Positions 1-64,000 of a stretch of DNA of 64,000 nt are shown here, piece after piece; the stretch's first letter is position 1, and the number at the start of each line of letters is the position of its first letter. Source of the stretch: Escherichia coli (GTDB lineage: Bacteria > Pseudomonadota > Gammaproteobacteria > Enterobacterales > Enterobacteriaceae); the NCBI RefSeq assembly GCF_003018255.1, contig NZ_CP027440.1; one strand, written 5' to 3'. Position numbers and translations under genes: made by a program. The notes under the pieces are model-generated. The model saw nothing but the letters and a program-made list of their open reading frames with translations. It was not told where the DNA came from and did not search any database.

Positions 1-12
1 TTTACGGGGAAA

Positions 13-753
13 TTAGAACATTACCTTATGACCGTACTGCTCAAGAATGCCTTTCACGCGTTCCATGGTCTCTTTCTTCGGTGGTTTAACACCATCAAGT
101 TTGTATTCTTCACCCATCGCCACCCATTTGTGTTTGCCCAGTTCGTGGTAGGGGAGAAGCTCGATTTTCTCAACGTTGCCCATATCACGGGTAAATTCAC
201 CGAGGCGATGCGCTGAATCGTCATCGTCAGACCAGCCTGGGACAACAACGTAGCGGATCCACACCTTCACATTTTTGTTCGCCAGATATTTGGCGAACTC
301 CAGCGTGCGGTGGTTGGAAACTCCAACCAGATTTTGGTGGATCTCGTCGTTCATCTGTTTGAGATCGAGCATTACCAGGTCGGTTACTTCCAGCAGTTCA
401 TCAATCACCGGATCGTAACGACGAACAAAACCGTTGGTGTCCAGACAGGTATGAATGCCTTCTTTTTTGCAGGCGCGGAACCAGTCACGAACAAACTCAG
501 CTTGCAGGATTGCTTCACCGCCGGATGCGGTAACGCCGCCGCCGGAAGCGTTCATAAAGTGGCGATAGGTCACCACCTCTCTCATTAAATCTTCAACGGT
601 AACTTCTTTACCGCCATGCGTGTCCCAGGTGTCGCGGTTATGACAATACAGGCAGCGCATCAGGCAGCCCTGGAAAAAGGTGATAAAGCGAATACCCGGA
701 CCGTCTACGGTTCCACAGGATTCAAAGGAGTGAATGCGACCAATAACTGACAT
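13..753 (-). CDS. pflA: pyruvate formate-lyase activating enzyme (radical SAM glycyl-radical activase)
   Basis: ORF 13..780 (-); translation matches PflA with radical-SAM Cys cluster (CLMRCLYC); start moved to internal ATG (MSVIGRIH...) at 751-753, giving 246 aa; stop TAA at 13-15. Confidence 0.93.
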
Positions 754-875
754 TGCGGTGTTTCTCCAGATGTGGCCCATCTGAGGCCGTGTTGGTGCGC
801 AGCTCGAAGGCTACGTCGAGTCTGTTTTGGCAGTCACCTTAAAGTATAGATAGCTGACAAAAAAGGCTCTCGTGC

Positions 876-902
876 TAAAAAAGGCCCCACTTTCGTGGAG
901 CC
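876..902 (-). terminator. putative Rho-independent terminator downstream of pflB
   Basis: On the minus strand a GC-rich imperfect hairpin (ggctccacgaaagtggggcc) is followed by a run of six U; lies ~45 nt after the pflB stop. Confidence 0.55.
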
Positions 903-944
903 TTTATTGTACGCTTTTTACTGTACGATTTCAGTCAAATCTAA

Positions 945-3227
945 TTACATAGATTGAGTGAAGGTACGAGTAATAACGTCCTGCTGCTGTTCTTTAGTCA
1001 GCGAGTTGAAACGTACTGCGTAGCCAGATACACGGATGGTCAGCTGCGGATATTTTTCCGGGTTTTCCATCGCGTCGAGCAGCATTTCACGGTTCATCAC
1101 GTTAACGTTCAGGTGCTGACCACCTTCGATGGACGCTTCGTGGTGGAAGTAACCATCCATCAGACCAGCCAGGTTGGTCTTACGAACTTCGTCGTCTTTA
1201 CCCAGTGCGTTCGGAACGATAGAGAAGGTGTAGGAGATACCATCTTTAGCGTAAGCAAATGGCAGTTTAGCAACGGAAGTCAGAGAGGCTACTGCACCTT
1301 TCTGGTCACGACCGTGCATCGGGTTAGCACCCGGTCCGAACGGCGCGCCAGCACGACGACCGTCTGGGGTGTTACCAGTTTTCTTACCATACACAACGTT
1401 AGAAGTGATGGTCAGAACAGACTGAGTCGGGATAGCGTCACGGTAGGTGTGCAGTTTCTGAATTTTCTTCATGAAACGTTCTACCAGGTCAACAGCCAGG
1501 TCATCTACACGCGGATCGTTGTTACCAAACTGCGGGTATTCGCCTTCGATTTCGAAGTCGATAGCCAGACCGTCTTCGTCACGAATCGGTTTAACTTTCG
1601 CATATTTGATTGCAGACAGGGAGTCAGCAGCAACGGACAGACCAGCGATACCACACGCCATGGTGCGGATAACGTCACGGTCGTGCAGCGCCATCAGAGA
1701 GGCTTCGTAGCTGTACTTGTCGTGCATGTAGTGGATGATGTTCAGTGCAGTGATGTACTGTTTAGCCAGCCAGTCCATGAAGTGATCCATGCGCTCCATC
1801 ACTTCATCGTAGTTCAGGAGATCGCCTTTGATCGGCTCAGACTTCGGACCAACCTGCATTTTCAGTTTTTCGTCAACGCCGCCGTTGATTGCGTACAGCA
1901 TGGTTTTCGCCAGGTTTGCACGCGCACCGAAGAACTGCATTTGTTTACCAACGATCATCGGGCTTACGCAGCAAGCGATAGCGTAGTCATCGTTGTTGAA
2001 GTCCGGACGCATCAGGTCATCGTTCTCATACTGCAGAGAAGAGGTGTCGATGGACACTTTAGCAGCGAATTTCTTGAAGTTCAGCGGCAGTTTTTCGGAC
2101 CACAGAATGGTCATGTTCGGTTCCGGAGACGGACCCATGGTGTACAGGGTGTTCAGGAAACGGAAGCTGTTTTTGGTAACCAGGGTACGACCGTCGAGGC
2201 CCATACCACCGATAGATTCGGTTGCCCAGATCGGGTCGCCAGAGAACAGTTCATCGTATTCCGGAGTACGCAGGAAGCGAACCATACGCAGTTTCATGAC
2301 CAGGTGGTCAACCATTTCCTGCGCTTCTTGTTCGGTGATCTTGCCAGCTTTCAGGTCACGTTCGATGTACACATCCAGGAAGGTGGAGGTACGACCGAAG
2401 GACATTGCAGCACCGTTCTGAGACTTAACAGCAGCCAGGTAGCCGAAGTAAGTCCACTGGATAGCTTCCTGAGCGTTGGTAGCCGGACCAGAGATGTCGT
2501 AGCCGTATTTCGCAGCCATTTCTTTCATCTGACCCAGAGCGCGGTGCTGTTCAGCGATTTCTTCGCGCAGACGGATAGTCTGTTCCAGGTTTACGCCGTT
2601 TTCCAGATCAGCCTGCAGAGAGGTGAACTGAGCGTATTTGTCTTTCATCAGATAGTCGATACCGTACAGCGCAACGCGACGGTAGTCACCGATGATACGA
2701 CCACGGCCATAAGCATCTGGCAGACCGGTCAGAACACCGGATTTACGGCAACGCAGGATGTCCGGAGTGTAAACGTCGAACACGCCCTGGTTGTGAGTTT
2801 TACGGTATTCAGTGAAGATTTTTTTGATCATCGGGTCCAGTTCGCGGTTGTACGCTTTGCAGGAACCTTCGATCATTTTGATACCACCGAACGGGATAAG
2901 AGCACGTTTCAGCGGAGCTTCAGTCTGCAGACCAACAACTTTTTCCAACGCTTTGTTGATGTAGCCAGCGTCGTGAGAGGTGATGGTGGAAGCAACAGCG
3001 GTGTCAAAGTCAACTGGCGCGTGAGTGCGGTTTTCCAGTTTAACGCCTTCCATTACTTTGTCCCACAGGGTGGTGGTCGCTTCAGTAGCGCCAGCCAGGA
3101 AGGACTCGTCACCCTCGTACGGAGTGTAGTTTTTCTGAATGAAGTCACGGACGTTTACTTCATTCTGCCAGTCACCTTTGGTAAAACCTTCCCAGGCTGT
3201 GGCTAACTTTTCATTAAGCTCGGACAT
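945..3227 (-). CDS. pflB: pyruvate formate-lyase (formate C-acetyltransferase 1)
   Basis: 760-aa ORF; translation matches PflB over full length including the C-terminal glycyl-radical region. Confidence 0.97.
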
Positions 3228-3281
3228 GTAACACCTACCTTCTTAAGTGGATTTTTTATTTACTGCGTACTTCGACAACCA

Positions 3282-4139
3282 TTAATGGTGATCGTTTTCA
3301 CGCAGATAAATGACCCAGTATGTCAACCCAACCAACAAACCACCGCCGATAATATTACCGATCGTAACCGGAATCAGGTTATCAGTGATGAAGTTCATCA
3401 CGGTCAGGTGAGAAAAATTTTCCGGTGCAGAACCGACAGCGGTCCAGAATTCCGGAGATGCGAAGTCGCGGATTACAATACCCATCGGGATCATAAACAT
3501 GTTTGCGATACTGTGCTCAAAACCGCTGGCAACAAACATCGCGACCGGCAGCACCATAATGAACGCTTTATCCATCAGGCTGCGGCCAGAATAACTCATC
3601 CATACTGCCAGACATACCATCAGGTTTGCCAGGATACCAAGACAGACGGCCTCAATAAAAGTATGGTGCACTTTGTGGTCGGCGGTTTGTAGGACGTTTA
3701 GTCCCCATTGACCATTCGCGGTCATATACTCGCCGGAAAGCCACATTAAAAGTACAAACAGCAGTGCGCCGACCAGGTTGCCAAAATAGACATTTAGCCA
3801 GTTTTTCGCTAACTGACCCCAGGTGATGCGCCCACTCGCCTTAGCAACAACAATCAACACTGTGGAAGTAAAGAGATCGGCTCCGCAGACAACACAAAGA
3901 ATCAGCCCCAGAGAGAAGCAAATGCCGCCAACCAGTTTTGCCATGCCGAAGGGCATTGTTCCTGTGCCAGTGGTTGCTGTGATATAGAAGACGAATGCGA
4001 TTGAGATGAAAACACCGGCGGTAATCGCCAGATAGAAAGTCTTAAGCGGATGTTTCGTTGCTTTATAGACACCTGCCTCTTCGGCCACTTTGGCCATTGC
4101 TGCAGGAAGTAAAAGATCAAAAGGGTTGTCAGCTTTCAC
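3282..4139 (-). CDS. focA: formate channel FocA (formate/nitrite transporter family)
   Basis: ORF 3282..4478 extends upstream into AT-rich promoter DNA; known FocA N-terminus (MKADNPFDLL...) corresponds to the GTG codon at 4137-4139, giving 285 aa. Confidence 0.9.
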   Translation of the reverse strand: MKADNPFDLLLPAAMAKVAEEAGVYKATKHPLKTFYLAITAGVFISIAFVFYITATTGTGTMPFGMAKLVGGICFSLGLILCVVCGADLFTSTVLIVVAKASGRITWGQLAKNWLNVYFGNLVGALLFVLLMWLSGEYMTANGQWGLNVLQTADHKVHHTFIEAVCLGILANLMVCLAVWMSYSGRSLMDKAFIMVLPVAMFVASGFEHSIANMFMIPMGIVIRDFASPEFWTAVGSAPENFSHLTVMNFITDNLIPVTIGNIIGGGLLVGLTYWVIYLRENDHH

Positions 4140-4198
4140 ACTAACTCTCTCTTTATTAAGTCGGCGACGAGATACTAACAAAGCATTATAGATGAGAA

Positions 4199-4212
4199 AT
4201 TGATATAGATCA
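4199..4212 (-). promoter_or_regulatory. FNR-type operator in the focA-pflB promoter region
   Basis: Sequence TTGATATAGATCAT fits the FNR consensus TTGAT-N4-ATCAA; ~60 nt upstream of the focA start in a 400-bp AT-rich regulatory region. Confidence 0.5.
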
Positions 4213-4544
4213 TATCTCGCCTGGCTTATAGGCCCGTAACTCGCATGGTTTTTATGCAAATACGGAGTAAATATTTGATTATCCAAATAAAAATAAATTT
4301 TAAAAATTAACAAATGAGTTGAATTTTTTCCGCATCCTCCGCTAAAACAGTTAATTAAAAGGGAGCACCAGGCGAATAAAGTAACAATATCGATCGTATT
4401 TATTAAATACAAATTACCGATATTTAACTTTATAATTACAATTATTTTATTAATGCAAATATATGTAAAGCGGGGCATTAAAAAAACGCCCCGTAATATA
4501 ACTCAGACGAATCATTAAGCCTACATTGCGTAGGCTATTTGATT

Positions 4545-6305
4545 TTATTTTGCCCAGAATGCTGCTTTGGCGCGCTGCAGCTTTTCGTAGGCCTTCAACA
4601 ACGACTGATGTGCAGCAAACGCGTGCAGATCGCTATCTACTGGTTGCAAACCATAAAACGCCGCTTCGCCGCTCATTGCCGCACTGGCGGCTTCCACGGC
4701 ATCTGCGCCGTACATGCGAACAAACGCATTCAGATATTGCAGCGGCTGGCGATCTTCTTCCTGCGCCAGTAATAACAACGTTTGCAGGCAGCGATAATAG
4801 TTGGCGCGTTCCGGGCTGAATACCGATGAGTTAAACTCCATCGTCCATTCGGTCCAGACCAGAGCCTGTTCCAGATCGCCACCAGCCAGCGCCAGCATGG
4901 CTTTTAATTCACCGATACGCAGGGTGTACCAACCGTTATCCGACCCGGTCGCCAGACCCAACAGCTCACGCACGCGGGTAAAGTCATCAAAACCTTCTTC
5001 ATCCAGTTGCTCGATGAGGTTCAGGTAATCTTCTTTTTCCCACTCGCTGCCTGGTAACGAAAGAATCGTTTCACGTAAATGGCTGCCCATACTGTTATTC
5101 GCCAGCCACAGATCTTCAGCCGGATAAATATCGGACATGCCAGGCACGATAATTCGGCAAGCATAAACGCCCAGATGCTCGTAATCGGCAATATAAACTT
5201 CTTTATCTTCTTTGTTGAAGATAGCCATCAGCGTAGCAAACTCTTCTTCCGTAGTGCCGGAGAAATTCCAGTCCACAAACGGATAATCGGCATCCTGCTT
5301 GAACAGGTCCCAGGAGATTAAACCGCTGGAATCGATAAAGTGCGTTTCGAGGTTGGTATGTTCAGCAACTTCTTCATCATCGAAGGTTGGCGGAGTAAAC
5401 ACATCCAAATCTTTCAGGCCACGACCTTGCAGCAGCTCGGTCACGGTACGTTCCAGTGCTACGCCAAAATCAGGATGCGCACCGAAAGAGGCAAAGCAGG
5501 TACCGTTAGCAGGATTGAACAGTACCACGCAAATCACCGGATACTGGCCGCCAAGCGAACCATCATAAGCAAAGATTGGGAAACCTTCTGCTTCCAGCGT
5601 TTCGATGGCTTCAACCACCGCTGGGTAACGCGCCAGCACGTCTGCCGGGATTTCCGGCAAGCTGATGCTTTCAGCAATAATGCGGTTTTTCACGTAGCGT
5701 TCGAAAACTTCGGACAACCCCTGAACGCGTGCTTCGTTACGGGTATTGCCAGCGGACATACCGTTAGAAACATACAGGTTACCAATGATATTCATCGGAA
5801 TATAAACGGTCTGATTATCAGACTGACGCGTAAACGGCAGACCGCAAATACCACGATCTTCGTTACCGGATTGCAGGTCAATCAGCATACTGCCGGCCAG
5901 TTCATTCTCCGGATCGTAAAATGCGCGCAGACGGTCATCGAGCAGCCCTTCTGGCACATCGTCATTTTCGCTCAGTGGGAACCATTTTTCGTTGGGATAA
6001 TGCACGAACGGACCGTTGGCGATGGTTTCGCCCAGCCAGAAATCAGCAAAAAAGTAGTTGGTTGAGAGACGCTCGAAATATTCACCGAGTGCAGAAGCCA
6101 GCGCCGCTTTTTTGGTTGCGCCTTTACCGTTGGTAAAACACAGTGCGCACTCTTTGTCGCGAATATGTACAGACCAGACGTTAGGCACCGGATTCAGCCA
6201 GGAGGCCTCTTCAATCTGAAAGCCGAGGTCTGAAAGTTTTTGCTGGAAGCGAGCGATGGAATCTTCCAGTGCGGCATCTTTGCCGGGGATAAATGTTTGC
6301 GTCAT
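4545..6305 (-). CDS. ycaO: YcaO-domain protein (ATP-dependent, ribosomal protein S12 methylthiolation accessory factor)
   Basis: ORF 4545..6338; known YcaO N-terminus MTQTFIPGKD at internal ATG 6303-6305, giving 586 aa. Confidence 0.93.
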   Translation of the reverse strand: MTQTFIPGKDAALEDSIARFQQKLSDLGFQIEEASWLNPVPNVWSVHIRDKECALCFTNGKGATKKAALASALGEYFERLSTNYFFADFWLGETIANGPFVHYPNEKWFPLSENDDVPEGLLDDRLRAFYDPENELAGSMLIDLQSGNEDRGICGLPFTRQSDNQTVYIPMNIIGNLYVSNGMSAGNTRNEARVQGLSEVFERYVKNRIIAESISLPEIPADVLARYPAVVEAIETLEAEGFPIFAYDGSLGGQYPVICVVLFNPANGTCFASFGAHPDFGVALERTVTELLQGRGLKDLDVFTPPTFDDEEVAEHTNLETHFIDSSGLISWDLFKQDADYPFVDWNFSGTTEEEFATLMAIFNKEDKEVYIADYEHLGVYACRIIVPGMSDIYPAEDLWLANNSMGSHLRETILSLPGSEWEKEDYLNLIEQLDEEGFDDFTRVRELLGLATGSDNGWYTLRIGELKAMLALAGGDLEQALVWTEWTMEFNSSVFSPERANYYRCLQTLLLLAQEEDRQPLQYLNAFVRMYGADAVEAASAAMSGEAAFYGLQPVDSDLHAFAAHQSLLKAYEKLQRAKAAFWAK

Positions 6306-6434
6306 GAAAATCACTTTAGTCGTACGGAAAGCGCGCAATAATACGGGTTTTATCTCAAAGGCGCTATCACCGCCGCCATGCCGATGATCTGTTGACTATG
6401 CTTTTAGCGGATAAACCACGATAAGAGCATATAA

Positions 6435-7127
6435 ATGAAGGCGTTCGATCTCCACCGTATGGCATTTGATAAAGTGCCTTTTGATTTCCTTGGCGAAGTG
6501 GCACTACGTAGTCTTTATACCTTTGTACTGGTTTTTTTGTTCCTCAAAATGACCGGAAGACGCGGTGTGCGGCAGATGTCGCTTTTTGAAGTGTTAATCA
6601 TTCTGACGCTGGGATCAGCGGCGGGAGATGTGGCGTTTTATGATGATGTGCCGATGGTCCCGGTACTTATCGTCTTTATTATTCTGGCGTTGTTATACCG
6701 CCTGGTAATGTGGTTGATGGCGCACAGTGAAAAACTGGAAGATCTTCTGGAAGGCAAGCCGGTTGTCATTATTGAAGATGGCGAGCTGGCCTGGTCGAAA
6801 CTCAATAACTCCAACATGACGGAATTTGAGTTCTTTATGGAGCTACGATTGCGCGGTGTAGAGCAGTTGGGGCAAGTACGTCTGGCGATTCTCGAAACCA
6901 ACGGGCAAATCAGTGTCTATTTCTTTGAAGATGACAAGGTGAAACCGGGCTTACTTATTTTACCCAGTGACTGTACTCAGCGTTACAAAGTGGTACCCGA
7001 GTCGGCGGACTATGCCTGCATTCGTTGCAGTGAAATCATTCATATGAACGCGGGGGAAAAACAATTATGTCCGCGCTGTGCAAATCCAGAATGGACGAAG
7101 GCAAGTCGGGCAAAACGGGTGACGTGA
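6435..7127 (+). CDS. ycaP: DUF421 inner-membrane protein YcaP
   Basis: 230-aa ORF with hydrophobic N-terminal segments; matches YcaP. Confidence 0.88.
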   Translation: MKAFDLHRMAFDKVPFDFLGEVALRSLYTFVLVFLFLKMTGRRGVRQMSLFEVLIILTLGSAAGDVAFYDDVPMVPVLIVFIILALLYRLVMWLMAHSEKLEDLLEGKPVVIIEDGELAWSKLNNSNMTEFEFFMELRLRGVEQLGQVRLAILETNGQISVYFFEDDKVKPGLLILPSDCTQRYKVVPESADYACIRCSEIIHMNAGEKQLCPRCANPEWTKASRAKRVT

Positions 7128-7325
7128 CAGTAAAAACATCGGCTTTTTGCTAATAATCCGAGAGATTCTTTTGTGTGATGCAAGCCACATTTTTGCCCTC
7201 AACGGTTTTACTCATTGCGATGTGTGTCACTGAATGATAAAACCGATAGCCACAGGAATAATGTATTACCTGTGGTCGCAATCGATTGACCGCGGGTTAA
7301 TAGCAACGCAACGTGGTGAGGGGAA

Positions 7326-8414
7326 ATGGCTCAAATCTTCAATTTTAGTTCTGGTCCGGCAATGCTACCGGCAGAGGTGCTTAAACAGGCTCAACAGGAA
7401 CTGCGCGACTGGAACGGTCTTGGTACGTCGGTGATGGAAGTGAGTCACCGTGGCAAAGAGTTCATTCAGGTTGCAGAGGAAGCCGAGAAGGATTTTCGCG
7501 ATCTTCTTAATGTCCCCTCCAACTACAAGGTATTGTTCTGCCATGGCGGCGGTCGCGGTCAGTTTGCTGCTGTTCCGCTGAATATTCTCGGTGATAAAAC
7601 CACCGCAGATTATGTTGATGCCGGTTACTGGGCGGCAAGTGCCATTAAAGAAGCGAAAAAATACTGCACGCCTAATGTCTTTGACGCCAAAGTGACTGTT
7701 GATGGTCTGCGCGCGGTTAAGCCAATGCGCGAATGGCAACTCTCTGATAATGCTGCTTATATGCATTACTGCCCGAATGAAACCATCGACGGTATCGCTA
7801 TCGACGAAACGCCAGACTTCGGCAAAGATGTGGTGGTCGCCGCCGACTTCTCTTCAACCATTCTTTCCCGTCCGATTGACGTCAGCCGTTATGGCGTGAT
7901 TTACGCTGGCGCGCAGAAAAATATCGGCCCGGCTGGCCTGACAATCGTCATCGTTCGTGAAGATTTGCTGGGCAAAGCGAATATCGCGTGTCCGTCGATT
8001 CTGGATTATTCCATTCTCAACGATAACGACTCCATGTTTAACACGCCGCCGACATTTGCCTGGTATCTGTCTGGTCTGGTCTTTAAATGGCTGAAAGCGA
8101 ACGGCGGTGTAGCTGCAATGGATAAAATCAATCAGCAAAAAGCAGAACTGCTGTATGGGGTGATTGATAACAGCAATTTCTACCGCAATGACGTGGCGAA
8201 AGCTAACCGTTCGCGGATGAACGTGCCGTTCCAGTTGGCGGACAGTGCGCTTGACAAATTGTTCCTTGAAGAGTCTTTTGCTGCTGGCCTTCATGCGCTG
8301 AAAGGTCACCGTGTGGTCGGCGGAATGCGCGCGTCTATTTATAACGCCATGCCGCTGGAAGGCGTTAAAGCCCTGACAGACTTCATGGTTGAGTTCGAAC
8401 GCCGTCACGGCTAA
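7326..8414 (+). CDS. serC: phosphoserine/phosphohydroxythreonine aminotransferase
   Basis: 362-aa ORF; translation matches SerC (PLP-dependent class V aminotransferase). Confidence 0.97.
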
Positions 8415-8433
8415 TGCCGAAATTTTGCTTAAT

Positions 8434-8463
8434 CCCCACAGCCAGCCTGTGGGGTTTTTATTT
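8434..8463 (+). terminator. intra-operon Rho-independent terminator/attenuator between serC and aroA
   Basis: Perfect hairpin ccccacaggc...gcctgtgggg (8434-8454) followed by TTTTTATTT. Confidence 0.6.
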
Positions 8464-8484
8464 CTGTTGTAGAGAGTTGAGTTC

Positions 8485-9768
8485 ATGGAATCCCTGACGT
8501 TACAACCCATCGCTCGTGTCGATGGCACTATTAATCTGCCTGGTTCCAAGAGCGTTTCTAACCGCGCTTTATTGCTGGCGGCATTAGCACACGGCAAAAC
8601 AGTATTAACCAATCTGCTGGATAGCGATGACGTGCGCCATATGCTGAATGCATTAACAGCGTTAGGGGTAAGCTATACGCTTTCAGCCGATCGTACGCGT
8701 TGCGAAATTATCGGTAACGGCGGTCCATTACACGCAGAAGGTGCCCTGGAGTTGTTCCTCGGAAACGCCGGAACGGCAATGCGCCCGCTGGCGGCAGCTC
8801 TTTGTCTGGGTAGCAATGATATTGTGCTGACTGGTGAGCCGCGTATGAAAGAGCGCCCGATTGGTCATCTGGTGGATGCGCTGCGCCTGGGCGGGGCGAA
8901 GATCACTTACCTGGAACAAGACAATTATCCGCCATTGCGTTTACAGGGCGGCTTTACTGGCGGCAACGTTGACGTTGATGGCTCCGTTTCCAGCCAGTTC
9001 CTCACCGCACTATTAATGACTGCGCCTCTTGCACCGGAAGATACGGTGATTCGTATTAAAGGCGATCTGGTTTCTAAACCTTATATCGACATCACACTCA
9101 ATATGATGAAGACGTTTGGTGTTGAAATTGAAAATCAGCACTATCAACAATTTGTCGTAAAAGGCGGGCAGTCTTATCAGTCTCCGGGTACTTATTTGGT
9201 CGAAGGCGATGCATCTTCGGCTTCTTACTTCCTGGCAGCAGCAGCAATCAAAGGCGGCACTGTAAAAGTGACCGGCATTGGACGCAACAGTATGCAGGGT
9301 GATATTCGCTTTGCTGATGTGCTGGAAAAAATGGGCGCGACCATTTGCTGGGGCGATGATTATATTTCCTGCACGCGGGGTGAACTGAACGCTATTGATA
9401 TGGATATGAACCATATTCCCGATGCGGCGATGACCATTGCCACGGCGGCGTTATTTGCAAAAGGCACCACCACGCTGCGCAATATCTATAACTGGCGTGT
9501 TAAAGAGACCGATCGCCTGTTTGCGATGGCAACAGAACTGCGTAAAGTTGGTGCGGAAGTAGAAGAGGGGCACGATTACATTCGTATCACTCCACCGGAA
9601 AAGCTGAACTTTGCCGAGATCGCGACATACAATGATCACCGGATAGCGATGTGTTTCTCGCTGGTGGCGTTGTCAGATACACCAGTGACGATTCTTGATC
9701 CCAAATGCACGGCCAAAACATTTCCGAATTATTTCGAGCAGCTGGCGCGGATTAGCCAGGCAGCCTGA
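8485..9768 (+). CDS. aroA: 3-phosphoshikimate 1-carboxyvinyltransferase (EPSP synthase)
   Basis: 427-aa ORF; translation matches AroA. Confidence 0.97.
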
Positions 9769-9811
9769 ATGAACAACGTGCAATAAATAGCCAAATCTTT
9801 CTTTATCAAAA

Positions 9812-9839
9812 CGTCGGCACATTGCCGGCGTTTTTTTTT
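9812..9839 (+). terminator. Rho-independent terminator of serC-aroA
   Basis: Hairpin cgtcggca-cat-tgccggcg followed by nine T. Confidence 0.7.
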
Positions 9840-9937
9840 CGGACCTTGTGAGTCATTTTGATTAATGGTAGCGTCGCTTGTCAATGTAAGTTATTGATAC
9901 ATAATATTTATATATGATTAATCAACGGATGATTCAC

Positions 9938-10702
9938 ATGAAGAATACTAAATTACTGCTGGCGATTGCGGCCTCTGCAGCATTACTGACAGGGTGTCAA
10001 AATACCCACGGTATTGATACCAATATGGCTATCAGCTCAGGTTTAAATGCCTATAAAGCAGCAACGTTAAGCGATGCTGATGCAAAAGCGATTGCCAATC
10101 AGGGCTGTGCCGAAATGGACAGCGGCAATCAAGTCGCAAGCAAATCCAGCAAGTACGGGAAACGTCTGGCAAAAATCGCCAAAGCATTGGGTAACAATAT
10201 TAATGGCACGCCGGTCAACTATAAGGTTTATATGACCAGCGACGTCAACGCATGGGCGATGGCGAACGGTTGTGTTCGTGTCTACAGTGGCCTGATGGAC
10301 ATGATGAACGACAACGAAATTGAAGGCGTTCTGGGTCATGAACTGGGCCACGTCGCGTTGGGTCACTCGCTGGCTGAAATGAAAGCTTCTTATGCGATCG
10401 TTGCCGCACGTGATGCGATTTCCGCTACCAGCGGTGTGGCTTCCCAGCTTTCTCGCTCACAATTAGGTGATATCGCAGAAGGCGCGATCAATGCTAAATA
10501 CTCCCGCGATAAAGAGTCCGAAGCAGATGATTTCTCCTTTGATCTGTTGAAGAAACGTGGCATCAGCACCCAGGGGCTGGTTGGCAGCTTTGAAAAATTG
10601 GCCAGCCTGGATGGCGGTCGTACCCAGTCCATGTTTGATTCTCACCCACCATCAACAGAGCGTGCGCAACACATCCGTGATCGTATCGCCTCTGGTAAGT
10701 AA
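9938..10702 (+). CDS. ycaL: M48-family metalloprotease lipoprotein YcaL
   Basis: ORF 9914..10702; start moved to ATG 9938 (MKNTKLL...); lipobox LLTGC and HExxH zinc motif (HELGH); 254 aa. Confidence 0.9.
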   Translation: MKNTKLLLAIAASAALLTGCQNTHGIDTNMAISSGLNAYKAATLSDADAKAIANQGCAEMDSGNQVASKSSKYGKRLAKIAKALGNNINGTPVNYKVYMTSDVNAWAMANGCVRVYSGLMDMMNDNEIEGVLGHELGHVALGHSLAEMKASYAIVAARDAISATSGVASQLSRSQLGDIAEGAINAKYSRDKESEADDFSFDLLKKRGISTQGLVGSFEKLASLDGGRTQSMFDSHPPSTERAQHIRDRIASGK

Positions 10703-10874
10703 ATCATTGTCATCTTTCGGGCTGGTCTTCTGCCAGCCCGCTATAATTGCGCAATAAATCCCCATCTGAATACAGACAAAACTGGTTTTTGCACACAACG
10801 TTAACGATTTGTGGCGTCGGCGCGTATAATGCGCGCGGTTATGTTAACGGTACGCCTGTTTTAAGGAGATAAAG

Positions 10875-11558
10875 ATGACGGCAATTGCCCCGGTTATTAC
10901 CATTGATGGCCCAAGCGGTGCAGGGAAAGGCACCTTGTGTAAGGCTATGGCGGAAGCGTTGCAATGGCATCTGCTGGACTCGGGTGCAATTTATCGCGTA
11001 CTGGCACTGGCGGCATTACATCACCATGTTGATGTTGCATCGGAAGATGCGCTGGTGCCGCTGGCATCCCATCTGGATGTACGTTTTGTGTCGACCAATG
11101 GCAATCTGGAAGTGATCCTCGAAGGGGAAGATGTCAGTGGCGAAATTCGTACTCAGGAAGTGGCGAATGCAGCTTCACAAGTCGCGGCATTCCCACGCGT
11201 TCGTGAAGCATTATTGCGTCGCCAACGCGCGTTTCGCGAATTACCAGGCCTGATTGCCGATGGCCGTGACATGGGAACGGTGGTATTCCCTGATGCGCCA
11301 GTGAAAATTTTCCTTGACGCCTCCTCGGAAGAACGTGCGCATCGCCGCATGCTACAGTTGCAGGAGAAGGGCTTTAGTGTTAACTTTGAGCGCCTTTTGG
11401 CTGAGATCAAAGAACGCGACGACCGCGATCGTAACCGAGCGGTAGCGCCACTGGTTCCGGCAGCCGATGCTTTAGTGTTGGATTCCACCACCTTAAGCAT
11501 TGAGCAAGTGATTGAAAAAGCGCTACAATACGCGCGCCAGAAATTGGCTCTCGCATAA
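10875..11558 (+). CDS. cmk: cytidylate kinase
   Basis: 227-aa ORF; P-loop GPSGAGKGT; matches Cmk. Confidence 0.96.
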
Positions 11559-11668
11559 GCGACCGAATTTGCAGTACCCCCGTTGCAATGGAATGACAGC
11601 GGGTATGTTAAACAACCCCATCCGGCATGGAGCCAGGTGGACGTTAAATATAAACCTGAAGATTAAAC

Positions 11669-13342
11669 ATGACTGAATCTTTTGCTCAACTCTTTGAAGA
11701 GTCCTTAAAAGAAATCGAAACCCGCCCGGGTTCTATCGTTCGTGGCGTTGTTGTTGCTATCGACAAAGACGTAGTACTGGTTGACGCTGGTCTGAAATCT
11801 GAGTCCGCCATCCCGGCTGAGCAGTTCAAAAACGCCCAGGGCGAGCTGGAAATCCAGGTAGGTGACGAAGTTGACGTTGCTCTGGACGCAGTAGAAGACG
11901 GCTTCGGTGAAACTCTGCTGTCCCGTGAGAAAGCTAAACGTCACGAAGCCTGGATCACGCTGGAAAAAGCTTACGAAGATGCTGAAACTGTTACCGGTGT
12001 TATCAACGGCAAAGTTAAGGGCGGCTTCACTGTTGAGCTGAACGGTATTCGTGCGTTCCTGCCAGGTTCTCTGGTAGACGTTCGTCCGGTGCGTGACACT
12101 CTGCACCTGGAAGGCAAAGAGCTTGAATTCAAAGTAATCAAGCTGGATCAGAAGCGCAACAACGTTGTTGTTTCTCGTCGTGCCGTTATCGAATCCGAAA
12201 ACAGCGCAGAGCGCGATCAGCTGCTGGAAAACCTGCAGGAAGGCATGGAAGTTAAAGGTATCGTTAAGAACCTCACTGACTACGGTGCATTCGTTGATCT
12301 GGGCGGCGTTGACGGCCTGCTGCACATCACTGACATGGCCTGGAAACGCGTTAAGCATCCGAGCGAAATCGTCAACGTGGGCGACGAAATCACTGTTAAA
12401 GTGCTGAAGTTCGACCGCGAACGTACCCGTGTATCCCTGGGCCTGAAACAGCTGGGCGAAGATCCGTGGGTAGCTATCGCTAAACGTTATCCGGAAGGTA
12501 CCAAACTGACTGGTCGCGTGACCAACCTGACCGACTACGGCTGCTTCGTTGAAATCGAAGAAGGCGTTGAAGGCCTGGTACACGTTTCCGAAATGGATTG
12601 GACCAACAAAAACATCCACCCGTCCAAAGTTGTTAACGTTGGCGATGTAGTGGAAGTTATGGTTCTGGATATCGACGAAGAACGTCGTCGTATCTCCCTG
12701 GGTCTGAAACAGTGCAAAGCTAACCCGTGGCAGCAGTTCGCGGAAACCCACAACAAGGGCGACCGTGTTGAAGGTAAAATCAAGTCTATCACTGACTTCG
12801 GTATCTTCATCGGCCTGGACGGCGGCATCGACGGCCTGGTTCACCTGTCTGACATCTCCTGGAACGTTGCAGGCGAAGAAGCAGTTCGTGAATACAAAAA
12901 AGGCGACGAAATCGCTGCAGTTGTTCTGCAGGTTGACGCAGAACGTGAACGTATCTCCCTGGGCGTTAAACAGCTCGCAGAAGATCCGTTCAACAACTGG
13001 GTTGCTCTGAACAAGAAAGGCGCTATCGTAACCGGTAAAGTAACTGCAGTTGACGCTAAAGGCGCAACCGTAGAACTGGCTGACGGCGTTGAAGGTTACC
13101 TGCGTGCTTCTGAAGCATCCCGTGACCGCGTTGAAGACGCTACCCTGGTTCTGAGCGTTGGCGACGAAGTTGAAGCTAAATTCACCGGCGTTGATCGTAA
13201 AAACCGCGCAATCAGCCTGTCTGTTCGTGCGAAAGACGAAGCTGACGAGAAAGATGCAATCGCAACTGTTAACAAACAGGAAGATGCAAACTTCTCCAAC
13301 AACGCAATGGCTGAAGCTTTCAAAGCAGCTAAAGGCGAGTAA
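11669..13342 (+). CDS. rpsA: 30S ribosomal protein S1
   Basis: 557-aa ORF with repeated S1 domains; matches RpsA; no strong Shine-Dalgarno upstream, as known for rpsA. Confidence 0.97.
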
Positions 13343-13352
13343 TTCTCTGACT

Positions 13353-13380
13353 CTTCGGGATTTTTATTCCGAAGTTTGTT
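13353..13380 (+). terminator. putative partial terminator after rpsA
   Basis: Hairpin cttcgg...ccgaag (13353-13374) followed by TTTGTT; weak U-tract, consistent with read-through into ihfB. Confidence 0.4.
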
Positions 13381-13388
13381 GAGTTTAC

Positions 13389-13417
13389 TTGACAGATTGC
13401 AGGTTTCGTCCTGTAAT
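13389..13417 (+). promoter_or_regulatory. candidate sigma70 promoter for ihfB
   Basis: TTGACA (13389-13394), 17-bp spacer, TGTAAT (13412-13417); read from sequence only. Confidence 0.4.
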
Positions 13418-13425
13418 CAAGCACT

Positions 13426-13447
13426 AAGGGCGGCTACGGCCGCCCTT
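13426..13447 (+). other. perfect 9-bp GC-rich stem-loop in the ihfB leader
   Basis: aagggcggc-tacg-gccgccctt; no U-tract follows, so not a classic terminator. Confidence 0.5.
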
Positions 13448-13501
13448 AATCAATGCAGCAACAGCAGCCGCTAAATTTGCCTTTAAGGAACCGGAGGAAT
13501 C

Positions 13502-13786
13502 ATGACCAAGTCAGAATTGATAGAAAGACTTGCCACCCAGCAATCGCACATTCCCGCCAAGACGGTTGAAGATGCAGTAAAAGAGATGCTGGAGCATATG
13601 GCCTCGACTCTTGCGCAGGGCGAGCGTATTGAAATCCGCGGTTTCGGCAGTTTCTCTTTGCACTACCGCGCACCACGTACCGGACGTAATCCGAAGACTG
13701 GCGATAAAGTAGAACTGGAAGGAAAATACGTTCCTCACTTTAAACCAGGTAAAGAACTGCGCGATCGCGCCAATATTTACGGTTAA
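13502..13786 (+). CDS. ihfB: integration host factor beta subunit
   Basis: 94-aa ORF; matches IhfB (HimD). Confidence 0.97.
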
Positions 13787-13815
13787 GTTTTTACTCAAAC
13801 TTGAACGCGAGAAAA

Positions 13816-13836
13816 GCACCTGTCGGGTGCTTTTTT
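13816..13836 (+). terminator. Rho-independent terminator of ihfB
   Basis: Hairpin gcacc-tgtcg-ggtgc followed by TTTTTT. Confidence 0.7.
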
Positions 13837-13992
13837 CATTTCTCTAATCTGGAACTGGAAGCAGCCTCGCAGAGTTTTGAACAGTTTTCACCCTCTCGTT
13901 AAATTCTTCTGAACGTGCCTCGGGGAACGCAAAACTCCCACCAGACAACCGCTCAACAAAGTTGCACACTTTCCATAAACAGGGAGGGGTGC

Positions 13993-16257
13993 ATGAAAAT
14001 AACGACAGTCGGCGTATGCATAATTTGCGGAATTTTTCCGTTGCTGATTTTGCCCCAATTGCCTGGGACATTAACCCTTGCGTCTCTGACCGTCTTCGCC
14101 TGCGTACTGGTATTTATCCCTTTTAAAACTGTCCGTTATATCGCGCTGACGTTGCTGTTTTTCGTTTGGGGCATATTAGCAGCAAAGCAAATTTTGTGGG
14201 CAGGAGAAACCTTAACTGGCGCGACGCAGGATGCAATTGTTGAGATCACTGCTACTGACGGTATGACCACTCATTACGGTCAAATTACTCATCTACAAGG
14301 TCGACGTATATTCCCTGCGCCAGGCCTCGTGCTGTATGGCGAATATCTTCCGCAAGCGGTTTGTGCTGGACAACTGTGGTCAATGAAACTCAAAGTTCGT
14401 GCAGTTCATGGTCAACTTAATGATGGCGGCTTTGATAGCCAGCGTTATGCCATTGCCCAGCATCAGCCGCTCACCGGCCGCTTTCTGCAGGCAAGTGTCA
14501 TTGAACCGAATTGTAGCCTGCGTGCACAGTATCTGGCGTCACTACAAACAACGCTGCAACCCTATATGTGGAACGCGGTTATTCTTGGTTTAGGTATGGG
14601 GGAACGGTTATCCGTTCCCAAAGAAATCAAAAATATCATGCGCGATACTGGAACGGCGCATTTAATGGCGATATCGGGATTGCATATCGCTTTTGCGGCG
14701 TTGCTGGCTGCCGGACTCATTCGCGGTGGGCAAGTTTTTCTGCCTGGGCGCTGGATCCACTGGCAAATGCCATTAATTGGCGGAATCTGCTGTGCTGCTT
14801 TTTATGCCTGGCTGACTGGGATGCAACCTCCTGCATTGCGTACCGTGGTGGCGCTTGCCATGTGGGGAATGCTTAAGTTAAGTGGGCGACAATGGAGTGG
14901 CTGGGATGTATGGATATGTTGTCTGGCGGCAATTTTGCTGATGGATCCTGTTGCCATTCTCTCGCAAAGTTTATGGCTCTCTGCCGCTGCGGTCGCGGCA
15001 CTGATTTTTTGGTACCAGTGGTTTCCCTGTCCGGAGTGGCAACTGCCGCCGGTATTGCGTGCAGTTGTTTCCCTCATTCATTTACAACTGGGAATCACAC
15101 TCCTGCTTATGCCCGTGCAAATCGTCATATTTCATGGCATTAGTCTGACCTCGTTTATTGCAAATCTATTTGCAATTCCCCTGGTGACATTTATCACGGT
15201 TCCGTTGATCCTCGCCGCGATGGTTGCGCATTTAAGCGGGCCGTTTATTCTGGAACAAGGGTTATGGTTTCTTGCCGACCGGTCTTTGGCTTTACTTTTC
15301 TGGGGGTTAAAGAGTTTGCCGGAAGGGTGGATCAACATTGCTGAACGTTGGCAATGGCTAACATTTTCCCCATGGTTCTTACTGGTGGTATGGCGATTAA
15401 ACGCCTGGCGAACGTTGCCAGCAATGTGTGTGGCTGTAGGCTTGCTGATGTGCTTGCCGCTGTGGCAAAAACCTCGACCTGACGAGTGGCAAGTGTACAT
15501 GCTTGATGTCGGGCAAGGGCTGGCAATGGTCATTGCGCGAAACGGCAAAGCGATTCTCTATGACACGGGACTGGCCTGGCCCGAAGGGGATAGTGGGCAA
15601 CAACTGATTATCCCCTGGCTCCACTGGCATAATCTTGAACCGGAAGGCGTTATTTTGAGTCATGAACATCTGGATCACCGGGGAGGGCTGGACTCAATAT
15701 TGCACACATGGCCGATGTTATGGATCCGAAGTCAGTTAAACTGGGAACATCATCAGCCCTGTGTGCGTGGCGAAGCGTGGCAATGGCAAGGATTGCGTTT
15801 CAGCGCGCACTGGCCTTTACAAGGTAGCAACGATAAAGGAAATAACCATTCCTGTGTGGTTAAGATTGATGACGGGACGAATAGCATTCTTCTAACCGGT
15901 GATATTGAAGCCCCCGCTGAACAAAAGATGCTAAGCCGTTACTGGCAGCAAATGCAGGCAACATTACTTCAGGTACCTCACCATGGCAGTAATACCTCAT
16001 CATCGTTGCCATTAATTCAGCGAGTGAATGGAAAAGTGGCACTCGCATCGGCATCGCGCTATAACGCATGGCGACTGCCCTCAAGCAAAGTTAAACATCG
16101 CTATCAACAACAGGGTTATAAGTGGCTTGATACTCCACATCAGGGTCAAATAACGGTCAATTTTTCAGCGCAAGGCTGGCGGATTAGCAGCCTCAGAGAG
16201 CAAATTTTACCTCGTTGGTATCATCAGTGGTTTGGCGTGCCAGTGGATAACGGGTAG
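13993..16257 (+). CDS. ycaI: ComEC/Rec2-family inner-membrane protein with metallo-beta-lactamase-like domain
   Basis: ORF 13915..16257; start moved to ATG 13993 (MKITTVGV...) preceded by GGGAGGGG; 754 aa; multi-pass membrane N-half and HxHxDH-type C-terminal domain. Confidence 0.9.
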   Translation: MKITTVGVCIICGIFPLLILPQLPGTLTLASLTVFACVLVFIPFKTVRYIALTLLFFVWGILAAKQILWAGETLTGATQDAIVEITATDGMTTHYGQITHLQGRRIFPAPGLVLYGEYLPQAVCAGQLWSMKLKVRAVHGQLNDGGFDSQRYAIAQHQPLTGRFLQASVIEPNCSLRAQYLASLQTTLQPYMWNAVILGLGMGERLSVPKEIKNIMRDTGTAHLMAISGLHIAFAALLAAGLIRGGQVFLPGRWIHWQMPLIGGICCAAFYAWLTGMQPPALRTVVALAMWGMLKLSGRQWSGWDVWICCLAAILLMDPVAILSQSLWLSAAAVAALIFWYQWFPCPEWQLPPVLRAVVSLIHLQLGITLLLMPVQIVIFHGISLTSFIANLFAIPLVTFITVPLILAAMVAHLSGPFILEQGLWFLADRSLALLFWGLKSLPEGWINIAERWQWLTFSPWFLLVVWRLNAWRTLPAMCVAVGLLMCLPLWQKPRPDEWQVYMLDVGQGLAMVIARNGKAILYDTGLAWPEGDSGQQLIIPWLHWHNLEPEGVILSHEHLDHRGGLDSILHTWPMLWIRSQLNWEHHQPCVRGEAWQWQGLRFSAHWPLQGSNDKGNNHSCVVKIDDGTNSILLTGDIEAPAEQKMLSRYWQQMQATLLQVPHHGSNTSSSLPLIQRVNGKVALASASRYNAWRLPSSKVKHRYQQQGYKWLDTPHQGQITVNFSAQGWRISSLREQILPRWYHQWFGVPVDNG

Positions 16258-16293
16258 AATATGCGGCTATTTCAACAAATGCTGGTTTTTTGA

Positions 16294-18042
16294 ATGCATA
16301 ACGACAAAGATCTCTCTACGTGGCAGACATTCCGCCGACTGTGGCCAACCATTGCGCCTTTTAAAGCGGGTCTGATCGTGGCGGGCGTAGCGTTAATCCT
16401 CAACGCAGCCAGCGATACCTTCATGTTATCGCTCCTTAAGCCACTTCTTGATGATGGCTTTGGTAAAACAGATCGCTCCGTGCTGATGTGGATGCCGCTG
16501 GTGGTGATCGGGCTGATGATTTTACGTGGTATCACCAGCTATATCTCCAGCTACTGTATCTCCTGGGTATCAGGAAAGGTGGTAATGACTATGCGTCGCC
16601 GCCTGTTTGGTCACATGATGGGAATGCCGGTTTCATTCTTTGACAAACAGTCAACGGGTACGCTGTTGTCACGTATCACCTACGATTCCGAACAGGTCGC
16701 TTCTTCTTCTTCCGGCGCACTGATTACTGTTGTACGTGAAGGTGCGTCGATCATCGGCCTGTTCATCATGATGTTCTATTACAGTTGGCAACTGTCGATC
16801 ATTTTGATTGTGCTGGCACCGATTGTTTCGATTGCGATTCGCGTTGTATCGAAGCGTTTTCGCAACATCAGTAAAAACATGCAGAACACCATGGGGCAGG
16901 TGACCACCAGCGCCGAACAAATGCTGAAAGGCCATAAAGAAGTATTGATTTTCGGTGGTCAGGAAGTGGAAACGAAACGCTTCGATAAAGTCAGCAACCG
17001 AATGCGTCTTCAGGGGATGAAAATGGTTTCAGCCTCTTCCATCTCTGATCCGATCATTCAGCTGATCGCCTCTTTGGCGCTGGCGTTTGTTCTGTATGCG
17101 GCAAGCTTCCCAAGTGTCATGGATAGCCTGACTGCCGGTACGATTACCGTTGTTTTCTCTTCAATGATTGCACTTATGCGTCCGCTGAAATCGCTGACCA
17201 ACGTTAACGCCCAGTTCCAGCGCGGTATGGCGGCTTGTCAGACGCTGTTTACCATTCTGGACAGTGAGCAGGAGAAAGACGAAGGTAAGCGCGTGATCGA
17301 GCGTGCGACTGGCGACGTGGAATTCCGCAATGTCACCTTTACTTATCCGGGACGTGATGTGCCCGCATTGCGTAACATCAACCTGAAAATTCCGGCAGGG
17401 AAGACGGTTGCTCTGGTTGGACGCTCTGGTTCAGGTAAATCAACCATCGCCAGCCTGATCACGCGTTTTTACGATATTGATGAAGGCGAAATCCTGATGG
17501 ATGGTCACGATCTGCGCGAGTATACCCTGGCGTCGTTACGTAACCAGGTTGCTCTGGTGTCGCAGAATGTCCATCTGTTTAACGATACGGTTGCTAACAA
17601 CATTGCTTACGCACGGACTGAACAGTACAGCCGTGAGCAAATTGAAGAAGCGGCGCGTATGGCCTACGCCATGGACTTCATCAATAAGATGGATAACGGT
17701 CTCGATACAGTGATTGGTGAAAACGGCGTGCTGCTCTCTGGCGGTCAGCGTCAGCGTATTGCTATCGCTCGAGCCTTGTTGCGTGATAGCCCGATACTGA
17801 TTCTGGACGAAGCTACCTCGGCGTTGGATACCGAATCCGAACGTGCGATTCAGGCGGCACTGGATGAGTTGCAGAAAAACCGTACCTCTCTGGTGATTGC
17901 CCACCGCTTGTCTACCATTGAAAAGGCAGACGAAATCGTGGTTGTCGAGGATGGTGTCATTGTGGAACGCGGTACGCATAACGATTTGCTTGAGCACCGT
18001 GGCGTTTACGCGCAACTTCACAAAATGCAGTTTGGCCAATGA
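16294..18042 (+). CDS. msbA: lipid A / LPS flippase ABC transporter (fused permease-ATPase)
   Basis: 582-aa ORF; Walker [10 protein letters not shown], signature LSGGQRQR; matches MsbA. Confidence 0.97.
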
Positions 18043-19025
18043 TCGAAAAAATCTGGTCTGGTGAATCCCCTTTATGGCGGCTATTGCTGCCACTCTCCTG
18101 GTTGTATGGCCTGGTGAGTGGCGCGATCCGTCTTTGCTATAAACTAAAACTGAAGCGCGCCTGGCGTGCCCCCGTACCGGTTGTCGTGGTTGGTAATCTC
18201 ACCGCAGGCGGCAACGGAAAAACCCCGGTCGTTGTCTGGCTGGTGGAACAGCTGCAACAGCGCGGTATTCGCGTGGGGGTTGTATCGCGGGGATATGGTG
18301 GTAAGGCTGAATCTTATCCGCTGTTATTGTCGGCAGATACCACCACAGCACAGGCGGGTGATGAACCTGTGTTGATTTATCAACGCACTGGCGCGCCTGT
18401 TGCGGTTTCTCCCGTGCGTTCTGACGCGGTAAAAGCCATTCTGGCGCAACACCCTGATGTGCAGATCATCGTAACCGACGATGGTTTACAGCATTATCGT
18501 CTGGCGCGTGATGTGGAAATTGTCGTTATTGATGGTGTGCGTCGCTTTGGCAATGGCTGGTGGTTGCCGGCGGGGCCAATGCGTGAGCGAGCGGGGCGCT
18601 TAAAGTCGGTTGATGCGGTAATCGTCAACGGCGGTGTCCCCCGCAGCGGTGAAATCCCCATGCATCTGCTGCCGGGTCAGGCGGTGAATTTACGTACCGG
18701 TACGCGTTGTGACGTTGCTCAGCTTGAACATGTAGTGGCGATGGCGGGGATTGGACATCCGCCGCGCTTTTTTGCCACGCTGAAGATGTGCGGCGTACAA
18801 CCGGAAAAATGTGTACCGCTGGCCGATCATCAGTCTTTGAACCATGCGGATGTCAGCGCGTTGGTAAACGCCGGGCAAACGCTGGTAATGACTGAAAAAG
18901 ATGCGGTGAAATGCCGGGCCTTTGCCGAAGGAAATTGGTGGTATTTGCCTGTTGACGCACAGCTTTCAGGTGATGAACCAGCGAAACTACTTGCGCAACT
19001 AACCTCGCTGGCTTCTGGCAACTAG
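18039..19025 (+). CDS. lpxK: tetraacyldisaccharide 4'-kinase
   Basis: 328-aa ORF overlapping the msbA stop by 4 nt (ATGA); matches LpxK. Confidence 0.96.
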
Positions 19026-19061
19026 TTACGCCGCGGCAGCGTTCGATTGATGGAGTCATGA

Positions 19062-20294
19062 ATGTCGCTGCCGCACCTCTCTCTTGCTGATGCGCGTAAT
19101 CTTCACCTCGCCGCGCAAGGCCTGTTAAACAAACCCCGCCGTCGAGCGTCGTTGGGGGATATTCCGGCAACGATCTCCCGCATGTCCTTGCTGCAAATCG
19201 ATACCATCAATATTGTTGCCCGTAGTCCATATCTGGTGCTTTTCAGTCGTCTGGGAAATTATCCTGCCCAGTGGCTGGATGAGTCTCTGGCGCGTGGCGA
19301 ATTAATGGAATACTGGGCGCATGAAGCCTGCTTTATGCCGCGTAGCGATTTTCGTCTTATTCGCCACCGCATGCTGGCACCTGAAAAAATGGGCTGGAAA
19401 TATAAAGACGCCTGGATGCAGGAACATGCGGCGGAAATTGCACAGTTAATTCAGCATATTCATGATAAGGGGCCAGTACGTTCAGCCGATTTTGAGCATC
19501 CTCGTAAAGGGGCGAGCGGCTGGTGGGAGTGGAAGCCGCATAAACGACATCTGGAAGGTTTATTTACTGCCGGAAAGGTGATGGTGATTGAACGGCGCAA
19601 CTTCCAGCGCGTTTATGATTTAACTCACCGTGTCATGCCTGAGTGGAATGATGAGCGCGATCTCGTTTCGCAAGCAGAAGCAGAAATCATCATGCTGGAT
19701 AACAGTGCGCGTAGCCTGGGTATATTTCGCGAACAGTGGCTGGCAGATTACTACCGGCTAAAACGTCCGGCACTGGCGGCGTGGCGTGAAGCGAGGGCTG
19801 AACAGCAGCAAATCATTGCTGTGCATGTTGAAAAATTGGGCAATCTTTGGCTGCATGCTGATTTGCTGCCGCTACTCGAGCGTGCGCTGGCCGGAAAGCT
19901 CACTGCAACGCACAGCGCGGTACTTTCGCCTTTTGATCCTGTTGTCTGGGATCGCAAACGCGCAGAGCAGCTTTTTGATTTTAGCTACCGGCTGGAGTGC
20001 TATACCCCAGTGCCGAAACGCCAGTATGGCTATTTTGTTCTGCCGTTATTACATCGTGGGCAATTAGTTGGGCGAATGGATGCCAAAATGCATCGCCAGA
20101 CAGGCATCCTTGAAGTTATCTCTCTGTGGTTACAAGAAGGCATTAAACCAACGACAACGCTGCAAAAAGGGTTACGTCAGGCGATTACTGATTTCGCTAA
20201 CTGGCAGCAGGCAACGCGGGTGACATTAGGACGCTGCCCGCAAGGCCTCTTTACTGATTGCCGCGCCGGCTGGGAAATAGACCCCGTCGCATAA
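19062..20294 (+). CDS. ycaQ: winged-helix DNA glycosylase YcaQ (interstrand-crosslink unhooking, AlkZ-like)
   Basis: 410-aa ORF; matches YcaQ. Confidence 0.9.
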   Translation: MSLPHLSLADARNLHLAAQGLLNKPRRRASLGDIPATISRMSLLQIDTINIVARSPYLVLFSRLGNYPAQWLDESLARGELMEYWAHEACFMPRSDFRLIRHRMLAPEKMGWKYKDAWMQEHAAEIAQLIQHIHDKGPVRSADFEHPRKGASGWWEWKPHKRHLEGLFTAGKVMVIERRNFQRVYDLTHRVMPEWNDERDLVSQAEAEIIMLDNSARSLGIFREQWLADYYRLKRPALAAWREARAEQQQIIAVHVEKLGNLWLHADLLPLLERALAGKLTATHSAVLSPFDPVVWDRKRAEQLFDFSYRLECYTPVPKRQYGYFVLPLLHRGQLVGRMDAKMHRQTGILEVISLWLQEGIKPTTTLQKGLRQAITDFANWQQATRVTLGRCPQGLFTDCRAGWEIDPVA

Positions 20295-20345
20295 ATGATT
20301 ATGATAAGATTTATGCATTCATAACCCGATCCATCTGGAGGAACT

Positions 20346-21271
<926 letters not shown>

Positions 21272-21424
21272 TTTCACTTCACGACACTCCAGCCAATTTT
21301 GGGAGGAGTGTCGTACCGTTACGATTTTCCTCAATTTTTCTTTTCAACAATTGATCTCATTCAGGTGACATCTTTTATATTGGCGCTCATTATGAAAGCA
21401 GTAGCTTTTATGAGGGTAATCTGA

Positions 21425-22318
21425 ATGGAACAGCTGCGTGCCGAATTAAGCCATTTACTGGGCGAAAAACTCAGTCGTATTGAGTGCGTCAATGAAAAAG
21501 CGGATACGGCGTTGTGGGCTTTGTATGACAGCCAGGGAAACCCAATGCCGTTAATGGCAAGAAGCTTTAGTACGCCCGGAAAAGCCCGACAACTGGCATG
21601 GAAAACCACCATGCTGGCAAGAAGTGGGACTGTCCGTATGCCGACTATTTATGGTGTGATGACGCATGAAGAACACCCCGGCCCCGATGTCCTGCTACTG
21701 GAGCGGATGCGTGGTGTTTCGGTGGAGGCACCAGCCCGAACACCAGAACGCTGGGAACAACTCAAAGATCAAATCGTTGAAGCCTTACTGGCCTGGCACC
21801 GTCAGGACAGTCGCGGTTGCGTCGGCGCGGTCGACAATACTCAGGAAAATTTCTGGCCCTCATGGTACCGGCAACATGTTGAAGTGCTATGGACCACGCT
21901 CAATCAGTTCAATAACACCGGTCTAACGATGCAGGATAAGCGGATCCTGTTTCGTACTCGCGAATGTCTCCCGGCATTATTTGAAGGCTTTAACGACAAT
22001 TGTGTGCTGATTCACGGTAACTTCTGTTTACGCAGCATGCTGAAAGATTCGCGCAGCGATCAGTTACTGGCGATGGTCGGGCCGGGACTAATGCTTTGGG
22101 CACCGCGGGAATACGAACTGTTCCGACTAATGGATACTTCTCTGGCGGAAGATTTGCTCTGGAGTTACCTGCAACGCGCGCCAGTGGCGGAGTCGTTCAT
22201 CTGGCGGCGTTGGTTGTATGTGTTATGGGATGAAGTTGCGCAACTGGTTAATACCGGACGATTTAGTCGGCGCAACTTCGATCTGGCATCAAAATCACTC
22301 TTGCCGTGGCTCGCCTGA
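21425..22318 (+). CDS. ycbJ: uncharacterized kinase-like protein YcbJ
   Basis: 297-aa ORF; matches YcbJ; 3' end overlaps elyC on the opposite strand. Confidence 0.88.
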   Translation: MEQLRAELSHLLGEKLSRIECVNEKADTALWALYDSQGNPMPLMARSFSTPGKARQLAWKTTMLARSGTVRMPTIYGVMTHEEHPGPDVLLLERMRGVSVEAPARTPERWEQLKDQIVEALLAWHRQDSRGCVGAVDNTQENFWPSWYRQHVEVLWTTLNQFNNTGLTMQDKRILFRTRECLPALFEGFNDNCVLIHGNFCLRSMLKDSRSDQLLAMVGPGLMLWAPREYELFRLMDTSLAEDLLWSYLQRAPVAESFIWRRWLYVLWDEVAQLVNTGRFSRRNFDLASKSLLPWLA

Positions 22319-23074
22319 CGAACTTTTTAGCCACTGCCAGATACGGCCAAGCGTTTCATAGCCAACACGATCGCTATGCATCAACCAGACCGGAGAAGGG
22401 ATTGCCCGTTCCCACGGGTTAAGCGGCGAGTCGATGGCCAACTGATTCGCCGGGGCTGGCAGCGGATTTAACCCTTCCTGCTGAAAAAAGATCATCGCCC
22501 GCGGCAAATGAGACGCGGATGTCACCAGCAGGAAAGGGGCGTCACCAATCGCCTGTTTCACTGCCGCAGCTTCTTCTTCGGTATCTTTTGGCAAATCCAG
22601 AGTGATAATTTGCTCGCGCGGCACGCCCAGCGATTGCGCAACTCGGGCACCTACTTCGGCTGTACTCACCGTATTGGTTTTTGCTACGCCTCCCGTGAAG
22701 ATCAGTTTTGATCCCGGATTTTCGCGCCATAAGCGAATACCTTCATTCAGGCGGGGCAGACTGTTATTGATTAAATTCGAGCTTGGTGCCCACTGCGGGT
22801 TCCAGGTATAACCACCTCCGAGCACCACGATATAGTCCACTTTTTGCGAATTATTCCATGTCGGATAGGTGCTTTCGATGGGACGCAGCAGGCGGTCGGC
22901 TACCGGTTGCAAACTCAATAACAAGAGCGCCAGCCACCCAATGCTAATAAAAATCTTCCCGGTTTTTTGAAAACGGCTAAACCACAGCAGCGCCAGGCCA
23001 GCGCCAATAATCAACAACATTAGCGGAAGTGGCAGCAACATATTGCCAATCACTTTTTTCAGTGTAAAAAGCAT
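22295..23074 (-). CDS. elyC: envelope biogenesis factor ElyC (DUF218)
   Basis: 259-aa ORF with N-terminal transmembrane helices; matches ElyC (YcbC). Confidence 0.9.
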   Translation of the reverse strand: MLFTLKKVIGNMLLPLPLMLLIIGAGLALLWFSRFQKTGKIFISIGWLALLLLSLQPVADRLLRPIESTYPTWNNSQKVDYIVVLGGGYTWNPQWAPSSNLINNSLPRLNEGIRLWRENPGSKLIFTGGVAKTNTVSTAEVGARVAQSLGVPREQIITLDLPKDTEEEAAAVKQAIGDAPFLLVTSASHLPRAMIFFQQEGLNPLPAPANQLAIDSPLNPWERAIPSPVWLMHSDRVGYETLGRIWQWLKSSSGEPRQE

Positions 23075-23209
23075 CCTTTCTGGTTCCTTTTTTAACCATA
23101 TAGCAAGGGATCGCCAGCGATATTACACCAGACGGGTTCATTCTCGCCGTGGCTGTGACAAAATAGCGTCTTTATCAGAAAACGTCTTAGCCAACCGGTG
23201 GAGAAAGCA

Positions 23210-23995
23210 ATGCAGGATCGCAATTTTGATGATATTGCGGAAAAGTTTTCCCGTAACATTTACGGCACCACCAAAGGGCAGCTTCGACAGGCTATTCTGT
23301 GGCAGGATCTCGATCGCGTGCTGGCGGAAATGGGCCCGCAAAAACTGCGTGTGCTGGATGCTGGCGGTGGAGAAGGGCAGACCGCAATCAAAATGGCTGA
23401 GCGCGGGCATCAGGTCATTTTATGCGATCTTTCTGCGCAGATGATCGACCGCGCAAAACAGGCGGCAGAAGCAAAAGGTGTGAGCGACAACATGCAATTT
23501 ATACATTGCGCCGCTCAGGATGTTGCTTCACATTTGGAAACGCCCGTTGATCTGATATTGTTCCATGCGGTGCTCGAGTGGGTGGCCGATCCCCGCAGCG
23601 TATTACAGACCCTGTGGTCAGTGTTGCGTCCAGGCGGTGTGTTGTCGTTAATGTTCTACAATGCGCACGGCTTGCTGATGCATAACATGGTCGCCGGGAA
23701 TTTTGATTACGTGCAGGCGGGAATGCCGAAAAAGAAAAAACGGACGCTTTCGCCAGATTATCCACGCGACCCGGCGCAGGTTTATCTGTGGCTGGAAGAA
23801 GCTGGTTGGCAAATTATGGGTAAGACAGGCGTTCGCGTGTTTCATGATTATCTGCGCGAGAAGCACCAGCAGCGCGACTGCTATGAAGCATTACTTGAAT
23901 TAGAAACGCGTTATTGCCGTCAGGAACCGTATATTACCCTGGGGCGTTATATTCATGTCACCGCGCGCAAACCGCAGAGCAAGGATAAAGTATGA
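23210..23995 (+). CDS. cmoM: tRNA 5-carboxymethoxyuridine methyltransferase (SAM-dependent)
   Basis: ORF 23198..23995 begins at GTG; known N-terminus MQDRNFDD at ATG 23210; 261 aa; SAM-binding LDAGGGEG; first gene of the smtA-mukFEB operon. Confidence 0.92.
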
Positions 23996-25314
23996 GTGAA
24001 TTTTCCCAGACAGTCCCCGAACTGGTTGCCTGGGCCAGAAAAAATGACTTCTCCATCTCGCTGCCGGTAGACCGACTCTCTTTTCTGCTGGCGGTTGCCA
24101 CGCTGAACGGCGAGCGTCTGGATGGTGAGATGAGTGAAGGCGAGCTGGTGGATGCATTCCGCCATGTGAGTGATGCGTTTGAGCAAACCAGCGAAACCAT
24201 CGGCGTGCGCGCCAACAACGCGATCAACGACATGGTGCGTCAACGTCTGCTGAACCGCTTTACCAGCGAGCAGGCGGAAGGGAACGCAATTTACCGTCTG
24301 ACGCCGCTCGGCATCGGCATTACTGACTATTACATCCGTCAGCGCGAGTTTTCTACGCTGCGCCTTTCTATGCAGTTGTCGATTGTGGCGGGTGAGCTCA
24401 AACGCGCGGCAGATGCCGCCGAAGAGGGCGGTGATGAATTTCACTGGCACCGTAATGTTTATGCGCCACTGAAATATTCGGTAGCAGAAATTTTCGACAG
24501 TATCGACCTGACGCAACGTCTGATGGACGAACAGCAGCAGCAGGTGAAGGATGATATCGCCCAGTTGTTGAACAAAGACTGGCGGGCGGCGATTTCCAGC
24601 TGTGAATTGTTGCTTTCAGAAACTTCCGGAACGCTGCGTGAATTGCAGGATACGCTGGAAGCGGCAGGCGATAAATTGCAGGCTAATCTGTTGCGCATTC
24701 AGGATGCGACGATGACCCATGACGACCTGCATTTTGTCGATCGTCTGGTGTTCGATCTGCAGAGCAAACTCGACCGTATTATCAGTTGGGGCCAGCAATC
24801 CATAGACTTGTGGATTGGCTACGACCGCCACGTACACAAATTTATCCGTACTGCGATCGATATGGATAAAAACCGCGTCTTTGCTCAGCGGTTACGTCAG
24901 TCGGTACAAACCTATTTTGATGAGCCGTGGGCGCTAACTTATGCCAATGCCGATCGTCTGCTGGATATGCGTGACGAAGAGATGGTACTGCGCGATGAAG
25001 AAGTGACTGGGGAACTTCCTGAGGATCTGGAGTACGAAGAGTTTAACGAGATCCGCGAACAGCTGGCGGCGATCATCGAAGAACAACTTGCCGTGTACAA
25101 AACCAGACAAGTGCCGTTGGATCTTGGTCTGGTGGTACGCGAATATCTGTCACAGTATCCGCGTGCACGTCACTTTGACGTTGCGCGCATTGTTATTGAT
25201 CAGGCGGTACGTCTTGGCGTAGCGCAAGCAGATTTCACCGGACTGCCAGCGAAATGGCAGCCGATTAATGATTACGGAGCCAAGGTACAGGCGCATGTCA
25301 TCGACAAATATTGA
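23992..25314 (+). CDS. mukF: chromosome partition protein MukF (kleisin)
   Basis: 440-aa ORF; start overlaps the cmoM stop (ATGA); matches MukF. Confidence 0.97.
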
Positions 25315-25999
25315 ACAAGTGATGCCGGTTAAGCTGGCGCAGGCGCTGGCGAATCCGTTATTTCCGGCGCTGGATAGCGCCTTACGTTCAGGCCGTCATA
25401 TTGGCCTCGACGAACTGGATAATCATGCATTCCTGATGGATTTTCAGGAATATCTGGAAGAGTTTTACGCGCGTTATAACGTTGAGCTTATTCGTGCACC
25501 GGAAGGGTTCTTCTATCTACGCCCACGTTCCACCACGCTGATCCCTCGTTCCGTCTTGTCGGAACTGGATATGATGGTCGGGAAAATCCTCTGTTATCTC
25601 TATCTCAGCCCGGAACGGCTGGCGAATGAGGGGATTTTCACCCAGCAGGAACTGTACGACGAACTGCTCACCCTGGCCGATGAAGCGAAACTGCTGAAAC
25701 TGGTGAACAACCGTTCAACCGGTTCAGACGTTGACCGGCAGAAGTTGCAGGAGAAAGTACGTTCTTCGCTCAACCGTCTGCGTCGTTTGGGTATGGTGTG
25801 GTTTATGGGCCACGACAGCAGCAAGTTCCGCATTACCGAATCGGTGTTCCGCTTCGGAGCCGATGTGCGTGCTGGCGACGATCCCCGTGAAGCACAGCGT
25901 CGCCTGATTCGTGATGGCGAAGCAATGCCGATTGAAAATCATCTGCAACTCAACGATGAAACCGAAGAGAGTCAGCCAGATAGCGGAGAGGAAGAATAA
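25295..25999 (+). CDS. mukE: chromosome partition protein MukE
   Basis: ORF 25268..25999; start placed at ATG 25295 (MSSTNIEQV...) giving 234 aa; overlaps the mukF 3' end by 20 nt. Confidence 0.9.
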
Positions 26000-28900
26000 T
26001 GATTGAACGCGGTAAATTTCGCTCACTGACGCTGATTAACTGGAACGGCTTTTTTGCCCGAACTTTTGACCTTGACGAGCTGGTCACGACGCTTTCTGGC
26101 GGTAACGGGGCGGGTAAATCCACCACCATGGCAGCGTTCGTTACGGCGCTTATCCCCGACCTGACCCTGCTGCATTTCCGTAACACTACGGAAGCCGGGG
26201 CCACCAGCGGTTCGCGCGATAAAGGTCTGCACGGTAAGCTGAAAGCGGGTGTCTGTTATTCGATGCTCGACACCATTAACTCGCGCCACCAGCGTGTAGT
26301 GGTCGGTGTGCGTCTGCAACAGGTTGCCGGACGCGATCGTAAAGTGGATATCAAACCATTTGCCATTCAGGGCCTGCCGATGTCGGTGCAGCCGACACAA
26401 CTGGTGACCGAAACTCTGAACGAACGCCAGGCGCGCGTGCTGCCGCTTAACGAGCTGAAAGACAAGCTCGAGGCGATGGAAGGCGTGCAGTTTAAACAGT
26501 TCAACTCCATTACCGATTACCACTCGCTGATGTTCGATCTGGGCATCATCGCGCGTCGTCTGCGCTCAGCGTCTGACCGTAGTAAATTCTATCGTCTGAT
26601 CGAAGCCTCGCTGTATGGCGGGATCTCCAGCGCCATTACTCGTTCTCTGCGCGACTACCTGTTGCCGGAAAACAGTGGGGTGCGGAAAGCGTTCCAGGAC
26701 ATGGAAGCGGCGCTGCGTGAAAACCGCATGACGCTGGAAGCGATTCGTGTCACCCAGTCAGACCGTGACCTGTTTAAGCATCTGATCAGCGAAGCCACCA
26801 ACTACGTGGCGGCGGACTACATGCGTCACGCCAACGAGCGCCGTGTTCATCTCGATAAGGCCCTGGAGTTTCGTCGCGAGCTACATACTTCGCGTCAGCA
26901 ACTGGCGGCTGAGCAGTACAAACACGTCGACATGGCGCGAGAGCTGGCTGAGCACAACGGTGCCGAAGGCGATCTGGAAGCGGATTATCAGGCGGCCAGC
27001 GATCACCTGAACCTGGTGCAAACCGCACTGCGTCAGCAGGAGAAGATCGAACGCTACGAAGCGGATCTCGATGAGCTGCAGATCCGTCTGGAAGAGCAAA
27101 ACGAAGTGGTGGCAGAAGCCATCGAACGCCAGGAAGAGAACGAGGCTCGTGCGGAAGCTGCCGAACTGGAAGTGGACGAGCTGAAAAGCCAGCTTGCTGA
27201 CTACCAGCAGGCGCTGGACGTCCAGCAAACGCGCGCGATCCAGTATAACCAGGCGATTGCTGCGCTTAATCGTGCCAAAGAACTGTGCCATCTGCCGGAC
27301 TTAACCGCCGACAGCGCTGCCGAATGGCTGGAAACCTTCCAGGCGAAAGAGCTGGAAGCGACCGAAAAAATGCTCTCTCTTGAGCAGAAAATGAGCATGG
27401 CGCAAACCGCGCACAGCCAGTTTGAGCAGGCTTATCAGCTGGTGGTGGCAATCAACGGCCCGCTGGCGCGTAACGAGGCGTGGGATGTCGCTCGCGAACT
27501 ATTGCGCGAAGGGGTCGATCAGCGTCACCTGGCAGAGCAGGTTCAGCCGTTGCGGATGCGCTTAAGCGAACTGGAACAGCGTCTGCGTGAGCAGCAAGAA
27601 GCTGAGCGTCTGCTGGCAGATTTCTGCAAACGTCAGGGCAAGAATTTTGATATTGATGAACTGGAAGCTCTGCATCAGGAGCTGGAAGCACGCATTGCCT
27701 CTCTTTCCGATAGCGTCTCTAACGCCCGAGAAGAGCGGATGGCACTGCGCCAGGAACAGGAACAGCTGCAGTCTCGCATTCAGAGTTTGATGCAGCGTGC
27801 ACCGGTTTGGCTGGCAGCGCAAAACAGTCTCAACCAGTTGAGCGAACAGTGCGGCGAAGAGTTCACCTCCAGCCAGGACGTCACTGAATATCTGCAACAG
27901 TTGCTGGAGCGTGAGCGCGAAGCCATTGTTGAACGCGATGAAGTAGGCGCGCGCAAAAACGCCGTCGATGAAGAGATCGAACGTTTAAGCCAGCCAGGTG
28001 GTTCTGAAGACCAGCGTTTGAATGCGCTGGCGGAGCGTTTTGGCGGCGTGCTGCTGTCCGAAATTTATGACGACGTGAGTCTGGAAGATGCGCCGTACTT
28101 CTCGGCACTGTATGGCCCGTCACGCCACGCCATCGTGGTGCCAGATCTGTCACAGGTAACCGAACACCTGGAAGGCTTGACCGATTGCCCGGAAGATCTC
28201 TATCTGATCGAAGGGGATCCGCAGTCATTCGATGACAGCGTGTTCAGCGTTGATGAGCTGGAAAAAGCGGTAGTGGTGAAAATCGCCGATCGTCAGTGGC
28301 GTTACTCACGTTTTCCGGAAGTTCCGCTGTTTGGTCGTGCTGCGCGTGAAAGCCGTATTGAAAGCCTCCATGCCGAGCGTGAAGTGCTTTCCGAACGCTT
28401 CGCCACGCTCTCTTTTGATGTACAGAAAACCCAGCGTCTGCATCAGGCGTTCAGCCGCTTTATAGGTAGTCATCTGGCGGTGGCGTTTGAGTCTGATCCG
28501 GAAGCCGAAATCCGTCAACTGAACAGCCGTCGCGTCGAACTGGAGCGGGCGCTGAGTAATCATGAAAATGATAACCAGCAGCAGCGTATTCAATTTGAGC
28601 AGGCGAAAGAGGGCGTTACGGCGCTGAACCGCATTCTGCCGCGTCTCAACCTGTTGGCTGATGACAGCCTGGCGGATCGCGTCGATGAAATCCGCGAACG
28701 TCTGGATGAAGCCCAGGAAGCCGCGCGTTTTGTTCAGCAGTTTGGCAATCAACTGGCGAAACTGGAACCGATCGTTTCGGTATTGCAGAGCGACCCGGAA
28801 CAGTTCGAACAGTTAAAAGAAGATTACGCGTACTCTCAGCAGATGCAGCGCGATGCCCGTCAGCAGGCGTTTGCCCTGACGGAAGTGGTGCAGCGTCGTG

Positions 28901-30459
28901 CGCACTTTAGCTACTCTGACTCGGCAGAAATGCTGAGCGGTAACAGCGATCTCAACGAAAAACTGCGTGAACGTCTGGAACAGGCGGAAGCGGAGCGTAC
29001 CCGCGCGCGTGAAGCGTTGCGCGGACACGCAGCGCAGTTGAGTCAGTACAACCAGGTGCTGGCTTCGCTGAAAAGTTCTTACGACACCAAAAAAGAGCTA
29101 CTCAACGATCTGCAACGTGAATTGCAGGATATCGGCGTGCGTGCTGATAGCGGGGCAGAAGAGCGGGCGCGTATTCGCCGTGACGAGTTGCACGCGCAAC
29201 TGAGCAATAACCGTTCACGCCGCAATCAACTGGAAAAAGCGCTTACCTTCTGCGAAGCGGAGATGGACAACCTGACCCGCAAACTGCGCAAGCTGGAGCG
29301 TGATTACTTTGAGATGCGCGAGCAGGTAGTGACCGCGAAAGCGGGCTGGTGTGCAGTCATGCGCATGGTGAAAGATAACGGCGTTGAACGCCGCTTACAC
29401 CGTCGTGAGCTGGCTTATCTCTCCGCTGATGATTTGCGTTCCATGTCGGATAAGGCGTTAGGTGCGCTGCGTCTGGCGGTGGCGGATAACGAACATCTGC
29501 GCGACGTGCTGCGGATGTCGGAAGATCCAAAACGTCCGGAACGTAAAATTCAGTTCTTCGTGGCGGTTTATCAGCATCTGCGTGAACGTATTCGTCAGGA
29601 TATTATTCGTACCGATGATCCGGTGGAAGCTATCGAACAGATGGAGATCGAACTTAGCCGTCTGACCGAAGAGTTAACCTCCCGTGAACAGAAACTGGCG
29701 ATCAGTTCCCGCAGCGTGGCGAACATTATTCGCAAAACCATTCAGCGCGAACAGAACCGTATCCGTATGCTCAACCAGGGTTTGCAGAACGTATCGTTCG
29801 GTCAGGTAAACAGCGTACGTCTGAATGTGAACGTGCGTGAAACGCACGCCATGCTGCTGGATGTGCTCTCTGAACAGCACGAGCAGCATCAGGATCTGTT
29901 TAACAGCAACCGTCTGACCTTCTCGGAAGCGCTGGCGAAATTGTATCAGCGTCTTAATCCGCAGATTGATATGGGGCAGCGCACGCCGCAGACCATTGGC
30001 GAAGAACTGCTGGATTACCGCAACTATCTGGAAATGGAAGTTGAGGTTAACCGTGGTTCTGATGGCTGGCTGCGCGCAGAATCTGGCGCTCTGTCGACCG
30101 GTGAGGCGATTGGTACCGGTATGTCGATTCTGGTGATGGTGGTACAAAGCTGGGAAGATGAATCTCGCCGCCTGCGCGGTAAAGATATCTCTCCTTGCCG
30201 CCTGCTGTTCCTCGATGAAGCAGCGCGACTGGATGCTCGTTCTATCGCCACGCTGTTTGAATTGTGTGAACGTTTGCAAATGCAGCTCATCATCGCAGCG
30301 CCGGAAAATATCAGTCCGGAAAAAGGCACCACCTATAAACTGGTGCGTAAAGTCTTCCAGAATACCGAACACGTTCACGTCGTCGGCCTGCGAGGATTTG
30401 CGCCGCAACTCCCTGAAACGCTTCCAGGAAGTGACGAAGCGCCTTACCAAGCGAGTTAA
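25999..30459 (+). CDS. mukB: chromosome partition protein MukB (SMC-like condensin)
   Basis: 1486-aa ORF; N-terminal Walker [10 protein letters not shown], long coiled coils, C-terminal signature region; start overlaps the mukE stop (TAATG). Confidence 0.98.
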
Positions 30460-30463
30460 AATG

Positions 30464-30490
30464 AAGGCGGCAGCAATGCCGCCTTTTCTT
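30464..30490 (+). terminator. Rho-independent terminator of smtA-mukFEB
   Basis: Hairpin aaggcggca-gcaa-tgccgcctt followed by TTCTT, 5 nt after the mukB stop. Confidence 0.7.
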
Positions 30491-30502
30491 GTGCACAGAA
30501 AA

Positions 30503-30521
30503 CCCCCAGCTAGGCTGGGGG
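30503..30521 (+). repeat. IS200 left-end subterminal hairpin
   Basis: Perfect 8-bp GC stem cccccagc-tag-gctggggg. Confidence 0.6.
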
Positions 30522-30558
30522 TTCCGGAAAGCTTTCAGCTTTGAGCCAGTTATTAAAA

Positions 30559-30627
30559 CCCCTTTTGATTTGTTAAAACACCTTGCGGTCTGGCAACTGC
30601 AAGTGTCAAACAAGAAATCAAAAGGGG
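30559..30627 (+). promoter_or_regulatory. long-range stem sequestering the tnpA ribosome-binding site
   Basis: ccccttttgatt (30559-30570) is exactly complementary to aatcaaaagggg (30616-30627), which contains the Shine-Dalgarno immediately upstream of tnpA ATG 30634; matches the known translational occlusion in IS200. Confidence 0.55.
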
Positions 30628-30633
30628 GTCCCA

Positions 30634-31092
30634 ATGGGGAACGAAAAGAGCTTAGCGCACACCCGATGGAACTGTAAATATCACATAGTTTTTGCGCCAA
30701 AATACCGAAGACAAGTGTTCTACAGAGAGAAGCGTAGAGCAATAGGCAGTATTTTGAGAAAGCTGTGTGAGTGGAAAAGCGTACGGATTCTTGAAGCTGA
30801 ATGCTGTGCAGATCATATCCATATGCTTGTGGAGATCCCGCCCAAAATGAGTGTATCCGGCTTTATGGGATATCTGAAAGGGAAAAGCAGTCTGATGCTT
30901 TACGAGCAGTTTGGTGATTTGAAATTCAAATACAGGAACAGAGAGTTCTGGTGCAGAGGGTACTACGTCGATACGGTGGGTAAGAACACGGCGAAGATAC
31001 AGGATTACATAAAGCACCAGCTTGAAGAGGATAAAATGGGAGAGCAGTTATCGATTCCCTATCCGGGCAGCCCGTTTACGGGCCGTAAGTAA
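30634..31092 (+). CDS. tnpA: IS200/IS605-family transposase TnpA (HUH Y1 single-strand transposase)
   Basis: ORF 30583..31092; start moved to ATG 30634 (MGNEKSLAHTRWNCKYHIVFAPKYRR...) giving 152 aa; HUH motif within DHIHMLVEIP; near-identical to Salmonella IS200 TnpA as recalled. Confidence 0.95.
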   Translation: MGNEKSLAHTRWNCKYHIVFAPKYRRQVFYREKRRAIGSILRKLCEWKSVRILEAECCADHIHMLVEIPPKMSVSGFMGYLKGKSSLMLYEQFGDLKFKYRNREFWCRGYYVDTVGKNTAKIQDYIKHQLEEDKMGEQLSIPYPGSPFTGRK

Positions 31093-31173
31093 CGAAGTTG
31101 GATGCAAATGTCAGATCGTGTGCGCCTGTTAGGGCGCGGCTGGTAAGAGAGCCTTATAGGCGCATTTGAAAAA

Positions 31174-31192
31174 CCTCCGGCTATGCCGGAGG
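31174..31192 (+). repeat. IS200 right-end subterminal hairpin
   Basis: Perfect stem cctccggc-tat-gccggagg followed by ATATTTATTTT. Confidence 0.6.
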
Positions 31193-31429
31193 ATATTTAT
31201 TTTCCGAAAACTCCGTTTCTGCACTAAAAAAGTGGCACATTACGGCGCGCTTTTCTTTAAACTTCTTTACATTAGGTTATGTAAAAACGTATCGGCGTTT
31301 ATATACTGAAGATAAGCCTGATGAGTAACAGGCTTGCTCGTCATACTTTCGTGAGTATTGGCGTTGTACAGGCAAGTCGTAAAATAACAGCCTGGCTATT
31401 CAGAGTATGATAAAAACAGGGGGCAAGGG

Positions 31430-33277
31430 ATGTTGCTTAATATGATGTGTGGTCGTCGGCTGTCGGCAATCAGTTTGTGCCTGGCCGTAACATTCGCTCC
31501 ACTGTTCAATGCGCAGGCCGATGAGCCTGAAGTAATCCCTGGCGACAGCCCGGTGGCTGTCAGTGAACAGGGCGAGGCACTGCCGCAGGCGCAAGCCACG
31601 GCAATAATGGCGGGGATCCAGCCATTGCCTGAAGGTGCGGCTGAAAAAGCCCGCACGCAAATCGAATCTCAATTACCCGCAGGTTATAAGCCGGTTTATC
31701 TTAACCAGCTTCAATTGTTGTATGCCGCACGCGATATGCAACCCATGTGGGAAAACCGTGATGCTGTTAAAGCCTTCCAGCAACAGCTGGCAGAGGTGGC
31801 GATTGCCGGTTTCCAGCCGCAGTTTAATAAATGGGTAGAGTTACTGACCGATCCTGGTGTTAACGGGAGGGCACGCGACGTGGTGCTCTCTGATGCGATG
31901 ATGGGCTATCTCCATTTCATTGCAAATATTCCGGTCAAAGGCACTCGCTGGCTATATAGCAGTAAACCTTATGCGCTTTCAACGCCGCCGCTTTCGGTGA
32001 TTAACCAATGGCAGCTGGCGCTGGATAAAGGTCAATTGCCTACGTTTGTTGTAGGATTGGCACCGCAGCATCCGCAATATGCGGCGATGCATGAATCGTT
32101 ACTGGCCTTACTCAGTGACACCAAACCGTGGCCCCAACTGACCGGCAAAGCAACGTTGCGCCCAGGACAGTGGAGTAACGACGTACCGGCGTTGCGCGAA
32201 ATATTGCAACGTACAGGCATGTTGGACGGGGGACCGAAAATTACGCTACCTGGCGATGACACGCCAACTGACGCGGTAGTCAGCCCATCCGCTGTTACTA
32301 TTGAAACAGCAGAAACTAAGCCGATGGACAAGCAAACTACGTCTCGTAGTAAACCTGCGCCTGTCGTTCGTGCCGCCTACGATAATGAACTGGTGGAAGC
32401 CGTTAAACGTTTTCAGGCATGGCAAGGATTGGGGGCAGATGGTGCTATTGGCCCGGCAACGCGTGACTGGTTAAACGTAACGCCCGCCCAGCGTGCTGGC
32501 GTGTTGGCACTCAACATCCAGCGATTGCGCTTGCTGCCAACAGAGCTTTCTACCGGGATCATGGTTAACATTCCAGCCTATTCGCTGGTCTACTATCAGA
32601 ACGGCAATCAGGTGCTGGATTCGCGAGTCATTGTCGGTCGCCCCGATCGCAAAACGCCGATGATGAGCAGTGCACTTAACAACGTAGTGGTAAACCCGCC
32701 GTGGAACGTACCACCAACTCTGGCACGCAAAGATATTCTGCCGAAAGTGCGCAACGATCCGGGATATCTCGAAAGCCATGGCTATACGGTGATGCGCGGC
32801 TGGAACAGCAGAGAAGCGATTGACCCATGGCAGGTTGACTGGTCTACAATCACGGCCTCGAATTTACCGTTCCGCTTCCAGCAGGCTCCAGGCCCACGGA
32901 ACTCGCTGGGGCGCTATAAATTCAATATGCCGAGTTCAGAGGCCATTTATTTGCATGACACGCCGAACCACAATCTGTTCAAGCGTGATACACGCGCATT
33001 GAGCTCAGGCTGTGTACGAGTGAATAAAGCTTCCGATCTGGCGAATATGCTGTTGCAGGATGCAGGCTGGAATGACAAACGTATTTCTGATGCGCTGAAG
33101 CAGGGCGATACGCGTTACGTCAATATTCGGCAGTCGATTCCGGTGAATCTCTACTATCTGACGGCCTTTGTTGGTGCAGATGGTCGTACCCAGTATCGTA
33201 CAGATATTTACAATTATGATCTGCCTGCGCGATCCAGCTCGCAAATTGTATCGAAAGCGGAACAATTAATCAGGTAA
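31430..33277 (+). CDS. ldtD: L,D-transpeptidase LdtD (forms 3-3 peptidoglycan cross-links)
   Basis: 615-aa ORF; signal peptide; YkuD-type catalytic region (HxxxxxxxxSxGCxR context, ...LSSGCVRV); matches YcbB/LdtD. Confidence 0.95.
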
Positions 33278-33457
33278 ATGAAGCAGTTCGGGGAAATCAG
33301 TTGTCGTAATAATTAGCATGATTGGGGGCAATTCTCTGCAGCCCCCGTCACTGCTGGGGTTGAGTCATCTTGACGTCTGCTTTACGGGCGGTTAAGGTGC
33401 CTCTTGTGCGCCAGAAGTGCATATAAACGATAACATTGACCTGTAGACTTGATTATC

Positions 33458-34006
33458 ATGGACAAATTCGACGCTAATCGCCGCAAATTGCTGGCGCTTG
33501 GTGGCGTTGCACTCGGTGCCGCCATCCTGCCGACCCCTGCGTTTGCAACACTCTCTACCCCACGCCCGCGCATTTTGACACTCAATAATCTTCATACCGG
33601 AGAGTCAATCAAAGCGGAGTTTTTCGATGGCAGAGGCTATATTCAGGAAGAATTGGCAAAACTTAACCATTTTTTCCGCGATTACCGCGCGAACAAAATA
33701 AAGTCCATCGACCCAGGATTATTCGACCAGTTGTATCGCCTGCAAGGGTTGTTAGGTACCCGCAAACCGGTGCAACTCATTTCCGGTTATCGTTCCATTG
33801 ATACCAACAATGAACTACGCGCCCGCAGCCGTGGAGTAGCGAAGAAAAGCTATCACACGAAAGGGCAGGCGATGGATTTCCATATTGAAGGTATCGCGTT
33901 AAGCAATATTCGCAAAGCCGCGTTATCTATGCGCGCAGGTGGTGTAGGATATTACCCACGTAGTAACTTTGTGCATATTGATACCGGGCCAGCACGGCAC
34001 TGGTAG
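33458..34006 (+). CDS. mepK: M15-family peptidoglycan endopeptidase MepK (cleaves 3-3 cross-links)
   Basis: ORF 33449..34006 (TTG); start moved to ATG 33458 (MDKFDANRRKLL...); twin-arginine signal RRKLLALGG; 182 aa; matches YcbK. Confidence 0.9.
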   Translation: MDKFDANRRKLLALGGVALGAAILPTPAFATLSTPRPRILTLNNLHTGESIKAEFFDGRGYIQEELAKLNHFFRDYRANKIKSIDPGLFDQLYRLQGLLGTRKPVQLISGYRSIDTNNELRARSRGVAKKSYHTKGQAMDFHIEGIALSNIRKAALSMRAGGVGYYPRSNFVHIDTGPARHW

Positions 34007-34032
34007 CAATTGCTTAACGAAACAGGGGCAGT

Positions 34033-34680
34033 ATGAACTATCGTATTATTCCGGTCACCGCATTCTCCCAGAACTGTTCATTGATCTGGTGTGAACAAAC
34101 CCGCCTGGCCGCACTGGTCGATCCTGGCGGCGATGCGGAAAAAATCAAACAGGAAGTTGACGCCAGCGGCCTGACACTGATGCAGATCCTGCTGACGCAT
34201 GGTCATCTGGACCACGTTGGTGCAGCGGCGGAACTGGCGCAACATTACGGCGTGCCGGTTTTTGGCCCGGAAAAAGAAGATGAGTTCTGGCTGCAAGGCT
34301 TGCCTGCGCAAAGTCGTATGTTTGGTCTGGAAGAGTGCCAGCCGCTGACGCCGGATCGTTGGCTGAACGAAGGCGATACCATCAGCATAGGGAATGTGGC
34401 TTTACAGGTGTTACATTGCCCTGGGCATACGCCGGGTCATGTCGTGTTTTTTGATGATCGGGCAAAGCTGCTGATTTCTGGCGACGTTATTTTCAAAGGC
34501 GGAGTAGGGCGCAGTGACTTCCCGCGTGGCGATCATAATCAACTGATTTCTTCAATCAAAGATAAGTTGCTGCCACTGGGGGATGACGTGACATTTATTC
34601 CGGGTCACGGACCATTATCCACACTTGGTTATGAGCGCCTGCATAATCCCTTCCTGCAAGACGAAATGCCCGTCTGGTAA
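34033..34680 (+). CDS. gloC: metallo-beta-lactamase-fold hydroxyacylglutathione hydrolase (glyoxalase II-like)
   Basis: 215-aa ORF; THGHLDH metal-binding motif; matches YcbL/GloC. Confidence 0.92.
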
Positions 34681-34689
34681 AGGCGCATA

Positions 34690-34725
34690 AAAAAGCCCGC
34701 TTTTTAAGCGGGCTTCATTGTTTTT
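34690..34725. terminator. bidirectional Rho-independent terminator (gloC on +, aspC on -)
   Basis: Hairpin agcccgc-tttttaa-gcgggct flanked by an A-run upstream and a T-run downstream, between convergent genes. Confidence 0.7.
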
Positions 34726-34730
34726 AACGC

Positions 34731-35921
34731 TTACAGCACTGCCACAATCGCTTCGCACAGCGGAGCCATATTATCTGGTGTCATCCCGGCCACGTTTACG
34801 CGACCAGAAGCAACAGCATATACGCCAAACTCTTCGCGCAGACGCAGCACTTGTTCTTTTGTCAGGCCACTGAAGGAGAACATGCCGTTCTGTTTGATGA
34901 TAAAGCTGAAGTCGCGATTTGCGCCTTTTTCCTGCAGCGTATTGACGAACAACTGACGCATACGCTGAATACGCTGGCGCATATCAGTCAGTTCTTGTTC
35001 CCAAATCGCACGTAACGCATCGTTGCTCAGGATGGTGGCAACAACAGAAGCGCCGTGTGCTGGTGGGTTAGAGTAGTTAGCGCGAATCGCCGCTTTCATT
35101 TGGCTGAATGCGCGATCAATGGTTTCACTGTCAGCAGCAACCAGAGTACAAGCGCCAACACGCTCGTTGTACAGGCCAAAGTTTTTAGAGTAGGAACTGG
35201 CAACAATCAGCTCTTTATGCATAGCCGCGAAAGCGCGCAGTCCTTCAGCATCTTCTTCCAGACCACGGGCAAACCCCTGGTAAGCGAAGTCAAACAGCGG
35301 TAACCAGCCTTTCTCAACGGAAAGTTGTGCCAGTGTCTGCCATTGTTCCAGCGTAGGGTCGATACCGGTTGGGTTATGGCAGCAGCCATGGAACAGCACC
35401 ACGTCGCCAGCCTGAGCTTCGTTCAGGCTGTTAATCAGTGCATCGAAGTCAAGGGTGTGATTTTCCGCATCATAATAAGCGTATTCACGAACTTCCAGAC
35501 CTGCAGAGTTAAAGACGCTCTTATGGTTCGGCCAGCTTGGGTTGCTCACCCACACACGCTTAACGCTGGTATTTTTTGCCAGGAAATCGGCAGCCACGCG
35601 TAGTGCGCCAGTGCCACCCGGAGTCTGTGCCGTGCGAGCACGTTTGTCATTGATCAGGGCGCTACCTTTACCAAACAGCAGTTCCTGAGTGCAGCGACCA
35701 AATTCAGGGATGCCGTCAATGCCGAGGTAATTTTTGGTGGTTTCATTTTCGAGCAGATACTGTTCAGCCTTTTTCACACTGGTCAGTACCGGGGTTTTGC
35801 CCGTCTCATCTTTATAGACACCAATCCCGAGGTTAATTTTGCCGGGACGTTCATCGGCACGAAACAGATCGGCCAGGCCCAGAATCGGGTCGGCAGGAGC
35901 GGCGGTAATGTTCTCAAACAT
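34731..35921 (-). CDS. aspC: aspartate aminotransferase
   Basis: 396-aa ORF; matches AspC (PLP enzyme). Confidence 0.97.
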
Positions 35922-36050
35922 GACGAGGTTCCATTATGGTTACAGAAGGGAAGTCCGCTATCAGGGTAACGGGAGATTTACAAAATTCCAACTATTACTG
36001 ATGAAAACGCAGGCTGTTTTTGCAAGACGTGAGATTGCTCTGGAAGGCAT

Positions 36051-36080
36051 AAAAAAAACAGGACCAAAGTCCTGTTTTTT
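36051..36080 (-). terminator. Rho-independent terminator of ompF
   Basis: Hairpin acaggac-caaa-gtcctgt flanked by A8 and T6; 26 nt downstream of the ompF stop. Confidence 0.7.
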
Positions 36081-36105
36081 CGGCATTTAACAAAGAGGTG
36101 TGCTA

Positions 36106-37194
36106 TTAGAACTGGTAAACGATACCCACAGCAACGGTGTCGTCAGAACCTACGCCCAGTTTGTTGTCAGAATCGATCTGGTTGATGATGTAGTCAACAT
36201 AGGTGGACATGTTTTTGTTGAAGTAGTAGGTTGCGCCCACTTCAAAGTAGTTAACCAGATCAACATCACCGATACCTTCTACGTCTTTCGCTTTAGATTT
36301 GGTGTAAGCGATGGACGGACGCAGACCGAAATCGAACTGGTATTGCGCAACTAACAGAACGTCTTGCGTTTTGTTGGCGAAGCCGCTGATGTTTGTAAAT
36401 TTATTAGTGATCGGCGTAGCGTTACGGGTTTCACCGTAGTTCGCTGCCAGGTAGATGTTGTTCGCGTCATACTTCAGACCAGTAGCCCACTGTTCAGCTT
36501 TTTTACCGTTGCCAAGAGGTTGAGCTTCTTGCAGGTTGGTACGGTCAGCGGCGCCATAAGCACCAACGATACCAAAGCCTTCGTATTCGTAGCTGATAGA
36601 ACCGCCAACACCGTCGCCGTTAGAGCGGCGTGCAGTGTCACGCTCGTTTTTACCCAGGTACTGAACAGCGAAGTTCAGGCCATCAACCAGACCAAAGAAG
36701 TTGGAGTTACGATAGGTAGCAACGCCGCCAACACGACCAACGAAGAAGTCATCGCTGTATGCCGTGTCACCGCCAAACTCAGGCAGCATATCGGTGTAAC
36801 CCAGTGCATCATAAACCACACCGTAGTTACGGCCGTAATCGAAAGAACCAACGTCAGCGTATTTAAGACCCGCGAATGCCAGACGCGTTTTGTTACCAGT
36901 TTGAGCGTCAGCGCCTTCAGAGTTGTTACCCTGGAAGTTATATTCCCACTGACCATAACCGGTCAGATCGGAATTGATTTGAGTTTCCCCTTTAAAACCA
37001 AGACGGGCATAGGTCATGTCACCATTGCCACCGTAACTGTTTTCACCGTTACCCTTGGAGAAATAATGCAGACCGACAGCTTTACCGTACAGATCTACTT
37101 TGTTGCCATCTTTGTTATAGATTTCTGCAGCGTTTGCAGTACCTGCTACTAACAGAGCAGGGACGATCACTGCCAGAATATTGCGCTTCATCAT
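36106..37194 (-). CDS. ompF: outer membrane porin F
   Basis: 362-aa ORF; signal peptide and C-terminal ...VGIVYQF; matches OmpF. Confidence 0.98.
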
Positions 37195-37342
37195 TATTTA
37201 TTACCCTCATGGTTTTTTTATGACACCTGCCACTGCCGTCAATAAGTTCTGTCAATAAAAATTTACGGAACTATTGATGAGAGTTTGGTGTCTTTATGTG
37301 TCTGCAGGCATCTTTCCATTCAAACTAACGTTTCGCTACCGT

Positions 37343-37404
37343 GAAAGTGCTACAAAGATAAAGATTTGGTTTCAAAAAGAAAAAATATGTAACCAAAAGT
37401 AAAA
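37343..37404 (-). promoter_or_regulatory. OmpR-binding sites F1-F2-F3 of the ompF promoter
   Basis: Minus-strand sequence TTTACTTTTGGTTACATATTTTTTCTTTTTGAAACCAAATCTTTATCTTTGTAGCACTTTCACGG matches the classical ompF OmpR sites; ~110-nt 5' UTR follows. Confidence 0.65.
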
Positions 37405-37612
37405 TTTAAGGAACTTTGTGAACATCGTCATATTTCCATATAGGCGTGATGATATTTACAGCAATTTTTATCTATTTATATGATTTCCTTATATTTAAAT
37501 TAACTAAACGGAAATTTTGTTTCTGATGGAAACTTTATCGACCTGGCACAAAATCCTCTTTCAGACATCCAGAATGCCAAAAAATAGTATGAAAATTGTG
37601 CTATCAGCTAAG

Positions 37613-37650
37613 AAAAAACTAATCCGCAATAAGAATGCGGGTTATTTTTT
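37613..37650 (-). terminator. putative bidirectional terminator downstream of asnS
   Basis: Stem taatccgca-ataagaa-tgcgggtta (one G-U pair) flanked by A6 and T6. Confidence 0.5.
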
Positions 37651-37651
37651 G

Positions 37652-37683
37652 TGCGTAAATGTTGCAATGTAATATTCCGTAAC
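37652..37683 (-). promoter_or_regulatory. distal OmpR site F4 of ompF
   Basis: Minus-strand GTTACGGAATATTACATTGCAACATTTACG about 350-380 nt upstream of the inferred ompF transcription start. Confidence 0.5.
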
Positions 37684-37795
37684 AGGATGATCGTTATGGC
37701 GGGGTTGCAAATAGATTGCTTGACTTAACAAACAGATAACTTGACAGAAAGGATAAAAAAAGAGCCAGCGGGTGCTGGCTCTTGAAGACGCTAAA

Positions 37796-39196
37796 TTAGA
37801 AGCTGGCGTTACGCGGAGTACGTGGGAACGGAATCACATCACGCACGTTTTGCACACCAGTTACGTAAGCAATCAGGCGTTCAAAACCAAGACCGAAACC
37901 TGAATGCGGAACAGTACCGTAGCGACGCAGATCGCGATACCACCAGTAATCTTCTTTATTCAGGCCCATTTCCAGCATACGCTCGTCCAGCACGTCCAGA
38001 CGTTCTTCACGCTGGGAGCCACCAATGATCTCACCGATGCCCGGAGCCAGAACGTCCATAGCCGCAACGGTTTTACCGTCTTCGTTAAGGCGCATATAGA
38101 ACGCTTTAATATCTTTCGGATAGTTTTTAACCACTACCGGTGCTTTAAAGTGTTCTTCCGCCAGATAACGCTCATGCTCAGAAGAGAGATCGACGCCCCA
38201 GTAAACCGGGTTTTCAAACTTCCTGCCGCAGTTTTCGAGAATGGTCACTGCGTCGGTGTAATCCACCTGCGCGAAATCGGCCTCAATGAAGCGTTCCAGA
38301 CGTGAAACGGCATCTTTATCTACGCGTTCAGCGAAGAATTTCATGTCGTCAGCGCGTTCTTCGAGAACCGCTTTGAAGACATATTTCAGCATGGCTTCAG
38401 CCAGACCCGCGATATCGTTCAGGTTAGCAAACGCCACTTCCGGCTCCAGCATCCAGAATTCCGCCAGGTGACGGCTGGTGTTGGAGTTTTCAGCACGGAA
38501 AGTCGGGCCGAAGGTATAAATTTTGGACAATGCGCAAGCGTAGGTTTCGCCGTTCAACTGGCCAGATACGGTCAGGAAAGACTCTTTACCAAAGAAGTCT
38601 TTGTCGAAATCCACTTTGCCCTGATCGTTACGCGGCAGATTTTCCAGATCCAGCGTAGAAACACGGAACATTTCGCCTGCACCTTCGGTATCAGATGCGG
38701 TAATCAGTGGCGTTGAAACCCAGAAAAATCCCTGCTCGTTAAAGAAGCGATGCAGCGCCTGCGCCAGCGTATGGCGAACGCGCGCGACGGCACCAATCAG
38801 GTTTGTGCGCGGACGCAGGTGAGCGACTTCACGCAGATACTCAATGCTGTGGCGTTTTGCCGCCATCGGGTAAGTGTCTGGATCTTCAACCCAACCAGCA
38901 ACTTCAACCTTGCTGGCCTGAATTTCAAATTGTTGCCCCTGGCCCGGCGACGCCACGACTTTACCCGTCACAATGACCGAGCAGCCGGTGGTCAGACGCA
39001 AGACGTCTTCATTGTAATTGGGCAGAGAATTATTGATGACAGCCTGTACAGGATCAAAGCAGGAACCGTCATAAACGGCGAGGAAGGAGATGCCAGCTTT
39101 TGAATCTCGGCGGGTACGTACCCATCCGCGCACGGTGACTTCGCTGTCAACGGCTACGCGGCCCTGGAGTACGTCGGCTACAGGCACAACGCTCAT
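37796..39196 (-). CDS. asnS: asparaginyl-tRNA synthetase
   Basis: ORF 37796..39241 (GTG); start moved to ATG 39194-39196 ([10 protein letters not shown]...) giving 466 aa; class II aaRS motifs. Confidence 0.95.
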
Positions 39197-39331
39197 AATA
39201 TTCTCTCTGTTAATAGTCGGAAAAAATAAACACTTGTCCACCCGTAAATGGGGGGATACCTATGTTACCTGGCATCTGCAATCAGACAAGCAGAATTCGC
39301 AAATGCAGCGAAAGATTTCGGAATTAAAGGT

Positions 39332-39356
39332 AAAAAAAGGGAGCCGATTAGCTCCC
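39332..39356 (-). terminator. Rho-independent terminator of pncB
   Basis: On the minus strand hairpin gggagc-taatcg-gctccc followed by TTTTTTT, just downstream of the pncB stop. Confidence 0.7.
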
Positions 39357-39364
39357 TGATGATA

Positions 39365-40567
39365 TTAACTGGCTTTTTTAATATGCGGAAGGTCGAACGC
39401 TTTGCGTAGCGCCCGAACAAACGCTTTATCGTGGCAGATAGTTTTGCCTGGGCTGTCAGAAAGTTTCGCCACTGGTTTACCGTTACACTCTACCAACTTA
39501 ATGACAATATTCAGGGGTTTTACCTGGGGGATATCGCAGGTCAGGCGAGTCCCAATACCAAAACTTAATTGCACGCGGGAAGAGAAGTGGCGGTATAGCT
39601 CAACCGCTTTGCGTAAATCCAGATTGTCAGAGAAAACCAGCGTTTTACTCTGTGGATCAATTCCCAGCTTTTCATAATGTGCAATGGCTTTTTCACCCCA
39701 TTCAACCGGGTCACCAGAGTCATGGCGCAGGCCCTGATAGCGACTGGCGAACTCGACACCGAAATCTCGCAGGAAAGCATCCATAGTGATGCAGTCGGTT
39801 AACGCAATGCCAAGTTGGTCGGGATACTCTTCCAGCCAGGCAGCAAGTGCAGCTCGCTGGCTGTTGGCTAGATCCGGGCTGATTTGCTGATGCGCCTGGA
39901 ACCATTCGTGTGCCTGTGTTCCCATCGGCGTGAGGGAAAGCCGACGCGCCAGATCGTAGTTGCTGGTGCCCACGAACCAGGATTCCTGTTGCAGACGTTT
40001 CACGATGGTTTCTTGTACTTCACGAGAAAAACGTCGGCGGGTGCCAAAATCCATCAGATGGAAGCGCGACATATCAAGACCGGCGGTTAATGCCGAGAAG
40101 TCGGCTAATTTGCTTTCCAGCGTGTCGAGGGCTTGCGCAACGTCGGCCTGCGGTGAGCGATAGCGATGTACCATTTCACTGATAACCGCCAGCAAAGGAA
40201 CTTCCCAGAGGATGACTTCACGCCACGGGCCGCTTAAACGAATATCCAGCTTGCCATTATCGTTGGACACGGTGACTTGTTCCGGGTTAAAGCGGAACTC
40301 GCGTAGCCAGTTAAGATAGTCGGCCTTAAAGAAAGGCAGGGCAGAGAGCCACTGATATTCATCATCCTGCAGGCGCAGGTACTGCATCGCCTGAACCTGT
40401 TCACGAATAGCATCGGCATAAATACCCAGCAGATCGTCACCTCGGCAACGAAACTCCGCCGCGACATGCACATCGTAATAGTGATGAAACACGGCTTGCT
40501 GCATATGCAACTTATAAGCATCTGTATCCAGCAACGAGTGCAGAACAGGAGAAGCGAATTGTGTCAT
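39365..40567 (-). CDS. pncB: nicotinate phosphoribosyltransferase
   Basis: ORF 39365..40615; known N-terminus [10 protein letters not shown] at the 17th codon, giving 400 aa; start coordinate derived from the ORF track (see noticed_but_rejected). Confidence 0.93.
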
Positions 40568-40596
40568 AGGTGCGCAGTAGCGTCCTCGTACAGGAG

Positions 40597-40613
40597 CGTT
40601 TAGTACAATAAAC
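40597..40613 (-). promoter_or_regulatory. candidate NadR operator upstream of pncB
   Basis: Minus-strand TGTTTATTGTACTAAAC has imperfect dyad TGTTTA...TAAAC, 30-45 nt upstream of the pncB start; pncB is a known NadR target. Confidence 0.35.
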
Positions 40614-40832
40614 ATCTTCAGGAACTGCTGGAGTATACCTTGTTTCGCAATTTATTGAACCCCGATCACACCATATGCCACCTTTCTGGTCGATGGCATT
40701 ACGCGGTGTATGTTATAAAAATGTAGCAATAAAGGCGTTTGTACCTGAAAAGATGAAGATTCTGCATAGCGCGATTTACGCAACAGGAATAGACTGAACA
40801 CCAGACTCTATAAAAGATGCTAAAGGTTATTT

Positions 40833-43445
40833 ATGACTCAACAGCCACAAGCCAAATACCGTCACGATTATCGTGCGCCGGATTACCAGATTACTGATAT
40901 TGACTTGACCTTTGACCTGGACGCGCAAAAGACGGTCGTTACCGCGGTCAGCCAGGCTGTCCGTCATGGTGCATCAGATGTTCCGCTTCGTCTCAACGGC
41001 GAAGACCTCAAACTGGTTTCTGTTTATATTAATGATGAGCCGTGGACCGCCTGGAAAGAAGAAGAGGGCGCACTGGTCATCAGTAATTTGCCGGAGCGTT
41101 TTACGCTTAAGATCGTTAATGAAATTAGCCCGGCGGCGAATACTGCGCTGGAAGGGCTTTATCAGTCAGGCGATGCGCTTTGCACCCAGTGTGAAGCCGA
41201 AGGTTTCCGCCATATTACGTATTATCTCGACCGCCCGGATGTGCTGGCGCGTTTTACCACCAAAATTATTGCCGATAAAACCAAATATCCCTTCCTGCTT
41301 TCCAACGGTAACCGCGTTGCGCAAGGTGAACTGGAAAATGGACGTCATTGGGTACGGTGGCAGGACCCGTTCCCGAAACCGTGCTACCTGTTTGCGCTGG
41401 TGGCAGGCGACTTTGATGTGCTGCGCGACACTTTCACCACGCGTTCTGGTCGCGAAGTAGCGCTGGAGCTGTATGTCGATCGTGGCAACCTTGATCGTGC
41501 GCCGTGGGCAATGACCTCGCTGAAAAACTCCATGAAATGGGATGAAGAACGCTTCGGCCTGGAGTATGACCTCGACATCTATATGATCGTCGCGGTGGAT
41601 TTCTTCAATATGGGCGCAATGGAGAATAAGGGGCTGAATATCTTTAACTCCAAATATGTGCTGGCCCGCACCGACACCGCCACCGACAAAGATTACCTCG
41701 ATATTGAACGCGTTATCGGCCATGAATATTTCCATAACTGGACCGGCAACCGTGTCACCTGTCGCGACTGGTTCCAGCTCAGTCTGAAAGAAGGTTTAAC
41801 CGTCTTCCGCGATCAGGAATTCAGCTCTGACCTTGGTTCCCGCGCGGTAAACCGTATCAATAATGTGCGCACCATGCGCGGATTGCAGTTTGCAGAAGAC
41901 GCCAGCCCGATGGCGCACCCAATTCGCCCGGATATGGTCATTGAAATGAACAACTTCTACACCCTGACCGTTTACGAGAAGGGCGCGGAAGTGATTCGTA
42001 TGATCCACACTCTGCTTGGCGAAGAAAACTTCCAGAAAGGGATGCAGCTCTATTTCGAGCGTCATGATGGTAGCGCAGCGACCTGTGACGACTTTGTGCA
42101 GGCGATGGAAGATGCGTCGAATGTCGATCTTTCCCATTTCCGCCGTTGGTACAGCCAATCCGGCACGCCGGTTGTGACTGTCAAAGACGACTACAATCCG
42201 GAAACTGAGCAGTACACCCTGACCATCAGCCAGCGCACGCCAGCTACGCCGGATCAGGCAGAAAAACAGCCGCTGCATATTCCGTTTGCCATCGAACTGT
42301 ATGATAACGAAGGCAAAGTGATCCCGTTGCAGAAAGGCGGTCATCCGGTGAATTCGGTGCTGAACGTCACCCAGGCTGAACAGACCTTTGTTTTTGATAA
42401 TGTCTACTTCCAGCCGGTGCCTGCGCTGCTGTGCGAATTCTCTGCGCCAGTGAAACTGGAATATAAGTGGAGCGATCAGCAACTGACCTTCCTGATGCGT
42501 CATGCGCGTAATGATTTCTCCCGTTGGGATGCGGCGCAAAGCCTGCTGGCAACCTACATCAAGCTAAACGTCGCCCGTCATCAGCAAGGGCAGCTGCTGT
42601 CTCTGCCGGTGCATGTGGCTGACGCTTTCCGCGCGGTGCTGCTCGATGAGAAGATTGATCCAGCGCTGGCGGCAGAAATCCTGACGCTGCCTTCTGTCAA
42701 TGAAATGGCTGAACTGTTCGATATCATCGACCCGATTGCTATTGCCGAAGTACGCGAAGCACTCACTCGTACTCTGGCGACTGAACTGGCGGATGAGCTA
42801 CTGGCTATTTACAACGCGAATTACCAGAGCGAGTACCGTGTTGAGCATGAAGATATTGCAAAACGCACTCTGCGTAATGCCTGCCTGCGCTTCCTTGCTT
42901 TTGGTGAAACGCATCTGGCTGACGTGCTGGTGAGCAAGCAATACCATGAAGCAAACAATATGACCGATGCGCTGGCAGCGCTTTCTGCGGCGGTTGCTGC
43001 ACAGCTGCCTTGCCGTGACGCGCTGATGCAGGAGTACGACGACAAGTGGCATCAGGATGGTCTGGTGATGGATAAATGGTTTATCCTGCAAGCCACCAGC
43101 CCGGCGGCGAATGTGCTGGAGACGGTGCGTGGCCTGTTGCAGCATCGCTCATTTACCATGAGCAACCCGAACCGTATTCGTTCGTTGATTGGTGCGTTTG
43201 CGGGCAGCAACCCGGCAGCGTTCCATGCCGAAGATGGCAGCGGTTACCAGTTCCTGGTGGAAATGCTTACCGACCTCAACAGCCGTAACCCGCAGGTGGC
43301 TTCACGCCTGATTGAGCCGCTGATTCGCCTGAAACGTTACGATGCCAAACGTCAGGAGAAAATGCGCGCGGCGCTGGAGCAGTTGAAAGGGCTGGAAAAT
43401 CTCTCTGGCGATCTGTACGAGAAGATAACTAAAGCACTGGCTTGA
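40833..43445 (+). CDS. pepN: aminopeptidase N (M1 family)
   Basis: 870-aa ORF; HEYFHNW...E zinc motif and GAMEN; matches PepN. Confidence 0.97.
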   Translation: MTQQPQAKYRHDYRAPDYQITDIDLTFDLDAQKTVVTAVSQAVRHGASDVPLRLNGEDLKLVSVYINDEPWTAWKEEEGALVISNLPERFTLKIVNEISPAANTALEGLYQSGDALCTQCEAEGFRHITYYLDRPDVLARFTTKIIADKTKYPFLLSNGNRVAQGELENGRHWVRWQDPFPKPCYLFALVAGDFDVLRDTFTTRSGREVALELYVDRGNLDRAPWAMTSLKNSMKWDEERFGLEYDLDIYMIVAVDFFNMGAMENKGLNIFNSKYVLARTDTATDKDYLDIERVIGHEYFHNWTGNRVTCRDWFQLSLKEGLTVFRDQEFSSDLGSRAVNRINNVRTMRGLQFAEDASPMAHPIRPDMVIEMNNFYTLTVYEKGAEVIRMIHTLLGEENFQKGMQLYFERHDGSAATCDDFVQAMEDASNVDLSHFRRWYSQSGTPVVTVKDDYNPETEQYTLTISQRTPATPDQAEKQPLHIPFAIELYDNEGKVIPLQKGGHPVNSVLNVTQAEQTFVFDNVYFQPVPALLCEFSAPVKLEYKWSDQQLTFLMRHARNDFSRWDAAQSLLATYIKLNVARHQQGQLLSLPVHVADAFRAVLLDEKIDPALAAEILTLPSVNEMAELFDIIDPIAIAEVREALTRTLATELADELLAIYNANYQSEYRVEHEDIAKRTLRNACLRFLAFGETHLADVLVSKQYHEANNMTDALAALSAAVAAQLPCRDALMQEYDDKWHQDGLVMDKWFILQATSPAANVLETVRGLLQHRSFTMSNPNRIRSLIGAFAGSNPAAFHAEDGSGYQFLVEMLTDLNSRNPQVASRLIEPLIRLKRYDAKRQEKMRAALEQLKGLENLSGDLYEKITKALA

Positions 43446-43462
43446 TACTTTTGAGCCAAAAT

Positions 43463-43609
43463 GCCGGATGCGACGCTTGACGCGTCTTATCAGGCCTACA
43501 AGTCCGTTGAAAATGCTGGTTTTGTAGGCTGGATAAGGCGTTCACGCCGCATCCGGCAGCCGTGCCCAAATGCCTGATGCGACGCTTGACGCGTCTTATC
43601 AGGCCTACA
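43463..43609. repeat. REP elements forming a BIME (three copies in alternating orientation)
   Basis: gccggatgcgacgcttgacgcgtcttatcaggcctaca (43463-43500), inverted copy 43524-43560, near-identical copy 43571-43609; a partial fourth copy follows at 43631-43648; lies between convergent pepN and ssuB. Confidence 0.85.
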
Positions 43610-43650
43610 ATCCGTTGAAACTGCTGGTTTTGTGTGCCACATCCGGCATA

Positions 43651-44418
43651 TTAACCATGACGCCGAATCGGTTGTTCAGAGTGCCCACGCTGCATCACCC
43701 GTTGCAAAACTTCCGCTTCCAGCTCCGCTAATCGCACCGACCCTAACCGGCGCGGACGGGGGATATCCACCGTCAAATCCAGACCAATTTTTCCCTCTTC
43801 AATTAACAATACCCGGTCAGCCATTGCTACCGCTTCGCTCACATCATGCGTCACCAACAGTACGGTAAAGCCGTGCTCCTGCCAAAGTGACACAATCAAA
43901 TCCTGCATCTCGAGCCGAGTCAGGGCGTCCAGCGCCCCGAGCGGTTCATCAAGCAATAATAAACCCGGTCGATGAATTAACGCTCTTGCCAGCGCCACAC
44001 GCTGTTTCTGCCCGCCAGAAAGTGCGGCAGGCCATTCCCCTGCGCGGTTCTCCAGTCCTACTGCAGCCAACGCCCGACGCGCGGCATCGCGCCACTGGCC
44101 TTTAAGGCCTAACCCAACGTTATCAATCACCGATTTCCACGGTAGCAGACGCGCATCCTGAAACATCATTCGCGTGTCTTCCTGAATCTCAGCCAGCGGT
44201 GTGGTGCCCGCTAACACGTCGCCTGCGGTTGGCGTTTCCAGACCTGCCAGCAGGCGCAGCAGGGTACTTTTGCCACCACCGCTGCGGCCCACCACCGCCA
44301 CAAACTGACCTGCCGGAATATGTAAATCCAGTTGGTTCAGGACGATATTTTCCGCGTATTGTTTGCTTACTGCATTGAGCAACAATGGTGTGCCCTGGTT
44401 CAGACGAGCAGTATTCAT
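43651..44418 (-). CDS. ssuB: aliphatic sulfonate ABC transporter ATP-binding protein
   Basis: 255-aa ORF; Walker [18 protein letters not shown]; matches SsuB. Confidence 0.96.
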
Positions 44419-45206
44419 ACCGTGGCCTCCTTCAAATGATAAGCCGGGTTCCAGCGCAACCAGAGACGCTCTAACAGCTGCGCGCTGACGTCAGCAAGTT
44501 TGCCGAGCAGGGCGTAAAGAATAATAGCGACTACCACCACGTCCGTTTGCAGAAACTCCCGCGCATTCATCGCCAGATAACCAATGCCGGAATTGGCAGA
44601 AATAGTTTCGGCAACGATCAGCGTCAGCCACATCAGGCCCAAAGCAAAACGCACGCCGACCATAATTGAGGGCAGGGCGCCAGGCAGGATCACATGGATA
44701 AACAGCGGTATGCCGGATAATCCATAGCTACGCGCCATTTCCACCAGACCGCGATCGATATTACGGATGCCGTGCCAGGTGTTGATATAAATGGGGAATA
44801 GCGTGCCGAGCGCCACCAGAAAGATTTTTGCGGATTCATCAATGCCAAACCACAAAATCACCAGCGGGATCAGCGCCAGATGCGGCACGTTACGCAACAT
44901 CTGAATGGAGGTATCCAGCAGTCGTTCTCCCCAGCGAGATAGCCCGCTAATCAGTCCCAAAATCAACCCCAGCGATCCGCCAATTGAAAAGCCAATGAGC
45001 GCCCGCCAGGAGCTGATCGCCAGATGCTGCCACAATTCGCCGCTGGCGGAGAGCGTCCAGAACGCCATCACCACTCCTTCCGGTGAGGGCAAAATACGCG
45101 TTGACAGCCAGCCAACTGAGGAGGCCAGTTGCCACACCGCCACGATGCCCACCGGTAAAAACCAGGGGGCAACGCGCAATAACCACTTTTTCACTGGCGT
45201 TGCCAT
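44415..45206 (-). CDS. ssuC: aliphatic sulfonate ABC transporter permease
   Basis: 263-aa ORF; multi-pass membrane protein; overlaps ssuB start by 4 nt. Confidence 0.95.
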
Positions 45207-45217
45207 TATCGTATTCC

Positions 45218-46363
45218 TTAGCTTTGCGCGACGTTACGGGGGATAAAATCATTTGCCACCGCTTCGCCTTGCGGATTCAGCGGCTGCGGCTGGGGAATTT
45301 CCGGGATGGCGACATCCAGATGCGGGAACAGCAACTCGCCAACCCGATACGCTTCTTCCAGATGCGGGTAGCCCGAAAGCACAAAGCTGTCGATGCCAAG
45401 CGCGGCGTATTCGTTGATTCGCGCAGCGACCGTCGGACCATCGCCCACCAGTGCCGTCCCGGCACCGCCGCGCACTAAGCCAACGCCCGCCCATAAATTG
45501 GGGCTGATCTCCAGATTGTCGCGCTTGCCGTTATGTAGCGCCGCCATTCGCTGTTGTCCTACGGAATCCGTCCGGGCGAATGCGGCTTGTGCTTTGGCGA
45601 TAGTCTCATCATCAAGATGCGAGATTAACCGCTCGGCGGCCTGCCACGCTTCGTCGTTGGTTTCACGAACAATCACATGCAGACGAATACCGAAACGAAT
45701 TTTGCGTCCATGCGCGGCAGCTTTCGCCCGCACTTGTTCGATTTTCTCTTTAACCAGTTCCGGCGGTTCGCCCCAGGTGAGGTAGAGATCAACTTGTTCT
45801 GCCGCCAGCTCCTGGGCGACATCTGACGATCCGCCAAAGTAAAGCGGAGGATACGGCTGTTGAATCGGCGGGAAGAGCAGTTTGGCTCCGCGCACATGAA
45901 TATGTTTACCGTTGAAATTGACGGTTTCCCCCAGCAATAAGCGCCGCCAGACCTGGGTAAATTCCGCCGAGGCTTCGTAGCGCTCGCTATGATCAAGGAA
46001 CACGCCGTCGCCTGCCAGCTCTTGTGGATCGCTGCCTGTGACCAGATTAAACAACGCACGACCATTCGAGAGACGGTCAAGCGTGGCGGCCTGGCGGGCG
46101 GCAACGGTAGGTGAGGTTACGCTGGGACGCAGGGCGACAAGAAACTTCAGCCGTTGCGTCACCGGGATCATCGACGCGGCAACCAGCCACGCATCTTCAC
46201 ACGATCGTCCTGTTGGGATCAGCACACCGGTATAACCCAGACGATCCGCCGCTTGCGCAATTTGTTGCAGATAACCGTGATCAACCGGACGTGAACCTTC
46301 TTCCGTTCCCAGATAGTGCCCGTCACCATGGGTCGGTAAAAACCAGAACATATTCAGACTCAT
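45218..46363 (-). CDS. ssuD: FMNH2-dependent alkanesulfonate monooxygenase
   Basis: 381-aa ORF; matches SsuD. Confidence 0.96.
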
Positions 46364-47319
46364 AATTGTTTTCCTTCCAGTTGAGTGGGCTGCCAGATGC
46401 GCTGGCGAATATCGACTTTTTTCGGCACCAGACGGTTTTCATAAAACAGATCTGCCGTTTGCTGCTGTAAGGCGGCAACTTCAGCGCTCAACGGTTTGAT
46501 GGTGGTGGGAGGACGATGATCCAGATATGAGGCAATAACCGGTGCCGGTAAGCCCATCGTTTTTGCCAGTAAAGCGATGCTTTGTTCGCGCTGGCTGCGG
46601 GTTAACGCATCGGCCTCACTAAAGGTTGTCAGCACACCCTGAATAAAAGCGCCGTTTTTTTCTGCATACGGACGAGCTGCCAGATAAAACGATCCAGTTT
46701 GATTGAGATCGGTGCCGTCTTTCAGCACCCGCACGCCGCCCTGTAATAATGCAGCGGAGTAGTAGGGATCCCAGATAGCCCAGGCGTCAACGTTACCTTG
46801 CTGGAACGCGGCGCGGGCATCGGCAGGCGTCAGGTAAGTGGGCTGAATATCCGTGAATTTAAGCCCGGCCTGGCGAAGGGCTCGCAGTAAAAGATTGTGC
46901 GAACTGGAACCTTTCTGAAAGGCAACTTTGTGACCTTTAAGATCGGCTACGGTTTTGATCGGGCTGTTTTCTGCCACCAGAATCACTTCGGCTTTGGGTT
47001 TCGGTGGCTCGACGCCCACGTATACCAAATCAGCCCCGGCAGCCTGGGCAAAGATTGGCGGAATATCCCCGGTACTGCCGAGATCGATACTGCCAACGTT
47101 TAACGCCTCCAGCATCTGTGGGCCAGCGGGGAACTCCACCCAGGAGATTTTTGTTTGCGGATAGCGTTTTTCCAGTAACTGGTGGCTTTTTGCCAGCACC
47201 ATACCAATACTGCCTTTTTGATAGCCTATACGTAACGCCTCTGGCGAAGACTCCGCGGCAACAGCAAGTGTAGAGACGCTAAGTAAACCCGCCAGCGCCA
47301 GTTTAATGATCTTACGCAT
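46360..47319 (-). CDS. ssuA: aliphatic sulfonate periplasmic binding protein
   Basis: ORF 46360..47361; start moved to ATG 47317-47319 ([12 protein letters not shown]...) giving 319 aa with signal peptide; overlaps ssuE 3' end by 8 nt. Confidence 0.93.
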
Positions 47320-47887
47320 GGGCATTACCTCGCAGAGACAGAAGGTCAGGAACCTGAACATCGCGGCGGTGCAACGCCTGCCAGAAAGTTTCTAGCGCGG
47401 TATCAAGACGAGTTTGCAGATTTGGCGTGAACTGGGGTTTGTGTTGGTAATCAATTACTTGCGAGTCATCGGCAAACACGCCGTGCAGGATCTCCTGGGC
47501 TTTCAGCGTACTTAAAACTGGCTTAAGGGCATAATCGACCGCCAGCAGATGGGCCACGGTGCCGCCTGTCGCCAGCGGCAGCACCACTTTGCCTTGCAAC
47601 GCACGTTCTGGCAGCAGGTCGAGCAGGGTTTTCAGCGCGCCGGAATAGGCGGCTTTATACACAGGCGTGGCGACAATCAGCCCATCGGCCTGTTGCAGCT
47701 GTTCGGTGAAGGTCTTGAGTGCCGGACTATCGAAACGAGCATAAAGCAGATCTTCCGGGACGAAGTTTTGCAAATTCCAGTGATAAACCTCTACATCCAG
47801 GCCATTTAGTTTTTCCCGCGCATATTCCAGCAAGGAGCTGGAGCGAGAAGGAAAGCGAGGACTACCCGCCAGGGTGATGACACGCAT
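47312..47887 (-). CDS. ssuE: NADPH-dependent FMN reductase
   Basis: 191-aa ORF; matches SsuE. Confidence 0.96.
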   Translation of the reverse strand: MRVITLAGSPRFPSRSSSLLEYAREKLNGLDVEVYHWNLQNFVPEDLLYARFDSPALKTFTEQLQQADGLIVATPVYKAAYSGALKTLLDLLPERALQGKVVLPLATGGTVAHLLAVDYALKPVLSTLKAQEILHGVFADDSQVIDYQHKPQFTPNLQTRLDTALETFWQALHRRDVQVPDLLSLRGNAHA

Positions 47888-48123
47888 ACTCTCTCCTTAT
47901 AACCAATTGTTCTTGTTTTGTTAACATTGATAACAATTCGGTCAGTCTGACAGAGGGCGTCCGCGAGTCGAAATGATTTATCTGAGGAAGAAAAGCCAAA
48001 AAAAGCATAAAAAAAGCGCAATAAGAAAACGTTTGCTATTTATTGCCGCAGGTCAATTCCCTTTTGGTCCGAACTCGCACATAATACGCCCCCGGTTTGC
48101 ACACCGGGAATCCAGGAGAGTTC
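47888..48123. promoter_or_regulatory. divergent ssuE / pyrD promoter region
   Basis: 236-bp spacer between divergently transcribed ssuE and pyrD; individual operators not resolved by eye. Confidence 0.4.
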
Positions 48124-49134
48124 ATGTACTACCCCTTCGTTCGTAAAGCCCTTTTCCAGCTCGATCCAGAGCGCGCTCATGAGTTTACTTTTCAGCAATT
48201 ACGCCGTATTACCGGAACGCCGTTTGAAGCACTGGTGCGGCAGAAAGTGCCTGCGAAACCTGTTAACTGCATGGGCCTGACGTTTAAAAATCCGCTTGGT
48301 CTGGCAGCCGGTCTTGATAAAGACGGGGAGTGCATTGACGCGTTAGGCGCGATGGGATTTGGATCGATCGAGATCGGTACCGTCACGCCACGTCCCCAGC
48401 CAGGTAATGACAAGCCGCGTCTCTTTCGTCTGGTAGATGCCGAAGGTTTGATCAACCGTATGGGCTTTAATAATCTTGGCGTTGATAACCTCGTAGAGAA
48501 CGTAAAAAAAGCCCATTATGACGGCGTTCTGGGTATTAACATCGGCAAAAATAAAGATACGCCGGTGGAGCAGGGTAAAGATGACTATCTGATTTGTATG
48601 GAAAAAATCTATGCCTATGCGGGATATATCGCCATCAATATTTCATCGCCAAATACCCCAGGATTACGCACACTGCAATATGGCGAAGCGCTGGATGATC
48701 TCTTAACCGCGATTAAAAATAAGCAAAATGATTTGCAAGCGATGCACCATAAATATGTGCCGATCGCAGTGAAGATCGCGCCGGATCTTTCTGAAGAAGA
48801 ATTGATCCAGGTTGCCGATAGTTTAGTTCGCCATAATATTGATGGCGTGATTGCAACCAATACCACGCTCGATCGTTCTCTGGTTCAGGGAATGAAAAAT
48901 TGTGATCAAACCGGTGGCTTAAGTGGTCGTCCGCTTCAGTTAAAAAGCACAGAAATTATTCGCCGCTTGTCACAGGAATTAAACGGTCGCTTACCGATCA
49001 TCGGTGTTGGCGGCATTGATTCGGTTATCGCTGCGCGTGAAAAGATTGCTGCGGGGGCCTCACTGGTGCAAATTTATTCTGGTTTTATTTTTAAAGGTCC
49101 GCCGCTGATTAAAGAAATCGTTACCCATATCTAA
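48124..49134 (+). CDS. pyrD: dihydroorotate dehydrogenase (quinone)
   Basis: ORF 48097..49134; start moved to ATG 48124 ([10 protein letters not shown]...) preceded by CAGGAGAG; 336 aa. Confidence 0.96.
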
Positions 49135-49166
49135 TTATTTCTTCGAATTCCTCTTTATAAGATAAT

Positions 49167-49196
49167 CAGGGCTTTATTTTAAGCCCTGGTTGTTTT
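49167..49196 (+). terminator. Rho-independent terminator of pyrD
   Basis: Hairpin cagggctt-tatttt-aagccctg followed by GTTGTTTTAT. Confidence 0.6.
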
Positions 49197-49307
49197 ATAT
49201 TCATCGCTGTTGCTTATTTAGACATTTTGTACTTTTATTGTTGAGGTTATTAAGCGAAGCGACAATGGATTGTGTTGCTGCGGTTTTATAGGGTAGGGGA
49301 GAGGCAG

Positions 49308-49850
49308 ATGCGAATTAAACCAGACGATAACTGGCGTTGGTATTACGATGAAGAGCACGATCGAATGATGCTCGATTTAGCCAATGGTATGCTATTTCGC
49401 TCACGTTTTGCGCGCAAAATGTTGACTCCAGATGCCTTTTCTCCCGCAGGCTTTTGCGTTGACGACGCCGCGCTCTATTTCTCATTTGAAGAAAAATGCC
49501 GCGATTTTAATTTATCTAAAGAACAAAAAGCCGAACTGGTGCTTAATGCGCTGGTAGCAATTCGTTATCTCAAACCGCAAATGCCGAAAAGCTGGCATTT
49601 TGTTTCCCATGGTGAAATGTGGGTGCCCATGCCGGGCGATGCGGCCTGCGTTTGGTTGAGCGACACTCACGAGCAAGTCAATTTGCTGGTCGTTGAATCT
49701 GGCGAAAATGCCGCACTATGCCTGCTGGCACAACCCTGCGTTGTTATTGCGGGTCGCGCGATGCAGCTGGGCGACGCCATCAAAATCATGAACGACAGGC
49801 TGAAACCGCAGGTTAATGTTGACAGCTTCAACCTCGAACAGGCAGTCTAA
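49308..49850 (+). CDS. zapC: cell division protein ZapC (FtsZ-ring stabiliser)
   Basis: ORF 49272..49850; start moved to ATG 49308 ([19 protein letters not shown]...) preceded by AGGGGAGAGG; 180 aa. Confidence 0.9.
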
Positions 49851-50956
49851 CGCGTCAGCTTAAGCGCAGTCTTCGGTACACAGCTACAGCAAAGAATGGT
49901 GCCATCATCGCCCATTGCTGATTTTTTCAGCGGCGTGACTTCGCCTTCTAAAAGCTGAACACGGCAACTTCCACAAATGCCCGCGCGGCAAGAATAAGGG
50001 ATACGAATTCCCTGATTTTCTAATTGCTCCAGCAACACCTGCTGGTTATTTCCACGAAATGCCTGTCCCTGCCAGTCAATATCTACATTTGCGTCCGGTT
50101 GTTGCGTGATGTTGACGGTATCATCAGCGGCGGCTGCGCCGTAAATTTTAGCCGGAGCCGTTGCCAGAACTTCCACCTCATCGCCAACGCGAATTACGCC
50201 GCTATTACGGGCAATTAAATTCTGACCAAAATCGACATCGCCGTTATCCTGGGCAGTGCGGAAAGATTGCAATGTTTTTAATGGTTCGCCTGCCGGATGT
50301 TTTTGCCCTTTTTCTGGACTGACGGTGGTGAAAATACAGCGGCTACAAGGTTTAACCACATCAAACACCACATCACCAATGCGAATCACTTTCCAGCTAT
50401 CTTCTTCCCAGGCTGACGCGCCGGAAACCACCAGATTGGGGCGGAATTGCTCCATTTTTACACTGGCCGGACAACGTTGTTGGAGATCACGTAACGAGGC
50501 TTCGTTAGCAAGAAGGTAAGGATAGCCATCAGCAAATGACAGGGGTACAGTGTTGTGGCGTTTCACGCGCCGCGTCATTTGTGGCCCCACCCAGCGCAAC
50601 TGCACTTCGCGGGAGAAAAATCCACTTAGCCATTTGTTGATCGCGTCTGGTGCAATTCGCGCGGTAAAATGTGTGCCCCAAACTTCGGTTGGTGCGTCTT
50701 GTGTGGCGAAATCAGCAAAACGAACATATGCGCTACTGCCATCTGGTGCGGTGAGATGCAAGCCATCATGCACAGGTGAAGGAGTAAACCGTACCATCTG
50801 GGGAAACTGGCGAGCGGTAATAAACGTACCGTCAGGTTCCGTGATCATAAAGATGCGATCGAAGGCCAGACCACTGACATCTGCCAGGGCATGTGTAAGA
50901 CCAATGCCGCGCATCGATTTAACAGGATGAATAAAAAGCCGGGTTAATGTCGCCAC
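49847..50956 (-). CDS. ycbX: MOSC-domain molybdoenzyme with C-terminal 2Fe-2S ferredoxin domain
   Basis: 369-aa ORF; C-terminal CRAGICGSC ferredoxin motif; matches YcbX; stop codon overlaps the zapC stop. Confidence 0.92.
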
Positions 50957-50992
50957 GGTGCGGTCCTCAAATGAAAATAAGCCCTCAACTTT

Positions 50993-51020
50993 ATGACATG
51001 ACGCGCTTATTAGCTATAAT
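50993..51020 (+). promoter_or_regulatory. candidate sigma70 promoter upstream of rlmL
   Basis: ATGACA, 16-bp spacer, TATAAT (51015-51020); by eye only. Confidence 0.25.
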
Positions 51021-51199
51021 GCGCAACAATTTTCTTAGCGCCTGTCCCATTAGGCTATTTTATTTGTCAGTTTGGCCCAGGGAAGTGCTCGAAATCCTCA
51101 CGTACTTGTGTACGCTCCGGTTTCTCCGCGCTGTCCATGTCCAGACTGACTGCAACAATTACGCCTACTGCGGTAGGCTCTTAGAGTAAAAGTGACGAT

Positions 51200-53308
51200 A
51201 TGAATTCTCTGTTTGCCAGTACGGCCCGTGGGCTGGAAGAGCTGTTAAAAACTGAACTGGAAAACCTGGGGGCCGTTGAATGCCAGGTGGTTCAGGGTGG
51301 GGTCCATTTCAAGGGCGACACACGGCTTGTTTACCAGAGCCTGATGTGGAGCCGCCTGGCCTCGCGTATTATGTTGCCGCTGGGCGAGTGTAAGGTTTAC
51401 AGCGATTTAGACCTCTATCTCGGTGTTCAGGCGATCAACTGGACAGAGATGTTTAATCCTGGCGCGACCTTCGCTGTCCACTTCAGTGGTTTGAATGACA
51501 CCATCCGCAACAGTCAGTACGGCGCGATGAAAGTGAAAGACGCGATCGTCGATGCTTTCACGCGGAAAAATCTGCCGCGTCCAAATGTTGATCGCGATGC
51601 GCCGGATATCCGCGTTAACGTCTGGCTGCATAAAGAAACCGCCAGTATTGCCCTTGATCTCAGTGGTGATGGTTTACATCTGCGTGGCTATCGCGATCGT
51701 GCTGGTATTGCGCCGATCAAAGAAACCCTGGCAGCCGCGATTGTTATGCGATCCGGCTGGCAGCCAGGAACACCGCTGCTCGATCCGATGTGTGGTTCCG
51801 GTACGTTGTTGATTGAAGCGGCGATGCTGGCGACCGATCGCGCACCAGGCTTGCACCGTGGACGTTGGGGCTTTAGCGGCTGGGCACAGCATGATGAAGC
51901 CATCTGGCAGGAAGTGAAAGCAGAAGCGCAAACCCGCGCCCGTAAAGGCCTGGCTGAGTATAGCTCTCATTTTTACGGTTCGGACAGCGACGCACGGGTG
52001 ATTCAACGTGCGCGCACTAACGCCCGTCTTGCGGGGATTGGTGAACTGATCACCTTTGAAGTGAAAGATGTCGCGCAACTGACCAATCCGCTGCCGAAAG
52101 GGCCGTACGGTACAGTGTTGAGCAACCCGCCATACGGTGAACGTCTGGACAGCGAACCGGCGCTGATTGCGCTGCATAGTCTGCTGGGCCGAATCATGAA
52201 AAACCAGTTCAGCGGCTGGAATCTCTCTTTATTCAGTGCCTCGCCGGATCTGTTAAGTTGCCTGCAGTTGCGTGCAGACAAACAGTACAAAGCGAAAAAC
52301 GGTCCATTAGACTGCGTGCAGAAAAATTACCACGTTGCCGAAAGCACACCAGACAGCAAACCGGTAATGGCAGCGGAAGACTACGCCAACCGTCTGCGTA
52401 AGAACCTCAAAAAATTCGAGAAGTGGGCGCGTCAGGAAGGCATTGAATGCTACCGCCTGTACGACGCCGATCTACCGGAATACAACGTTGCAGTTGACCG
52501 CTACGCCGATTGGGTGGTGGTGCAGGAGTATGCGCCGCCAAAAACTATTGATGCGCACAAAGCGCGTCAGCGTCTGTTCGATATTATCGCTGCAACCATT
52601 TCGGTATTGGGGATTGCGCCAAACAAACTGGTGCTGAAAACCCGTGAACGCCAGAAGGGCAAAAATCAGTACCAGAAACTGGGCGAGAAGGGCGAGTTTC
52701 TCGAAGTTACCGAATATAACGCTCACTTGTGGGTGAACCTGACGGATTACCTCGATACCGGTCTGTTCCTCGATCACCGTATCGCCCGTCGTATGCTCGG
52801 TCAGATGAGCAAAGGCAAAGATTTCCTCAACCTGTTCTCTTATACCGGCAGCGCCACCGTGCACGCGGGATTAGGCGGTGCACGCAGCACTACCACCGTG
52901 GATATGTCGCGTACTTATCTGGAGTGGGCAGAACGCAACCTGCGTCTGAATGGCCTAACCGGGCGTGCGCATCGCCTGATTCAGGCCGATTGCCTGGCGT
53001 GGCTGCGTGAGGCAAATGAACAGTTCGATCTGATTTTTATCGATCCGCCAACCTTCTCTAACTCAAAACGAATGGAAGATGCGTTTGATGTTCAGCGCGA
53101 TCATCTGGCGCTGATGAAAGATTTGAAACGTCTGCTGCGTGCTGGTGGGACGATCATGTTCTCGAACAACAAACGTGGCTTCCGTATGGATCTTGACGGA
53201 CTGGCAAAACTGGGACTGAAAGCACAAGAAATTACGCAAAAAACGCTCTCCCAGGATTTCGCCCGTAACCGCCAGATCCACAACTGCTGGCTGATTACCG
53301 CAGCCTGA
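51200..53308 (+). CDS. rlmL: bifunctional 23S rRNA m2G2445 / m7G2069 methyltransferase
   Basis: 702-aa ORF; matches RlmKL (YcbY). Confidence 0.96.
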
Positions 53309-53319
53309 AAGGAATAGTA

Positions 53320-55227
53320 ATGTCATTAATCAGTATGCATGGCGCATGGCTGTCGTTCAGCGACGCGCCGCTTCTCGATAACGCAGAACTGCATATCGAA
53401 GATAACGAACGTGTTTGTCTGGTGGGCCGCAACGGCGCAGGCAAATCGACGTTAATGAAAATCCTCAACCGTGAACAAGGGCTGGATGACGGTCGCATTA
53501 TTTACGAGCAAGATTTGATTGTAGCTCGTCTGCAACAGGATCCGCCGCGTAACGTTGAGGGGAGTGTTTATGATTTCGTTGCCGAAGGCATTGAAGAACA
53601 AGCGGAATACCTGAAACGCTATCACGATATTTCGCGCCTGGTGATGAACGACCCGAGCGAGAAAAATCTCAACGAACTGGCGAAGGTTCAGGAACAGTTG
53701 GATCACCACAACCTGTGGCAGCTGGAAAACCGCATTAACGAAGTGCTGGCGCAACTGGGGTTAGATCCTAACGTTGCGCTGTCGTCGCTTTCCGGCGGTT
53801 GGTTGCGTAAAGCGGCATTAGGACGCGCGCTGGTGAGCAATCCGCGCGTATTGCTGCTCGACGAACCGACTAACCACCTGGATATCGAAACCATCGACTG
53901 GCTGGAAGGATTCCTTAAAACCTTCAATGGGACGATTATTTTCATCTCCCACGACCGTTCGTTTATCCGCAATATGGCGACGCGTATTGTTGATCTCGAT
54001 CGCGGCAAACTTGTGACCTATCCAGGGAATTACGACCAGTACCTGCTGGAAAAAGAAGAAGCCCTGCGCGTGGAGGAGCTGCAAAATGCCGAGTTCGATC
54101 GCAAACTGGCGCAGGAAGAAGTGTGGATCCGTCAGGGGATCAAAGCACGCCGTACCCGTAATGAAGGCCGCGTACGCGCCCTGAAAGCAATGCGTCGCGA
54201 GCGTGGCGAACGTCGCGAAGTGATGGGTACCGCAAAAATGCAGGTGGAAGAAGCCAGCCGCTCCGGTAAGATCGTTTTCGAAATGGAAGACGTTTGCTAC
54301 CAGGTTGACGGTAAGCAACTGGTGAAAGATTTTTCTGCCCAGGTTCTACGTGGCGACAAAATTGCCCTGATTGGTCCGAATGGATGCGGCAAAACCACGC
54401 TGCTGAAACTGATGCTCGGTCAGCTTCAGGCGGACAGCGGGCGTATTCACGTTGGCACCAAACTGGAAGTGGCTTATTTCGATCAGCACCGTGCGGAACT
54501 GGATCCCGATAAAACGGTGATGGATAACCTTGCTGAAGGTAAGCAAGAGGTGATGGTTAACGGCAAGCCACGTCATGTTTTGGGCTATTTGCAGGACTTC
54601 CTGTTCCATCCGAAACGGGCGATGACGCCGGTACGTGCGCTTTCTGGCGGTGAGCGTAACCGCTTGCTGTTGGCGCGTTTGTTCCTCAAACCAAGCAACT
54701 TATTGATTCTTGACGAACCGACCAACGATCTTGATGTTGAAACGCTGGAACTGCTGGAAGAACTGATCGACAGCTACCAGGGCACGGTATTGCTGGTGAG
54801 CCACGATCGTCAGTTTGTCGATAACACCGTTACAGAATGCTGGATCTTCGAAGGCGGCGGTAAAATTGGTCGTTATGTCGGCGGTTATCATGATGCCCGT
54901 GGTCAGCAAGAACAGTATGTGGCGCTCAAACAGCCTGCGGTGAAAAAAATCGAAGAAGCCGCCGCGCCAAAAGCAGAAACTGTAAAACGCAGCAGTAGCA
55001 AACTAAGCTATAAATTGCAGCGCGAACTGGAGCAGCTACCGCAATTGCTCGAAGATCTGGAGGCGAAGCTGGAAGCCCTACAGACGCAGGTGGCGGATGC
55101 TTCCTTCTTCAGTCAGCCGCATGAGCAGACGCAAAAAGTGCTCGCCGATATGGCTGCTGCAGAGCAGGAGCTGGAGCAAGCCTTTGAACGCTGGGAGTAT
55201 CTTGAAGCGTTAAAAAATGGTGGCTGA
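53320..55227 (+). CDS. uup: ABC-F family ATPase Uup
   Basis: 635-aa ORF with two ABC domains (GRNGAGKST and GPNGCGKTT) and C-terminal coiled-coil; matches Uup. Confidence 0.96.
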   Translation: MSLISMHGAWLSFSDAPLLDNAELHIEDNERVCLVGRNGAGKSTLMKILNREQGLDDGRIIYEQDLIVARLQQDPPRNVEGSVYDFVAEGIEEQAEYLKRYHDISRLVMNDPSEKNLNELAKVQEQLDHHNLWQLENRINEVLAQLGLDPNVALSSLSGGWLRKAALGRALVSNPRVLLLDEPTNHLDIETIDWLEGFLKTFNGTIIFISHDRSFIRNMATRIVDLDRGKLVTYPGNYDQYLLEKEEALRVEELQNAEFDRKLAQEEVWIRQGIKARRTRNEGRVRALKAMRRERGERREVMGTAKMQVEEASRSGKIVFEMEDVCYQVDGKQLVKDFSAQVLRGDKIALIGPNGCGKTTLLKLMLGQLQADSGRIHVGTKLEVAYFDQHRAELDPDKTVMDNLAEGKQEVMVNGKPRHVLGYLQDFLFHPKRAMTPVRALSGGERNRLLLARLFLKPSNLLILDEPTNDLDVETLELLEELIDSYQGTVLLVSHDRQFVDNTVTECWIFEGGGKIGRYVGGYHDARGQQEQYVALKQPAVKKIEEAAAPKAETVKRSSSKLSYKLQRELEQLPQLLEDLEAKLEALQTQVADASFFSQPHEQTQKVLADMAAAEQELEQAFERWEYLEALKNGG

Positions 55228-55356
55228 TCGCAAAATAGTCGATTTAAACAGAGACAGCTGACAACGGTAAAATTGCCTGATGAACTGGGTTTATCAGGCA
55301 TGAAAACCAACACTTTGTTAGTCATCTGTAAAATAGCGCATCATTAAGGAGTACCA

Positions 55357-56610
55357 ATGTGCGAACATCATCATGCCGCGAAGCACATCCTGTGCTCGCA
55401 GTGTGACATGCTGGTGGCGTTACCGCGCCTTGAGCATGGTCAGAAAGCGGCATGTCCCCGGTGTGGCACAACGTTAACCGTGGCGTGGGATGCCCCTCGG
55501 CAGCGTCCCACCGCCTATGCGTTGGCTGCACTGTTCATGCTGTTGCTGTCCAACTTGTTTCCTTTTGTGAATATGAACGTTGCGGGAGTCACCAGTGAAA
55601 TTACATTACTGGAAATTCCCGGCGTGCTTTTTTCTGAGGACTACGCCAGCCTCGGCACCTTTTTCCTGTTGTTTGTGCAACTGGTTCCCGCGTTTTGTCT
55701 GATAACCATTCTGTTACTGGTGAATCGCGCAGAATTACCGGTCCGTTTAAAAGAGCAACTGGCACGGGTGCTTTTTCAACTCAAAACCTGGGGAATGGCG
55801 GAGATTTTCCTCGCGGGTGTGCTGGTCAGTTTCGTTAAACTGATGGCTTACGGCAGCATTGGCGTAGGCAGCAGCTTTCTCCCCTGGTGTTTATTTTGTG
55901 TCCTGCAACTGCGTGCTTTTCAGTGCGTTGATCGTCGCTGGTTATGGGACGACATCGCCCCGATGCCAGAACTGCGCCAGCCGCTAAAACCTGGCGTCAC
56001 GGGGATACGCCAGGGGTTACGTTCGTGCTCCTGTTGTACAGCAATTCTTCCAGCTGATGATCCGGTGTGTCCGCGCTGTGGTACTAAAGGGTACGTTCGT
56101 CGTAGAAACAGCCTGCAATGGACACTCGCGCTGCTTGTTACGTCCATCATGCTGTATCTTCCGGCTAATATTTTGCCCATCATGGTGACGGATTTATTAG
56201 GCTCGAAGATGCCATCGACGATTCTCGCTGGGGTCATCCTGTTATGGAGCGAAGGATCTTATCCCGTCGCTGCGGTTATCTTTCTGGCCAGTATTATGGT
56301 GCCAACGTTAAAGATGATCGCCATAGCGTGGTTGTGTTGGGATGCCAAAGGGCATGGCAAGCGCGACAGTGAAAGAATGCATTTGATTTATGAAGTTGTT
56401 GAGTTTGTAGGCCGCTGGTCGATGATTGACGTTTTCGTTATCGCGGTGCTCTCGGCGCTGGTGCGTATGGGAGGTTTAATGAGTATTTATCCGGCAATGG
56501 GTGCATTAATGTTTGCTTTAGTCGTCATAATGACAATGTTTTCTGCTATGACGTTTGACCCGCGTTTGTCGTGGGATCGTCAACCTGAATCAGAGCATGA
56601 GGAGTCCTGA
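55357..56610 (+). CDS. pqiA: paraquat-inducible protein A (inner-membrane component of the Pqi system)
   Basis: 417-aa ORF; zinc-ribbon-like CxxC pairs and transmembrane segments; matches PqiA. Confidence 0.95.
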   Translation: MCEHHHAAKHILCSQCDMLVALPRLEHGQKAACPRCGTTLTVAWDAPRQRPTAYALAALFMLLLSNLFPFVNMNVAGVTSEITLLEIPGVLFSEDYASLGTFFLLFVQLVPAFCLITILLLVNRAELPVRLKEQLARVLFQLKTWGMAEIFLAGVLVSFVKLMAYGSIGVGSSFLPWCLFCVLQLRAFQCVDRRWLWDDIAPMPELRQPLKPGVTGIRQGLRSCSCCTAILPADDPVCPRCGTKGYVRRRNSLQWTLALLVTSIMLYLPANILPIMVTDLLGSKMPSTILAGVILLWSEGSYPVAAVIFLASIMVPTLKMIAIAWLCWDAKGHGKRDSERMHLIYEVVEFVGRWSMIDVFVIAVLSALVRMGGLMSIYPAMGALMFALVVIMTMFSAMTFDPRLSWDRQPESEHEES

Positions 56611-56614
56611 CAGT

Positions 56615-58255
56615 ATGGAATCTAATAATGGGGAAGCCAAAATCCAGAAAGTGAAGAACTGGTCTCCCGTGTGGATATTTCCTATCGTCACGGCGCTCAT
56701 TGGGGCCTGGGTTCTTTTTTATCATTACAGCCATCAGGGGCCGGAAGTGACCCTGATCACCGCGAATGCGGAAGGAATAGAAGGTGGTAAAACCACCATT
56801 AAAAGCCGTAGCGTTGACGTCGGCGTGGTTGAAAGCGCCACACTGGCTGATGATTTGACGCACGTTGAAATCAAAGCGCGGCTGAATTCCGGTATGGAAA
56901 AATTGCTGCATAAAGATACCGTCTTTTGGGTGGTGAAACCGCAGATTGGTCGAGAAGGGATTAGCGGCCTGGGAACGCTGCTGTCTGGTGTTTATATCGA
57001 ACTGCAGCCAGGCGCGAAAGGCAGCAAAATGGATAAATACGATTTGCTGGACTCACCACCGTTGGCCCCGCCTGATGCGAAAGGTATCCGTGTGATTCTC
57101 GATAGCAAAAAAGCCGGGCAGCTCTCGCCAGGAGATCCCGTGCTGTTCCGTGGCTATCGGGTAGGTTCGGTTGAAACCAGCACCTTTGATACGCAAAAAC
57201 GCAATATCAGCTATCAACTGTTCATCAATGCACCTTATGACCGACTGGTGACCAGCAATGTTCGCTTCTGGAAAGATAGTGGCATTGCGGTTGATTTGAC
57301 GTCAGCGGGAATGCGTGTGGAGATGGGTTCATTGACAACGCTGCTTAGTGGCGGTGTCAGCTTTGATGTGCCGGAAGGTCTGGATTTAGGGCAGCCAGTG
57401 GCACCGAAAACAGCTTTCGTTTTGTATGATGATCAGAAGAGCATTCAGGATTCGTTGTACACCGATCACATTGATTATCTGATGTTCTTTAAAGATTCGG
57501 TACGCGGTCTGCAACCGGGAGCTCCGGTAGAATTCCGGGGTATTCGCCTGGGTACCGTAAGCAAAGTGCCATTCTTTGCGCCGAATATGCGTCAGACATT
57601 TAACGATGATTACCGTATTCCGGTACTGATTCGTATCGAGCCAGAGCGGCTGAAAATGCAGCTTGGCGAAAATGCGGATGTTGTTGAGCACCTTGGCGAA
57701 TTGTTGAAACGTGGTTTACGCGGATCGCTGAAAACCGGAAACCTGGTCACTGGCGCACTGTATGTTGATCTCGATTTCTATCCAAATACGCCTGCAATAA
57801 CCGGTATTCGTGAATTTAATGGTTATCAGATTATCCCGACCGTTAGCGGCGGTCTGGCGCAAATCCAGCAACGACTGATGGAAGCGTTGGATAAGATCAA
57901 CAAACTGCCATTGAATCCGATGATTGAACAGGCAACCAGTACGCTTTCTGAAAGTCAGCGCACAATGAAAAACCTGCAAACGACGCTGGATAGCATGAAC
58001 AAGATCCTCGCCAGCCAGTCGATGCAGCAGCTGCCGACGGATATGCAGTCAACGTTGCGTGAATTGAATCGCAGCATGCAGGGCTTCCAGCCTGGCTCCG
58101 CAGCCTACAACAAGATGGTGGCGGATATGCAGCGCCTTGATCAGGTGTTGCGAGAACTGCAACCGGTGCTGAAAACGCTCAATGAGAAGAGTAACGCGCT
58201 GGTATTTGAAGCGAAGGACAAAAAAGATCCAGAGCCGAAGAGGGCGAAACAATGA
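56615..58255 (+). CDS. pqiB: MCE-domain periplasm-spanning protein PqiB
   Basis: ORF 56555..58255; start moved to ATG 56615 (MESNNGEAKI...) 5 nt after the pqiA stop; 546 aa. Confidence 0.93.
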   Translation: MESNNGEAKIQKVKNWSPVWIFPIVTALIGAWVLFYHYSHQGPEVTLITANAEGIEGGKTTIKSRSVDVGVVESATLADDLTHVEIKARLNSGMEKLLHKDTVFWVVKPQIGREGISGLGTLLSGVYIELQPGAKGSKMDKYDLLDSPPLAPPDAKGIRVILDSKKAGQLSPGDPVLFRGYRVGSVETSTFDTQKRNISYQLFINAPYDRLVTSNVRFWKDSGIAVDLTSAGMRVEMGSLTTLLSGGVSFDVPEGLDLGQPVAPKTAFVLYDDQKSIQDSLYTDHIDYLMFFKDSVRGLQPGAPVEFRGIRLGTVSKVPFFAPNMRQTFNDDYRIPVLIRIEPERLKMQLGENADVVEHLGELLKRGLRGSLKTGNLVTGALYVDLDFYPNTPAITGIREFNGYQIIPTVSGGLAQIQQRLMEALDKINKLPLNPMIEQATSTLSESQRTMKNLQTTLDSMNKILASQSMQQLPTDMQSTLRELNRSMQGFQPGSAAYNKMVADMQRLDQVLRELQPVLKTLNEKSNALVFEAKDKKDPEPKRAKQ

Positions 58256-58815
58256 AAAAGTGGCTAGTGACGATTGCGGCACTGTGGCTGGCCGGATGCA
58301 GCTCCGGCGAAATTAATAAAAACTATTACCAGTTACCTGTGGTGCAGAGCGGTACACAAAGCACCGCCAGCCAGGGTAATCGCCTGTTATGGGTTGAGCA
58401 GGTCGCTGTTCCTGACTATCTGGCGGGGAATGGTGTGGTTTATCAAACCAGTGATGTGAAGTATGTGATTGCCAACAACAACCTGTGGGCCAGCCCGTTG
58501 GATCAACAGTTGCGCAACACTCTGGTTGCCAACCTGAGCACGCAACTGCCCGGCTGGGTGGTTGCCTCCCAGCCTCTGGGAAGCGCCCAGGATACGCTCA
58601 ATGTTACCGTAACGGAGTTTAACGGGCGATATGATGGCAAGGTCATTGTCAGTGGTGAGTGGCTGTTGAACCACCAGGGACAACTGATCAAACGTCCGTT
58701 CCGTCTGGAAGGGGTGCAAACTCAGGATGGTTACGATGAAATGGTTAAAGTGCTGGCCAGTGTCTGGAGTCAGGAAGCCGCTTCTATTGCGCAAGAGATA
58801 AAGCGTCTACCGTAA
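58252..58815 (+). CDS. pqiC: outer-membrane lipoprotein PqiC
   Basis: 187-aa ORF; lipobox LAGCSS; overlaps the pqiB stop by 4 nt; matches YmbA/PqiC. Confidence 0.94.
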   Translation: MKKWLVTIAALWLAGCSSGEINKNYYQLPVVQSGTQSTASQGNRLLWVEQVAVPDYLAGNGVVYQTSDVKYVIANNNLWASPLDQQLRNTLVANLSTQLPGWVVASQPLGSAQDTLNVTVTEFNGRYDGKVIVSGEWLLNHQGQLIKRPFRLEGVQTQDGYDEMVKVLASVWSQEAASIAQEIKRLP

Positions 58816-58837
58816 TCATAAAGATTTGTAAATATAA

Positions 58838-58871
58838 CCGTCTCCGGTATGTTGCCTGAGGCGGTTTTTTT
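58838..58871 (+). terminator. putative Rho-independent terminator of pqiABC
   Basis: Imperfect hairpin ccgtctccgg-tatgttg-cctgaggcgg followed by TTTTTTT. Confidence 0.5.
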
Positions 58872-59070
58872 GTTTCTAAGGTGCGGAAAAAGTTGTTCCT
58901 CTTCACATTTTTTGTACAACTGACATGCCCGTGTAGCTCACAAATATGACAGTGGCGTGAATTTTGCGCATTGACGGCAGTTATGATTCGCGGTATTGCT
59001 TAACTGTGATTGCACATTTAGTAATCACTGTTTTCTTTTCCACCAGAAACCAGTATGAGGGAAACGAGGC

Positions 59071-59238
59071 ATGAAGAGACAAAAACGAGATCGCCTGGAA
59101 CGGGCACATCAACGTGGTTATCAGGCCGGCATCGCCGGACGCTCAAAAGAAATGTGTCCCTATCAGACGCTGAATCAAAGGTCACAATGGCTGGGAGGCT
59201 GGCGAGAAGCCATGGCGGACAGGGTAGTAATGGCCTGA
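59071..59238 (+). CDS. rmf: ribosome modulation factor
   Basis: 55-aa ORF absent from the supplied track (too short); hand translation from ATG 59071 gives MKRQKRDRLERAHQRGYQAGIAGRSKEMCPYQTLNQRSQWLGGWREAMADRVVMA, matching Rmf; stop TGA at 59236-59238. Confidence 0.88.
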   Translation: MKRQKRDRLERAHQRGYQAGIAGRSKEMCPYQTLNQRSQWLGGWREAMADRVVMA

Positions 59239-59257
59239 TTCTGTCTCTTTAAAAAGA

Positions 59258-59285
59258 AACCTCCGCATTGCGGAGGTTTCGCCTT
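59258..59285. terminator. bidirectional terminator between rmf (+) and fabA (-)
   Basis: Perfect 9-bp stem aacctccgc-att-gcggaggtt with U-runs on both strands. Confidence 0.7.
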
Positions 59286-59307
59286 TTGATACTCTGTCTG
59301 ATTATAA

Positions 59308-59826
59308 TCAGAAGGCAGACGTATCCTGGAACAGACCGACTTTCAGGTCGCTGGCGGTATAGATCAGACGACCATCAACCAGCACTTCGCCATCTGCCAG
59401 ACCCATAATCAGACGTCGATTAACAATGCGTTTAAAGTGAATACGGTAGGTCACTTTTTTCGCTGTCGGCAGTACCTGACCGGTGAATTTCACTTCGCCA
59501 ACGCCCAGCGCGCGGCCTTTACCTTCGCCGCCCAGCCAGCCGAGGTAGAACCCTACCAGCTGCCACATTGCGTCCAGGCCCAGGCATCCCGGCATAACCG
59601 GATCGCCAATGAAGTGGCATCCGAAGAACCACAGATCCGGATTGATATCCAGTTCTGCTTCAACATACCCTTTGTCGAAGTTACCACCCGTTTCGGTCAT
59701 TTTGACCACACGGTCCATCATCAGCATGTTCGGTGCTGGCAATTGCGGGCCTTTAGCGCCAAACAGTTCACCGCGACCAGAGGCAAGAAGGTCTTCTTTT
59801 GTATAGGATTCGCGTTTATCTACCAT
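59308..59826 (-). CDS. fabA: 3-hydroxydecanoyl-ACP dehydratase/isomerase
   Basis: ORF 59308..60024 runs upstream into ycbZ; known N-terminus [14 protein letters not shown] at ATG 59824-59826 gives 172 aa. Confidence 0.96.
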
Positions 59827-59864
59827 GTTCTCTGTAAGCCTTATTTTATTGAAGCACGCAGGAT

Positions 59865-59900
59865 AGCTAACACGTGTACGCTGAACAAGTCCGATCAGTT
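59865..59900 (-). promoter_or_regulatory. fabA operator region: FabR palindrome and FadR site
   Basis: Minus-strand AGCGTACACGTGTTAGCT (FabR-type palindrome, plus 59865-59882) adjacent to AACTGATCGGACTTGTT (FadR-like, plus 59884-59900); the FadR site overlaps the last codons of ycbZ. Confidence 0.6.
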
Positions 59901-61655
59901 CGGAATAAACCAGTTCAGCCAACGCAATGGCCATGGAAAACGGTGACGTCCTTCCTGTTGCGATGCTTGCGCGATACGTTCCTGGATGGTTTGCATCAGC
60001 GTCGTTTGGCCTTCGCCATCCCACACCAGATTTAATAATAACGGCAGTGCGTCAGTCACATCGTCTACTGCCCAGATGGTGAATTTGCCTTCTTCTACCG
60101 CTTTCACCAGTTCACTGTGAAGACTTAAATGGCGAATGTTAGCAGTGGGGATAATGACACCTTGTTTCCCGGTTAACTCACGTTGCTGGCAAATAGCAAA
60201 GAAGCCTTCGATTTTCTCATTTAAACCACCGACCGGCTGGGCACGACCGAACTGATCGACTGAACCTGTGATAGCGATACTCTGATTCACCGGCACATCG
60301 GCGAGGGCGCTTATCAGGGCGCAGAGTTCAGCCATCGAGGCACTATCGCCATCCACTTCACTGTATGACTGCTCAAATGTCAGCGATGCTGAGAAGGGGA
60401 TCTGTTGCTCAAGCTGTAGTTCCGACATCAGGAACGCCTGCATGATCATCATCCCTTTCGCATGGATATTGCCGCCAAGCTCCGCTTTGCGTTCGATGTC
60501 GGTGAACTCACCATCGCCAATATGCACAACGCAGCTAATGCGAGAAGGTTCGCCAAAAGCGCGTGGATGACCCGGAAATTCAATGACCGAAAGGGCGTTA
60601 ATTTGCCCGATGCGTTCGCCTTCGGTTTCAATCAGGATTTGCTCCTGAAGAATCTCATCCTGCATGCGTTCAGCGAGGAAACCTTCACGCCATTCACGCT
60701 GCTGCAGCATTAAGTTTAGCTGCTCGCCGGAGAAGGTGTCGCCATCGCACAGGGAGGCGACCTCTTTACACTGGCGGAGGATCCACTGCGGGCTAAGCGG
60801 AAGTGTTTCTTGTTCACCGGTGTAGCGGGCTGCTTCGCGGATAAGTACCGGCCAGGCATCCGCTCCCGGTGCAGGTAAGTGATTATGTCTTGCGGTCAAT
60901 GTTACCCAGCGACACCACTGGCTTACTGACTCCGCATCGACAATCTGCAGAGTATCTTCAAATTCGCTATAAATAGCCTGCTCTGAAAGCTCTGGTTCCA
61001 TCTCCTGGAAATCAGCCAATGATTCGCGTTCGCCTACCAGAATGACTTTCAGCTTCAATGGCATCGAAGGCACAGAGACGGGGAGAGGGCGCGACTCATC
61101 AAACGCAACCCAGTCAAAACGCTCGCGGTTAACGATATTTTTCAGCCGCATCCACAGCAGAGGTTGCGCCAGCAGTGTACGCAAAGAGATGATGAGAATA
61201 CCGCCATTTGCCTGATGCACCAGACCTGGCTGCAGGGTAATGTCGCCATTAAACTGGCGCAGGCAGCCAAAGAGTTGTTCCGCTTCTACCCAGTCGGCAG
61301 CGACAACTTGCGTTAAAGTCGCAAAATTATCATCTGCACTCACTGCGTTACGTAAGCGGATGGTGTGCCCGGAAACCTCATAGTGACCGCCCACCAGTTG
61401 GCCTGCATCGCTTTGTAGCGCACGCGCGGCATCGGCAATAAGATTCAGATACTCAGACTCTTCCGGGGCCTTCGCCAGCATAAAAGAGGAGGATGCTCGC
61501 GTATGCAGCAACTGCTCCAGCGCAAATTGCAGTCGCGGTTGAGTATCACTGAATAAAGGATCGTTTTCGTCAATCAAATGTGGCTGAGCAAATATTTCCT
61601 GATAGCTATCGGTATCAGGAACCAGGTCACGCCATGCAAGTTTCGTAATGGTCAA
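59895..61655 (-). CDS. ycbZ: Lon-like protease (LonH family)
   Basis: 586-aa ORF; matches YcbZ. Confidence 0.92.
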
Positions 61656-61840
61656 AGTTGATGTTTTTTAGTCTGTTGTCAAAGCCGCGATTATACCGTA
61701 ACCGGCACTACAGCACACGTAGAAAGCACCGACAATACTCCTGGCATGGGCGTTAAAGCTCACAGGATGGAGATTCTTTTCTTCACTGGCCCAAAAAGCT
61801 GATATTCTGTAAAGAGTTACACGGTAACATTGAGATCGCT

Positions 61841-62293
61841 ATGAAATATCAACAACTTGAAAATCTTGAAAGCGGTTGGAAATGGAAGTATCTGGTGAAG
61901 AAGCACCGCGAAGGGGAGTTAATCACCCGTTACATAGAAGCCAGTGCCGCCCAGGAAGCCGTCGATGTGTTGCTCTCGCTGGAAAATGAACCCGTGCTGG
62001 TAAATGGCTGGATTGACAAGCATATGAATCCGGAACTGGTCAATCGCATGAAGCAAACCATTCGGGCCAGACGGAAGCGCCATTTTAATGCGGAACATCA
62101 GCATACGCGCAAAAAATCGATCGATCTGGAATTTATTGTCTGGCAACGTCTGGCTGGTCTTGCGCAGCGTCGCGGTAAAACGCTTTCTGAAACGATTGTT
62201 CAGCTGATTGAAGATGCGGAAAACAAAGAGAAATACGCGAATAAAATGTCTTCTTTGAAGCAGGATCTGCAGGCATTGCTGGGTAAGGAATAA
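61841..62293 (+). CDS. matP: macrodomain Ter organiser MatP
   Basis: 150-aa ORF; matches MatP (YcbG). Confidence 0.95.
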
Positions 62294-62325
62294 CTGACGA
62301 AAGTCAGTTCAATTTTCTAAAGACG

Positions 62326-62355
62326 AAAAAAAACCCCGCAGCAGCGGGGTTTTTT
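62326..62355. terminator. bidirectional Rho-independent terminator (matP on +, ompA on -)
   Basis: Hairpin ccccgc-agca-gcgggg flanked by A8 and T6. Confidence 0.8.
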
Positions 62356-62368
62356 ACCAGACGAGAAC

Positions 62369-63421
62369 TTAAGCCTGCGGCTGAGTTACAACGTCTTTGA
62401 TGCCTTTAACTTCGATCTCTACGCGACGATCCGGAGCCAGGCAATCGATCAGTGCAGCACGCTGTTTCACGTTGTCACAGGTGTTGCCAGTAACCGGGTT
62501 GGATTCGCCCATACCACGTGCGGAGATTTTGTCTGCCGGGATACCTTTAGAGATCAGGTAATCAACAACGGACTGAGCACGACGCTCGGACAGAGCCTGG
62601 TTATAAGCGTCAGAACCGATGCGGTCAGTGTAACCCAGAACAACTACGGAACCGTCTTTCGGATCCAGGTTGCTCAGCTGGCTGTACAGCTGATCCAGAG
62701 CAGCCTGACCTTCCGGTTTCAGGGTTGCTTTGTTGAAGGTGAACAGAACGTCAGACTTCAGAGTGAAGTGCTTGGTCTGTACTTCCGGTGCCGGAGCTGG
62801 AGCCGGAGCAACTACTGGAGCTGCTTCGCCCTGACCGAAACGGTAGGAAACACCCAGGCTCAGCATGCCGTTGTCCGGACGAGTGCCGATGGTGTGTGCA
62901 TCACCGATGTTGTTGGTCCACTGGTATTCCAGACGGGTAGCGATTTCAGGAGTGATCGCATACTCAACACCGCCAGCGAAGACCGGAGAAACGCCGGTGT
63001 CGTGGTCTTTAAAGGATGCGCCACCAGGTACGTTAGCCTTGGTGTCTGCACGCCATACCATACCACCCAGACGAGTGTAGATGTCCAGATCGTCAGTGAT
63101 TGGGTAACCCAGTTTAGCGGTCAGCTGAACGCCCTGAGCTTTGTATGCGCCGTTGATGTTGTCGCCTTTGTACGGCATACGACCTAACCAGTCGTAACCC
63201 ATTTCAAAGCCAACATACGGGTTAACCTGGTAACCACCAAAAGCACCTGCACCCAGTTGGTTTTCGTGGGTCGGACCATTGTTAGGAATAAAACCAGTGT
63301 CATGGTACTGGGACCAGCCCAGTTTAGCACCAGTGTACCAGGTGTTATCTTTCGGAGCGGCCTGCGCTACGGTAGCGAAACCAGCCAGTGCCACTGCAAT
63401 CGCGATAGCTGTCTTTTTCAT
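62369..63421 (-). CDS. ompA: outer membrane protein A (variant allele, 350 aa)
   Basis: ORF 62369..63508; known N-terminus [21 protein letters not shown] at ATG 63419-63421; beta-barrel plus C-terminal OmpA-like domain; 4 aa longer than the K-12 protein as recalled. Confidence 0.96.
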
Positions 63422-63553
63422 TTTTTGCGCCTCGTTATCATCCAAAATACGCCATGAATATCTCCAACGAGATAACACGGTTAAATCCTTCACCGGGGAT
63501 CTGCTCAATATTAACTCTACCGATATCTTCGGCTTATGCCGAGCACCCCTGGC
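63422..63553 (-). promoter_or_regulatory. ompA long 5' UTR (inferred P2 start near 63553)
   Basis: Minus-strand sequence beginning GCCAGGGGTGCTCGGCATAAGCCGAAGATATCGG matches the recalled 5' end of the ~133-nt ompA leader, a known MicA target region. Confidence 0.5.
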
Positions 63554-63776
63554 GATGTAAAGTCTACAACGTAGTTGAAAACTTACAAGTGTGAACTCCG
63601 TCAGGCATATGAAAAAAAAGTCTTGTATAAGGTACGTTTAATCTTTTTTGTCAGCGACAATTTACAGAAGAAAATCGCGGAAACCGCTTCAGACAAGCCT
63701 CCGCAAGGAAAATTAGTCACGACTGAAAGCATTGGCTGGGCGACAAAAAAAGTTCCAGGATTAATCCTAAATTTAC

Positions 63777-64000
63777 TTAATGATACAAATTAGAGTGAAT
63801 TTTTAGCCCGGAAAGTTGTCTCGTTGCGTGAGAGGATGCGCTTACCGGACGCATAATAAACCCCATAGCGTTACCTTCATTTGCCGCATCAACAAGTTCA
63901 GCATGCTCTTCTGCAGTCAAATCATCTGCCAACCAACCGATCACCACGCTGTAATTGCCCGTGCGTAAAGCGCGAACCATTGACTCCACGGTGTGGCAAG
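63777..64000 (-). CDS. sulA: SOS cell-division inhibitor SulA (3' portion only; 5' end beyond window edge)
   Basis: ORF 63777..63989 encodes ...[24 protein letters not shown]...KIHSNLYH, the SulA C-terminus; reading frame continues to the window edge. Confidence 0.85.

Follow-up and report, generated by a model that had tools for sequence, protein, structure and literature searches.

The window, a 64,000-nucleotide stretch of Escherichia coli DNA, contains a complete IS200C element between mukB and ldtD, a known insertion sequence at a typical site that is already annotated in public genomes. The element lies within the T-tract of the mukB transcription terminator and appears to be an ordinary, lineage-inherited copy, quite probably one with effectively no consequence for ldtD and mepK, to judge from the sequence of the locus and its relatives; a small effect on ldtD expression is conceivable. 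LdtD overproduction can bypass penicillin-binding proteins, and a mobile element that altered ldtD expression would matter medically. The locus is mainly of interest as a clean example of an IS200 parked in a terminator, where it would do little harm.

Reading of the sequence together with the list of open reading frames places the mukB stop codon at 30459 and the ATG of ldtD at 31430, with a 711-bp insert between them, and puts mukB, the tnpA gene of the insertion sequence and ldtD all on the + strand. The genes and the parts of the element are the following.

25999 to 30459, + strand: mukB coding sequence, the 3′ end of the mukFEB operon (1486-aa open reading frame; mukB in matching RefSeq genomes).
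30463 to 30490, + strand: mukB intrinsic terminator, with a hairpin at 30463-30486 (GC core 30466-30483) and the truncated T-tract TTTTCTT at 30484-30490.
30491 to 31201, + strand (the orientation of mukB and ldtD): complete IS200C, 711 bp, delimited by alignment to the empty site of K-12.
30501 to 30523, + strand: left-end hairpin, -18.7 kcal/mol, inside the Rfam RF01405 match.
30559 to 30627, + strand: 5′UTR stem-loop, coinciding with the art200/STnc490 antisense RNA region (fold of 30491-30640; RF01405 match).
30634 to 31092, + strand: tnpA, encoding a 152-aa Y1/HUH transposase (NCBIfam NF033573 transpos_IS200, 147.7 bits with a cut-off of 55).
31174 to 31192, + strand: right-end hairpin CCTCCGGCTATGCCGGAGG, -15.9 kcal/mol (terminator scan), followed by ATATTTATT.
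31202 to 31247, + strand: leftover of the mukB T-tract (TT) and non-conserved spacer, the same as in K-12.
31430 to 33277, + strand: ldtD, L,D-transpeptidase (NCBIfam NF007891, 1195 bits; RefSeq start identical).
33458 to 34006, + strand: mepK, L,D-endopeptidase (NCBIfam NF053624, 274.9 bits; RefSeq annotation agrees).

The structural part of a previous sequence-only reading of this DNA is confirmed by these features. It had placed the right end of an IS200 about 225 bp from the ldtD start, and the distance measured from the right end at 31201 is 228 bp; the displacement of the upstream DNA that it estimated at about 0.7 kb is 711 bp in the alignment with K-12; and the terminator-like hairpins that it attributed to the element are those at 30501-30523 and 31174-31192. 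The transposase match (NF033573) and the left-end RNA match (RF01405) agree with its naming of the element as an IS200, and both the NCBIfam matches and the RefSeq annotation agree that ldtD and then mepK follow the insertion. Beyond mepK is a GloB-like hydrolase (NCBIfam), which is gloC in RefSeq, and the gene order mukB-ldtD-mepK-gloC is kept in Escherichia, Citrobacter and Salmonella.

The insertion point can be read by comparison with K-12, in which TTTTCTTTTT directly follows the same mukB hairpin and the terminator passes the terminator scan. The hairpin itself folds with -19.1 kcal/mol (z -3.6). The empty site in K-12 is GCCGCCTTTTCTTTTTCCGAAAAC and the insertion point is GCCGCCTTTTCTTT^TTCCG (precise empty-site sequence CTTTTTCC), so that IS200C was inserted within the T-tract, 7-8 nt past the GC stem of the terminator. 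A target-site duplication is absent: the left and right flanks of the carriers add up to the K-12 site, CTTT^TTCC. The ends of the element were set from seven other IS200C copies, as G TGCACAG...ATATTTATT; the T-runs on both flanks make its borders uncertain by 1-2 nt. The left junction of the window has one T fewer than other carriers of the mukB-ldtD insertion, among them strain 104, in which the mukB terminator also passes the + strand scan; the tail in the window (TTTTCTT, then G) falls just under the simple terminator rule. Over 7.3 kb, this T and one single-nucleotide difference in ldtD are all that distinguishes the window from strain 104. Given its shortened T-tract, the window's mukB terminator may let slightly more transcription enter the element.

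The element found at the same locus in other genomes is labelled IS200C in RefSeq. Its identity to annotated IS200C or IS200-family copies at other loci is 96-99.6% (98-99.6% for the other IS200C copies, which have a reference length range of about 707-711 bp), and the DNA of its tnpA is identical to the strain 104 tnpA that encodes WP_000526135.1. Rfam RF01405 (STnc490) matches at 30501-30624 over the full model length, 1-124, with 146.4 bits (gathering score 56). The left-end terminator of IS200 has been mapped to nt 12-34 and the 5′UTR stem-loop to nt 69-138 (PMC4513863), and folding of the left end of the IS200C in the window reproduces the published coordinates. The hairpin at 30501-30523 is the published bidirectional terminator of IS200 (nt 12-34; PMC4513863, PMC5435999), and it is likely to be the left hairpin that TnpA binds as well. 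The right-end hairpin was scored as terminator-like on both strands by the terminator scan. IS200C thus has a subterminal hairpin at each end and is without terminal inverted repeats, and its TnpA, as a member of this family, presumably transposes it as single-stranded DNA (PMC5934647). An Rfam match to Ysr202 on the - strand (31169-31284) was rejected as a chance or terminator match, its 30.5 bits being far below the gathering score of 315; its best-aligned portion is the right-end hairpin of IS200C with the adjoining T-run.

In its anatomy the element does not depart in anything essential from the IS200 and IS200C of Enterobacteriaceae, with which it shares a length of 711 bp, a single tnpA for a 152-aa Y1/HUH transposase, a terminator hairpin (nt 11-33), a 5′UTR stem-loop (nt 69-137), a right-end hairpin, and the lack of both inverted repeats and target duplication; the difference is the one T fewer at the window's left junction. 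With IS608 and ISDra2 it has in common subterminal hairpins, insertion 3′ of a short left-flank target, precise excision and the absence of a duplication, whereas it differs from both in being without tnpB. The target of IS608 is paired by a guide tetranucleotide on the 5′ side of the left hairpin (PMC5934647). IS200C has A-rich bases at the corresponding position and a T-rich target, which, by analogy, would fit the guide logic of IS608. The element probably entered by "peel and paste", the single-strand route of IS200/IS605, into the T-run behind the mukB hairpin. With the element at this point the mukB terminator retains most of its U-tract, and together with the left-end hairpin of the element it would shield the element from incoming transcription.

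The 228 bp from the right end of the element to ldtD are identical to K-12 in the alignment. Footprinting within E. coli is uninformative for this DNA, nearly every genome having a spacer of at least 98% identity, and a cross-genus alignment of the mukB-ldtD spacer was substituted, comprising seven sequences (four Citrobacter genomes, two Salmonella genomes and E. coli). The 46 bp that adjoin the element (31202-31247) have 22% mean identity in these seven sequences and one invariant column out of 46, whereas 31248-31429 has 70% mean identity and 60 invariant columns out of 182; conservation across the genera begins at about 31251, approximately 50 bp 3′ of the element. The spacer next to the element varies in length between genera, and Salmonella has additional repeat-like DNA upstream of the terminator. 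Strain VL40 has an IS4 cluster at about 31236, within the unconserved spacer. The conserved part contains the following candidate control features.

31256 to 31270, - strand: CpxR-like box GTAAAGAAGTTTAAA, with one mismatch to GTAAA-N5-GTAAA (pattern search).
31302 to 31307, + strand: TATACT, candidate -10 element for a Cpx-dependent promoter of ldtD, in the conserved block GTTTATATACTGAAG.
31316 to 31342, + strand: palindromic segment 3′ of the candidate promoter and 5′ of ldtD, conserved in six of the seven sequences.
31384 to 31411, + strand: sigma-70-like site ATAACA-16-TATGAT beside the ribosome-binding site (promoter scan); its TATGAT, at 31406-31411, and the ribosome-binding site are conserved.

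The CpxR-like box (letters TTTAAACTTCTTTAC) is held in the conserved block TTTTCTTTAAACTTCTTTACATTAGG, at about 31251-31275, which is near-invariant in the seven sequences from three genera; sites with one mismatch to the same pattern number seven in the 64 kb. If TATACT served as the -10 element, the centre of the box would lie near -51. The palindromic segment matches no Rfam family and is possibly a leader hairpin. These putative promoter positions of ldtD were assigned from conservation and consensus matches. The gene is induced by Cpx and envelope stress (PMC6428754, PMC4791840), with a stress-inducible promoter region of its own (PMC6428754). The published ldtD reporter comprises 579 bp of upstream DNA and spans the insertion point, and it neither localises the promoter nor proves that 228 bp are sufficient.

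The sequence-only reading had also suggested that the element changes the regulatory context of ldtD, and that part of it is unsupported by the sequence. The insertion leaves everything 3′ of the mukB terminator joined to ldtD, since it is in the T-tract of that terminator; the 228 bp that remain are those of K-12, and the conserved module begins about 50 bp away. All that belongs to ldtD in this module (CpxR-like box, -10-like elements, putative leader hairpin and ribosome-binding site) is left intact, 50-228 bp 3′ of the element. Transcripts from mukFEB would meet three barriers on their way to ldtD: the mukB hairpin with its U-tract cut from 10 to 7-8 nt, then, 10 nt further on, the left-end terminator of IS200, which is reported to stop about 85% of impinging transcripts (PMC5435999), and finally the right-end hairpin. 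With these barriers in place and with transcription from the tnpA promoter, which is intrinsically weak (PMC4513863), read-through into ldtD would be expected only to drop, and what remains of mukFEB read-through would be slightly lower at most.

Such a drop could in principle be of consequence, if the element acts as an extra transcription block and the loss of mukFEB read-through lowers the basal expression of ldtD and mepK; a change of read-through from mukFEB had been raised in the sequence-only reading. Two terminator-like hairpins have been added between mukB and ldtD, the left-end one with the reported efficiency just given, and mukB, the element and ldtD are co-oriented. However, the native mukB hairpin is already strong, with a 10-nt U-rich tail, and the read-through that could be lost may be small. 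A conserved module and a stress-inducible promoter region belonging to ldtD lie upstream of it, and an ldtD promoter fusion was reported as not activated in the unstressed wild type (PMC6428754), so that a share of read-through in ldtD expression is not indicated. A lowered basal expression is accordingly unlikely, and near-neutrality is the preferred reading. IS200 is polar when inside an operon, for example in hisD984::IS200 (PMC4513863). As with insertion sequences that activate or silence their neighbours, the element of the window is located 5′ of a medically interesting gene, but it differs from them in lying between transcription units, in a terminator, outside the conserved control region of ldtD and with no outward promoter-like site.

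The opposite effect, in which the tnpA promoter or a hybrid promoter raises ldtD expression and so favours 3-3 cross-links and beta-lactam tolerance, is very improbable. The co-orientation of tnpA with ldtD would be compatible with it, as would the right-end tail, which forms an imperfect U-tract. Against it, the promoter scan found no outward or hybrid sigma-70-like site in or across the right end of IS200C; the only two sigma-70-like sites that it found (31358-31385 and 31384-31411) are both native and also present in K-12. IS200 is not among the elements that are known for outward promoters. The right-end hairpin together with the remaining host Ts is itself terminator-like, and the weakness of the tnpA promoter (PMC4513863) points in the same direction. 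The sequence TTGAAA at 31167-31172, considered by eye as an outward -35 element, was rejected for want of an acceptable -10 element at 16-18 nt.

It is equally hard to credit that the 0.7-kb displacement removes a cis element in the 3′ end of mukB or its terminator, or alters topology, and thereby changes Cpx induction: a distal element would be compatible with the 579-bp reporter fragment, but DNA that is unconserved and variable in length up to about 31250, with extra DNA in Salmonella, argues against a distance-sensitive element, as does the natural IS4 insertion in the same spacer of strain VL40.

The position of the element relative to the mukB terminator is shared by its relatives. All seven of the other E. 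coli IS200C copies that were fetched are directly behind the hairpin and T-tract of a co-oriented gene (pgi, aroG, htpX, kdsA, plaP, wzzB and one unnamed hypothetical gene). Species-representative genomes were then scanned for the 19-nt left hairpin, which was found in at least 120 contigs, from Enterobacterales, Vibrio, Oxalobacter, Desulfovibrionaceae, Bacillota, Elusimicrobia and Saccharibacteria. The upstream flanks were scored by a strict terminator rule that demands a perfect stem, and by whether the 42 nt upstream contain a hairpin of -10 kcal/mol or better; the minimum free energy measure was added because the strict rule undercounts imperfect stems (80% by the rule, 97% by the hairpin measure). 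The results for the flanks and for three sets of controls were as follows.

Unique IS200-type left-end flanks (n=104): strict rule 79.8%, hairpin 97%.
T-run sites in the same loci, control (n=1750): strict rule 6.3%, hairpin 15.3%.
ORF-free T-run ends, control (n=1229): strict rule 7.9%, hairpin 13.1%.
Random positions, control (n=823): strict rule 1.1%, hairpin 25.8%.

Counted from the last G/C pair in the stem of the host hairpin, insertion peaks at 6-7 nt. The left-flank base at -1 is T in 105 of 105 copies, which follows from the definition of the boundary, and the base at -2 is T in 103 of 105, while positions -3 to -6 are T-rich. The insertion point between mukB and ldtD is a typical landing place of IS200-type elements. 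The association of the IS200 left end with terminators across phyla, at a fixed spacing, is very strong, and it has been reported statistically before: terminator-like sequences are enriched just 5′ of insertion sequences, most strongly for IS200/IS605 (bioRxiv 10.1101/2025.07.22.666184). The same pattern is seen at the mukB-ldtD insertion and in the 104 flanks. The preprint gives a family-level statistic and reads it as a limit on transposase expression, whereas the present analysis resolved, for one IS200 subgroup, where in the T-tract insertion occurs and how far from the stem.

The availability of T-runs alone was rejected as the cause of the association with hairpins, control T-runs having a hairpin in only 8-15% of cases. 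Selection against other sites is possible, with copies surviving best behind terminators. Alternatively, and tentatively, the transposases of IS200-type elements could be directed by structure, integrating specifically 6-7 nt past a DNA hairpin followed by Ts. Under such targeting, an intrinsic terminator mimics the right end of IS200, which is itself a hairpin followed by ATATTTATT. The targets of IS608 (TTAC) and ISDra2 (TTGAT) are short sequences for which the need of a neighbouring hairpin is unreported, whereas IS200-type copies are almost always 6-7 nt past a hairpin. If targeting by structure is true, IS200 would be naturally "terminator-seeking" in all these phyla, with insertions that are near-neutral by design to neighbours such as ldtD.

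The distribution of the insertion fits a single old event inherited within one lineage. The identical insertion is present, under the name IS200C, in 97 of 5,426 complete E. coli genomes, and 5,307 genomes have an uninterrupted mukB-ldtD site; this pattern gives no sign of selection either for or against the insertion. The window is not identical to APEC O2-211; the two show 241 ungapped differences in 42 kb, some of which arise from indels. All of the best 40 matches to the reconstructed flanks contain the insertion, and many of these are poultry or APEC isolates. The insertion would serve as a stable marker for a single E. coli lineage, with many poultry isolates among the listed carriers. 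A precise empty site within the same flank haplotype as in the window, at 100% identity, is present in the chicken isolate GPEC60-33-648.

The spacer between mukB and ldtD carries other DNA in other genomes. In E. coli VL40, an IS4 cluster, comprising an intact transposase gene and a partial one, is inserted approximately 195 bp before the ldtD ATG, equivalent to position ~31236 of the window; it falls within the unconserved spacer that also adjoins IS200C and, like IS200C, is upstream of the conserved CpxR-like block. VL40 is one of about 20 complete E. coli genomes that have neither the IS200C insertion nor an uninterrupted junction. In Salmonella (L134 and L137), the spacer contains 70-150 bp of additional palindromic, REP-like DNA between the mukB stop and the terminator, including GCCTGATGGCGC...CTTATCAGGC and GCCGGATAAG...; this additional DNA shows the evolutionary plasticity of the stop-to-terminator segment.

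Two features were identified in the native DNA between IS200C and ldtD:

31235-31250, minus strand: terminator-like site, GCGCGCCGTAATGTGC then CACTTTTTTA
31316-31342: palindromic segment, GCCTGATGAGTAACAGGC overlapping GATGAG...CTCGTC, kept across genera

The terminator-like site is native, K-12 having the same sequence, and is probably a chance match because the region is unconserved between genera. The palindromic segment, located between the candidate promoter and ldtD, matched no Rfam family; it may form a hairpin in the leader or act as a regulatory RNA element.

At the left junction of IS200C (slash), the window reads TTTTCTT/G at 30484-30491, while strains 104 and APEC O2-211, the two carriers read there, have TTTTCTTT/G. 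The difference of one T in the mukB terminator tail could reflect either a true deletion or a sequencing error in the homopolymer.

The left hairpin of IS200 (19 nt, CCCCCAGCTAGGCTGGGGG), used as an exact-match query, gave at least the contig hits L012-L131. On three of these contigs (L106, L107, L109), IS200 copies are arranged head-to-tail, the left end of one abutting the right end of another at a junction that reads ...CCGGAGGATATTTATT/GTGCCCAG...; because no sequence separates the two ends, the right end of IS200 can itself be used as a target, which fits the pattern of a hairpin plus T-rich target.

Among the matches listed, the exact hairpin is on contigs whose assigned phyla lie very far apart (Oxalobacter, Vibrio ruber, Peptococcaceae, a Bacillota MAG, Mailhella/Desulfovibrio, Elusimicrobia and Saccharibacteria), and the matches in L012-L131 are often at contig ends. 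This distribution suggests that one IS200 subgroup has spread widely by horizontal transfer or, for some MAGs, that contigs were mis-binned. A second class of matches (L038, L041, L094-L104) has the identical 19-nt hairpin in other contexts, …AATAAGCAT-hairpin-TATTTCTT and …GTTAAAGAAATA-hairpin-ATGCTTATT, and is probably the end of another element of the IS200/IS605 type in Firmicutes.

What the first reader, a model, noticed from the sequence alone, without database searches (positions are those of the whole stretch)
43463..43609. BIME-type REP cluster between convergent pepN and ssuB
Three REP copies in alternating orientation (two near-identical, one inverted) form a BIME-like array where a terminator would be expected. 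These elements are known mRNA stabilisers and binding sites for gyrase and IHF, and as targets for certain IS elements.
Basis: partly seen in the sequence, partly recalled or inferred. Interest (0 to 1): 0.15.

Follow-up and report, generated by a model that had tools for sequence, protein, structure and literature searches.

The report
Ordinary REP/BIME cluster after pepN
This is a standard E. coli REP/BIME repeat cluster: three hairpin repeats and a broken fourth lie between the ends of pepN and ssuB, where K-12-like strains carry a plain terminator hairpin instead, so the finding is real but ordinary.

Summary
Window 43463-43608 holds three full REP palindromic units: Z2(+), Y(-) and Z2(+). 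They match the E. coli consensus, while shuffled sequence gave no matches. The array is two tandem units of about 108 nt.

It is a BIME built from Y and Z2 units, like REP325/naRNA4, which explains an above-threshold Rfam naRNA4 hit. It is not the IHF-binding BIME-1 type. The Z units are not Z1, the tail-to-tail linker occurs only at this locus, and an IHF site is not supported.

No intrinsic terminator is predicted in the window. K-12 and O157 carry a 42-nt spacer with a terminator-like hairpin at the same spot.

Of 5426 complete E. coli genomes:
- about 58% have the hairpin haplotype;
- about 38% have this BIME intact;
- about 3.6% have IS1397 inserted in the loop of REP1, in both orientations.

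Other Escherichia species share the BIME, so it is ancestral in the genus.

It most likely acts as a two-way 3'-end hairpin module that protects mRNA from decay and attenuates read-through. This role is inferred, not shown. The element is of a known kind and of low interest.

The parts
43443..43445 (+). pepN stop codon (TGA)
   Evidence: ORF 40833-43445. Annotated as pepN in a strain 100% identical over the 341-base query.
43448..43674 (.). Haplotype-specific segment (227 nt). It replaces 64 nt of K-12 and includes the last 8 codons of ssuB.
   Evidence: Homology to K-12 MG1655 stops at 43447 and resumes at 43675, with flanks 97.5% and 96.6% identical. Six of the seven SsuB differences lie in the last 10 residues.
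43452..43462 (.). Left border motif GAGCCAAAAT. It resembles the head-to-head linker and is the start of tandem unit 1.
   Evidence: Direct repeat D1 begins at 43455. The unit-to-unit alignment confirms it.
43463..43499 (+). REP1, a Z2-type palindromic unit of 37 nt with a CTAC tail. G at 43466 creates a stem mismatch; most strains have T there.
   Evidence: Another allele (L003) has T at this position.
43478..43481 (.). TGAC in the loop of REP1. This is the IS1397 insertion site and target duplication seen in other strains.
   Evidence: Junction sequences were read directly. 150 genomes carry the IS in one orientation and 46 in the other.
43500..43523 (.). Tail-to-tail linker, copy 1 (24 nt, AAGTCCGTTGAAAATGCTGGTTTT).
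   Evidence: The linker is specific to this locus: it occurs in 2249 genomes, with a median of two places per genome, consistent with the two tandem copies at this locus. It is not the dispersed L linker.
43524..43557 (-). REP2, a Y-type palindromic unit of 34 nt in inverted orientation. GTAG is at its 5' end on the + strand.
43558..43571 (.). Head-to-head linker AGCCGTGCCCAAAT, similar to the head-to-head linker of REP325.
43572..43608 (+). REP3, a Z2-type palindromic unit of 37 nt. It has the most stable hairpin: -21.3 kcal/mol on the + strand and -21.8 on the - strand.
43527..43605 (+). Rfam naRNA4 (RF02564) match, covering REP2, the head-to-head linker and REP3.
   Evidence: 82.2 bits against a gathering score of 59.5. 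REP2 plus the head-to-head linker plus REP3 (43524-43608) is identical at 78 of 85 positions to a Y-linker-Z2 module of K-12 REP325.
43609..43631 (.). Tail-to-tail linker, copy 2 (23 nt). It holds the only IHF-like site, TTTCAACGGATTG, at 43608-43620 on the - strand.
   Evidence: The IHF-like match has one mismatch, and 13% of shuffles reach the same count.
43632..43648 (-). Truncated Y unit (GTGTGCCACATCCGGCA). Only the 3' arm is left. It ends 2 nt before the ssuB stop.
   Evidence: E. albertii keeps a full-length Y at this position.
43651..43653 (-). ssuB stop codon (TAA on the - strand)
   Evidence: ORF 43651-44418. Annotated as ssuB.

Best explanation
The element is a classical E. coli BIME (a cluster of REP palindromic units). 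It consists of two tandem units of about 108 nt, each ordered as Z2 unit, 23-24-nt tail-to-tail linker, Y unit, with a 14-nt head-to-head linker between the two units. The Y of the second unit has lost its 5' arm and loop. The array fills the 205-nt spacer between the 3' ends of the convergent pepN gene and the ssuEADCB operon.

Shown here:
- its identity, anatomy and repeat-family membership;
- the absence of a canonical intrinsic terminator;
- its replacement in about 58% of E. coli by a short terminator-like hairpin haplotype;
- its presence in other Escherichia species;
- its use as an IS1397 target.

Inferred, from the location and from published work on other REPs: both transcripts read into the array. 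The stable REP hairpins then block 3'-to-5' exonucleases and attenuate read-through, partly with the help of Rho. The array would therefore serve as a two-way 3'-end module in place of the hairpin terminator. At the DNA level it is a passive substrate for the REP-associated transposase (RAYT) and for REP-specific IS elements.

My confidence in the identity is about 0.98. My confidence in the 3'-end role at this locus is about 0.55.
For: Identity:
- Three sites match the REP pattern, against none in 30 shuffles.
- The units are near-identical to the Y and Z2 units of K-12 REP325 and of the yjjV-yjjW spacer.
- They have GTAG/CTAC feet and a mismatch inside the stem.
- The family is dispersed in 5425 of 5426 genomes.
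- Rfam naRNA4 scores 82.2 bits, above the gathering score of 59.5.

Role at the 3' ends:
- The array is extragenic and lies between two convergent stop codons.
- Both strands fold very stably, with z-scores of -8.1 and -7.2.
- No terminator-like site is found in the window. The allelic 42-nt spacer of K-12 and EDL933 holds a 12-14-bp GC-rich hairpin with T-rich tails and gives terminator-like hits on both strands.
- The pepN-ssuB spacer holds REP-like palindromes in Citrobacter, Lelliottia, Leclercia, Kosakonia and other genera.
- The same two-unit array, with the same truncated Y, is present in E. whittamii and in Escherichia sp. E1V33.

Literature:
- REP325 acts as a partly Rho-dependent terminator and as an mRNA stabiliser. 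About 30% of spacers between convergent genes in E. coli hold a REP, and those gene pairs show elevated expression (bioRxiv 10.64898/2026.03.23.713779).
- IS1397 and RAYT act on REPs (PMC1525189, PMC3333891).
Against: - No expression, 3'-end or half-life data exist for this locus. K-12, the strain used in the experimental work, lacks the element.
- The element is dispensable: 58% of complete genomes lack it.
- About 196 genomes tolerate an IS1397 inside REP1, and some have lost the 5' arm of REP1 through a 12-nt deletion.
- The last unit is a broken remnant, which fits a decaying selfish repeat as well as it fits a functional module.
Confidence: 0.75

Rival explanations
1. The array is a selfish or neutral relic. 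It was put in place and duplicated by RAYT-type activity or by replication slippage, and it persists without any role for pepN or ssu. Any effect on the transcripts is incidental.
For: - 58% of complete E. coli genomes lack it.
- It tolerates IS1397 insertion, a 12-nt arm deletion and an extra unit.
- The ssuB-proximal Y unit is truncated.
- The number of units runs from 1 to 3 across Escherichia.
- All three complete units keep the features RAYT needs: GTAG and a stem mismatch.
Against: - The same two-unit architecture is kept in several Escherichia species.
- REP-like palindromes occupy this spacer in many genera.
- The haplotype that lacks the array carries a dedicated terminator-like hairpin rather than nothing.
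- The E. albertii copy, where the ssu operon is deleted, has decayed: its single unit folds at -37.7 kcal/mol against -58.2 for the window's unit. This is a single case.
Confidence: 0.3
2. The array encodes a naRNA4-like nucleoid-associated non-coding RNA that binds HU and bridges REP cruciforms to condense the chromosome.
For: - The Rfam RF02564 match at 43527-43605 (+) scores 82.2 bits, above the gathering score of 59.5.
- It is 92% identical to a Y-linker-Z2 module of REP325.
Against: - The Rfam model is in effect a generic Y-Z2 REP pair, so any such pair scores. The opposite strand also scores 52 bits.
- The follow-up study from the same laboratories reports that REP325 and naRNA4 do not measurably compact the nucleoid and that REP-REP contacts are not seen (bioRxiv 10.64898/2026.03.23.713779).
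- No promoter-like site is predicted in the spacer.
Confidence: 0.04
3. The array is a BIME-1 (RIP/RIB) element whose linker recruits IHF.
For: - The tail-to-tail linker (23-24 nt) is longer than the 16-17 nt linkers of REP325 and yjjV-yjjW.
- Its right half loosely resembles the right half of the canonical L linker (TTGAA..TGC..G.TTTTGTAGG).
- One site, TTTCAACGGATTG, matches WATCAANNNNTTR with one mismatch.
Against: - The Z units are the long Z2 type, not the short Z1 type of BIME-1 (definition in PMC3333891 and PMC1187871).
- The linker is found only at this locus. The true L linker occurs at 40 or more places per genome.
- 13% of shuffles give as many IHF-like matches, copy 1 of the linker has the wrong spacing, and most orthologous alleles have no match.
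Confidence: 0.04
4. The REP hairpins act as canonical Rho-independent terminators for pepN and ssuB.
For: The hairpins are GC-rich and stable, and they sit directly after both stop codons.
Against: No hairpin is followed by a T-run, and the terminator scan finds nothing on either strand. The literature notes that most REPs lack a poly-U tract.
Confidence: 0.03

Closest known systems
REP325 (yjdM-yjdN spacer of K-12), a BIME-2 of six Y/Z2 units and the source of naRNA4 (Rfam RF02564)
   Same: - Same palindromic unit types (Y and Z2), in alternating orientation.
- Similar head-to-head linker.
- REP2-linker-REP3 is identical at 78 of 85 positions to one REP325 module, and the Rfam hit is above threshold.
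- Both lie in a 3'-UTR position.
   Different: - Here there are 2 units, the second one broken, rather than 6.
- The tail-to-tail linker is 23-24 nt and specific to this locus, not the 17-nt linker of REP325.
- This array lies between convergent genes, not inside an operon.
- It is absent from K-12.
The Y/Z2 BIME in the yjjV-yjjW spacer of K-12
   Same: It is the best K-12 match to the array, at 87% identity over REP1 to REP3 (H26). It also lies between convergent genes, has 37-nt Z2 units alternating with Y units, and ends in a truncated unit.
   Different: It has four tandem units and a 16-nt tail-to-tail linker of unrelated sequence.
BIME-1 / RIP elements, for example the mog-satP spacer (Z1, L linker with IHF site, Y)
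   Same: [quoted passage not shown] Presence/absence between strains is typical of BIME-1 (PMC1187871).
   Different: The canonical element has the 29-nt Z1 unit and a dispersed 35-nt L linker with an IHF-like core. Here the Z units are Z2, the linker is unique to the locus, an IHF site is not supported, and the unit is duplicated.
REPINs and RAYT-associated REP doublets of Pseudomonas and other gamma-proteobacteria
   Same: Both are inverted REP doublets that fold into one long hairpin. Here REP1 pairs with REP2. Both are presumed to be non-autonomous elements mobilised by a RAYT (PMC3116915 and PMC2817692).
   Different: The REP sequence family differs. No evidence of recent mobility was found at this locus, and the array is old within Escherichia.

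Membership tests
E. coli REP / palindromic unit (PU) | An imperfect palindrome of 30-40 nt that can form a hairpin | tested here: met
   The units are 34-37 nt long. Each folds at -15 to -22 kcal/mol on either strand.
E. coli REP / palindromic unit (PU) | Conserved GTAG (CTAC on the other strand) at the foot of the hairpin | tested here: met
   All three complete units have it. The truncated unit has GTGT instead.
E. coli REP / palindromic unit (PU) | Conserved mismatch or bulge within the stem, which RAYT needs for binding (PMC3333891) | tested here: met
   The predicted hairpins show a 1x1 or 2x2 internal loop at the expected place.
E. coli REP / palindromic unit (PU) | Sequence match to the Y, Z1 or Z2 consensus | tested here: met
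   REP2 matches Y at 33 of 34 positions. REP3 matches the Z2 of REP325 over its full length, at 97.3% identity over 37 aligned columns, with one extra loop base.
E. coli REP / palindromic unit (PU) | Extragenic location | tested here: met
   The units lie between the pepN stop (43445) and the ssuB stop (43651).
E. coli REP / palindromic unit (PU) | High copy number, dispersed over the genome | tested here: met
   172,643 matching places in 5425 of 5426 genomes, with a median of 34 per genome. This is the only cluster in the 64-kb window.
BIME (general) | Two or more palindromic units in alternating orientation, separated by linker motifs | tested here: met
   The order is Z2(+), linker, Y(-), linker, Z2(+), linker, truncated Y(-).
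BIME-1 (RIP/RIB) | One Y unit and one Z1 unit | tested here: not met
   The Z units are 37 nt and of Z2 type. The Z1 of the canonical mog-satP BIME-1 is 29 nt: GCCTGATGCGCTACGCTTATCAGGCCTAC.
BIME-1 (RIP/RIB) | Conserved long L linker carrying an IHF site | tested here: not met
   The linker occurs only at this locus, whereas L is dispersed. The single IHF-like match is reached by 13% of shuffles and is not conserved in orthologous alleles.
BIME-2 | Y and Z2 units in tandem repeated units | tested here: met
   Two units in the window and three in strain SCPM-O-B-8794.
BIME-2 | Standard short tail-to-tail linker (S) and s/l/r head-to-head linkers | tested here: inconclusive
   The head-to-head linker resembles that of REP325. 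The tail-to-tail linker does not: it is 24 nt against 17 nt, of unrelated sequence, and specific to this locus. The original motif consensus papers were not available. By the published definition the element would be filed as an atypical BIME.
BIME-2 | Strong DNA gyrase binding and cleavage | not testable with these tools
   This needs norfloxacin or oxolinic-acid cleavage mapping, or ChIP.
Rfam RF02564 naRNA4 | Covariance-model score at or above the gathering threshold | tested here: met
   82.2 bits against 59.5 at 43527-43605 on the + strand.
Rfam RF02564 naRNA4 | A discrete transcript that binds HU and acts on the nucleoid | not testable with these tools
   There are no expression data. 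The proposed nucleoid role is itself disputed.
Rho-independent terminator | A GC-rich hairpin followed directly by a T-run | tested here: not met
   No sites were found on either strand of 43300-43800. The allelic K-12 spacer gives hits.
IS1397 target (PU loop) | IS1397 inserted in the loop of a palindromic unit, with a short target duplication | tested here: met
   In other strains the IS sits in the TTGAC loop of REP1, flanked by TGAC on both sides. 150 genomes have one orientation and 46 the other.

The most novel reading that the evidence does not exclude
The two haplotypes at the pepN-ssuB junction are the Y/Z2 BIME with the SsuB tail ...[10 protein letters not shown] and the 42-nt terminator hairpin with the tail ...ESETRLRKQG. 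They might be an old polymorphism that is maintained because the two versions have different effects. Under this reading they would be alternative 3'-end modules, swapped as a cassette by recombination, that set different pepN and ssu mRNA levels or different degrees of convergent-transcription interference. That would make the pair a ready-made natural experiment on what REPs do. The evidence shows the dimorphism, its sharp borders and its age. It says nothing about selection or expression.
Probability: 0.12. Interest if true: 0.35.

Novelty: already known. Interest (0 to 1): 0.1.

Why it matters
It matters little for discovery, because REP/BIME elements have been described since the 1980s. 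The result has four practical uses.

1. The locus gives a clean allelic pair, BIME against intrinsic-terminator hairpin, each present in thousands of sequenced strains with identical flanks. This could be used to test the terminator and stabiliser roles of REPs. K-12 cannot serve here because it lacks this copy.
2. The loop of REP1 is a recurrent natural IS1397 insertion site, occupied in about 196 of 5426 genomes and in both orientations.
3. The above-threshold Rfam naRNA4 hit shows that this family model reports generic Y-Z2 REP pairs. Such hits should not be annotated as a specific sRNA gene.
4. The short ORFs that run through the array (for example 43429-43569 and 43496-43642 on the - strand) are by-products of the repeat, not genes.

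Tried and rejected
- My first REP pattern used a fixed 4-nt loop and found nothing. The loop length was wrong for both unit types. A pattern with a variable gap found the three units.
- Tandem Repeats Finder reported no array, because there are fewer than two full copies. The duplication comes from the repeat finder and from a pairwise alignment.
- The RefSeq K-12 record in the collection shows no repeat_region features in the three stretches inspected. The unit types were therefore assigned by comparison with REP325, whose Y and Z2 units are named in PMC4550694, and with a canonical BIME-1 fetched from the mog-satP spacer.
- The original BIME, RIB and IS1397 papers (PMC333889, PMC413762, PMC94167) are not held. 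A search for the paper on REPs close to stop codons also found nothing.
- The IHF reading was rejected, as was the BIME-1 reading.
- I looked for a donor of the K-12-type segment among 80 enterobacterial pepN loci. None matches the hairpin or the ssuB tail.
- Two 13-nt matches to the Y unit at about 29212 and 29447 lie inside the 1486-aa ORF 25999-30459 and are chance matches.

Full report
**What is in the sequence.** The window is E. coli. A 341-base query around the finding (window 43380-43720) is 100% identical to strain 104 (NZ_CP029164), where the flanking genes are annotated as pepN and ssuB. In the window, pepN runs from 40833 to 43445 on the + strand and ssuB from 43651 to 44418 on the - strand, so the two genes converge on a 205-nt spacer.

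The spacer has this anatomy:
- a 17-nt left flank;
- REP1 at 43463-43499 (+);
- a 24-nt tail-to-tail linker;
- REP2 at 43524-43557 (inverted);
- a 14-nt head-to-head linker;
- REP3 at 43572-43608 (+);
- a second copy of the tail-to-tail linker (23 nt, 43609-43631);
- a 17-nt remnant at 43632-43648 (GTGTGCCACATCCGGCA). This is the 3' arm of a further inverted unit, and it ends 2 nt before the ssuB stop.

REP1 and REP3 differ at one base. The whole array is a tandem duplication of a unit of about 108 nt. The second unit lacks 18 nt of its Y unit, and the two units are identical at 81 of 107 aligned columns.

**More than chance.** A REP pattern with limited mismatches found exactly these three sites in 64 kb and none in 30 dinucleotide-preserving shuffles. 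Single units fold at -15 to -22 kcal/mol on either strand. The spacer as a whole folds at -96.3 kcal/mol (z = -8.1) on the + strand and -95.0 kcal/mol (z = -7.2) on the - strand. In the predicted structure REP1 pairs with REP2 in one long hairpin and REP3 folds on its own. The repeat family matches 172,643 places in 5425 of 5426 complete E. coli genomes. There is no other REP in this window. Two 13-nt matches near 29.2-29.4 kb lie inside the 1486-aa ORF 25999-30459 and are chance matches.

**Which kind of REP and BIME.** The literature defines three unit types (Y, Z1, Z2). It defines BIME-1 as Y plus Z1 with a long L linker that often carries an IHF site, BIME-2 as tandem Y/Z2 units, and everything else as atypical BIMEs (PMC3333891; PMC1187871).

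- K-12 REP325 has units named Y and Z2 in PMC4550694. Its Z2 is GCCTGATGCGACGCTTGCGCGTCTTATCAGGCCTAC and its Y is GCCGGATGCGGCGTAAACGCCTTATCCGGCCTAC.
- The window's REP1 and REP3 are this Z2 with one extra loop base. REP2 is a Y unit.
- A canonical BIME-1 fetched from the mog-satP spacer has the short 29-nt Z1 and a 35-nt L linker. That L linker is dispersed at 40 or more places per genome.
- The window's tail-to-tail linker occurs only at this locus. It is found in 2249 genomes, with a median of two places per genome, consistent with the two tandem copies at this locus.
- The head-to-head linker AGCCGTGCCCAAAT resembles that of REP325 (AACGGTGCCGACT).
- REP2 plus the linker plus REP3 is identical at 78 of 85 positions to one REP325 module.

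That similarity explains the one database hit. Rfam naRNA4 (RF02564) matches 43527-43605 on the + strand with 82.2 bits, above the gathering score of 59.5. The opposite strand scores 52 bits.

The element is therefore a Y/Z2 BIME. It is BIME-2-like in its units and formally atypical because of its linker. It is not a BIME-1.

The IHF consensus WATCAANNNNTTR is matched once, with one mismatch, in linker copy 2. Thirteen percent of shuffles do as well, linker copy 1 has the wrong spacing, and most orthologous alleles have no match. IHF binding is not supported.

**Terminator context and the alternative haplotype.** No terminator-like or promoter-like site is found in 43300-43800. K-12 MG1655 has no REP here. 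Its pepN-ssuB spacer is 42 nt and consists of a perfect 12-bp GC-rich hairpin of -26 kcal/mol.

Homology between the window and K-12 stops at 43447, two bases after the pepN stop. It resumes at 43675, inside ssuB. The flanks are 97.5% and 96.6% identical. A 227-nt segment in the window thus replaces 64 nt in K-12, including the last 8 codons of ssuB. SsuB is identical at 248 of 255 residues, and six of the seven differences fall in the last ten residues ([10 protein letters not shown] against ESETRLRKQG).

The K-12-type hairpin is invariant in five diverse strains. In EDL933 it extends to 14 bp with T-rich tails on both sides. The terminator scan gives hits on both strands in K-12, although the + strand hit there is a separate, weak 5-bp hairpin. 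In EDL933 the scan did not report the main hairpin itself: its + strand hit is the same weak 5-bp hairpin, and its - strand hit lies inside pepN. The two haplotypes look like two different solutions for ending two convergent transcripts.

**Census.** Counts among 5426 complete genomes:

| State | Genomes |
|---|---|
| K-12-type hairpin haplotype | 3166 (58%) |
| BIME haplotype, essentially intact | 2059 (38%) |
| IS1397 junction, one orientation | 150 |
| IS1397 junction, other orientation | 46 |

The locus-specific linker is present in 2249 genomes. Together these states account for about 5421 genomes.

The IS sits in the TTGAC loop of REP1 and is flanked by a TGAC duplication. The two orientations imply at least two independent insertions. 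IS1397 is the IS3-family element known to insert specifically into REPs (PMC1525189; PMC3333891).

Other variants seen are a 12-nt deletion of the 5' arm of REP1 in two sampled strains and an extra inverted unit in one strain.

**Age.** A scan of one genome per species with the PepN C-terminus returned 80 enterobacterial loci.
- Escherichia sp. E1V33, E. whittamii and the strain labelled E. coli E69 have the same two-unit array with the same truncated Y and the same SsuB tail.
- Strain SCPM-O-B-8794 has three units.
- E. albertii has lost the ssu operon except for about 105 nt of the ssuB 3' end. It keeps a single, decayed unit whose Y is full-length, and that unit folds at -37.7 kcal/mol against -58.2 for the window's unit.

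I infer that the BIME haplotype is ancestral in Escherichia, and that the duplication and the truncation of the ssuB-proximal Y came after the split from E. albertii.

Citrobacter, Lelliottia, Leclercia, Kosakonia, Yokenella and Pluralibacter also carry REP-like palindromes of their own types in this spacer. The ...EQPIRRHG tail is shared with several Citrobacter species. The K-12-type tail loosely resembles that of C. youngae (ENEVQLRKQG), but no donor of the K-12 segment was found among the 80 loci.

**How it most likely works.** The shown facts are listed above. The function is inferred from position and from work on other REPs. In that work, REPs block 3'-to-5' exonucleases, some act as partial Rho-dependent terminators, and most lack a poly-U tract. 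REP325 both attenuates read-through and stabilises the upstream mRNA. About 30% of spacers between convergent genes in E. coli contain a REP, and those gene pairs show higher expression (bioRxiv 10.64898/2026.03.23.713779).

On that basis I propose that the pepN and ssuEADCB transcripts both read into the array and end in REP hairpins. The hairpins would protect the transcripts and limit convergent read-through, doing the job that the hairpin terminator does in K-12-type strains. I give this about 0.55.

The main rival, at about 0.3, is that the array is a tolerated selfish relic. It is dispensable, it can be broken, and it varies in copy number.

The nucleoid-RNA reading (naRNA4) is weak. The Rfam model is a generic Y-Z2 pair, and the nucleoid role has been contested by a follow-up study. 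The BIME-1/IHF reading and the intrinsic-terminator reading failed their tests.

From memory, and not checked here: Liang, Rudd and Deutscher (Mol Cell 2015) reported that REPs within about 15 nt of a stop codon reduce translation of the upstream gene. REP1 starts 17 nt after the pepN stop in this window, but only 9 nt after it in the other Escherichia species.

**Verdict.** The element belongs to a long-known family. The presence/absence polymorphism, the variable unit number and the IS1397 targeting are all behaviours already described for BIMEs. Novelty: already known. Interest: low (0.1). The only mildly useful extra is that the locus offers a natural BIME-versus-terminator allelic pair for testing what REPs do.

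Noticed in passing
window 43651-43674 (ssuB 3' end); L001 4278-4301: The last 8 codons of ssuB belong to the haplotype-specific segment. The SsuB tail is [10 protein letters not shown] here and ESETRLRKQG in K-12. Both tail types also occur among Citrobacter species (for example C. werkmanii [10 protein letters not shown] and C. youngae ENEVQLRKQG). No donor of the K-12 version was found among 80 enterobacterial loci.
   Followed up: partly
L015 3401-3640 (Escherichia albertii NBRC 107761): The ssu operon is deleted except for about 105 nt of the ssuB 3' end. A single decayed Z2-linker-Y unit remains after pepN, and what appears to be pyrD (not confirmed) follows.
   Followed up: partly
L007 about 480-560 (E. 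coli E700025): This allele has IS1397 in REP1 in the opposite orientation. It also has an extra inverted REP-like unit (CCTGATAAGGCGTTTACGCGCATCCGGCA) between REP2 and REP3.
   Followed up: no
L004 and L005 (E. coli HB37 and SCU-204), equivalent to window 43463-43474: A 12-nt deletion removes the 5' arm of REP1 (GCCGGATGCGAC) and leaves a half-unit. Four of the fifteen full-coverage rows listed have the 329-330-nt length, and the 12-nt deletion was confirmed in the two I aligned (L004, L005).
   Followed up: no
L012 3401-3707 (strain SCPM-O-B-8794, a separate species representative in the genome collection although labelled E. coli): Three tandem BIME units (5 full REPs plus the remnant) sit at the same locus. 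The first Z2 is visibly degenerate.
   Followed up: no
window 43429-43569 (-), 43496-43642 (-), 43570-43731 (+): Short ORFs of 46-53 aa run through the REP array. They are by-products of the repeat sequence and should not be called as genes.
   Followed up: no
L095 (E. coli TUM13066, NZ_CP128919): In this genome pepN is annotated as a pseudogene, described as incomplete and missing its N-terminus.
   Followed up: no
L009 5262-5680 (K-12 yjjV-yjjW spacer): The closest K-12 relative of the array is a four-unit Y/Z2 BIME between convergent genes. It also ends in a truncated unit (GTAGGCCGTATCCGGCATG) next to the downstream gene, the same kind of broken terminal unit as here.
   Followed up: no

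Follow-up and report, generated by a model that had tools for sequence, protein, structure and literature searches.

The Ycb (Elf) fimbriae of Escherichia coli have been linked to phylogroups A, B1, D and E, and the closely related Auf fimbriae, which are mutually exclusive with Ycb, to phylogroup B2 (Wurpel et al. 2013, PMC3559732). In a survey from 2025, ycb was detected in ST38 and was lacking in ST131, ST95, ST73, ST1193 and ST69, which splits group D into ST38 with and ST69 without these genes (PMC12058657). The two surveys agree in assigning ycb/elf to groups A, B1, D and E and not to B2 (ST131, ST95 and ST73; PMC3559732, PMC12058657). Both score the presence or absence of genes, and the junction at an elf-free locus, the direction of the event and the ancestral state in other genera are not described in their accessible text.

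Like Elf, Auf is encoded by a related seven-gene chaperone-usher cluster, the usher of which is 48% identical to ElfC; unlike Elf, it occupies another locus (between glgP and glpD), has another gene order and ends in a large adhesin-like gene. The cryptic chaperone-usher operons of K-12 are reportedly the subject of a study by Korea and colleagues from 2010 (cited in PMC12058657), and horizontally acquired fimbrial islets are said to be silenced by H-NS.

The elf cluster of K-12 ends next to the pyrD regulatory region, which in E. coli and Salmonella comprises a PurR operator and a start-site-switch leader (RF02373), and the right half of the elf-free spacer studied here matches the model of this leader fully. 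The only addition that the present analysis makes to the known pattern is the direction of the event, with the K-12 arrangement as the derived state and the layout at our locus as the ancestral one.

Layout of the ssuE-pyrD locus and its alignment with K-12

The whole stretch of DNA that was analysed (64,000 bp, referred to as the window) extends from pflA to sulA on an E. coli chromosome, and strains JNE23-011 and JNE112863 are 99.9% identical to it over 25 kb. Its ssuE gene, which is annotated under that name in near-identical genomes, encodes a protein with 98% amino acid identity to K-12 SsuE, and its PyrD is 99.7% identical to that of K-12. As stated in the original prediction, the two genes are directly adjacent, with a spacer of exactly 236 bp between their ORFs (Table 1). 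The elf/ycb cluster that was said to be missing from this site is indeed not there, as none of the seven K-12 Elf/Ycb proteins yielded a match in the 64-kb window (tblastn, E ≤ 1e-3), and the same search found no Elf gene fragments at the ssuE-pyrD junction. The junction had also been described as free of IS remnants and flanking repeats, in agreement with which a repeat search of positions 47500-48500 returned only the 14-bp palindrome of the PurR box discussed below.

The prediction placed seven additional genes between ssuE and pyrD in K-12, and the RefSeq annotation of MG1655 lists precisely these, namely elfA, elfD, elfC, elfG, ycbU, ycbV and ycbF (b0938-b0944), of which elfC encodes the usher and elfD and ycbF the two chaperones. 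In blastn alignments, positions 47000-47949 of the window correspond to positions 4626-5575 of the K-12 locus (L001), with the match ending 62 bp upstream of the ssuE start codon, and positions 48025-49000 correspond to 12669-13645 of that locus, with the match restarting 11 bp past the ycbF stop codon. The remaining 75 bp of the window (47950-48024) occupy the place of 7093 bp in K-12. The adjacency of ssuE and pyrD without elf in this strain is real but ordinary, the presence/absence pattern being already known.

As a whole, the window corresponds to positions 950328-1020633 of K-12 (64,000 versus 70,306 bp, a difference of 6306 bp). The elf cluster and an IS200 insertion had been held to account for this difference, and the bookkeeping bears this out: the elf region (-7018) and the IS200 element (+709, at 30491-31199) explain almost all of it, while two more indels nearly cancel each other (+163 at 43448-43674 and -162 at ~34700). 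The 709-bp insertion lies between mukB and ldtD and is annotated in JNE23-011 as an IS200C-family transposase gene (tnpA). The first of the two smaller indels concerns the pepN-ssuB intergenic region, which measures 227 bp in the window versus 64 bp in K-12 and holds two copies of a REP-like palindromic unit (GCCGGATGCGACGCTTGACGCGTCTTATCAGGCCTACAA) where K-12 has a simple hairpin; the second concerns the gloC-aspC interval (~34694-34704), from which a 162-bp REP-containing segment of K-12 (984321-984482) is missing. In 1-kb bins, the identity to K-12 is ~95% at 46001-47949, which spans ssuA and ssuE (94-96.5%) beside the elf polymorphism, compared with 97-99% in most other bins. Values of ~95% were also found for 52001-53000 and 63001-64000.

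Elements of the spacer

The features of the locus are collected in Table 1.

Table 1. Genes and spacer elements at the ssuE-pyrD locus (positions in the window)
Feature	Position	Strand	Remarks
ssuE (NADPH-dependent FMN reductase; first gene of ssuEADCB)	47312..47887	-	ORF of 191 aa
Divergent ssuE/pyrD regulatory spacer, very probably the unoccupied ancestral site	47888..48123	.	Colinear with 58 other empty-site loci
ssuE-proximal block, ~98% identical to K-12	47888..47949	.	Motifs CCTTATAAC and TAACATTGATAACAATT, conserved family-wide
Central 75 bp, no blastn match in K-12	47950..48024	.	Conserved blocks CTGACAGAG, CGAAATGATTTAT and GCATAA
Putative counterpart of the elf insertion point in occupied alleles	48012..48024	.	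Left intergenic regions colinear with spacer profile
PurR-operator-like box AAGAAAACGTTTGCTA, upstream of pyrD	48023..48038	+	Palindrome from repeat search
PyrD leader (Rfam RF02373)	48056..48129	+	cmscan 97.9 bits versus a gathering score of 47, E = 1.4e-17
pyrD (quinone-dependent dihydroorotate dehydrogenase)	48124..49134	+	ATG at 48124; 336 aa

The palindrome returned by the repeat search (AGAAAACGTT/AACGTTTGCT, 14 bp at 48024-48037) lies within a box that is a candidate PurR operator, agreeing with the published PUR-box consensus at 14 of 16 positions. The core of the box (GAAAACGTTTGC) recurs in more than 90% of 59 aligned spacers, and the edges of the putative box differ between the window (AAGAAAACGTTTGCTA) and K-12 (CGGAAAACGTTTGCGT), where the box is located 10 bp past the ycbF stop codon. 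The PyrD leader further downstream was matched by cmscan over all of model positions 1-74 of 74, and contains a CCCGG...CCGGG hairpin just 5′ of the Shine-Dalgarno sequence with a predicted stability of -13.9 kcal/mol. From the PurR box to the pyrD start codon there are only three differences to K-12, each of them directly past the box, so that pyrD control should be the same in elf-bearing and elf-free alleles.

Towards ssuE, the left part of the spacer must hold the Cbl/CysB-dependent promoter of ssuEADCB, and a consensus promoter scan found nothing in the spacer. For the mapping of the ssuE transcription start and of the sites footprinted by Cbl and CysB, the primary paper is reportedly that of van der Ploeg from 1999 (JBC), and a paper by Bykowski from 2002 is said to deal with the ssu promoter as well. 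The central 75 bp are near-identical in Escherichia whittamii, Escherichia sp. MOD1-EC7003 and 'E. coli' SCPM-O-B-8794, and recognisable in Citrobacter, Enterobacter, Kosakonia, Cedecea and Buttiauxella.

Outgroup spacers and the direction of the event

For comparison with outgroups, a PyrD scan with one genome per species provided 80 loci (E. fergusonii not being among them), onto which the K-12 proteins were mapped. In most of these loci ssuE is located directly beside pyrD, at a distance of ~230-255 bp. This empty arrangement was found in Citrobacter, Enterobacter, Kosakonia, Klebsiella, Kluyvera, Cedecea, Buttiauxella, Leclercia, Yokenella and Trabulsiella, and within Escherichia itself in E. 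whittamii, MOD1-EC7003 and SCPM-O-B-8794. The window spacer aligns from end to end with 58 other spacers of 227-256 bp, stemming from more than 12 enterobacterial genera and from these three Escherichia lineages, each of which has a 236-bp spacer near-identical to that of the window. The closest outgroup to E. coli that was fetched, MOD1-EC7003 (93-96% nucleotide identity in ssuE, pyrD, zapC and ycbX, and 91-93% in ssuD and ssuA), is likewise empty.

Homology with elf-free outgroups is thus continuous across the site, and the spacer has its full length, with nothing missing relative to outgroups that were never occupied. The loss relative to K-12 that was implied by the original prediction therefore runs in the wrong direction, since the 75 bp without a blastn match in K-12 align with outgroup spacers and it is K-12 that carries an insertion. 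A deletion in the window could not have recreated 75 bp that are shared with outgroups. That no scar was seen by eye is in turn explained by the site being an ancestral, never-occupied one.

In the most probable scenario, for which we see strong though not conclusive grounds, the spacer is the ancestral, uninterrupted site that was retained here, and elf is an insertion in K-12-type lineages. The spacer would then be the original divergent promoter region of ssuEADCB and pyrD, kept in a phylogroup-B2-like lineage, and both the PyrD leader and the PurR-type palindrome are indeed intact in it. A single, old insertion would have brought the ~7-kb elfADCG-ycbUVF cluster into this spacer in some enterobacterial lineage, at a point just upstream of the pyrD PurR box, after which the occupied allele would have reached part of Escherichia, probably by homologous recombination via the conserved flanks. 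The locus makes a clean textbook case in which an empty ancestral site is told from a deletion by means of outgroup spacers, and it corrects a reference bias, as K-12 represents the derived state here and genes that are absent in comparison with K-12 have not been lost.

Occupied alleles and the probable point of insertion

Four alleles were found to be occupied, i.e. those of K-12, Escherichia sp. E1V33 and two Pseudocitrobacter species. The Elf proteins of E1V33 are 80-86% identical to those of K-12 at the amino acid level, while Pseudocitrobacter faecalis (L024, 3148-9887) and P. vendiensis (L027, 3153-9887) carry an elf-like seven-gene cluster with amino acid identities of 55-74% to K-12. 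The presence of this elf-like cluster at the same site suggests that the occupied allele has either passed from one genus to another or descends from a very old common ancestor.

The right-hand junction is common to all four occupied alleles, in which the ycbF stop codon is followed by 10 nt and GAAAACGTTTGCG, at exactly 110 bp from the pyrD start codon, and this shared junction argues for a single original elf insertion. However, since the junction is also the edge of the constrained pyrD promoter, its being shared may partly reflect selection rather than common origin. Loci that lack ssu altogether bear on the same spot: in E. albertii (L008), Salmonella enterica subsp. arizonae (L016), Klebsiella indica and some others, ssuEADCB is absent and pepN adjoins pyrD, and there too homology to K-12 restarts at the PurR box. 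Because gene content changes there in these ssu-free loci as well, the sequence directly preceding the PurR box is a recurrent point of gene-content change.

At the left-hand side, the intergenic region between ssuE and the elf cluster was compared with the ancestral spacer in several ways. A profile of the central segment (47950-48024) matched the Pseudocitrobacter left intergenic region with 12 bits, a score that was reached by 0 of 300 shuffles, and gave no match in the left intergenic regions of K-12 and E1V33. In ungapped, in-register comparisons, the K-12 region agreed at 33 of 70 positions and the E1V33 region at 32 of 70, against 20 ± 3.5 for shuffled sequences, of which 4 of 5000 reached the observed value for K-12 and 0 of 5000 for E1V33. 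With a profile of the full spacer, E1V33 and Pseudocitrobacter could be aligned as far as node ~124-125 (the GCATAA block) and K-12 as far as node 87. The homology of the K-12 left intergenic region to the ancestral spacer is thus weak (47%) and supportive only. Past the insertion, homology restarts at the PurR box in all four occupied alleles, and from these limits the insertion point would correspond to ~48012-48024 of the window, just upstream of this box.

Between occupied and empty alleles of Escherichia, identity falls sharply at 47949/47950, from ~98% to ~47%. We infer that this drop marks the endpoint of a recombination event through which a more distant lineage donated the occupied allele.

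In base composition the elf insert stands out, with 46.5% GC versus 55% for ssu and 51% for the window, and only 27% in the intergenic region upstream of the insert. With this atypical composition and its absence from most of the 80 loci, the K-12 insert has features of a genomic island, and its low GC content, AT-rich upstream region and absence from most outgroups resemble those of fimbrial islets silenced by H-NS. It differs from such islets at its ends, where no integrase, tRNA, IS element or target-site duplication was found; the annotation of the insert itself shows fimbrial genes only, with no integrase, tRNA or IS. By eye, degenerate copies of the type 'ACG...TATTTATTG' seemed to be present at the left end in K-12, E1V33 and Pseudocitrobacter and were considered as a target-site duplication of the PurR-box region, an idea that was dropped because a profile of window positions 48018-48060 matched none of the left intergenic regions.

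Retention, replacement or deletion

If B2 nests among elf-positive lineages, the empty allele could have been re-acquired by recombination, which would speak against simple retention. An elf-bearing ancestor would then have received the ancestral spacer back from an empty-site donor (e.g. another Escherichia lineage), so that the loss of elf would be secondary and due to allelic replacement. Such a history would fit the patchy distribution of elf both within E. coli and across Escherichia (where E1V33 is occupied and whittamii, SCPM-O-B-8794 and MOD1-EC7003 are empty), a patchiness from which it follows that alleles at this site have been exchanged or sorted between lineages. It would also fit the lower identity of ssuA and ssuE to K-12 relative to most of the window. 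However, distance matrices for ssuD, ssuA, ssuE, pyrD, zapC and ycbX place the window closest to K-12 for all six genes, and the window is no nearer to any outgroup than K-12 is. As the window stays closest to K-12 in these flanking genes, they bear no sign of a flank imported from another Escherichia lineage. With the closest outgroup being empty, retention is the simpler reading, and although the two are not fully separable here, we prefer an empty allele retained in B2 over one regained by replacement, which we regard as quite unlikely.

Far less probable still is that a K-12-like ancestor lost the 7-kb elf cluster by deletion in situ, through illegitimate or IS-mediated recombination; nothing can be cited for this except that K-12 is 7 kb longer at the site. 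This reading is already contradicted, as a deletion would not recreate 75 bp that are missing from K-12-type alleles and match outgroup genera block by block, nor is there any IS, repeat or gene fragment at the junction. What a deletion at this locus does look like can be seen in HS30-1 (L089, 7001-9206), in which an IS1 element separates the truncated remnants of elfC and elfG, with most of elfC and the start of elfG gone; this is a true secondary deletion inside the elf cluster and unlike the junction in the window.

Possible consequences for ssu regulation

The elf-bearing allele may behave as a recombining islet that moves between enterobacterial genera via conserved flanks, without mobility genes of its own, and on reaching E. 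coli it may have replaced ~60 bp of the ancestral ssuE upstream region. The stretch concerned holds CGAAATGATTTAT and GCATAA, which are conserved in more than 12 genera, while the K-12 version is only 47% identical. Should these blocks serve as binding sites for Cbl, CysB or IHF, the architecture of the ssu promoter as worked out in K-12 would be a derived one, and B2 strains like the present one would regulate the scavenging of sulfonate sulfur via the ancestral architecture. The combined proposition, in which a recombining elf islet replaced this stretch and thereby altered ssu regulation, is a speculative one that we consider doubtful. The ssuE upstream region does differ between K-12-type and B2-type alleles, which could matter when the ssu promoter model of K-12 is applied to ExPEC; beyond such housekeeping, the importance of the locus is little.

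Frequency of the two states in E. coli

Both states were counted in 5426 complete E. coli genomes, of which 1351, including LF82 and NRG 857C, share the contiguous ssuE-pyrD junction of the window. One copy of the central 96 bp (47940-48035) was found in each of 1341 genomes, such as those of Nissle, an O18 strain and an APEC O2:K1:H5 strain, and none in the other genomes. This agrees with the phylogroup-dependent distribution known for Ycb, the B2 membership of the empty-site class resting on the named strains LF82, NRG 857C and Nissle, and the layout marks the window as a B2-type segment of the E. coli chromosome. The elfC gene was detected in 4036 genomes (median of one place per genome, two at most), with alleles that are 90-95% identical to K-12 in 438 of these. 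Genomes with elfC and genomes with the empty junction add up to 5387 of the 5426, so that the two classes are almost complementary, and the remainder includes degraded elf clusters.

With 64 kb of the genome inspected, the cluster might be thought to have been relocated elsewhere by a rearrangement, but we give this practically no credence, given the single place of elfC per genome, the near-complementarity of the two classes and the identity of the distant matches in elfC-free records as other ushers. Where elfC is lacking (1408 records by best match), the top DNA matches listed reach only ~63-76% identity over 5-41% of the query, and they fall on other ushers such as auf, sfmD and fimD. Because of the almost complementary classes, the elf cluster can be considered absent and not relocated, a statement that applies to relatives of this strain and not to the remainder of its own genome.

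The auf usher, with its 48% amino acid identity to ElfC and its position between glgP and glpD, was present in 560 of the 5426 genomes, far fewer than the 1351 without elf. Given this number and its different locus and gene order, auf is neither a relocated elf nor a general substitute for it, and no auf cluster is present in the window. Among individual strains, IAI39 (phylogroup F) has a genome that is rearranged relative to K-12. In isolate 127, the glgP-glpD interval (L087, 4788-11943) contains an auf-type seven-gene cluster, in which the annotation marks the second chaperone gene as a pseudogene carrying an internal stop codon.

Follow-up and report, generated by a model that had tools for sequence, protein, structure and literature searches.

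The four-base tail-to-tail overlap of zapC and ycbX in Escherichia coli and the probable termination of each transcript within the partner gene

The zapC-ycbX junction and the genes that meet there

How do two genes that face each other end their transcripts when no DNA lies between them? This question is raised by zapC and ycbX in the 64-kb stretch of E. coli DNA analysed here (the window). Positions 49840-49859, read directly from the sequence, are aggcagtCTAAcgcgtcagc, and the tetramer CTAA at 49847-49850, an unstranded feature, holds the stop codons of both genes. The zapC coding sequence (+ strand, 49308..49850) ends with TAA at 49848-49850, as seen in the sequence and in the list of open reading frames (ORFs), and the ycbX coding sequence (- strand, 49847..50956) ends with TAG, the reverse complement of CTA at 49847-49849, so that the low end of its ORF is 49847. 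The two coding sequences overlap tail to tail by 4 bases (49847-49850), and their stop codons share 2 bases (49848-49849). The original prediction, that a zapC TAA at 49848-49850 overlaps a ycbX CTA at 49847-49849 on the opposite strand, was exact in its coordinates.

The zapC gene encodes 180 aa from an ATG start to the TAA stop (ORF list, RefSeq, Pfam and PDB), and its mechanical ORF begins upstream of the annotated ATG, at GTG 49272. The ycbX gene encodes 369 aa (ORF list, RefSeq and Pfam), and a check of its start codon placed the GTG at 50954-50956, preceded by a GAGGA Shine-Dalgarno sequence. In Pfam, ZapC matched ZapC_N and ZapC_C, and YcbX matched MOSC_N, MOSC and the 2Fe-2S ferredoxin family Fer2. 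Furthermore, the chain in the ZapC crystal structure 5FO3 consists of the same 180 residues with the C-terminal end LEQAV, and 5E1L is also a full-length match. Pfam, the PDB entries for ZapC and RefSeq together uphold the gene names and strands that had been assigned from the letters alone, and the earlier label of YcbX as a molybdoenzyme stands up to its MOSC-domain architecture in Pfam and no further.

E. coli JNE23-011 matches 49200-51000 at 100% identity and window positions 1-50000 at 99.99%, and RefSeq annotates zapC and ycbX in that strain with the identical 4-base overlap. A search with 49200-51000 found the zapC-ycbX region in 5425 of 5426 complete E. coli genomes. In K-12 MG1655, RefSeq places zapC at 1005952..1006494 and ycbX at complement 1006491..1007600, again with the identical 4-base overlap. 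An Rfam search returned no family at the zapC-ycbX junction.

Convergent overlaps in E. coli have been counted at 58, with 4 bp as a characteristic length, and the four-base sequences CTAA, TTAA, CTAG and TTAG give the jump at length 4 among them (Lillo and Krakauer, 2007, Biol Direct, PMC2174442). The zapC-ycbX pair matches this class exactly: two genuine protein genes on opposite strands lie tail to tail, both frames end inside one [C/T]TA[A/G] tetramer, here CTAA with one stop per strand, and the stops occupy homologous positions in orthologous loci (74 of 80 species genomes). There is no difference of substance from the published class, and what is added here is the conservation in 74 of 80 genomes and the finding that CTAG was unseen among them. 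Within the 64-kb window, two of the six convergent gene pairs overlap; besides zapC-ycbX, ycbJ (+ strand, 21424-22317) and elyC (- strand, 22294-23073) overlap convergently by 24 nt at 22294-22317.

It could be argued that the overlap is only apparent, one of the ORFs ending elsewhere or being no real gene, and an ORF ending at a different stop was what the original prediction had named as its refutation. The stop codons unambiguously end both ORFs, each protein has a full-length match to curated Pfam families, crystallised ZapC has the identical last residue, and the orthologues in 80 species have their ends at homologous positions. Since both stops are homologous in 74 of the 80 Enterobacteriaceae genomes, neither ORF ends at another stop. 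We regard an annotation artefact as close to impossible, and mis-annotation of the zapC or the ycbX stop was rejected on the orthologue ends, the YcbX tails and the end of crystallised ZapC. The zapC-ycbX junction is a real and ordinary overlap, of a type that was annotated and described previously.

Several other features of the window were recorded. Near the locus, ssuE adjoins pyrD (47887-48124), the fimbrial genes that lie upstream of pyrD in K-12 (ycbU, ycbV and ycbF) are absent, and an Rfam PyrD leader was matched upstream of pyrD at 48056-48129. Further away, an IS200C transposase gene lies between mukB and ldtD (30634-31092), with an Rfam match to STnc490 in front of it (30501-30624), and the pepN-ssuB spacer contains a repeat of about 70 nt twice (43455-43633), the copies being 94% identical and overlapping an Rfam match to the REP-derived naRNA4 (43527-43605).

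Conservation of the shared stop tetramer

A ZapC probe retrieved 80 species-level genomes, all of them Enterobacteriaceae, including Escherichia, Citrobacter, Salmonella, Klebsiella, Kosakonia, Kluyvera, Buttiauxella, Cedecea, Atlantibacter and others. In every one of the 80, zapC and ycbX are convergent neighbours, and the exact 4-base overlap is present in 74. The tetramer in these 74 genomes always has the form YTAR (TTAA in 60, CTAA in 7 and TTAG in 7) with an invariant central TA, and CTAG was found at the zapC-ycbX junction in none of the 80. Variation is limited to C or T in the first base and A or G in the last, and these are the changes that preserve both stops. The codons of the last 2-3 YcbX residues are highly variable (TR, AR, KG, KS, ES, AP, EA, GN and more). 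In the remaining 6 of the 80 genomes the genes do not overlap and are separated by a gap of 6-70 nt.

Because the central TA is common to both stops, a substitution at either base abolishes both stops together. If the stops were lost, ZapC would be longer by 35 residues (next stop 49956-49958) and YcbX by 59 (next stop 49667-49669). Once formed, the tetramer would be kept by purifying selection, as either central-base change would remove both stops. It would cost neither protein: its first base falls on the third, synonymous position of the Val codon that ends ZapC, and its last base would only demand a pyrimidine at the end of the last codon of YcbX. Selection on protein length, acting through this 'double lock' on TA, would account for the conservation, and no special function is needed. 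We infer that conservation of the tetramer reflects selection on protein length and not regulation.

Rare read-through variants of ZapC were found among the best 120 homologues listed, all from Enterobacteriaceae and at least 73% identical. Two of these, P0003 and P0075 (216 and 229 aa), come from metagenome assemblies and have the shared stop tetramer mutated. In the 216-aa protein TAA is changed to GAA (...LEQAV-E-RVSLRAVFGT...SKS), the tail agrees with the 35 predicted residues at all but one position, and the cluster contains 2 member sequences compared with 2085 in the cluster of the normal 180-aa E. coli protein. Both variants may be sequencing errors or real stop-loss alleles. A different kind of change was observed in E. 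coli TW10573 (NZ_CP127035.1; locus L096, 609-2688), where an IS1A stands in place of the 3' part of zapC and zapC carries a pseudogene annotation; the ycbX ORF, whose normal stop is gone, has an annotated length of 392 aa and not 369.

A representative protein search combined with contig look-ups reached ZapC relatives of 29-60% identity. Around these genes the pyrD-zapC-(ycbX)-rlmL neighbourhood persists, and the junction is an 8-nt gap, a 38-nt gap or a 43-nt overlap, or ycbX is absent. The 43-nt overlap between zapC and a ycbX homologue lies at 3007-3049 of locus L090, where ZapC is 40% and YcbX 52% identical. These observations show that the 4-base overlap of zapC and ycbX is not obligatory.

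Transcript ends on the two strands

As there is no intergenic DNA, there can be no terminator between zapC and ycbX. The original prediction had concluded that no room is left for separate terminators; the lack of intergenic DNA is correct, but the problem that it implied is absent, since terminators need not be intergenic, and in convergently overlapping genes they must sit in coding sequence (PMC2174442). A consensus scan found no terminator-like site at the zapC-ycbX junction, and the TERMITe supplements contain no zapC or ycbX entries. For K-12, the 3' end mapping that had been proposed as a check already exists in the literature (Adams et al., 2021, eLife, PMC7815308), and it places the + strand end 92 nt inside ycbX. 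The published 3' ends and Rho data are from K-12 and not from the present strain; coordinates were converted by the difference between K-12 and the window, 956644, and the sequence around the 3' end is the same, the 61-nt flank of the published K-12 end being identical to window 49892-49952.

On the + strand, K-12 Term-seq reports a 3' end at 1006586 with a read count of 937 and the class 'antisense ycbX' (Supplementary file 1 of PMC7815308), which corresponds to window position 49942, within ycbX and 92 nt beyond the zapC stop. The read count is low, and 'ycbX' occurs only once in this file, which spans three growth conditions. The end is not classed as 'primary' only because that class needs a distance of < 50 bp from the gene end (PMC7815308). 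Further downstream, a Rho-dependent termination region for zapC read-through extends over approximately 49943..50090 (+ strand), with the K-12 peak at 1006647, which is window 50003. There, upstream/downstream coverage was 159/33 without bicyclomycin (BCM) and 179/269 with BCM, giving a Rho score of 7.24 with p 1.1e-24 (Supplementary file 2 of PMC7815308). These regions were defined by DirectRNA-seq with and without BCM, and the score positions are coarse, resting on 800-nt windows (PMC7815308). The RNA past the zapC stop is untranslated and has a C/G ratio of 1.2-2.2, a moderate excess of C over G.

The published end lies 4 nt after a stem-loop in the 3' untranslated RNA of zapC, predicted by folding at 49905..49938 (+ strand) and antisense to 12 residues' worth of ycbX codons. 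Its fold of -14 kcal/mol (z -1.56) is not exceptional, and it is followed by GUGACUUC with no U-tract. All 12 of its 12 pairs are formed only in the three E. coli sequences; 10-11 pairs remain in other Escherichia, 7-10 in Citrobacter, and down to 2 of 12 in more distant genera. The stem-loop was rejected as a conserved or canonical intrinsic terminator on its z of -1.56, the loss of pairing beyond Escherichia and Citrobacter and the missing U-tract, and is treated here as incidental coding sequence, not as a conserved element. It is probably a barrier to exonuclease trimming, and the end at +92 would then be a trimmed product of Rho termination.

On the - strand, the 3' untranslated RNA of ycbX runs antisense through zapC over approximately 49350..49846, with a Rho peak at K-12 1006040, which is window 49396. 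Upstream/downstream coverage was 91/23 without BCM and 72/79 with BCM, giving a Rho score of 4.34 with p 7.4e-8 (Supplementary file 2 of PMC7815308). No discrete - strand Term-seq 3' end is reported in zapC in the K-12 data of Adams et al. (2021, PMC7815308), and the consensus scan found no - strand terminator-like site between 49200 and 49847. Going down from the ycbX stop, the first such site is a hairpin in the pyrD-zapC spacer (49188-49167), and this hairpin is probably the pyrD terminator region. The RNA past the ycbX stop is untranslated, and its C/G ratio of 1.0-1.5 before the Rho peak represents a weak enrichment of C over G.

In the published K-12 data, BCM raised read-through downstream of the stop on both strands (PMC7815308). 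Taken together, the effects of BCM and the published 3' end indicate that both mRNAs stop inside the coding sequence of the partner. We propose that each mRNA would extend, untranslated and antisense, into the partner gene, where mainly Rho would end it. The zapC transcript would have its steady-state 3' end about 92 nt downstream of the stop, after the modest stem-loop, with a Rho peak about 150 nt downstream, and the ycbX transcript would be ended inside zapC, in a Rho region with its peak about 450 nt downstream. We hold with considerable confidence that the locus is a standard 4-base tail-to-tail overlap, held by selection, in which each transcript is ended in the partner gene mainly by Rho.

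This arrangement resembles a system of Rho termination followed by trimming to a protective stem-loop. Precise 3' ends located just after stem-loops without U-tracts have been described as the steady-state ends of Rho-dependent transcripts (Dar and Sorek, 2018, PMC6061677). With the system of Dar and Sorek (2018) and Adams et al. (2021, PMC7815308), zapC-ycbX is alike in its BCM-sensitive read-through on both strands and in a + strand end that follows a stem-loop lacking a U-tract, with the Rho signal further downstream. It differs from the system in that the zapC stem-loop is of ordinary stability and poorly conserved and that no discrete 3' end is reported for ycbX.

Termination might instead be intrinsic or driven by collision and not depend on Rho, through a hairpin in the ycbX coding sequence or head-on collisions of RNA polymerases. 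The intrinsic candidates are the stem-loop at 49905-49938 and a palindrome at 49997-50013 followed by GATTTTCT, which would be Rho-independent and possibly bidirectional. The discrete Term-seq end 4 nt after the stem-loop is in keeping with the first. For the second, the consensus scan detected two weak terminator-like hairpins with T-rich tails inside the + strand Rho region, at 49997-50013 and 50029-50045, and the palindrome at 49997-50013 also scores on the - strand. However, the stems are short (5-6 pairs) or without a U-tract (GUGACUUC after 49905-49938), no Term-seq end is reported in the K-12 data for the 49997-50045 hairpins or, on the - strand, within zapC, and the hairpin at 49905-49938 is not conserved. 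Collision is a published model for convergent E. coli pairs (bioRxiv 10.1101/2022.10.23.513370), but the collision-type bidirectional terminators described there are Rho-independent, and here BCM strongly raises read-through on both strands. We therefore consider it improbable that intrinsic and collision-driven termination, taken jointly, account for the two ends.

The zapC-ycbX pair can also be compared with the bidirectional terminators that bioRxiv 10.1101/2022.10.23.513370 relays from Ju et al. (2019) for convergent E. coli genes. The two are alike in that two transcripts must be stopped within a short stretch. Bidirectional intrinsic terminators have a G+C-rich palindrome with A- and T-tracts at the junction, and at zapC-ycbX there is none, the nearest palindrome (49997-50013 in the scan) having 5 pairs and lying 147 nt inside ycbX. 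In contrast to that Rho-independent class, again as the preprint relays it, zapC-ycbX is without an intergenic element or a symmetric stem-loop at the junction, and in the published data its termination is Rho-sensitive, BCM acting on both strands.

The excludon listing and the meaning of the overlap

The pair has also been named in the 'excludome' of MG1655, where zapC-ycbX is among 165 convergent excludons seen in no fewer than 50% of 58 RNA-seq samples (ExcludonFinder, NAR 2025, PMC12288877); ycbJ/elyC is named as an excludon in the same work. An excludon in this sense is a pair of adjacent genes on opposite strands with overlapping transcripts. A regulatory reading would hold that selection favours the overlap and the reciprocal antisense 3' regions because transcribing one gene represses its partner, either by transcriptional interference or by RNase III cleavage of the RNA duplex. 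The transcripts do overlap, according to published data (Term-seq and Table 1 of ExcludonFinder), and reach into the partner gene (PMC7815308), and convergent adjacency and overlap are conserved across Enterobacteriaceae. However, any pair of overlapping coding sequences fits the definition, so that the listing carries no functional information. At zapC-ycbX the transcript overlap, although backed by Term-seq, follows trivially from the coding overlap, and the mutually exclusive expression that defines excludons is putative only. Furthermore, six Enterobacteriaceae lineages have gaps of 6-70 nt, in distant lineages the genes are 8 or 38 nt apart, overlap by 43 nt, or ycbX is missing, and Rho lowers read-through to about 20-25% of upstream coverage. 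We found no reciprocal expression data or functional link between ZapC and YcbX, and among the papers searched only the ExcludonFinder survey names both genes.

These results make a regulatory excludon unlikely at this locus; if it were true, it would couple a stabiliser of the Z-ring to an enzyme that detoxifies base analogues. A further proposal, in which mutual antagonism of ZapC and YcbX is what maintains the locked stop tetramer together with the reciprocal antisense 3' regions, is slightly more doubtful still, and such a functional excludon would link Z-ring stabilisation to the detoxification of mutagenic N-hydroxylated bases. By far the best explanation, in our judgement, is that zapC and ycbX are independently transcribed and functionally unrelated convergent genes.

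Much of this was already known: K-12 annotation has shown the overlap for years, a description of its class dates from 2007, the 3' ends with their Rho dependence were published in 2021, and the excludon listing followed in 2025. The zapC-ycbX pair illustrates how an overlap can persist, as one substitution in the TA lengthens two proteins, and the junction is fixed in 74 of 80 genomes while the tail of YcbX drifts freely. It also illustrates that missing intergenic space is no bar to termination, because the untranslated RNA past each stop is a substrate for Rho within the opposing gene.

Follow-up and report, generated by a model that had tools for sequence, protein, structure and literature searches.

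Gene layout and operators at the ycbZ-fabA junction

The window, the whole 64-kb stretch of Escherichia coli DNA analyzed here, carries the gene order of K-12 around fabA, with pqiB, pqiC and rmf on one strand and fabA and ycbZ on the other, followed by matP and ompA. By annotation, the K-12 counterparts of fabA and ycbZ are b0954 and b0955, and several complete E. coli genomes match the interval 59250-60150 at 100% identity; it was found in 5425/5426. The ycbZ coding sequence occupies 61655..59895 on the minus strand, stop included, and encodes a 586-aa Lon-like protease / AAA family ATPase according to the open reading frame (ORF) list and the RefSeq annotation of identical E. coli DNA; its homologs carry the Pfam domains AAA_32 and Lon_C. 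The fabA coding sequence (59826..59308, minus strand, 172 aa; ORF list and annotation) begins after an intergenic region of 68 bp. Between rmf and fabA, which converge, a bidirectional terminator-like hairpin (59256..59280, both strands), with an 11-bp perfect stem, 7 GC pairs and T-runs on both strands, marks the end of the ycbZ-fabA unit. An Rfam search of 58500-62000 at a permissive E-value gave sub-threshold matches only (Phe_leader and Leu_leader), and these lay on this rmf/fabA hairpin. Two plus-strand ORFs, 59437-59946 (169 aa) and 59874-60035 (53 aa), run antisense to fabA, the intergenic region and ycbZ; both lack annotation in the E. coli records examined and are in all likelihood spurious.

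On the minus strand the junction reads ...TGG TTT ATT CCG AAC TGA TCGGACTTGTT C AGCGTACACGTGTTAGCT ATCCTGCGTGCTTCAATAAAATAAGGCTTACAGAGAAC ATG. It holds the FadR operator AACTGATCGGACTTGTT, a 17-bp activator site of fabA (59900..59884, minus strand), and the FabR operator AGCGTACACGTGTTAGCT, an 18-bp near-palindrome (59882..59865, minus strand) that starts 1 bp after the FadR site, directly downstream as an earlier note on this DNA had placed it. The positions given there for a FadR-like site and for the ycbZ stop agree exactly with the sequence and the ORF list. That note had the FadR site covering the stop codon and the last codons of ycbZ. The stop is indeed covered (TGA, positions 4-6 of the 17-mer, 59895..59897, minus strand; ORF list and sequence), but the plural does not hold: a single sense codon, AAC for Asn586, lies under the site (positions 1-3, 59898..59900, minus strand), so that the overlap with the coding sequence is 6 bp in all. 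The same AAC is the A-site codon of a published ribosome stall, discussed below.

The identity of both operators, suggested in the earlier note, is borne out by published work. The segment 59909..59855 is letter-identical to an E. coli fabA probe used in EMSA with three FadR proteins, in whose primer table the FadR and FabR sites are marked, and the window sequences are identical to those marked sites (PMC4537474). Each operator occurs once in the 64-kb window with up to 3 mismatches allowed, where chance would give 0.09 occurrences of the FadR 17-mer and 0.01 of the FabR 18-mer. The FadR site of fabA is 15/17 identical to the fabB site and also 15/17 identical to the Shewanella fabA site. The FabR site fits the 18-bp palindrome AGCGTACACGTGTT(A/C)GCT directly downstream of the FadR site and matches the published motif AGCGTACACGTGTTCGCT (PMC4273635). 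FabR binding has been seen by ChIP-qPCR in Salmonella (PMC4804515), and FabR repression of fabA has been reported in a study that draws the gene with FadR, FabR and CpxR boxes and three start sites: S1, activated by FadR; S2, repressed by FabR; and S3, induced by acid and located 203 bp upstream of the ATG (PMC7083825).

The FadR-dependent fabA promoter itself is too weak by consensus for anything but a by-eye assignment of its -35 and -10 elements. Our reading puts a putative core at 59888..59860 on the minus strand, with a -35-like TTGTTC (59888..59883), a 17-bp spacer formed by the FabR palindrome, and a -10-like TATCCT (59865..59860), together 7/12 consensus matches. Such a core would imply a start near 59853 and a FadR site at about -47..-31. 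The putative core falls below the threshold of our sigma-70 consensus scan, which found no promoter-like site in 59200-60400, as expected because the promoter is activator-dependent. The FadR site of fabA reportedly lies in the '-40 region' (Henry & Cronan 1991), and the placement at -47..-31 would fit this. The activator site and its adjacent FabR palindrome are likewise said to have been described by Henry & Cronan (1991/92), Zhang et al. (2002) and Feng & Cronan (2009, 2011).

We put at roughly 90% the probability that the element is the already-known composite operator of the E. coli fabA promoter, with FadR as activator and FabR as repressor, and with its edge inside ycbZ. The textbook fabA promoter is the same locus with the same sequence, and the element itself is no different; among the papers searched, none points out that the FadR site includes the stop codon of ycbZ. 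Since fabA starts only 68 bp from the co-directional ycbZ and an activator site would have to sit near -40, the edge of the FadR site falls 6 bp into ycbZ. The operators are already known, and the overlap is a small corollary of a textbook locus.

Conservation of the ycbZ end and the direction of constraint

We scanned one genome per species, kept the best 80 of 479 relatives, all Enterobacteriaceae from at least 20 genera, and analyzed 79 of these species-representative loci plus the window. Among these 80 sequences, ycbZ ends in AAC TGA at offset -3 of the 17-mer in 80/80, never in AAT; the FadR 17-mer is 17/17 identical in 76/80 and 16/17 in 4/80, and the FabR 18-mer is 18/18 identical in 72/80 and 17/18 in 8/80, counts that are not independent events because the species are phylogenetically related. 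The gap between ycbZ and fabA is 68-70 bp across the 79 loci and the window. When the sequences are anchored on the stop, column conservation is 0.53 at the base before the FadR site and 1.00 across AAC TGA TCGGA. At the protein level, residues 581-585 are hypervariable, among the most variable in YcbZ, and Asn586 is invariant, as in the endings WFIPN, GSGSN, WFNQN, RSASN and WLNRN.

A synonymous-site comparison covered the last 200 ycbZ codons, of which 150 were degenerate and conserved in amino acid. Codon 586 alone of these 150 has an invariant synonymous third base, the C of AAC (80/80); the mean frequency of the major third-base allele is 0.62 over the 150 codons, and other Asn codons range from 0.60 to 0.65. 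As read from the alignment, a coding base is under a non-coding constraint that starts exactly at the operator edge. For YcbZ this constraint is minimal, amounting to one residue and the stop. The proposal that the ycbZ C-terminus is constrained by fabA regulatory DNA is supported by these figures (AAC TGA in 80/80, 53% at the base upstream, the sole invariant synonymous base of 150). The comparison of ycbZ C-termini and operator across enterobacteria that had been suggested as a check likewise gave a near-invariant operator and a fixed AAC TGA next to hypervariable residues 581-585.

One locus, from Atlantibacter subterranea (L052, 3750-3900), was left out of the set. Here ycbZ still ends in AAC TGA, but the DNA directly after the stop is unrelated, and the 2 kb downstream contain neither fabA nor the remainder of the FadR/FabR module. 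The position of the unrelated DNA, right after the TGA, suggests an insertion or rearrangement exactly at the operator.

The fabB promoter of E. coli offers a comparison in which no gene end is involved. It has the same composite architecture and nearly the same sequence, GGCTGATCGGACTTGTT C GGCGTACAAGTGTACGCT, TGA included, and shares with fabA the core CTGATCGGACTTGTTC and the palindrome. [quoted passage not shown] The fabB operator core is present in 5425/5426 E. coli genomes. Because fabB has the same TGA without a coding sequence, the TGA is a property of the operator and not a requirement of ycbZ. Selection on the FadR site would then fix the C of the last codon and the TGA, with the constraint running from operator to gene. 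With this C and TGA fixed, YcbZ must end in an NNC codon followed by that TGA, and the residues just upstream of Asn586 would drift freely.

Wider taxa were reached via protein searches and exact-protein look-ups, and several of these loci are metagenome contigs. Synteny of matP-ycbZ-fabA is conserved out to Vibrio, with matP-ycbZ-fabA-rmf in V. nigripulchritudo. The terminal residue of YcbZ is Gly in Yersinia, Serratia and Budviciaceae, Ser in Mixta, Sodalis, Pantoea dispersa and Rouxiella, and Arg in most Pantoea sequences and in the truncated Dickeya and Pectobacterium proteins; a terminal Asn is also seen outside Enterobacteriaceae. The gene ends in GGC TGA TCGGACTTGTT C AGCGTACACGTGTTAGCT in Serratia, GGC TGA TCGGACTTGCT in Yersinia, GGC TGA TCGGACTTGTT in Budvicia, AGC TGA TCGGAGTTGTT in Mixta and AAC TGA TCCGACTTGTT T GGCGTACACCTGTTCACT in V. 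nigripulchritudo, and the FadR site is kept in all five groups. GGC, AGC or AAC before the same TGA across these taxa means that the ycbZ stop is the operator TGA and the last codon is RRC over a span of at least Enterobacterales to Vibrionaceae.

Positions 1-2 are GG at fabB and GG or AG in these other families, so FadR has no obvious need for AA there. The invariance of AA in 80/80 Enterobacteriaceae sequences is thus not explained by the operator alone. The residual constraint could lie at the level of protein or translation, or could be a site-specific requirement of the DNA.

Three cases combine a surviving FabR palindrome with decay of the left FadR half-site. Pantoea reads CGC TAA TCCGATTTGCT, with six mismatches to the FadR site and a TAA stop at unchanged position; Dickeya has a premature TAA 22 nt upstream, a remnant of the old tail, and TAA-CAGACTTGCT; and locus L085 ends in GAT TAA with a decayed FadR site. 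The stop is TGA wherever the FadR half-site is intact and is altered only where the half-site is lost. That the Pantoea stop stays in place despite its decayed half-site indicates that simple inheritance also holds the stop position. In a Dickeya aquatica-type locus (L091, 2899-3026), the premature TAA cuts YcbZ to ...PWFFR. The ancestral tail AAC TGG TTG GGC CAG AAG TAA persists there but no longer codes for protein; the FabR palindrome is retained, and the left half of the FadR site has decayed. YcbZ proteins of Pectobacterium, Affinibrenneria and Musicola are likewise truncated. A Yersinia locus (L087, 2934-3560) carries a 208-aa FabA call that starts inside the 3' end of ycbZ; the conserved ATG, 68 bp past the end of ycbZ, indicates that this call is probably over-extended at the N-terminus.

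These data also bear on whether the overlap might be a coincidence free of any constraint, with an arbitrary 17-mer boundary and true FadR contacts that start only after ycbZ has ended. Where exactly the FadR footprint begins and ends by experiment is taken here from secondary sources. The variation of positions 1-2 between sites (AA at fabA, GG at fabB) speaks for a coincidence, as would the strongest contacts in FadR-DNA crystal structures, which reportedly lie in the TGGT/ACCA-type core. However, the stop and the last base of codon 586 are part of the core C-TGA-TC... itself, this synonymous position is invariant in 80/80 against the background mean of 0.62, and changes of the stop are confined to loci with a decayed half-site. 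We regard coincidence as highly improbable. For the known operator reaching into ycbZ, the modest addition made here is that the 6-bp overlap is ancient and has left a signature, namely an invariant synonymous base and a stop altered only upon decay of the half-site.

The ribosome stall at Pro585 and Asn586

The last two sense codons of ycbZ are the site of a structurally characterized ribosome stall, in which Pro585 occupies the P site and Asn586 the A site (Fujita et al., PMC8848927). The stall was validated by reporter assays, tRNA-seq and cryo-EM (PDB 7CPJ) and is described as stronger than that of SecM; it needs both Pro585 and Asn586, with contributions from Trp579 and Leu580, is independent of the 3' UTR, and was reproduced in a purified in vitro system without FadR (PMC8848927). 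In the window the stall codons, CCG for Pro585 and AAC for Asn586, are 59898-59903 on the minus strand, and the FadR operator of fabA begins with the A-site codon as its positions 1-3. The coincidence of the overlap with this stall is a new observation, and none of the papers searched connects the stall to fabA. The stall paper never mentions fabA (PMC8848927), our literature search returned no paper with both ycbZ and FadR, and a search for ycbZ and fabA together returned an RNA-seq operon map and a queuosine omics paper only.

Conservation differs among the residues that determine the arrest: Trp579 and Leu580 are conserved and Pro585 is variable. Pro585 is found in 40/80 Enterobacteriaceae sequences from the scan described above; Klebsiella, Kosakonia, Serratia, Yersinia and Vibrio lack it.

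The stall raises the alternative that AAC TGA is invariant through selection on ycbZ translation, with stalling or termination at Pro585-Asn586-stop being functional and the operator merely tolerating it. The great strength of the stall and its need for both residues (PMC8848927) would agree with such selection, as would the AA of AAC, invariant in Enterobacteriaceae though the FadR-activated fabB has GG. Yet the essential Pro585 is present in only half of the 80 sequences and its codon varies, and the authors of the stall study themselves call Pro585 and Asn586 poorly conserved (PMC8848927). Moreover, Serratia, Yersinia and Mixta end YcbZ in Gly or Ser and still keep the C, the TGA and the rest of the site, and the identical core is conserved at fabB without any coding sequence. 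We consider selection on translation quite unlikely as the source of the invariance and favor constraint by the operator.

The last ycbZ codon is operator DNA, and this limits how the A-site codon of the stall can evolve, a possible reason for the stall. On the simplest view, the stall is a by-product confined to certain lineages, arising from an operator-fixed Asn codon and a drifting penultimate residue that happens to be Pro in lineages including Escherichia, Salmonella and Citrobacter. A stronger version, which would resemble lacI/O3 or an arrest peptide and is in our view quite unlikely, is that this stall, the strongest elongation stall known in E. coli, exists because the operator fixes AAC TGA. 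After the gain of Pro585 in the Escherichia/Salmonella/Citrobacter lineage, a ribosome stalled there and/or FadR bound at the stop might gate read-through ycbZ-fabA transcripts, coupling YcbZ and FabA to acyl-CoA or tRNA-Asn status.

Two further candidates were rejected. A roadblock by FadR as the cause of the stall is contradicted by the occurrence of the stall in a purified system without FadR; in addition, the 3' ends left by a polymerase halted in this way would fall upstream of codon 585. The second was a structured element coupling the two genes. In read-through RNA, CTGAAC of codons 580-581 can pair with GTTCAG from the FadR/FabR junction (59881-59919, minus strand), which yields a predicted hairpin GCUGAAC...GUUCAGC around the stop, but the fold of 59925..59815 is no better than those of shuffled sequences (z = -0.57). 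By the same measure, no significant RNA structure joins the stop region to the fabA ribosome-binding site (RBS).

SecM and TnaC resemble ycbZ in that a strong, sequence-specific stall occurs where an upstream ORF ends and in that this ORF shares its transcript with a downstream gene. Unlike in those systems, the stall residue Pro585 of ycbZ is not conserved, and about 55 nt, with no significant RNA structure, would separate the stalled ribosome from the fabA RBS.

Read-through into fabA and comparison with related loci

The earlier note also had ycbZ transcription reading through the fabA promoter in the same direction, and here it was right. The two genes share a strand, a terminator scan found no terminator-like site between them, an RNA-seq operon map lists a 'ycbZ-fabA operon' (PMC4161252), and the S3 start of fabA lies within ycbZ (PMC7083825). 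With no terminator between the genes, polymerase from ycbZ or from ycbZ-internal promoters crosses the operators into fabA. The outcome would be a ycbZ-fabA operon with a strong, regulated proximal fabA promoter.

Further control DNA of fabA lies inside ycbZ, at 60029..60113 on the minus strand (coordinates converted from PMC7083825). The acid-induced, CpxR-dependent S3 start, at -203 from the ATG, corresponds to about 60029, and the CpxR footprint at -287..-255 to about 60113..60081 (PMC7083825). The footprint contains GTGAAAGCGGTAGAA. Across 65 Enterobacteriaceae sequences, neither the CpxR box nor the S3 start coincided with synonymous-site conservation. ycbZ thus embeds more fabA control DNA than first noted.

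Promoters within an upstream gene are familiar from rpoS, whose promoter lies inside nlpD, and from ftsZ, with promoters inside ddlB and ftsA. Loci of the rpoS/nlpD type resemble ycbZ-fabA in that control DNA of the downstream gene lies in the upstream coding sequence and read-through is combined with a proximal regulated promoter, a description that also fits the CpxR box and S3 in ycbZ. The ycbZ-fabA operators differ from this type in that the overlap is just 6 bp and involves the stop codon itself.

A closer likeness is the 3' end of lacI with the lac operator O3, where, as in ycbZ, the 3' end of one gene holds an operator that serves the promoter of the next gene in the same direction (PMC3711431). 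This geometry is present here as a 6-bp operator overlap with the 3' end of co-directional ycbZ, stop included, and in both cases polymerase from the upstream gene must cross the bound regulator. At lacI/O3, a roadblock, truncated mRNA and SsrA tagging have been demonstrated (PMC3711431); for ycbZ, the literature search found no publication on regulator-dependent truncated transcripts or on tmRNA tagging of the protein. The regulators also differ in their relation to the genes, LacI being the product of the blocked gene itself (autoregulation) and FadR an activator of the downstream promoter.

By this analogy, the overlap might be functionally exploited, with FadR/FabR over the stop acting as a roadblock or gate for ycbZ polymerases, as LacI does at O3, and/or the stalled ribosome swaying the read-through mRNA, so that YcbZ and FabA would be tied to acyl-CoA. 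Co-transcription and internal promoters are documented (PMC4161252, PMC7083825), the architecture is that of lacI/O3 (PMC3711431), the stall falls exactly at the operator edge, and the arrangement is conserved from Vibrio to E. coli. Several findings point the other way: the stall is seen in vitro without FadR and is independent of the 3' UTR (PMC8848927), its determinant Pro585 is not conserved, and CpxR-driven induction of fabA works in a fadR fabR double mutant (PMC7083825). The region from the stop to the RBS has no significant RNA structure (z = -0.57) and no Rfam family match, and a compact intergenic region is explanation enough. We think exploitation of the overlap improbable, and keep to the known fabA operators whose edge lies within ycbZ.

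For the operator that reaches into ycbZ, the locus provides a natural case of a transcription factor site dictating the stop and last codon of a neighboring gene, over a span of at least Enterobacterales to Vibrionaceae. It also has a practical side: deletions of ycbZ, including Keio-type deletions, and C-terminal tags or fusions would remove or displace the fabA activator site. Phenotypes attributed to ycbZ, such as stop-codon read-through and hits in antibiotic evolution, warrant a check for effects on fabA.

A separate observation concerns queuosine, a modification of tRNA-Asn; accommodation of this tRNA in the A site has been proposed as the limiting step in the ycbZ stall. The stall and the response of YcbZ to queuosine loss have apparently never been linked in the literature; a tgt mutant, which lacks queuosine, has about 2-fold more YcbZ protein (PMC9508795).

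Follow-up and report, generated by a model that had tools for sequence, protein, structure and literature searches.

The gene for the outer membrane protein OmpA (ompA) was analysed in a stretch of Escherichia coli DNA of 64,000 nucleotides (assembly GCF_003018255.1, contig NZ_CP027440.1; this whole stretch is called the window below). It is very probably an ordinary chromosomal ompA whose product belongs to one of the protein's two major natural isoforms. Earlier publications already cover this allele, including how frequent it is, what its structure looks like and how it affects recognition by phages and antibodies; it is a common allele, not a peculiarity of the strain. A modest addition of the present analysis is the polarity obtained from outgroups, in which the K-12 form comes out as the odd one out. 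A second, minor addition is an apparent recombination patch of less than 200 bp that swaps a receptor loop between near-clonal genomes.

The ompA gene and its differences from K-12

The gene and the features around it are as follows.

62369..63421, minus strand: ompA coding sequence, 350 codons plus stop, with the ATG at 63421 and a product of 350 aa
63359..63421, minus strand: signal peptide (aa 1-21), the same as in K-12; the mature N-terminus APKDNTWY agrees with the PDB barrel constructs
61841..62293, plus strand: matP, neighbour of ompA
59895..61655, minus strand: ycbZ, neighbour of ompA
beyond 63777, minus strand: start of sulA (partial gene), neighbour of ompA
62326..62355, between the convergent matP and ompA: hairpin CCCCGC-AGCA-GCGGGG lying between an A-run and a T-run, read from the sequence

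Membership in the OmpA family extends over the whole protein. In a phmmer comparison with the PDB, entry 3nb3 (E. coli OmpA) was matched at full length (1-350 against 1-346, E = 1.8e-225). The N-terminal barrel of eight strands with its four external loops is present (residues 22-196 match 1bxw and 1qjp). A Pro-rich linker of 14 aa precedes the C-terminal OmpA-like peptidoglycan-binding domain, for which three solved structures of OmpA C-terminal domains (2mqe, 4erh and 4rha) were matched by residues 204-350 (E = 1e-84 to 1e-90). The gene order sulA - ompA - matP - ycbZ matches the annotation in BW25113, SA186 and JNE23-011, and "porin OmpA" is annotated at the homologous position in every E. 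coli record inspected. The GC-rich hairpin at 62326..62355 looks like a candidate bidirectional intrinsic terminator shared by matP and ompA. The open reading frame listed on the minus strand at 62369..63508 holds ompA together with an upstream TTG extension; the extended frame reaching 63508 was rejected as a mechanical artefact of listing, the biological start being the ATG at 63421. Antisense frames overlapping ompA (e.g., 62768..63187, plus strand) were also rejected, as mechanical listing artefacts inside a conserved and highly expressed gene.

Residue differences were taken from an alignment of the window gene with the retrieved ompA sequence of K-12 BW25113. The proteins have 350 and 346 aa, respectively, and 337 of the 346 aligned residues are identical. 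The differences amount to nine amino acid substitutions, one indel of four codons and 23 synonymous codon differences, and alignments to PDB chains show the same OmpA differences as the BW25113 alignment. The changes in the protein are located as follows.

63284..63286, minus strand: loop 1, P46 (mature 25), FIPNNGPT against FINNNGPT in K-12; CCT against AAC, with all three bases different
63155..63163, minus strand: loop 2, D87-N88-I89 (mature 66-68) against S-V-E in K-12 (YKGSVENGAY); the codons differ at 2, 3 and 3 bases
63005..63037, minus strand: loop 3, residues 129-139, 11 aa against S-N-V-Y-G-K-N in K-12, from the alignment
62738..62740, minus strand: T228 (mature 203+4; Liao position 203, N/T), LFTFNK against LFNFNK, C-terminal domain, from the alignment
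62594..62596, minus strand: A276 (Liao position 251, G/A), NQALSERR against NQGLSERR, C-terminal domain, from the alignment

Relative to K-12 TKSNVYG----KNHD, loop 3 carries S129A, Y132P and a change of N to D139, plus the four extra residues GASF, whose codons are placed by the alignment at G134-F137 (63011..63022). The initial annotation had claimed loop substitutions and a loop 3 longer by 4 aa, giving 350 rather than 346 aa, in the span 62999..63292, which runs from the first base of F44 (63292) to the last base of D141 (62999). Every difference that it listed was found against BW25113, none of these residues being of the K-12 type, and its claim of further substitutions outside the span was confirmed in the same alignment by N228T and G276A. 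At the position equivalent to A276, G was found in all 11 non-window sequences aligned (K-12 and 10 others). The locus, signal peptide, barrel strands, loop 4 and linker are common to the window and K-12 OmpA (P0A910 type; PDB 1BXW, 1QJP and 9FZC; "OmpA-short"; Liao I, alpha), as is nearly all of the C-terminal domain.

Within the barrel, the seven substitutions and the indel are all located at mature positions 25, 66-68 and 108-118. Along the DNA, segments of 150 nt at about 62873-63400 hold 9-23 differences from K-12, against 0-7, mostly 0-3, in the remainder of the 4.6 kb compared. This clustering of the K-12 differences at the loop segment is far beyond chance. The earlier statement that the changes are concentrated in exposed loops agrees with the published hypervariable regions of loops 1-3, within which all of the barrel changes lie.

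Allele identity and probable exchange among E. coli lineages

Over barrel residues 21-195, the window protein and PDB chain 9fzd_A show 100% identity; chain 9fzc_A is the K-12 form. In entry 9FZD, the reference sequence of OmpA-long was crystallised as a complex with nanobody Nb39 (Commun Biol 2025, PMC12259851). The OmpA sequences of ~85,000 E. coli genomes were shown to split into two isoforms, OmpA-long and OmpA-short, and the crystallised sequences are the commonest of each (PMC12259851). The 9FZD construct, whose barrel is without any difference from the window, stops before the linker and the C-terminal domain, so T228 and A276 lie beyond its coverage. In the scheme of Liao, the outer loops of the window have pattern III (P25 in loop 1, DNI in loop 2, an 11-aa loop 3 and H in loop 4) and the C-terminal pattern is delta (A175 in the linker, T203 and A251; GEAAPVV, LFTFNK and NQALSERR), delta being defined as A,T,A (PMC5413513). 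The allele (III, delta) is Nielsen's C1; it was found in 41 of the 400 isolates of Liao's phylotype-trimmed set, and C1 was reported by Nielsen to be enriched in NMEC (PMC9560509). At the protein level, the window OmpA does not differ from (III, delta)/C1. The window protein is also RefSeq WP_001346420.1, the product of strain SA186, whose ompA differs from that of the window by one synonymous base at 62948. The same accession is carried by the O25b:H4-ST131 strain 5506, and the exact 350-aa sequence is recorded as "MULTISPECIES: porin OmpA [Escherichia]" on at least 1000 contigs.

The frequency of the allele was surveyed in 5426 complete E. coli genomes. ompA matches were found in all but one of them, and 969 have a match of at least 99% identity over the full length of the gene. 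For loop 3, a 65-nt query centred on the insertion was used, with a threshold of at least 95% identity over at least 80% of its length. Long loop-3 DNA was found in 2063 of the 5426 genomes (38%), which places the long form and the other form (62%) at intermediate frequencies. At 99% identity or above, the query was found in 711 genomes, and the matches listed in that band are 100% identical. No nucleotide-identical ompA was found among the 5426 genomes (best match 99.9%), because the window combines two synonymous variants that are each found elsewhere in the table of variable sites. Five ompA matches are on plasmids. In the 4,668-bp E. coli plasmid NZ_CP097216.1, 344 nt at 635..978 are 90.7% identical to ompA nt 199-554 (barrel loops 2-3), and this ompA-like stretch is annotated as "outer membrane beta-barrel protein."

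The table of variable sites shows ompA to be a mosaic, and comparison with near-clonal relatives points to how one part of it arose. The first 25 kb of the window are ~100.0% identical to E. coli JNE23-011, and 22 SNPs were found in the last 25 kb (ungapped block), six of them in ompA (63082, 63080, 63037, 63013, 63012 and 62900). The three closest backgrounds (JNE23-011, 2017.09.02CC and DETEC-S792), which are 99.1-100% identical to the window in the parts compared, all encode WP_001563012.1. This protein is a long isoform with P25, DNI, T228 and A276, as in the window, but it has V114, S129 and T137 (loop 3 SNVPGGASTKD) in place of I114, A129 and F137.

63012..63082, minus strand: short patch relative to the near-clonal relatives, with I114 against V, A129 against S and F137 against T; 5 SNPs, plus one SNP at 62900

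Judged from these sequences, loop 3 of the window, which is of the ST131/CFT073 type, was probably brought in by a very short homologous-recombination patch. A patch of ~70-180 bp would have replaced the SNVPGGASTKD loop 3 of the lineage with the 11-aa form of the window. We infer that the window was the recipient, and not its relatives, the direction being taken from three related genomes only. More generally, short-tract homologous recombination very probably shuffles ompA haplotypes and their sub-variants between E. coli lineages. The loop-3 patch matches the published mosaic evolution of ompA hypervariable regions 1-3. In passages of their preprint, Chen et al. describe mosaic evolution of fhuA, lamB, ompA, ompC and ompF, in which the tips of loops 1-3 form hypervariable regions 1-3, the strands are conserved, and the trees of the alleles conflict with the phylogeny of the strains (bioRxiv 10.1101/2021.09.21.461324). 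The comparison of the window with JNE23-011 provides a concrete example of such evolution.

Several side observations were made in the same comparisons. In the APEC O78:H4 strain E14033, whose flanking 25 kb share ~99.0% identity with the window, OmpA is short, with SVK in loop 2 and SNFDGKN in loop 3; therefore, closely similar flanks can carry quite different ompA alleles. Thirteen of the 22 SNPs relative to JNE23-011 lie within 454 bp of uup (53799..54252), which is a putative second short recombination patch beside that in ompA. The window also contains ompF (~36106..37194, minus strand; mapped from the JNE23-011 annotation and approximate to a base or two), another porin for which mosaic loop recombination is reported in passages of the same preprint (10.1101/2021.09.21.461324). 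An IS200/IS605-family tnpA open reading frame is located at 30583..31092 between mukB and ldtD, and the collinear JNE23-011 record annotates it as IS200C. Ahead of this frame, the Rfam Hfq-binding sRNA STnc490 is matched at 30501..30624 (146 bits). Rfam gathering-threshold matches were also obtained for naRNA4 (nucleoid-associated ncRNA, REP-derived element; 43527..43605, 82 bits) and, upstream of pyrD, for the PyrD leader (48056..48129, 98 bits).

Recognition of the loops by phages and antibodies

The four loops constitute the sole surface-exposed face of OmpA, and changes at P25, DNI and the longer loop 3 alter the shape and charge that face its ligands, with the barrel and the periplasmic peptidoglycan-binding domain remaining conserved. 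The receptor-binding proteins of phages (T-even Gp38, Sf6), antibodies and nanobodies are among these ligands; colicins, F TraN and host proteins probably are as well. The description of the loops in the initial annotation as phage-receptor and immune-recognition surfaces is upheld by their phage-resistance sites, by Gp38 host-range data and by nanobody data. Mature position 25 is the polymorphic loop-1 site of Liao (PMC5413513). K-12 missense mutants at OmpA sites 25, 70 and 110 resist phages K3 and Ox2, and the polymorphic positions of the window (25, 66-68 and 108-118) are at these sites or adjoin them. Eight natural OmpA variants from ECOR strains have been produced in an MG1655 ompA deletion strain, and each of them supported infection by broad-range phages with type-1 Gp38. 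Infection by narrow-range phages with type-2 Gp38 was restricted to variants 1, 3 and 4, a difference credited by the authors to loop 2a in combination with loops 3a/3b. E89 in loop 2 is mentioned in a passage on interactions in which variants 1, 3 and 4 are compared, and this suggests loop 2a to be the SVE form. With I89 and a long loop 3, the window OmpA would be resistant to type-2 Gp38 phages. The "NI" residues of loop 2 were also reported to affect entry of phage Sf6 (Porcek and Parent 2015, cited in a passage of 10.1101/2021.09.21.461324).

Binding by nanobodies Nb01 and Nb39 is strictly isoform-specific and involves contacts with each of the four loops (PMC12259851). Because the window barrel is identical to the chain co-crystallised with Nb39, the window OmpA is expected to bind Nb39 and not Nb01. 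OmpA alleles have further been shown to change zeta potential (surface charge), hydrophobicity, biofilm formation and sensitivity to neutrophil elastase (PMC9560509). The F-plasmid protein TraN reads OmpA loops, its known site being G154 in the invariant loop 4. For strain typing, the strain is OmpA-long. Narrow-range OmpA-dependent T-even phages isolated on K-12 probably do not infect it, and the isoform is of relevance to the choice of phages for therapy and to OmpA-based diagnostics and vaccines.

Age, polarity and maintenance of the two loop haplotypes

The differences from K-12 are concentrated in one segment of the gene.

62987..63301, minus strand: segment of high divergence that covers aa 41-145, with loops 1-3 and their connecting strands, differing at 9.6% of nucleotides from K-12 and at 2.5% from E. 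albertii

Between the window and K-12, Nei-Gojobori estimates are dS 0.285 and dN 0.056 for codons 41-145, against dS 0.068 and dN 0.004 for codons 146-350. Each of the six substituted loop codons other than D139 differs from K-12 by 2-3 bases, and the loop 1-3 segment contains 13 synonymous codon changes. The raised dS therefore points to an old haplotype and not to a cluster of recent amino acid changes.

Outgroups were taken from species-representative genomes as the 80 OmpA loci most similar to the long query among 600 candidates, a set that is biased toward long-like sequences and from which the E. coli type genome and E. fergusonii are absent. The same loop motifs as in the window recur in E. 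albertii, Citrobacter amalonaticus, Leclercia, C. freundii and Salmonella enterica arizonae/diarizonae. E. albertii, C. amalonaticus and a Leclercia MAG have exactly the 11-aa loop-3 motif of the window, C. freundii and S. enterica arizonae (SNTPGGASYKD) have nearly the same one, and P46 and DNI are present in both Salmonella subspecies. All three of the non-coli Escherichia representatives recovered have the long form. Loop 3 varies in length among genera, with short and unrelated sequences in Enterobacter and several Citrobacter species, so ancestry is not readable from length alone. Nucleotide distances are given below for the loop 1-3 segment and for the rest of the gene.

Window against E. 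albertii: loop 1-3 segment 2.5%, rest of the gene 3.6-4.2%
Window against C. amalonaticus: loop 1-3 segment 5.1%, rest of the gene 8-13%
Window against S. enterica arizonae: loop 1-3 segment 7.0%, rest of the gene 11-12%
Window against K-12: loop 1-3 segment 9.6%, rest of the gene 1.2-2.2%

The loop 1-3 segment of K-12 is 7.9-12.9% from each of the Escherichia, Salmonella and Citrobacter sequences compared. The sequence comparisons favour the long form as the ancestral-like one, shared across species, and the short form of K-12 as a divergent outlier. The differences from K-12 very probably mark an old, deeply diverged loop 1-3 haplotype, with a long form that is common, in almost unchanged form, to E. 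albertii, Citrobacter and Salmonella. The terms "longer loop 3" and "substitutions" hold only with K-12 as the baseline, and the outgroups indicate that K-12 is the divergent form. In the text passages of Chen et al. (10.1101/2021.09.21.461324), alleles are not polarised by outgroups and neither "Salmonella" nor "ancest" occurs; outgroups were used here.

What maintains the two forms? Our reading, offered tentatively, is that the long/short dimorphism may be a trans-species polymorphism whose age equals or exceeds that of the genus Escherichia, in which the long form is ancestral, the K-12 loops are a derived and deeply divergent haplotype, balancing selection by phages or immunity keeps this haplotype at intermediate frequency, and patches of 100-200 bp are exchanged, as between the near-clonal genomes compared here. 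Ligand-driven selection (frequency-dependent, balancing) is a plausible cause of the maintenance because the forms have intermediate frequencies, the divergence is confined to the loops and the motifs are shared across species. It is unlikely that the dimorphism is instead neutral, two old haplotypes drifting and recombining in weakly constrained loops without selection by ligands. Neutrality would agree with the pairwise dN/dS of ~0.2 in the loop segment (window against K-12), which gives no direct signal of positive selection, with the poor match found by Liao et al. between sequence variation and several measured phenotypes (PMC9560509), and with the infection by broad-range Gp38 phages of strains carrying each variant tested. 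However, the divergence is limited to the loop-coding segment, with the flanks and the rest of the gene at 1-2%. Neither of the two forms is rare, the long motif has been kept across species, and narrow-range phages and nanobodies discriminate between the variants. The same pattern is described for other phage-receptor porins in passages of Chen et al. (10.1101/2021.09.21.461324).

The polarity itself could be read the other way, with K-12-short as the original form and the long allele acquired horizontally by E. coli, the donor being Citrobacter, Salmonella or E. albertii. Such a transfer would account for a loop 1-3 segment nearer to E. albertii and C. amalonaticus than to K-12, and short-tract recombination is active at the ompA locus. 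This origin is nevertheless improbable. The K-12 segment is about equidistant from all sequences compared, as a lone divergent haplotype would be and not a replaced native form; the non-coli Escherichia representatives recovered are all long; and the remainder of the window allele, beyond loops 1-3, is of the usual E. coli kind.

A further reading would have the loop changes arise recently and adaptively, as point mutations and an insertion acquired by the strain or within its immediate lineage, e.g., under pressure from phages or the immune system. This would fit changes that sit on phage-receptor surfaces and an ompA without a nucleotide-identical counterpart among complete genomes, but such an origin is highly improbable and was rejected on the population and outgroup data: at least 1000 contigs and ST131 have the identical protein, the long loop 3 is found in more than a third of complete genomes, the loop codons are 2-3 bases away from K-12 amid synonymous changes and a high dS, identical motifs exist in other species, and what is unique at the nucleotide level is just two known synonymous variants in a new combination. 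A sequencing artefact was also excluded, the identical protein being present in many independent complete genomes.
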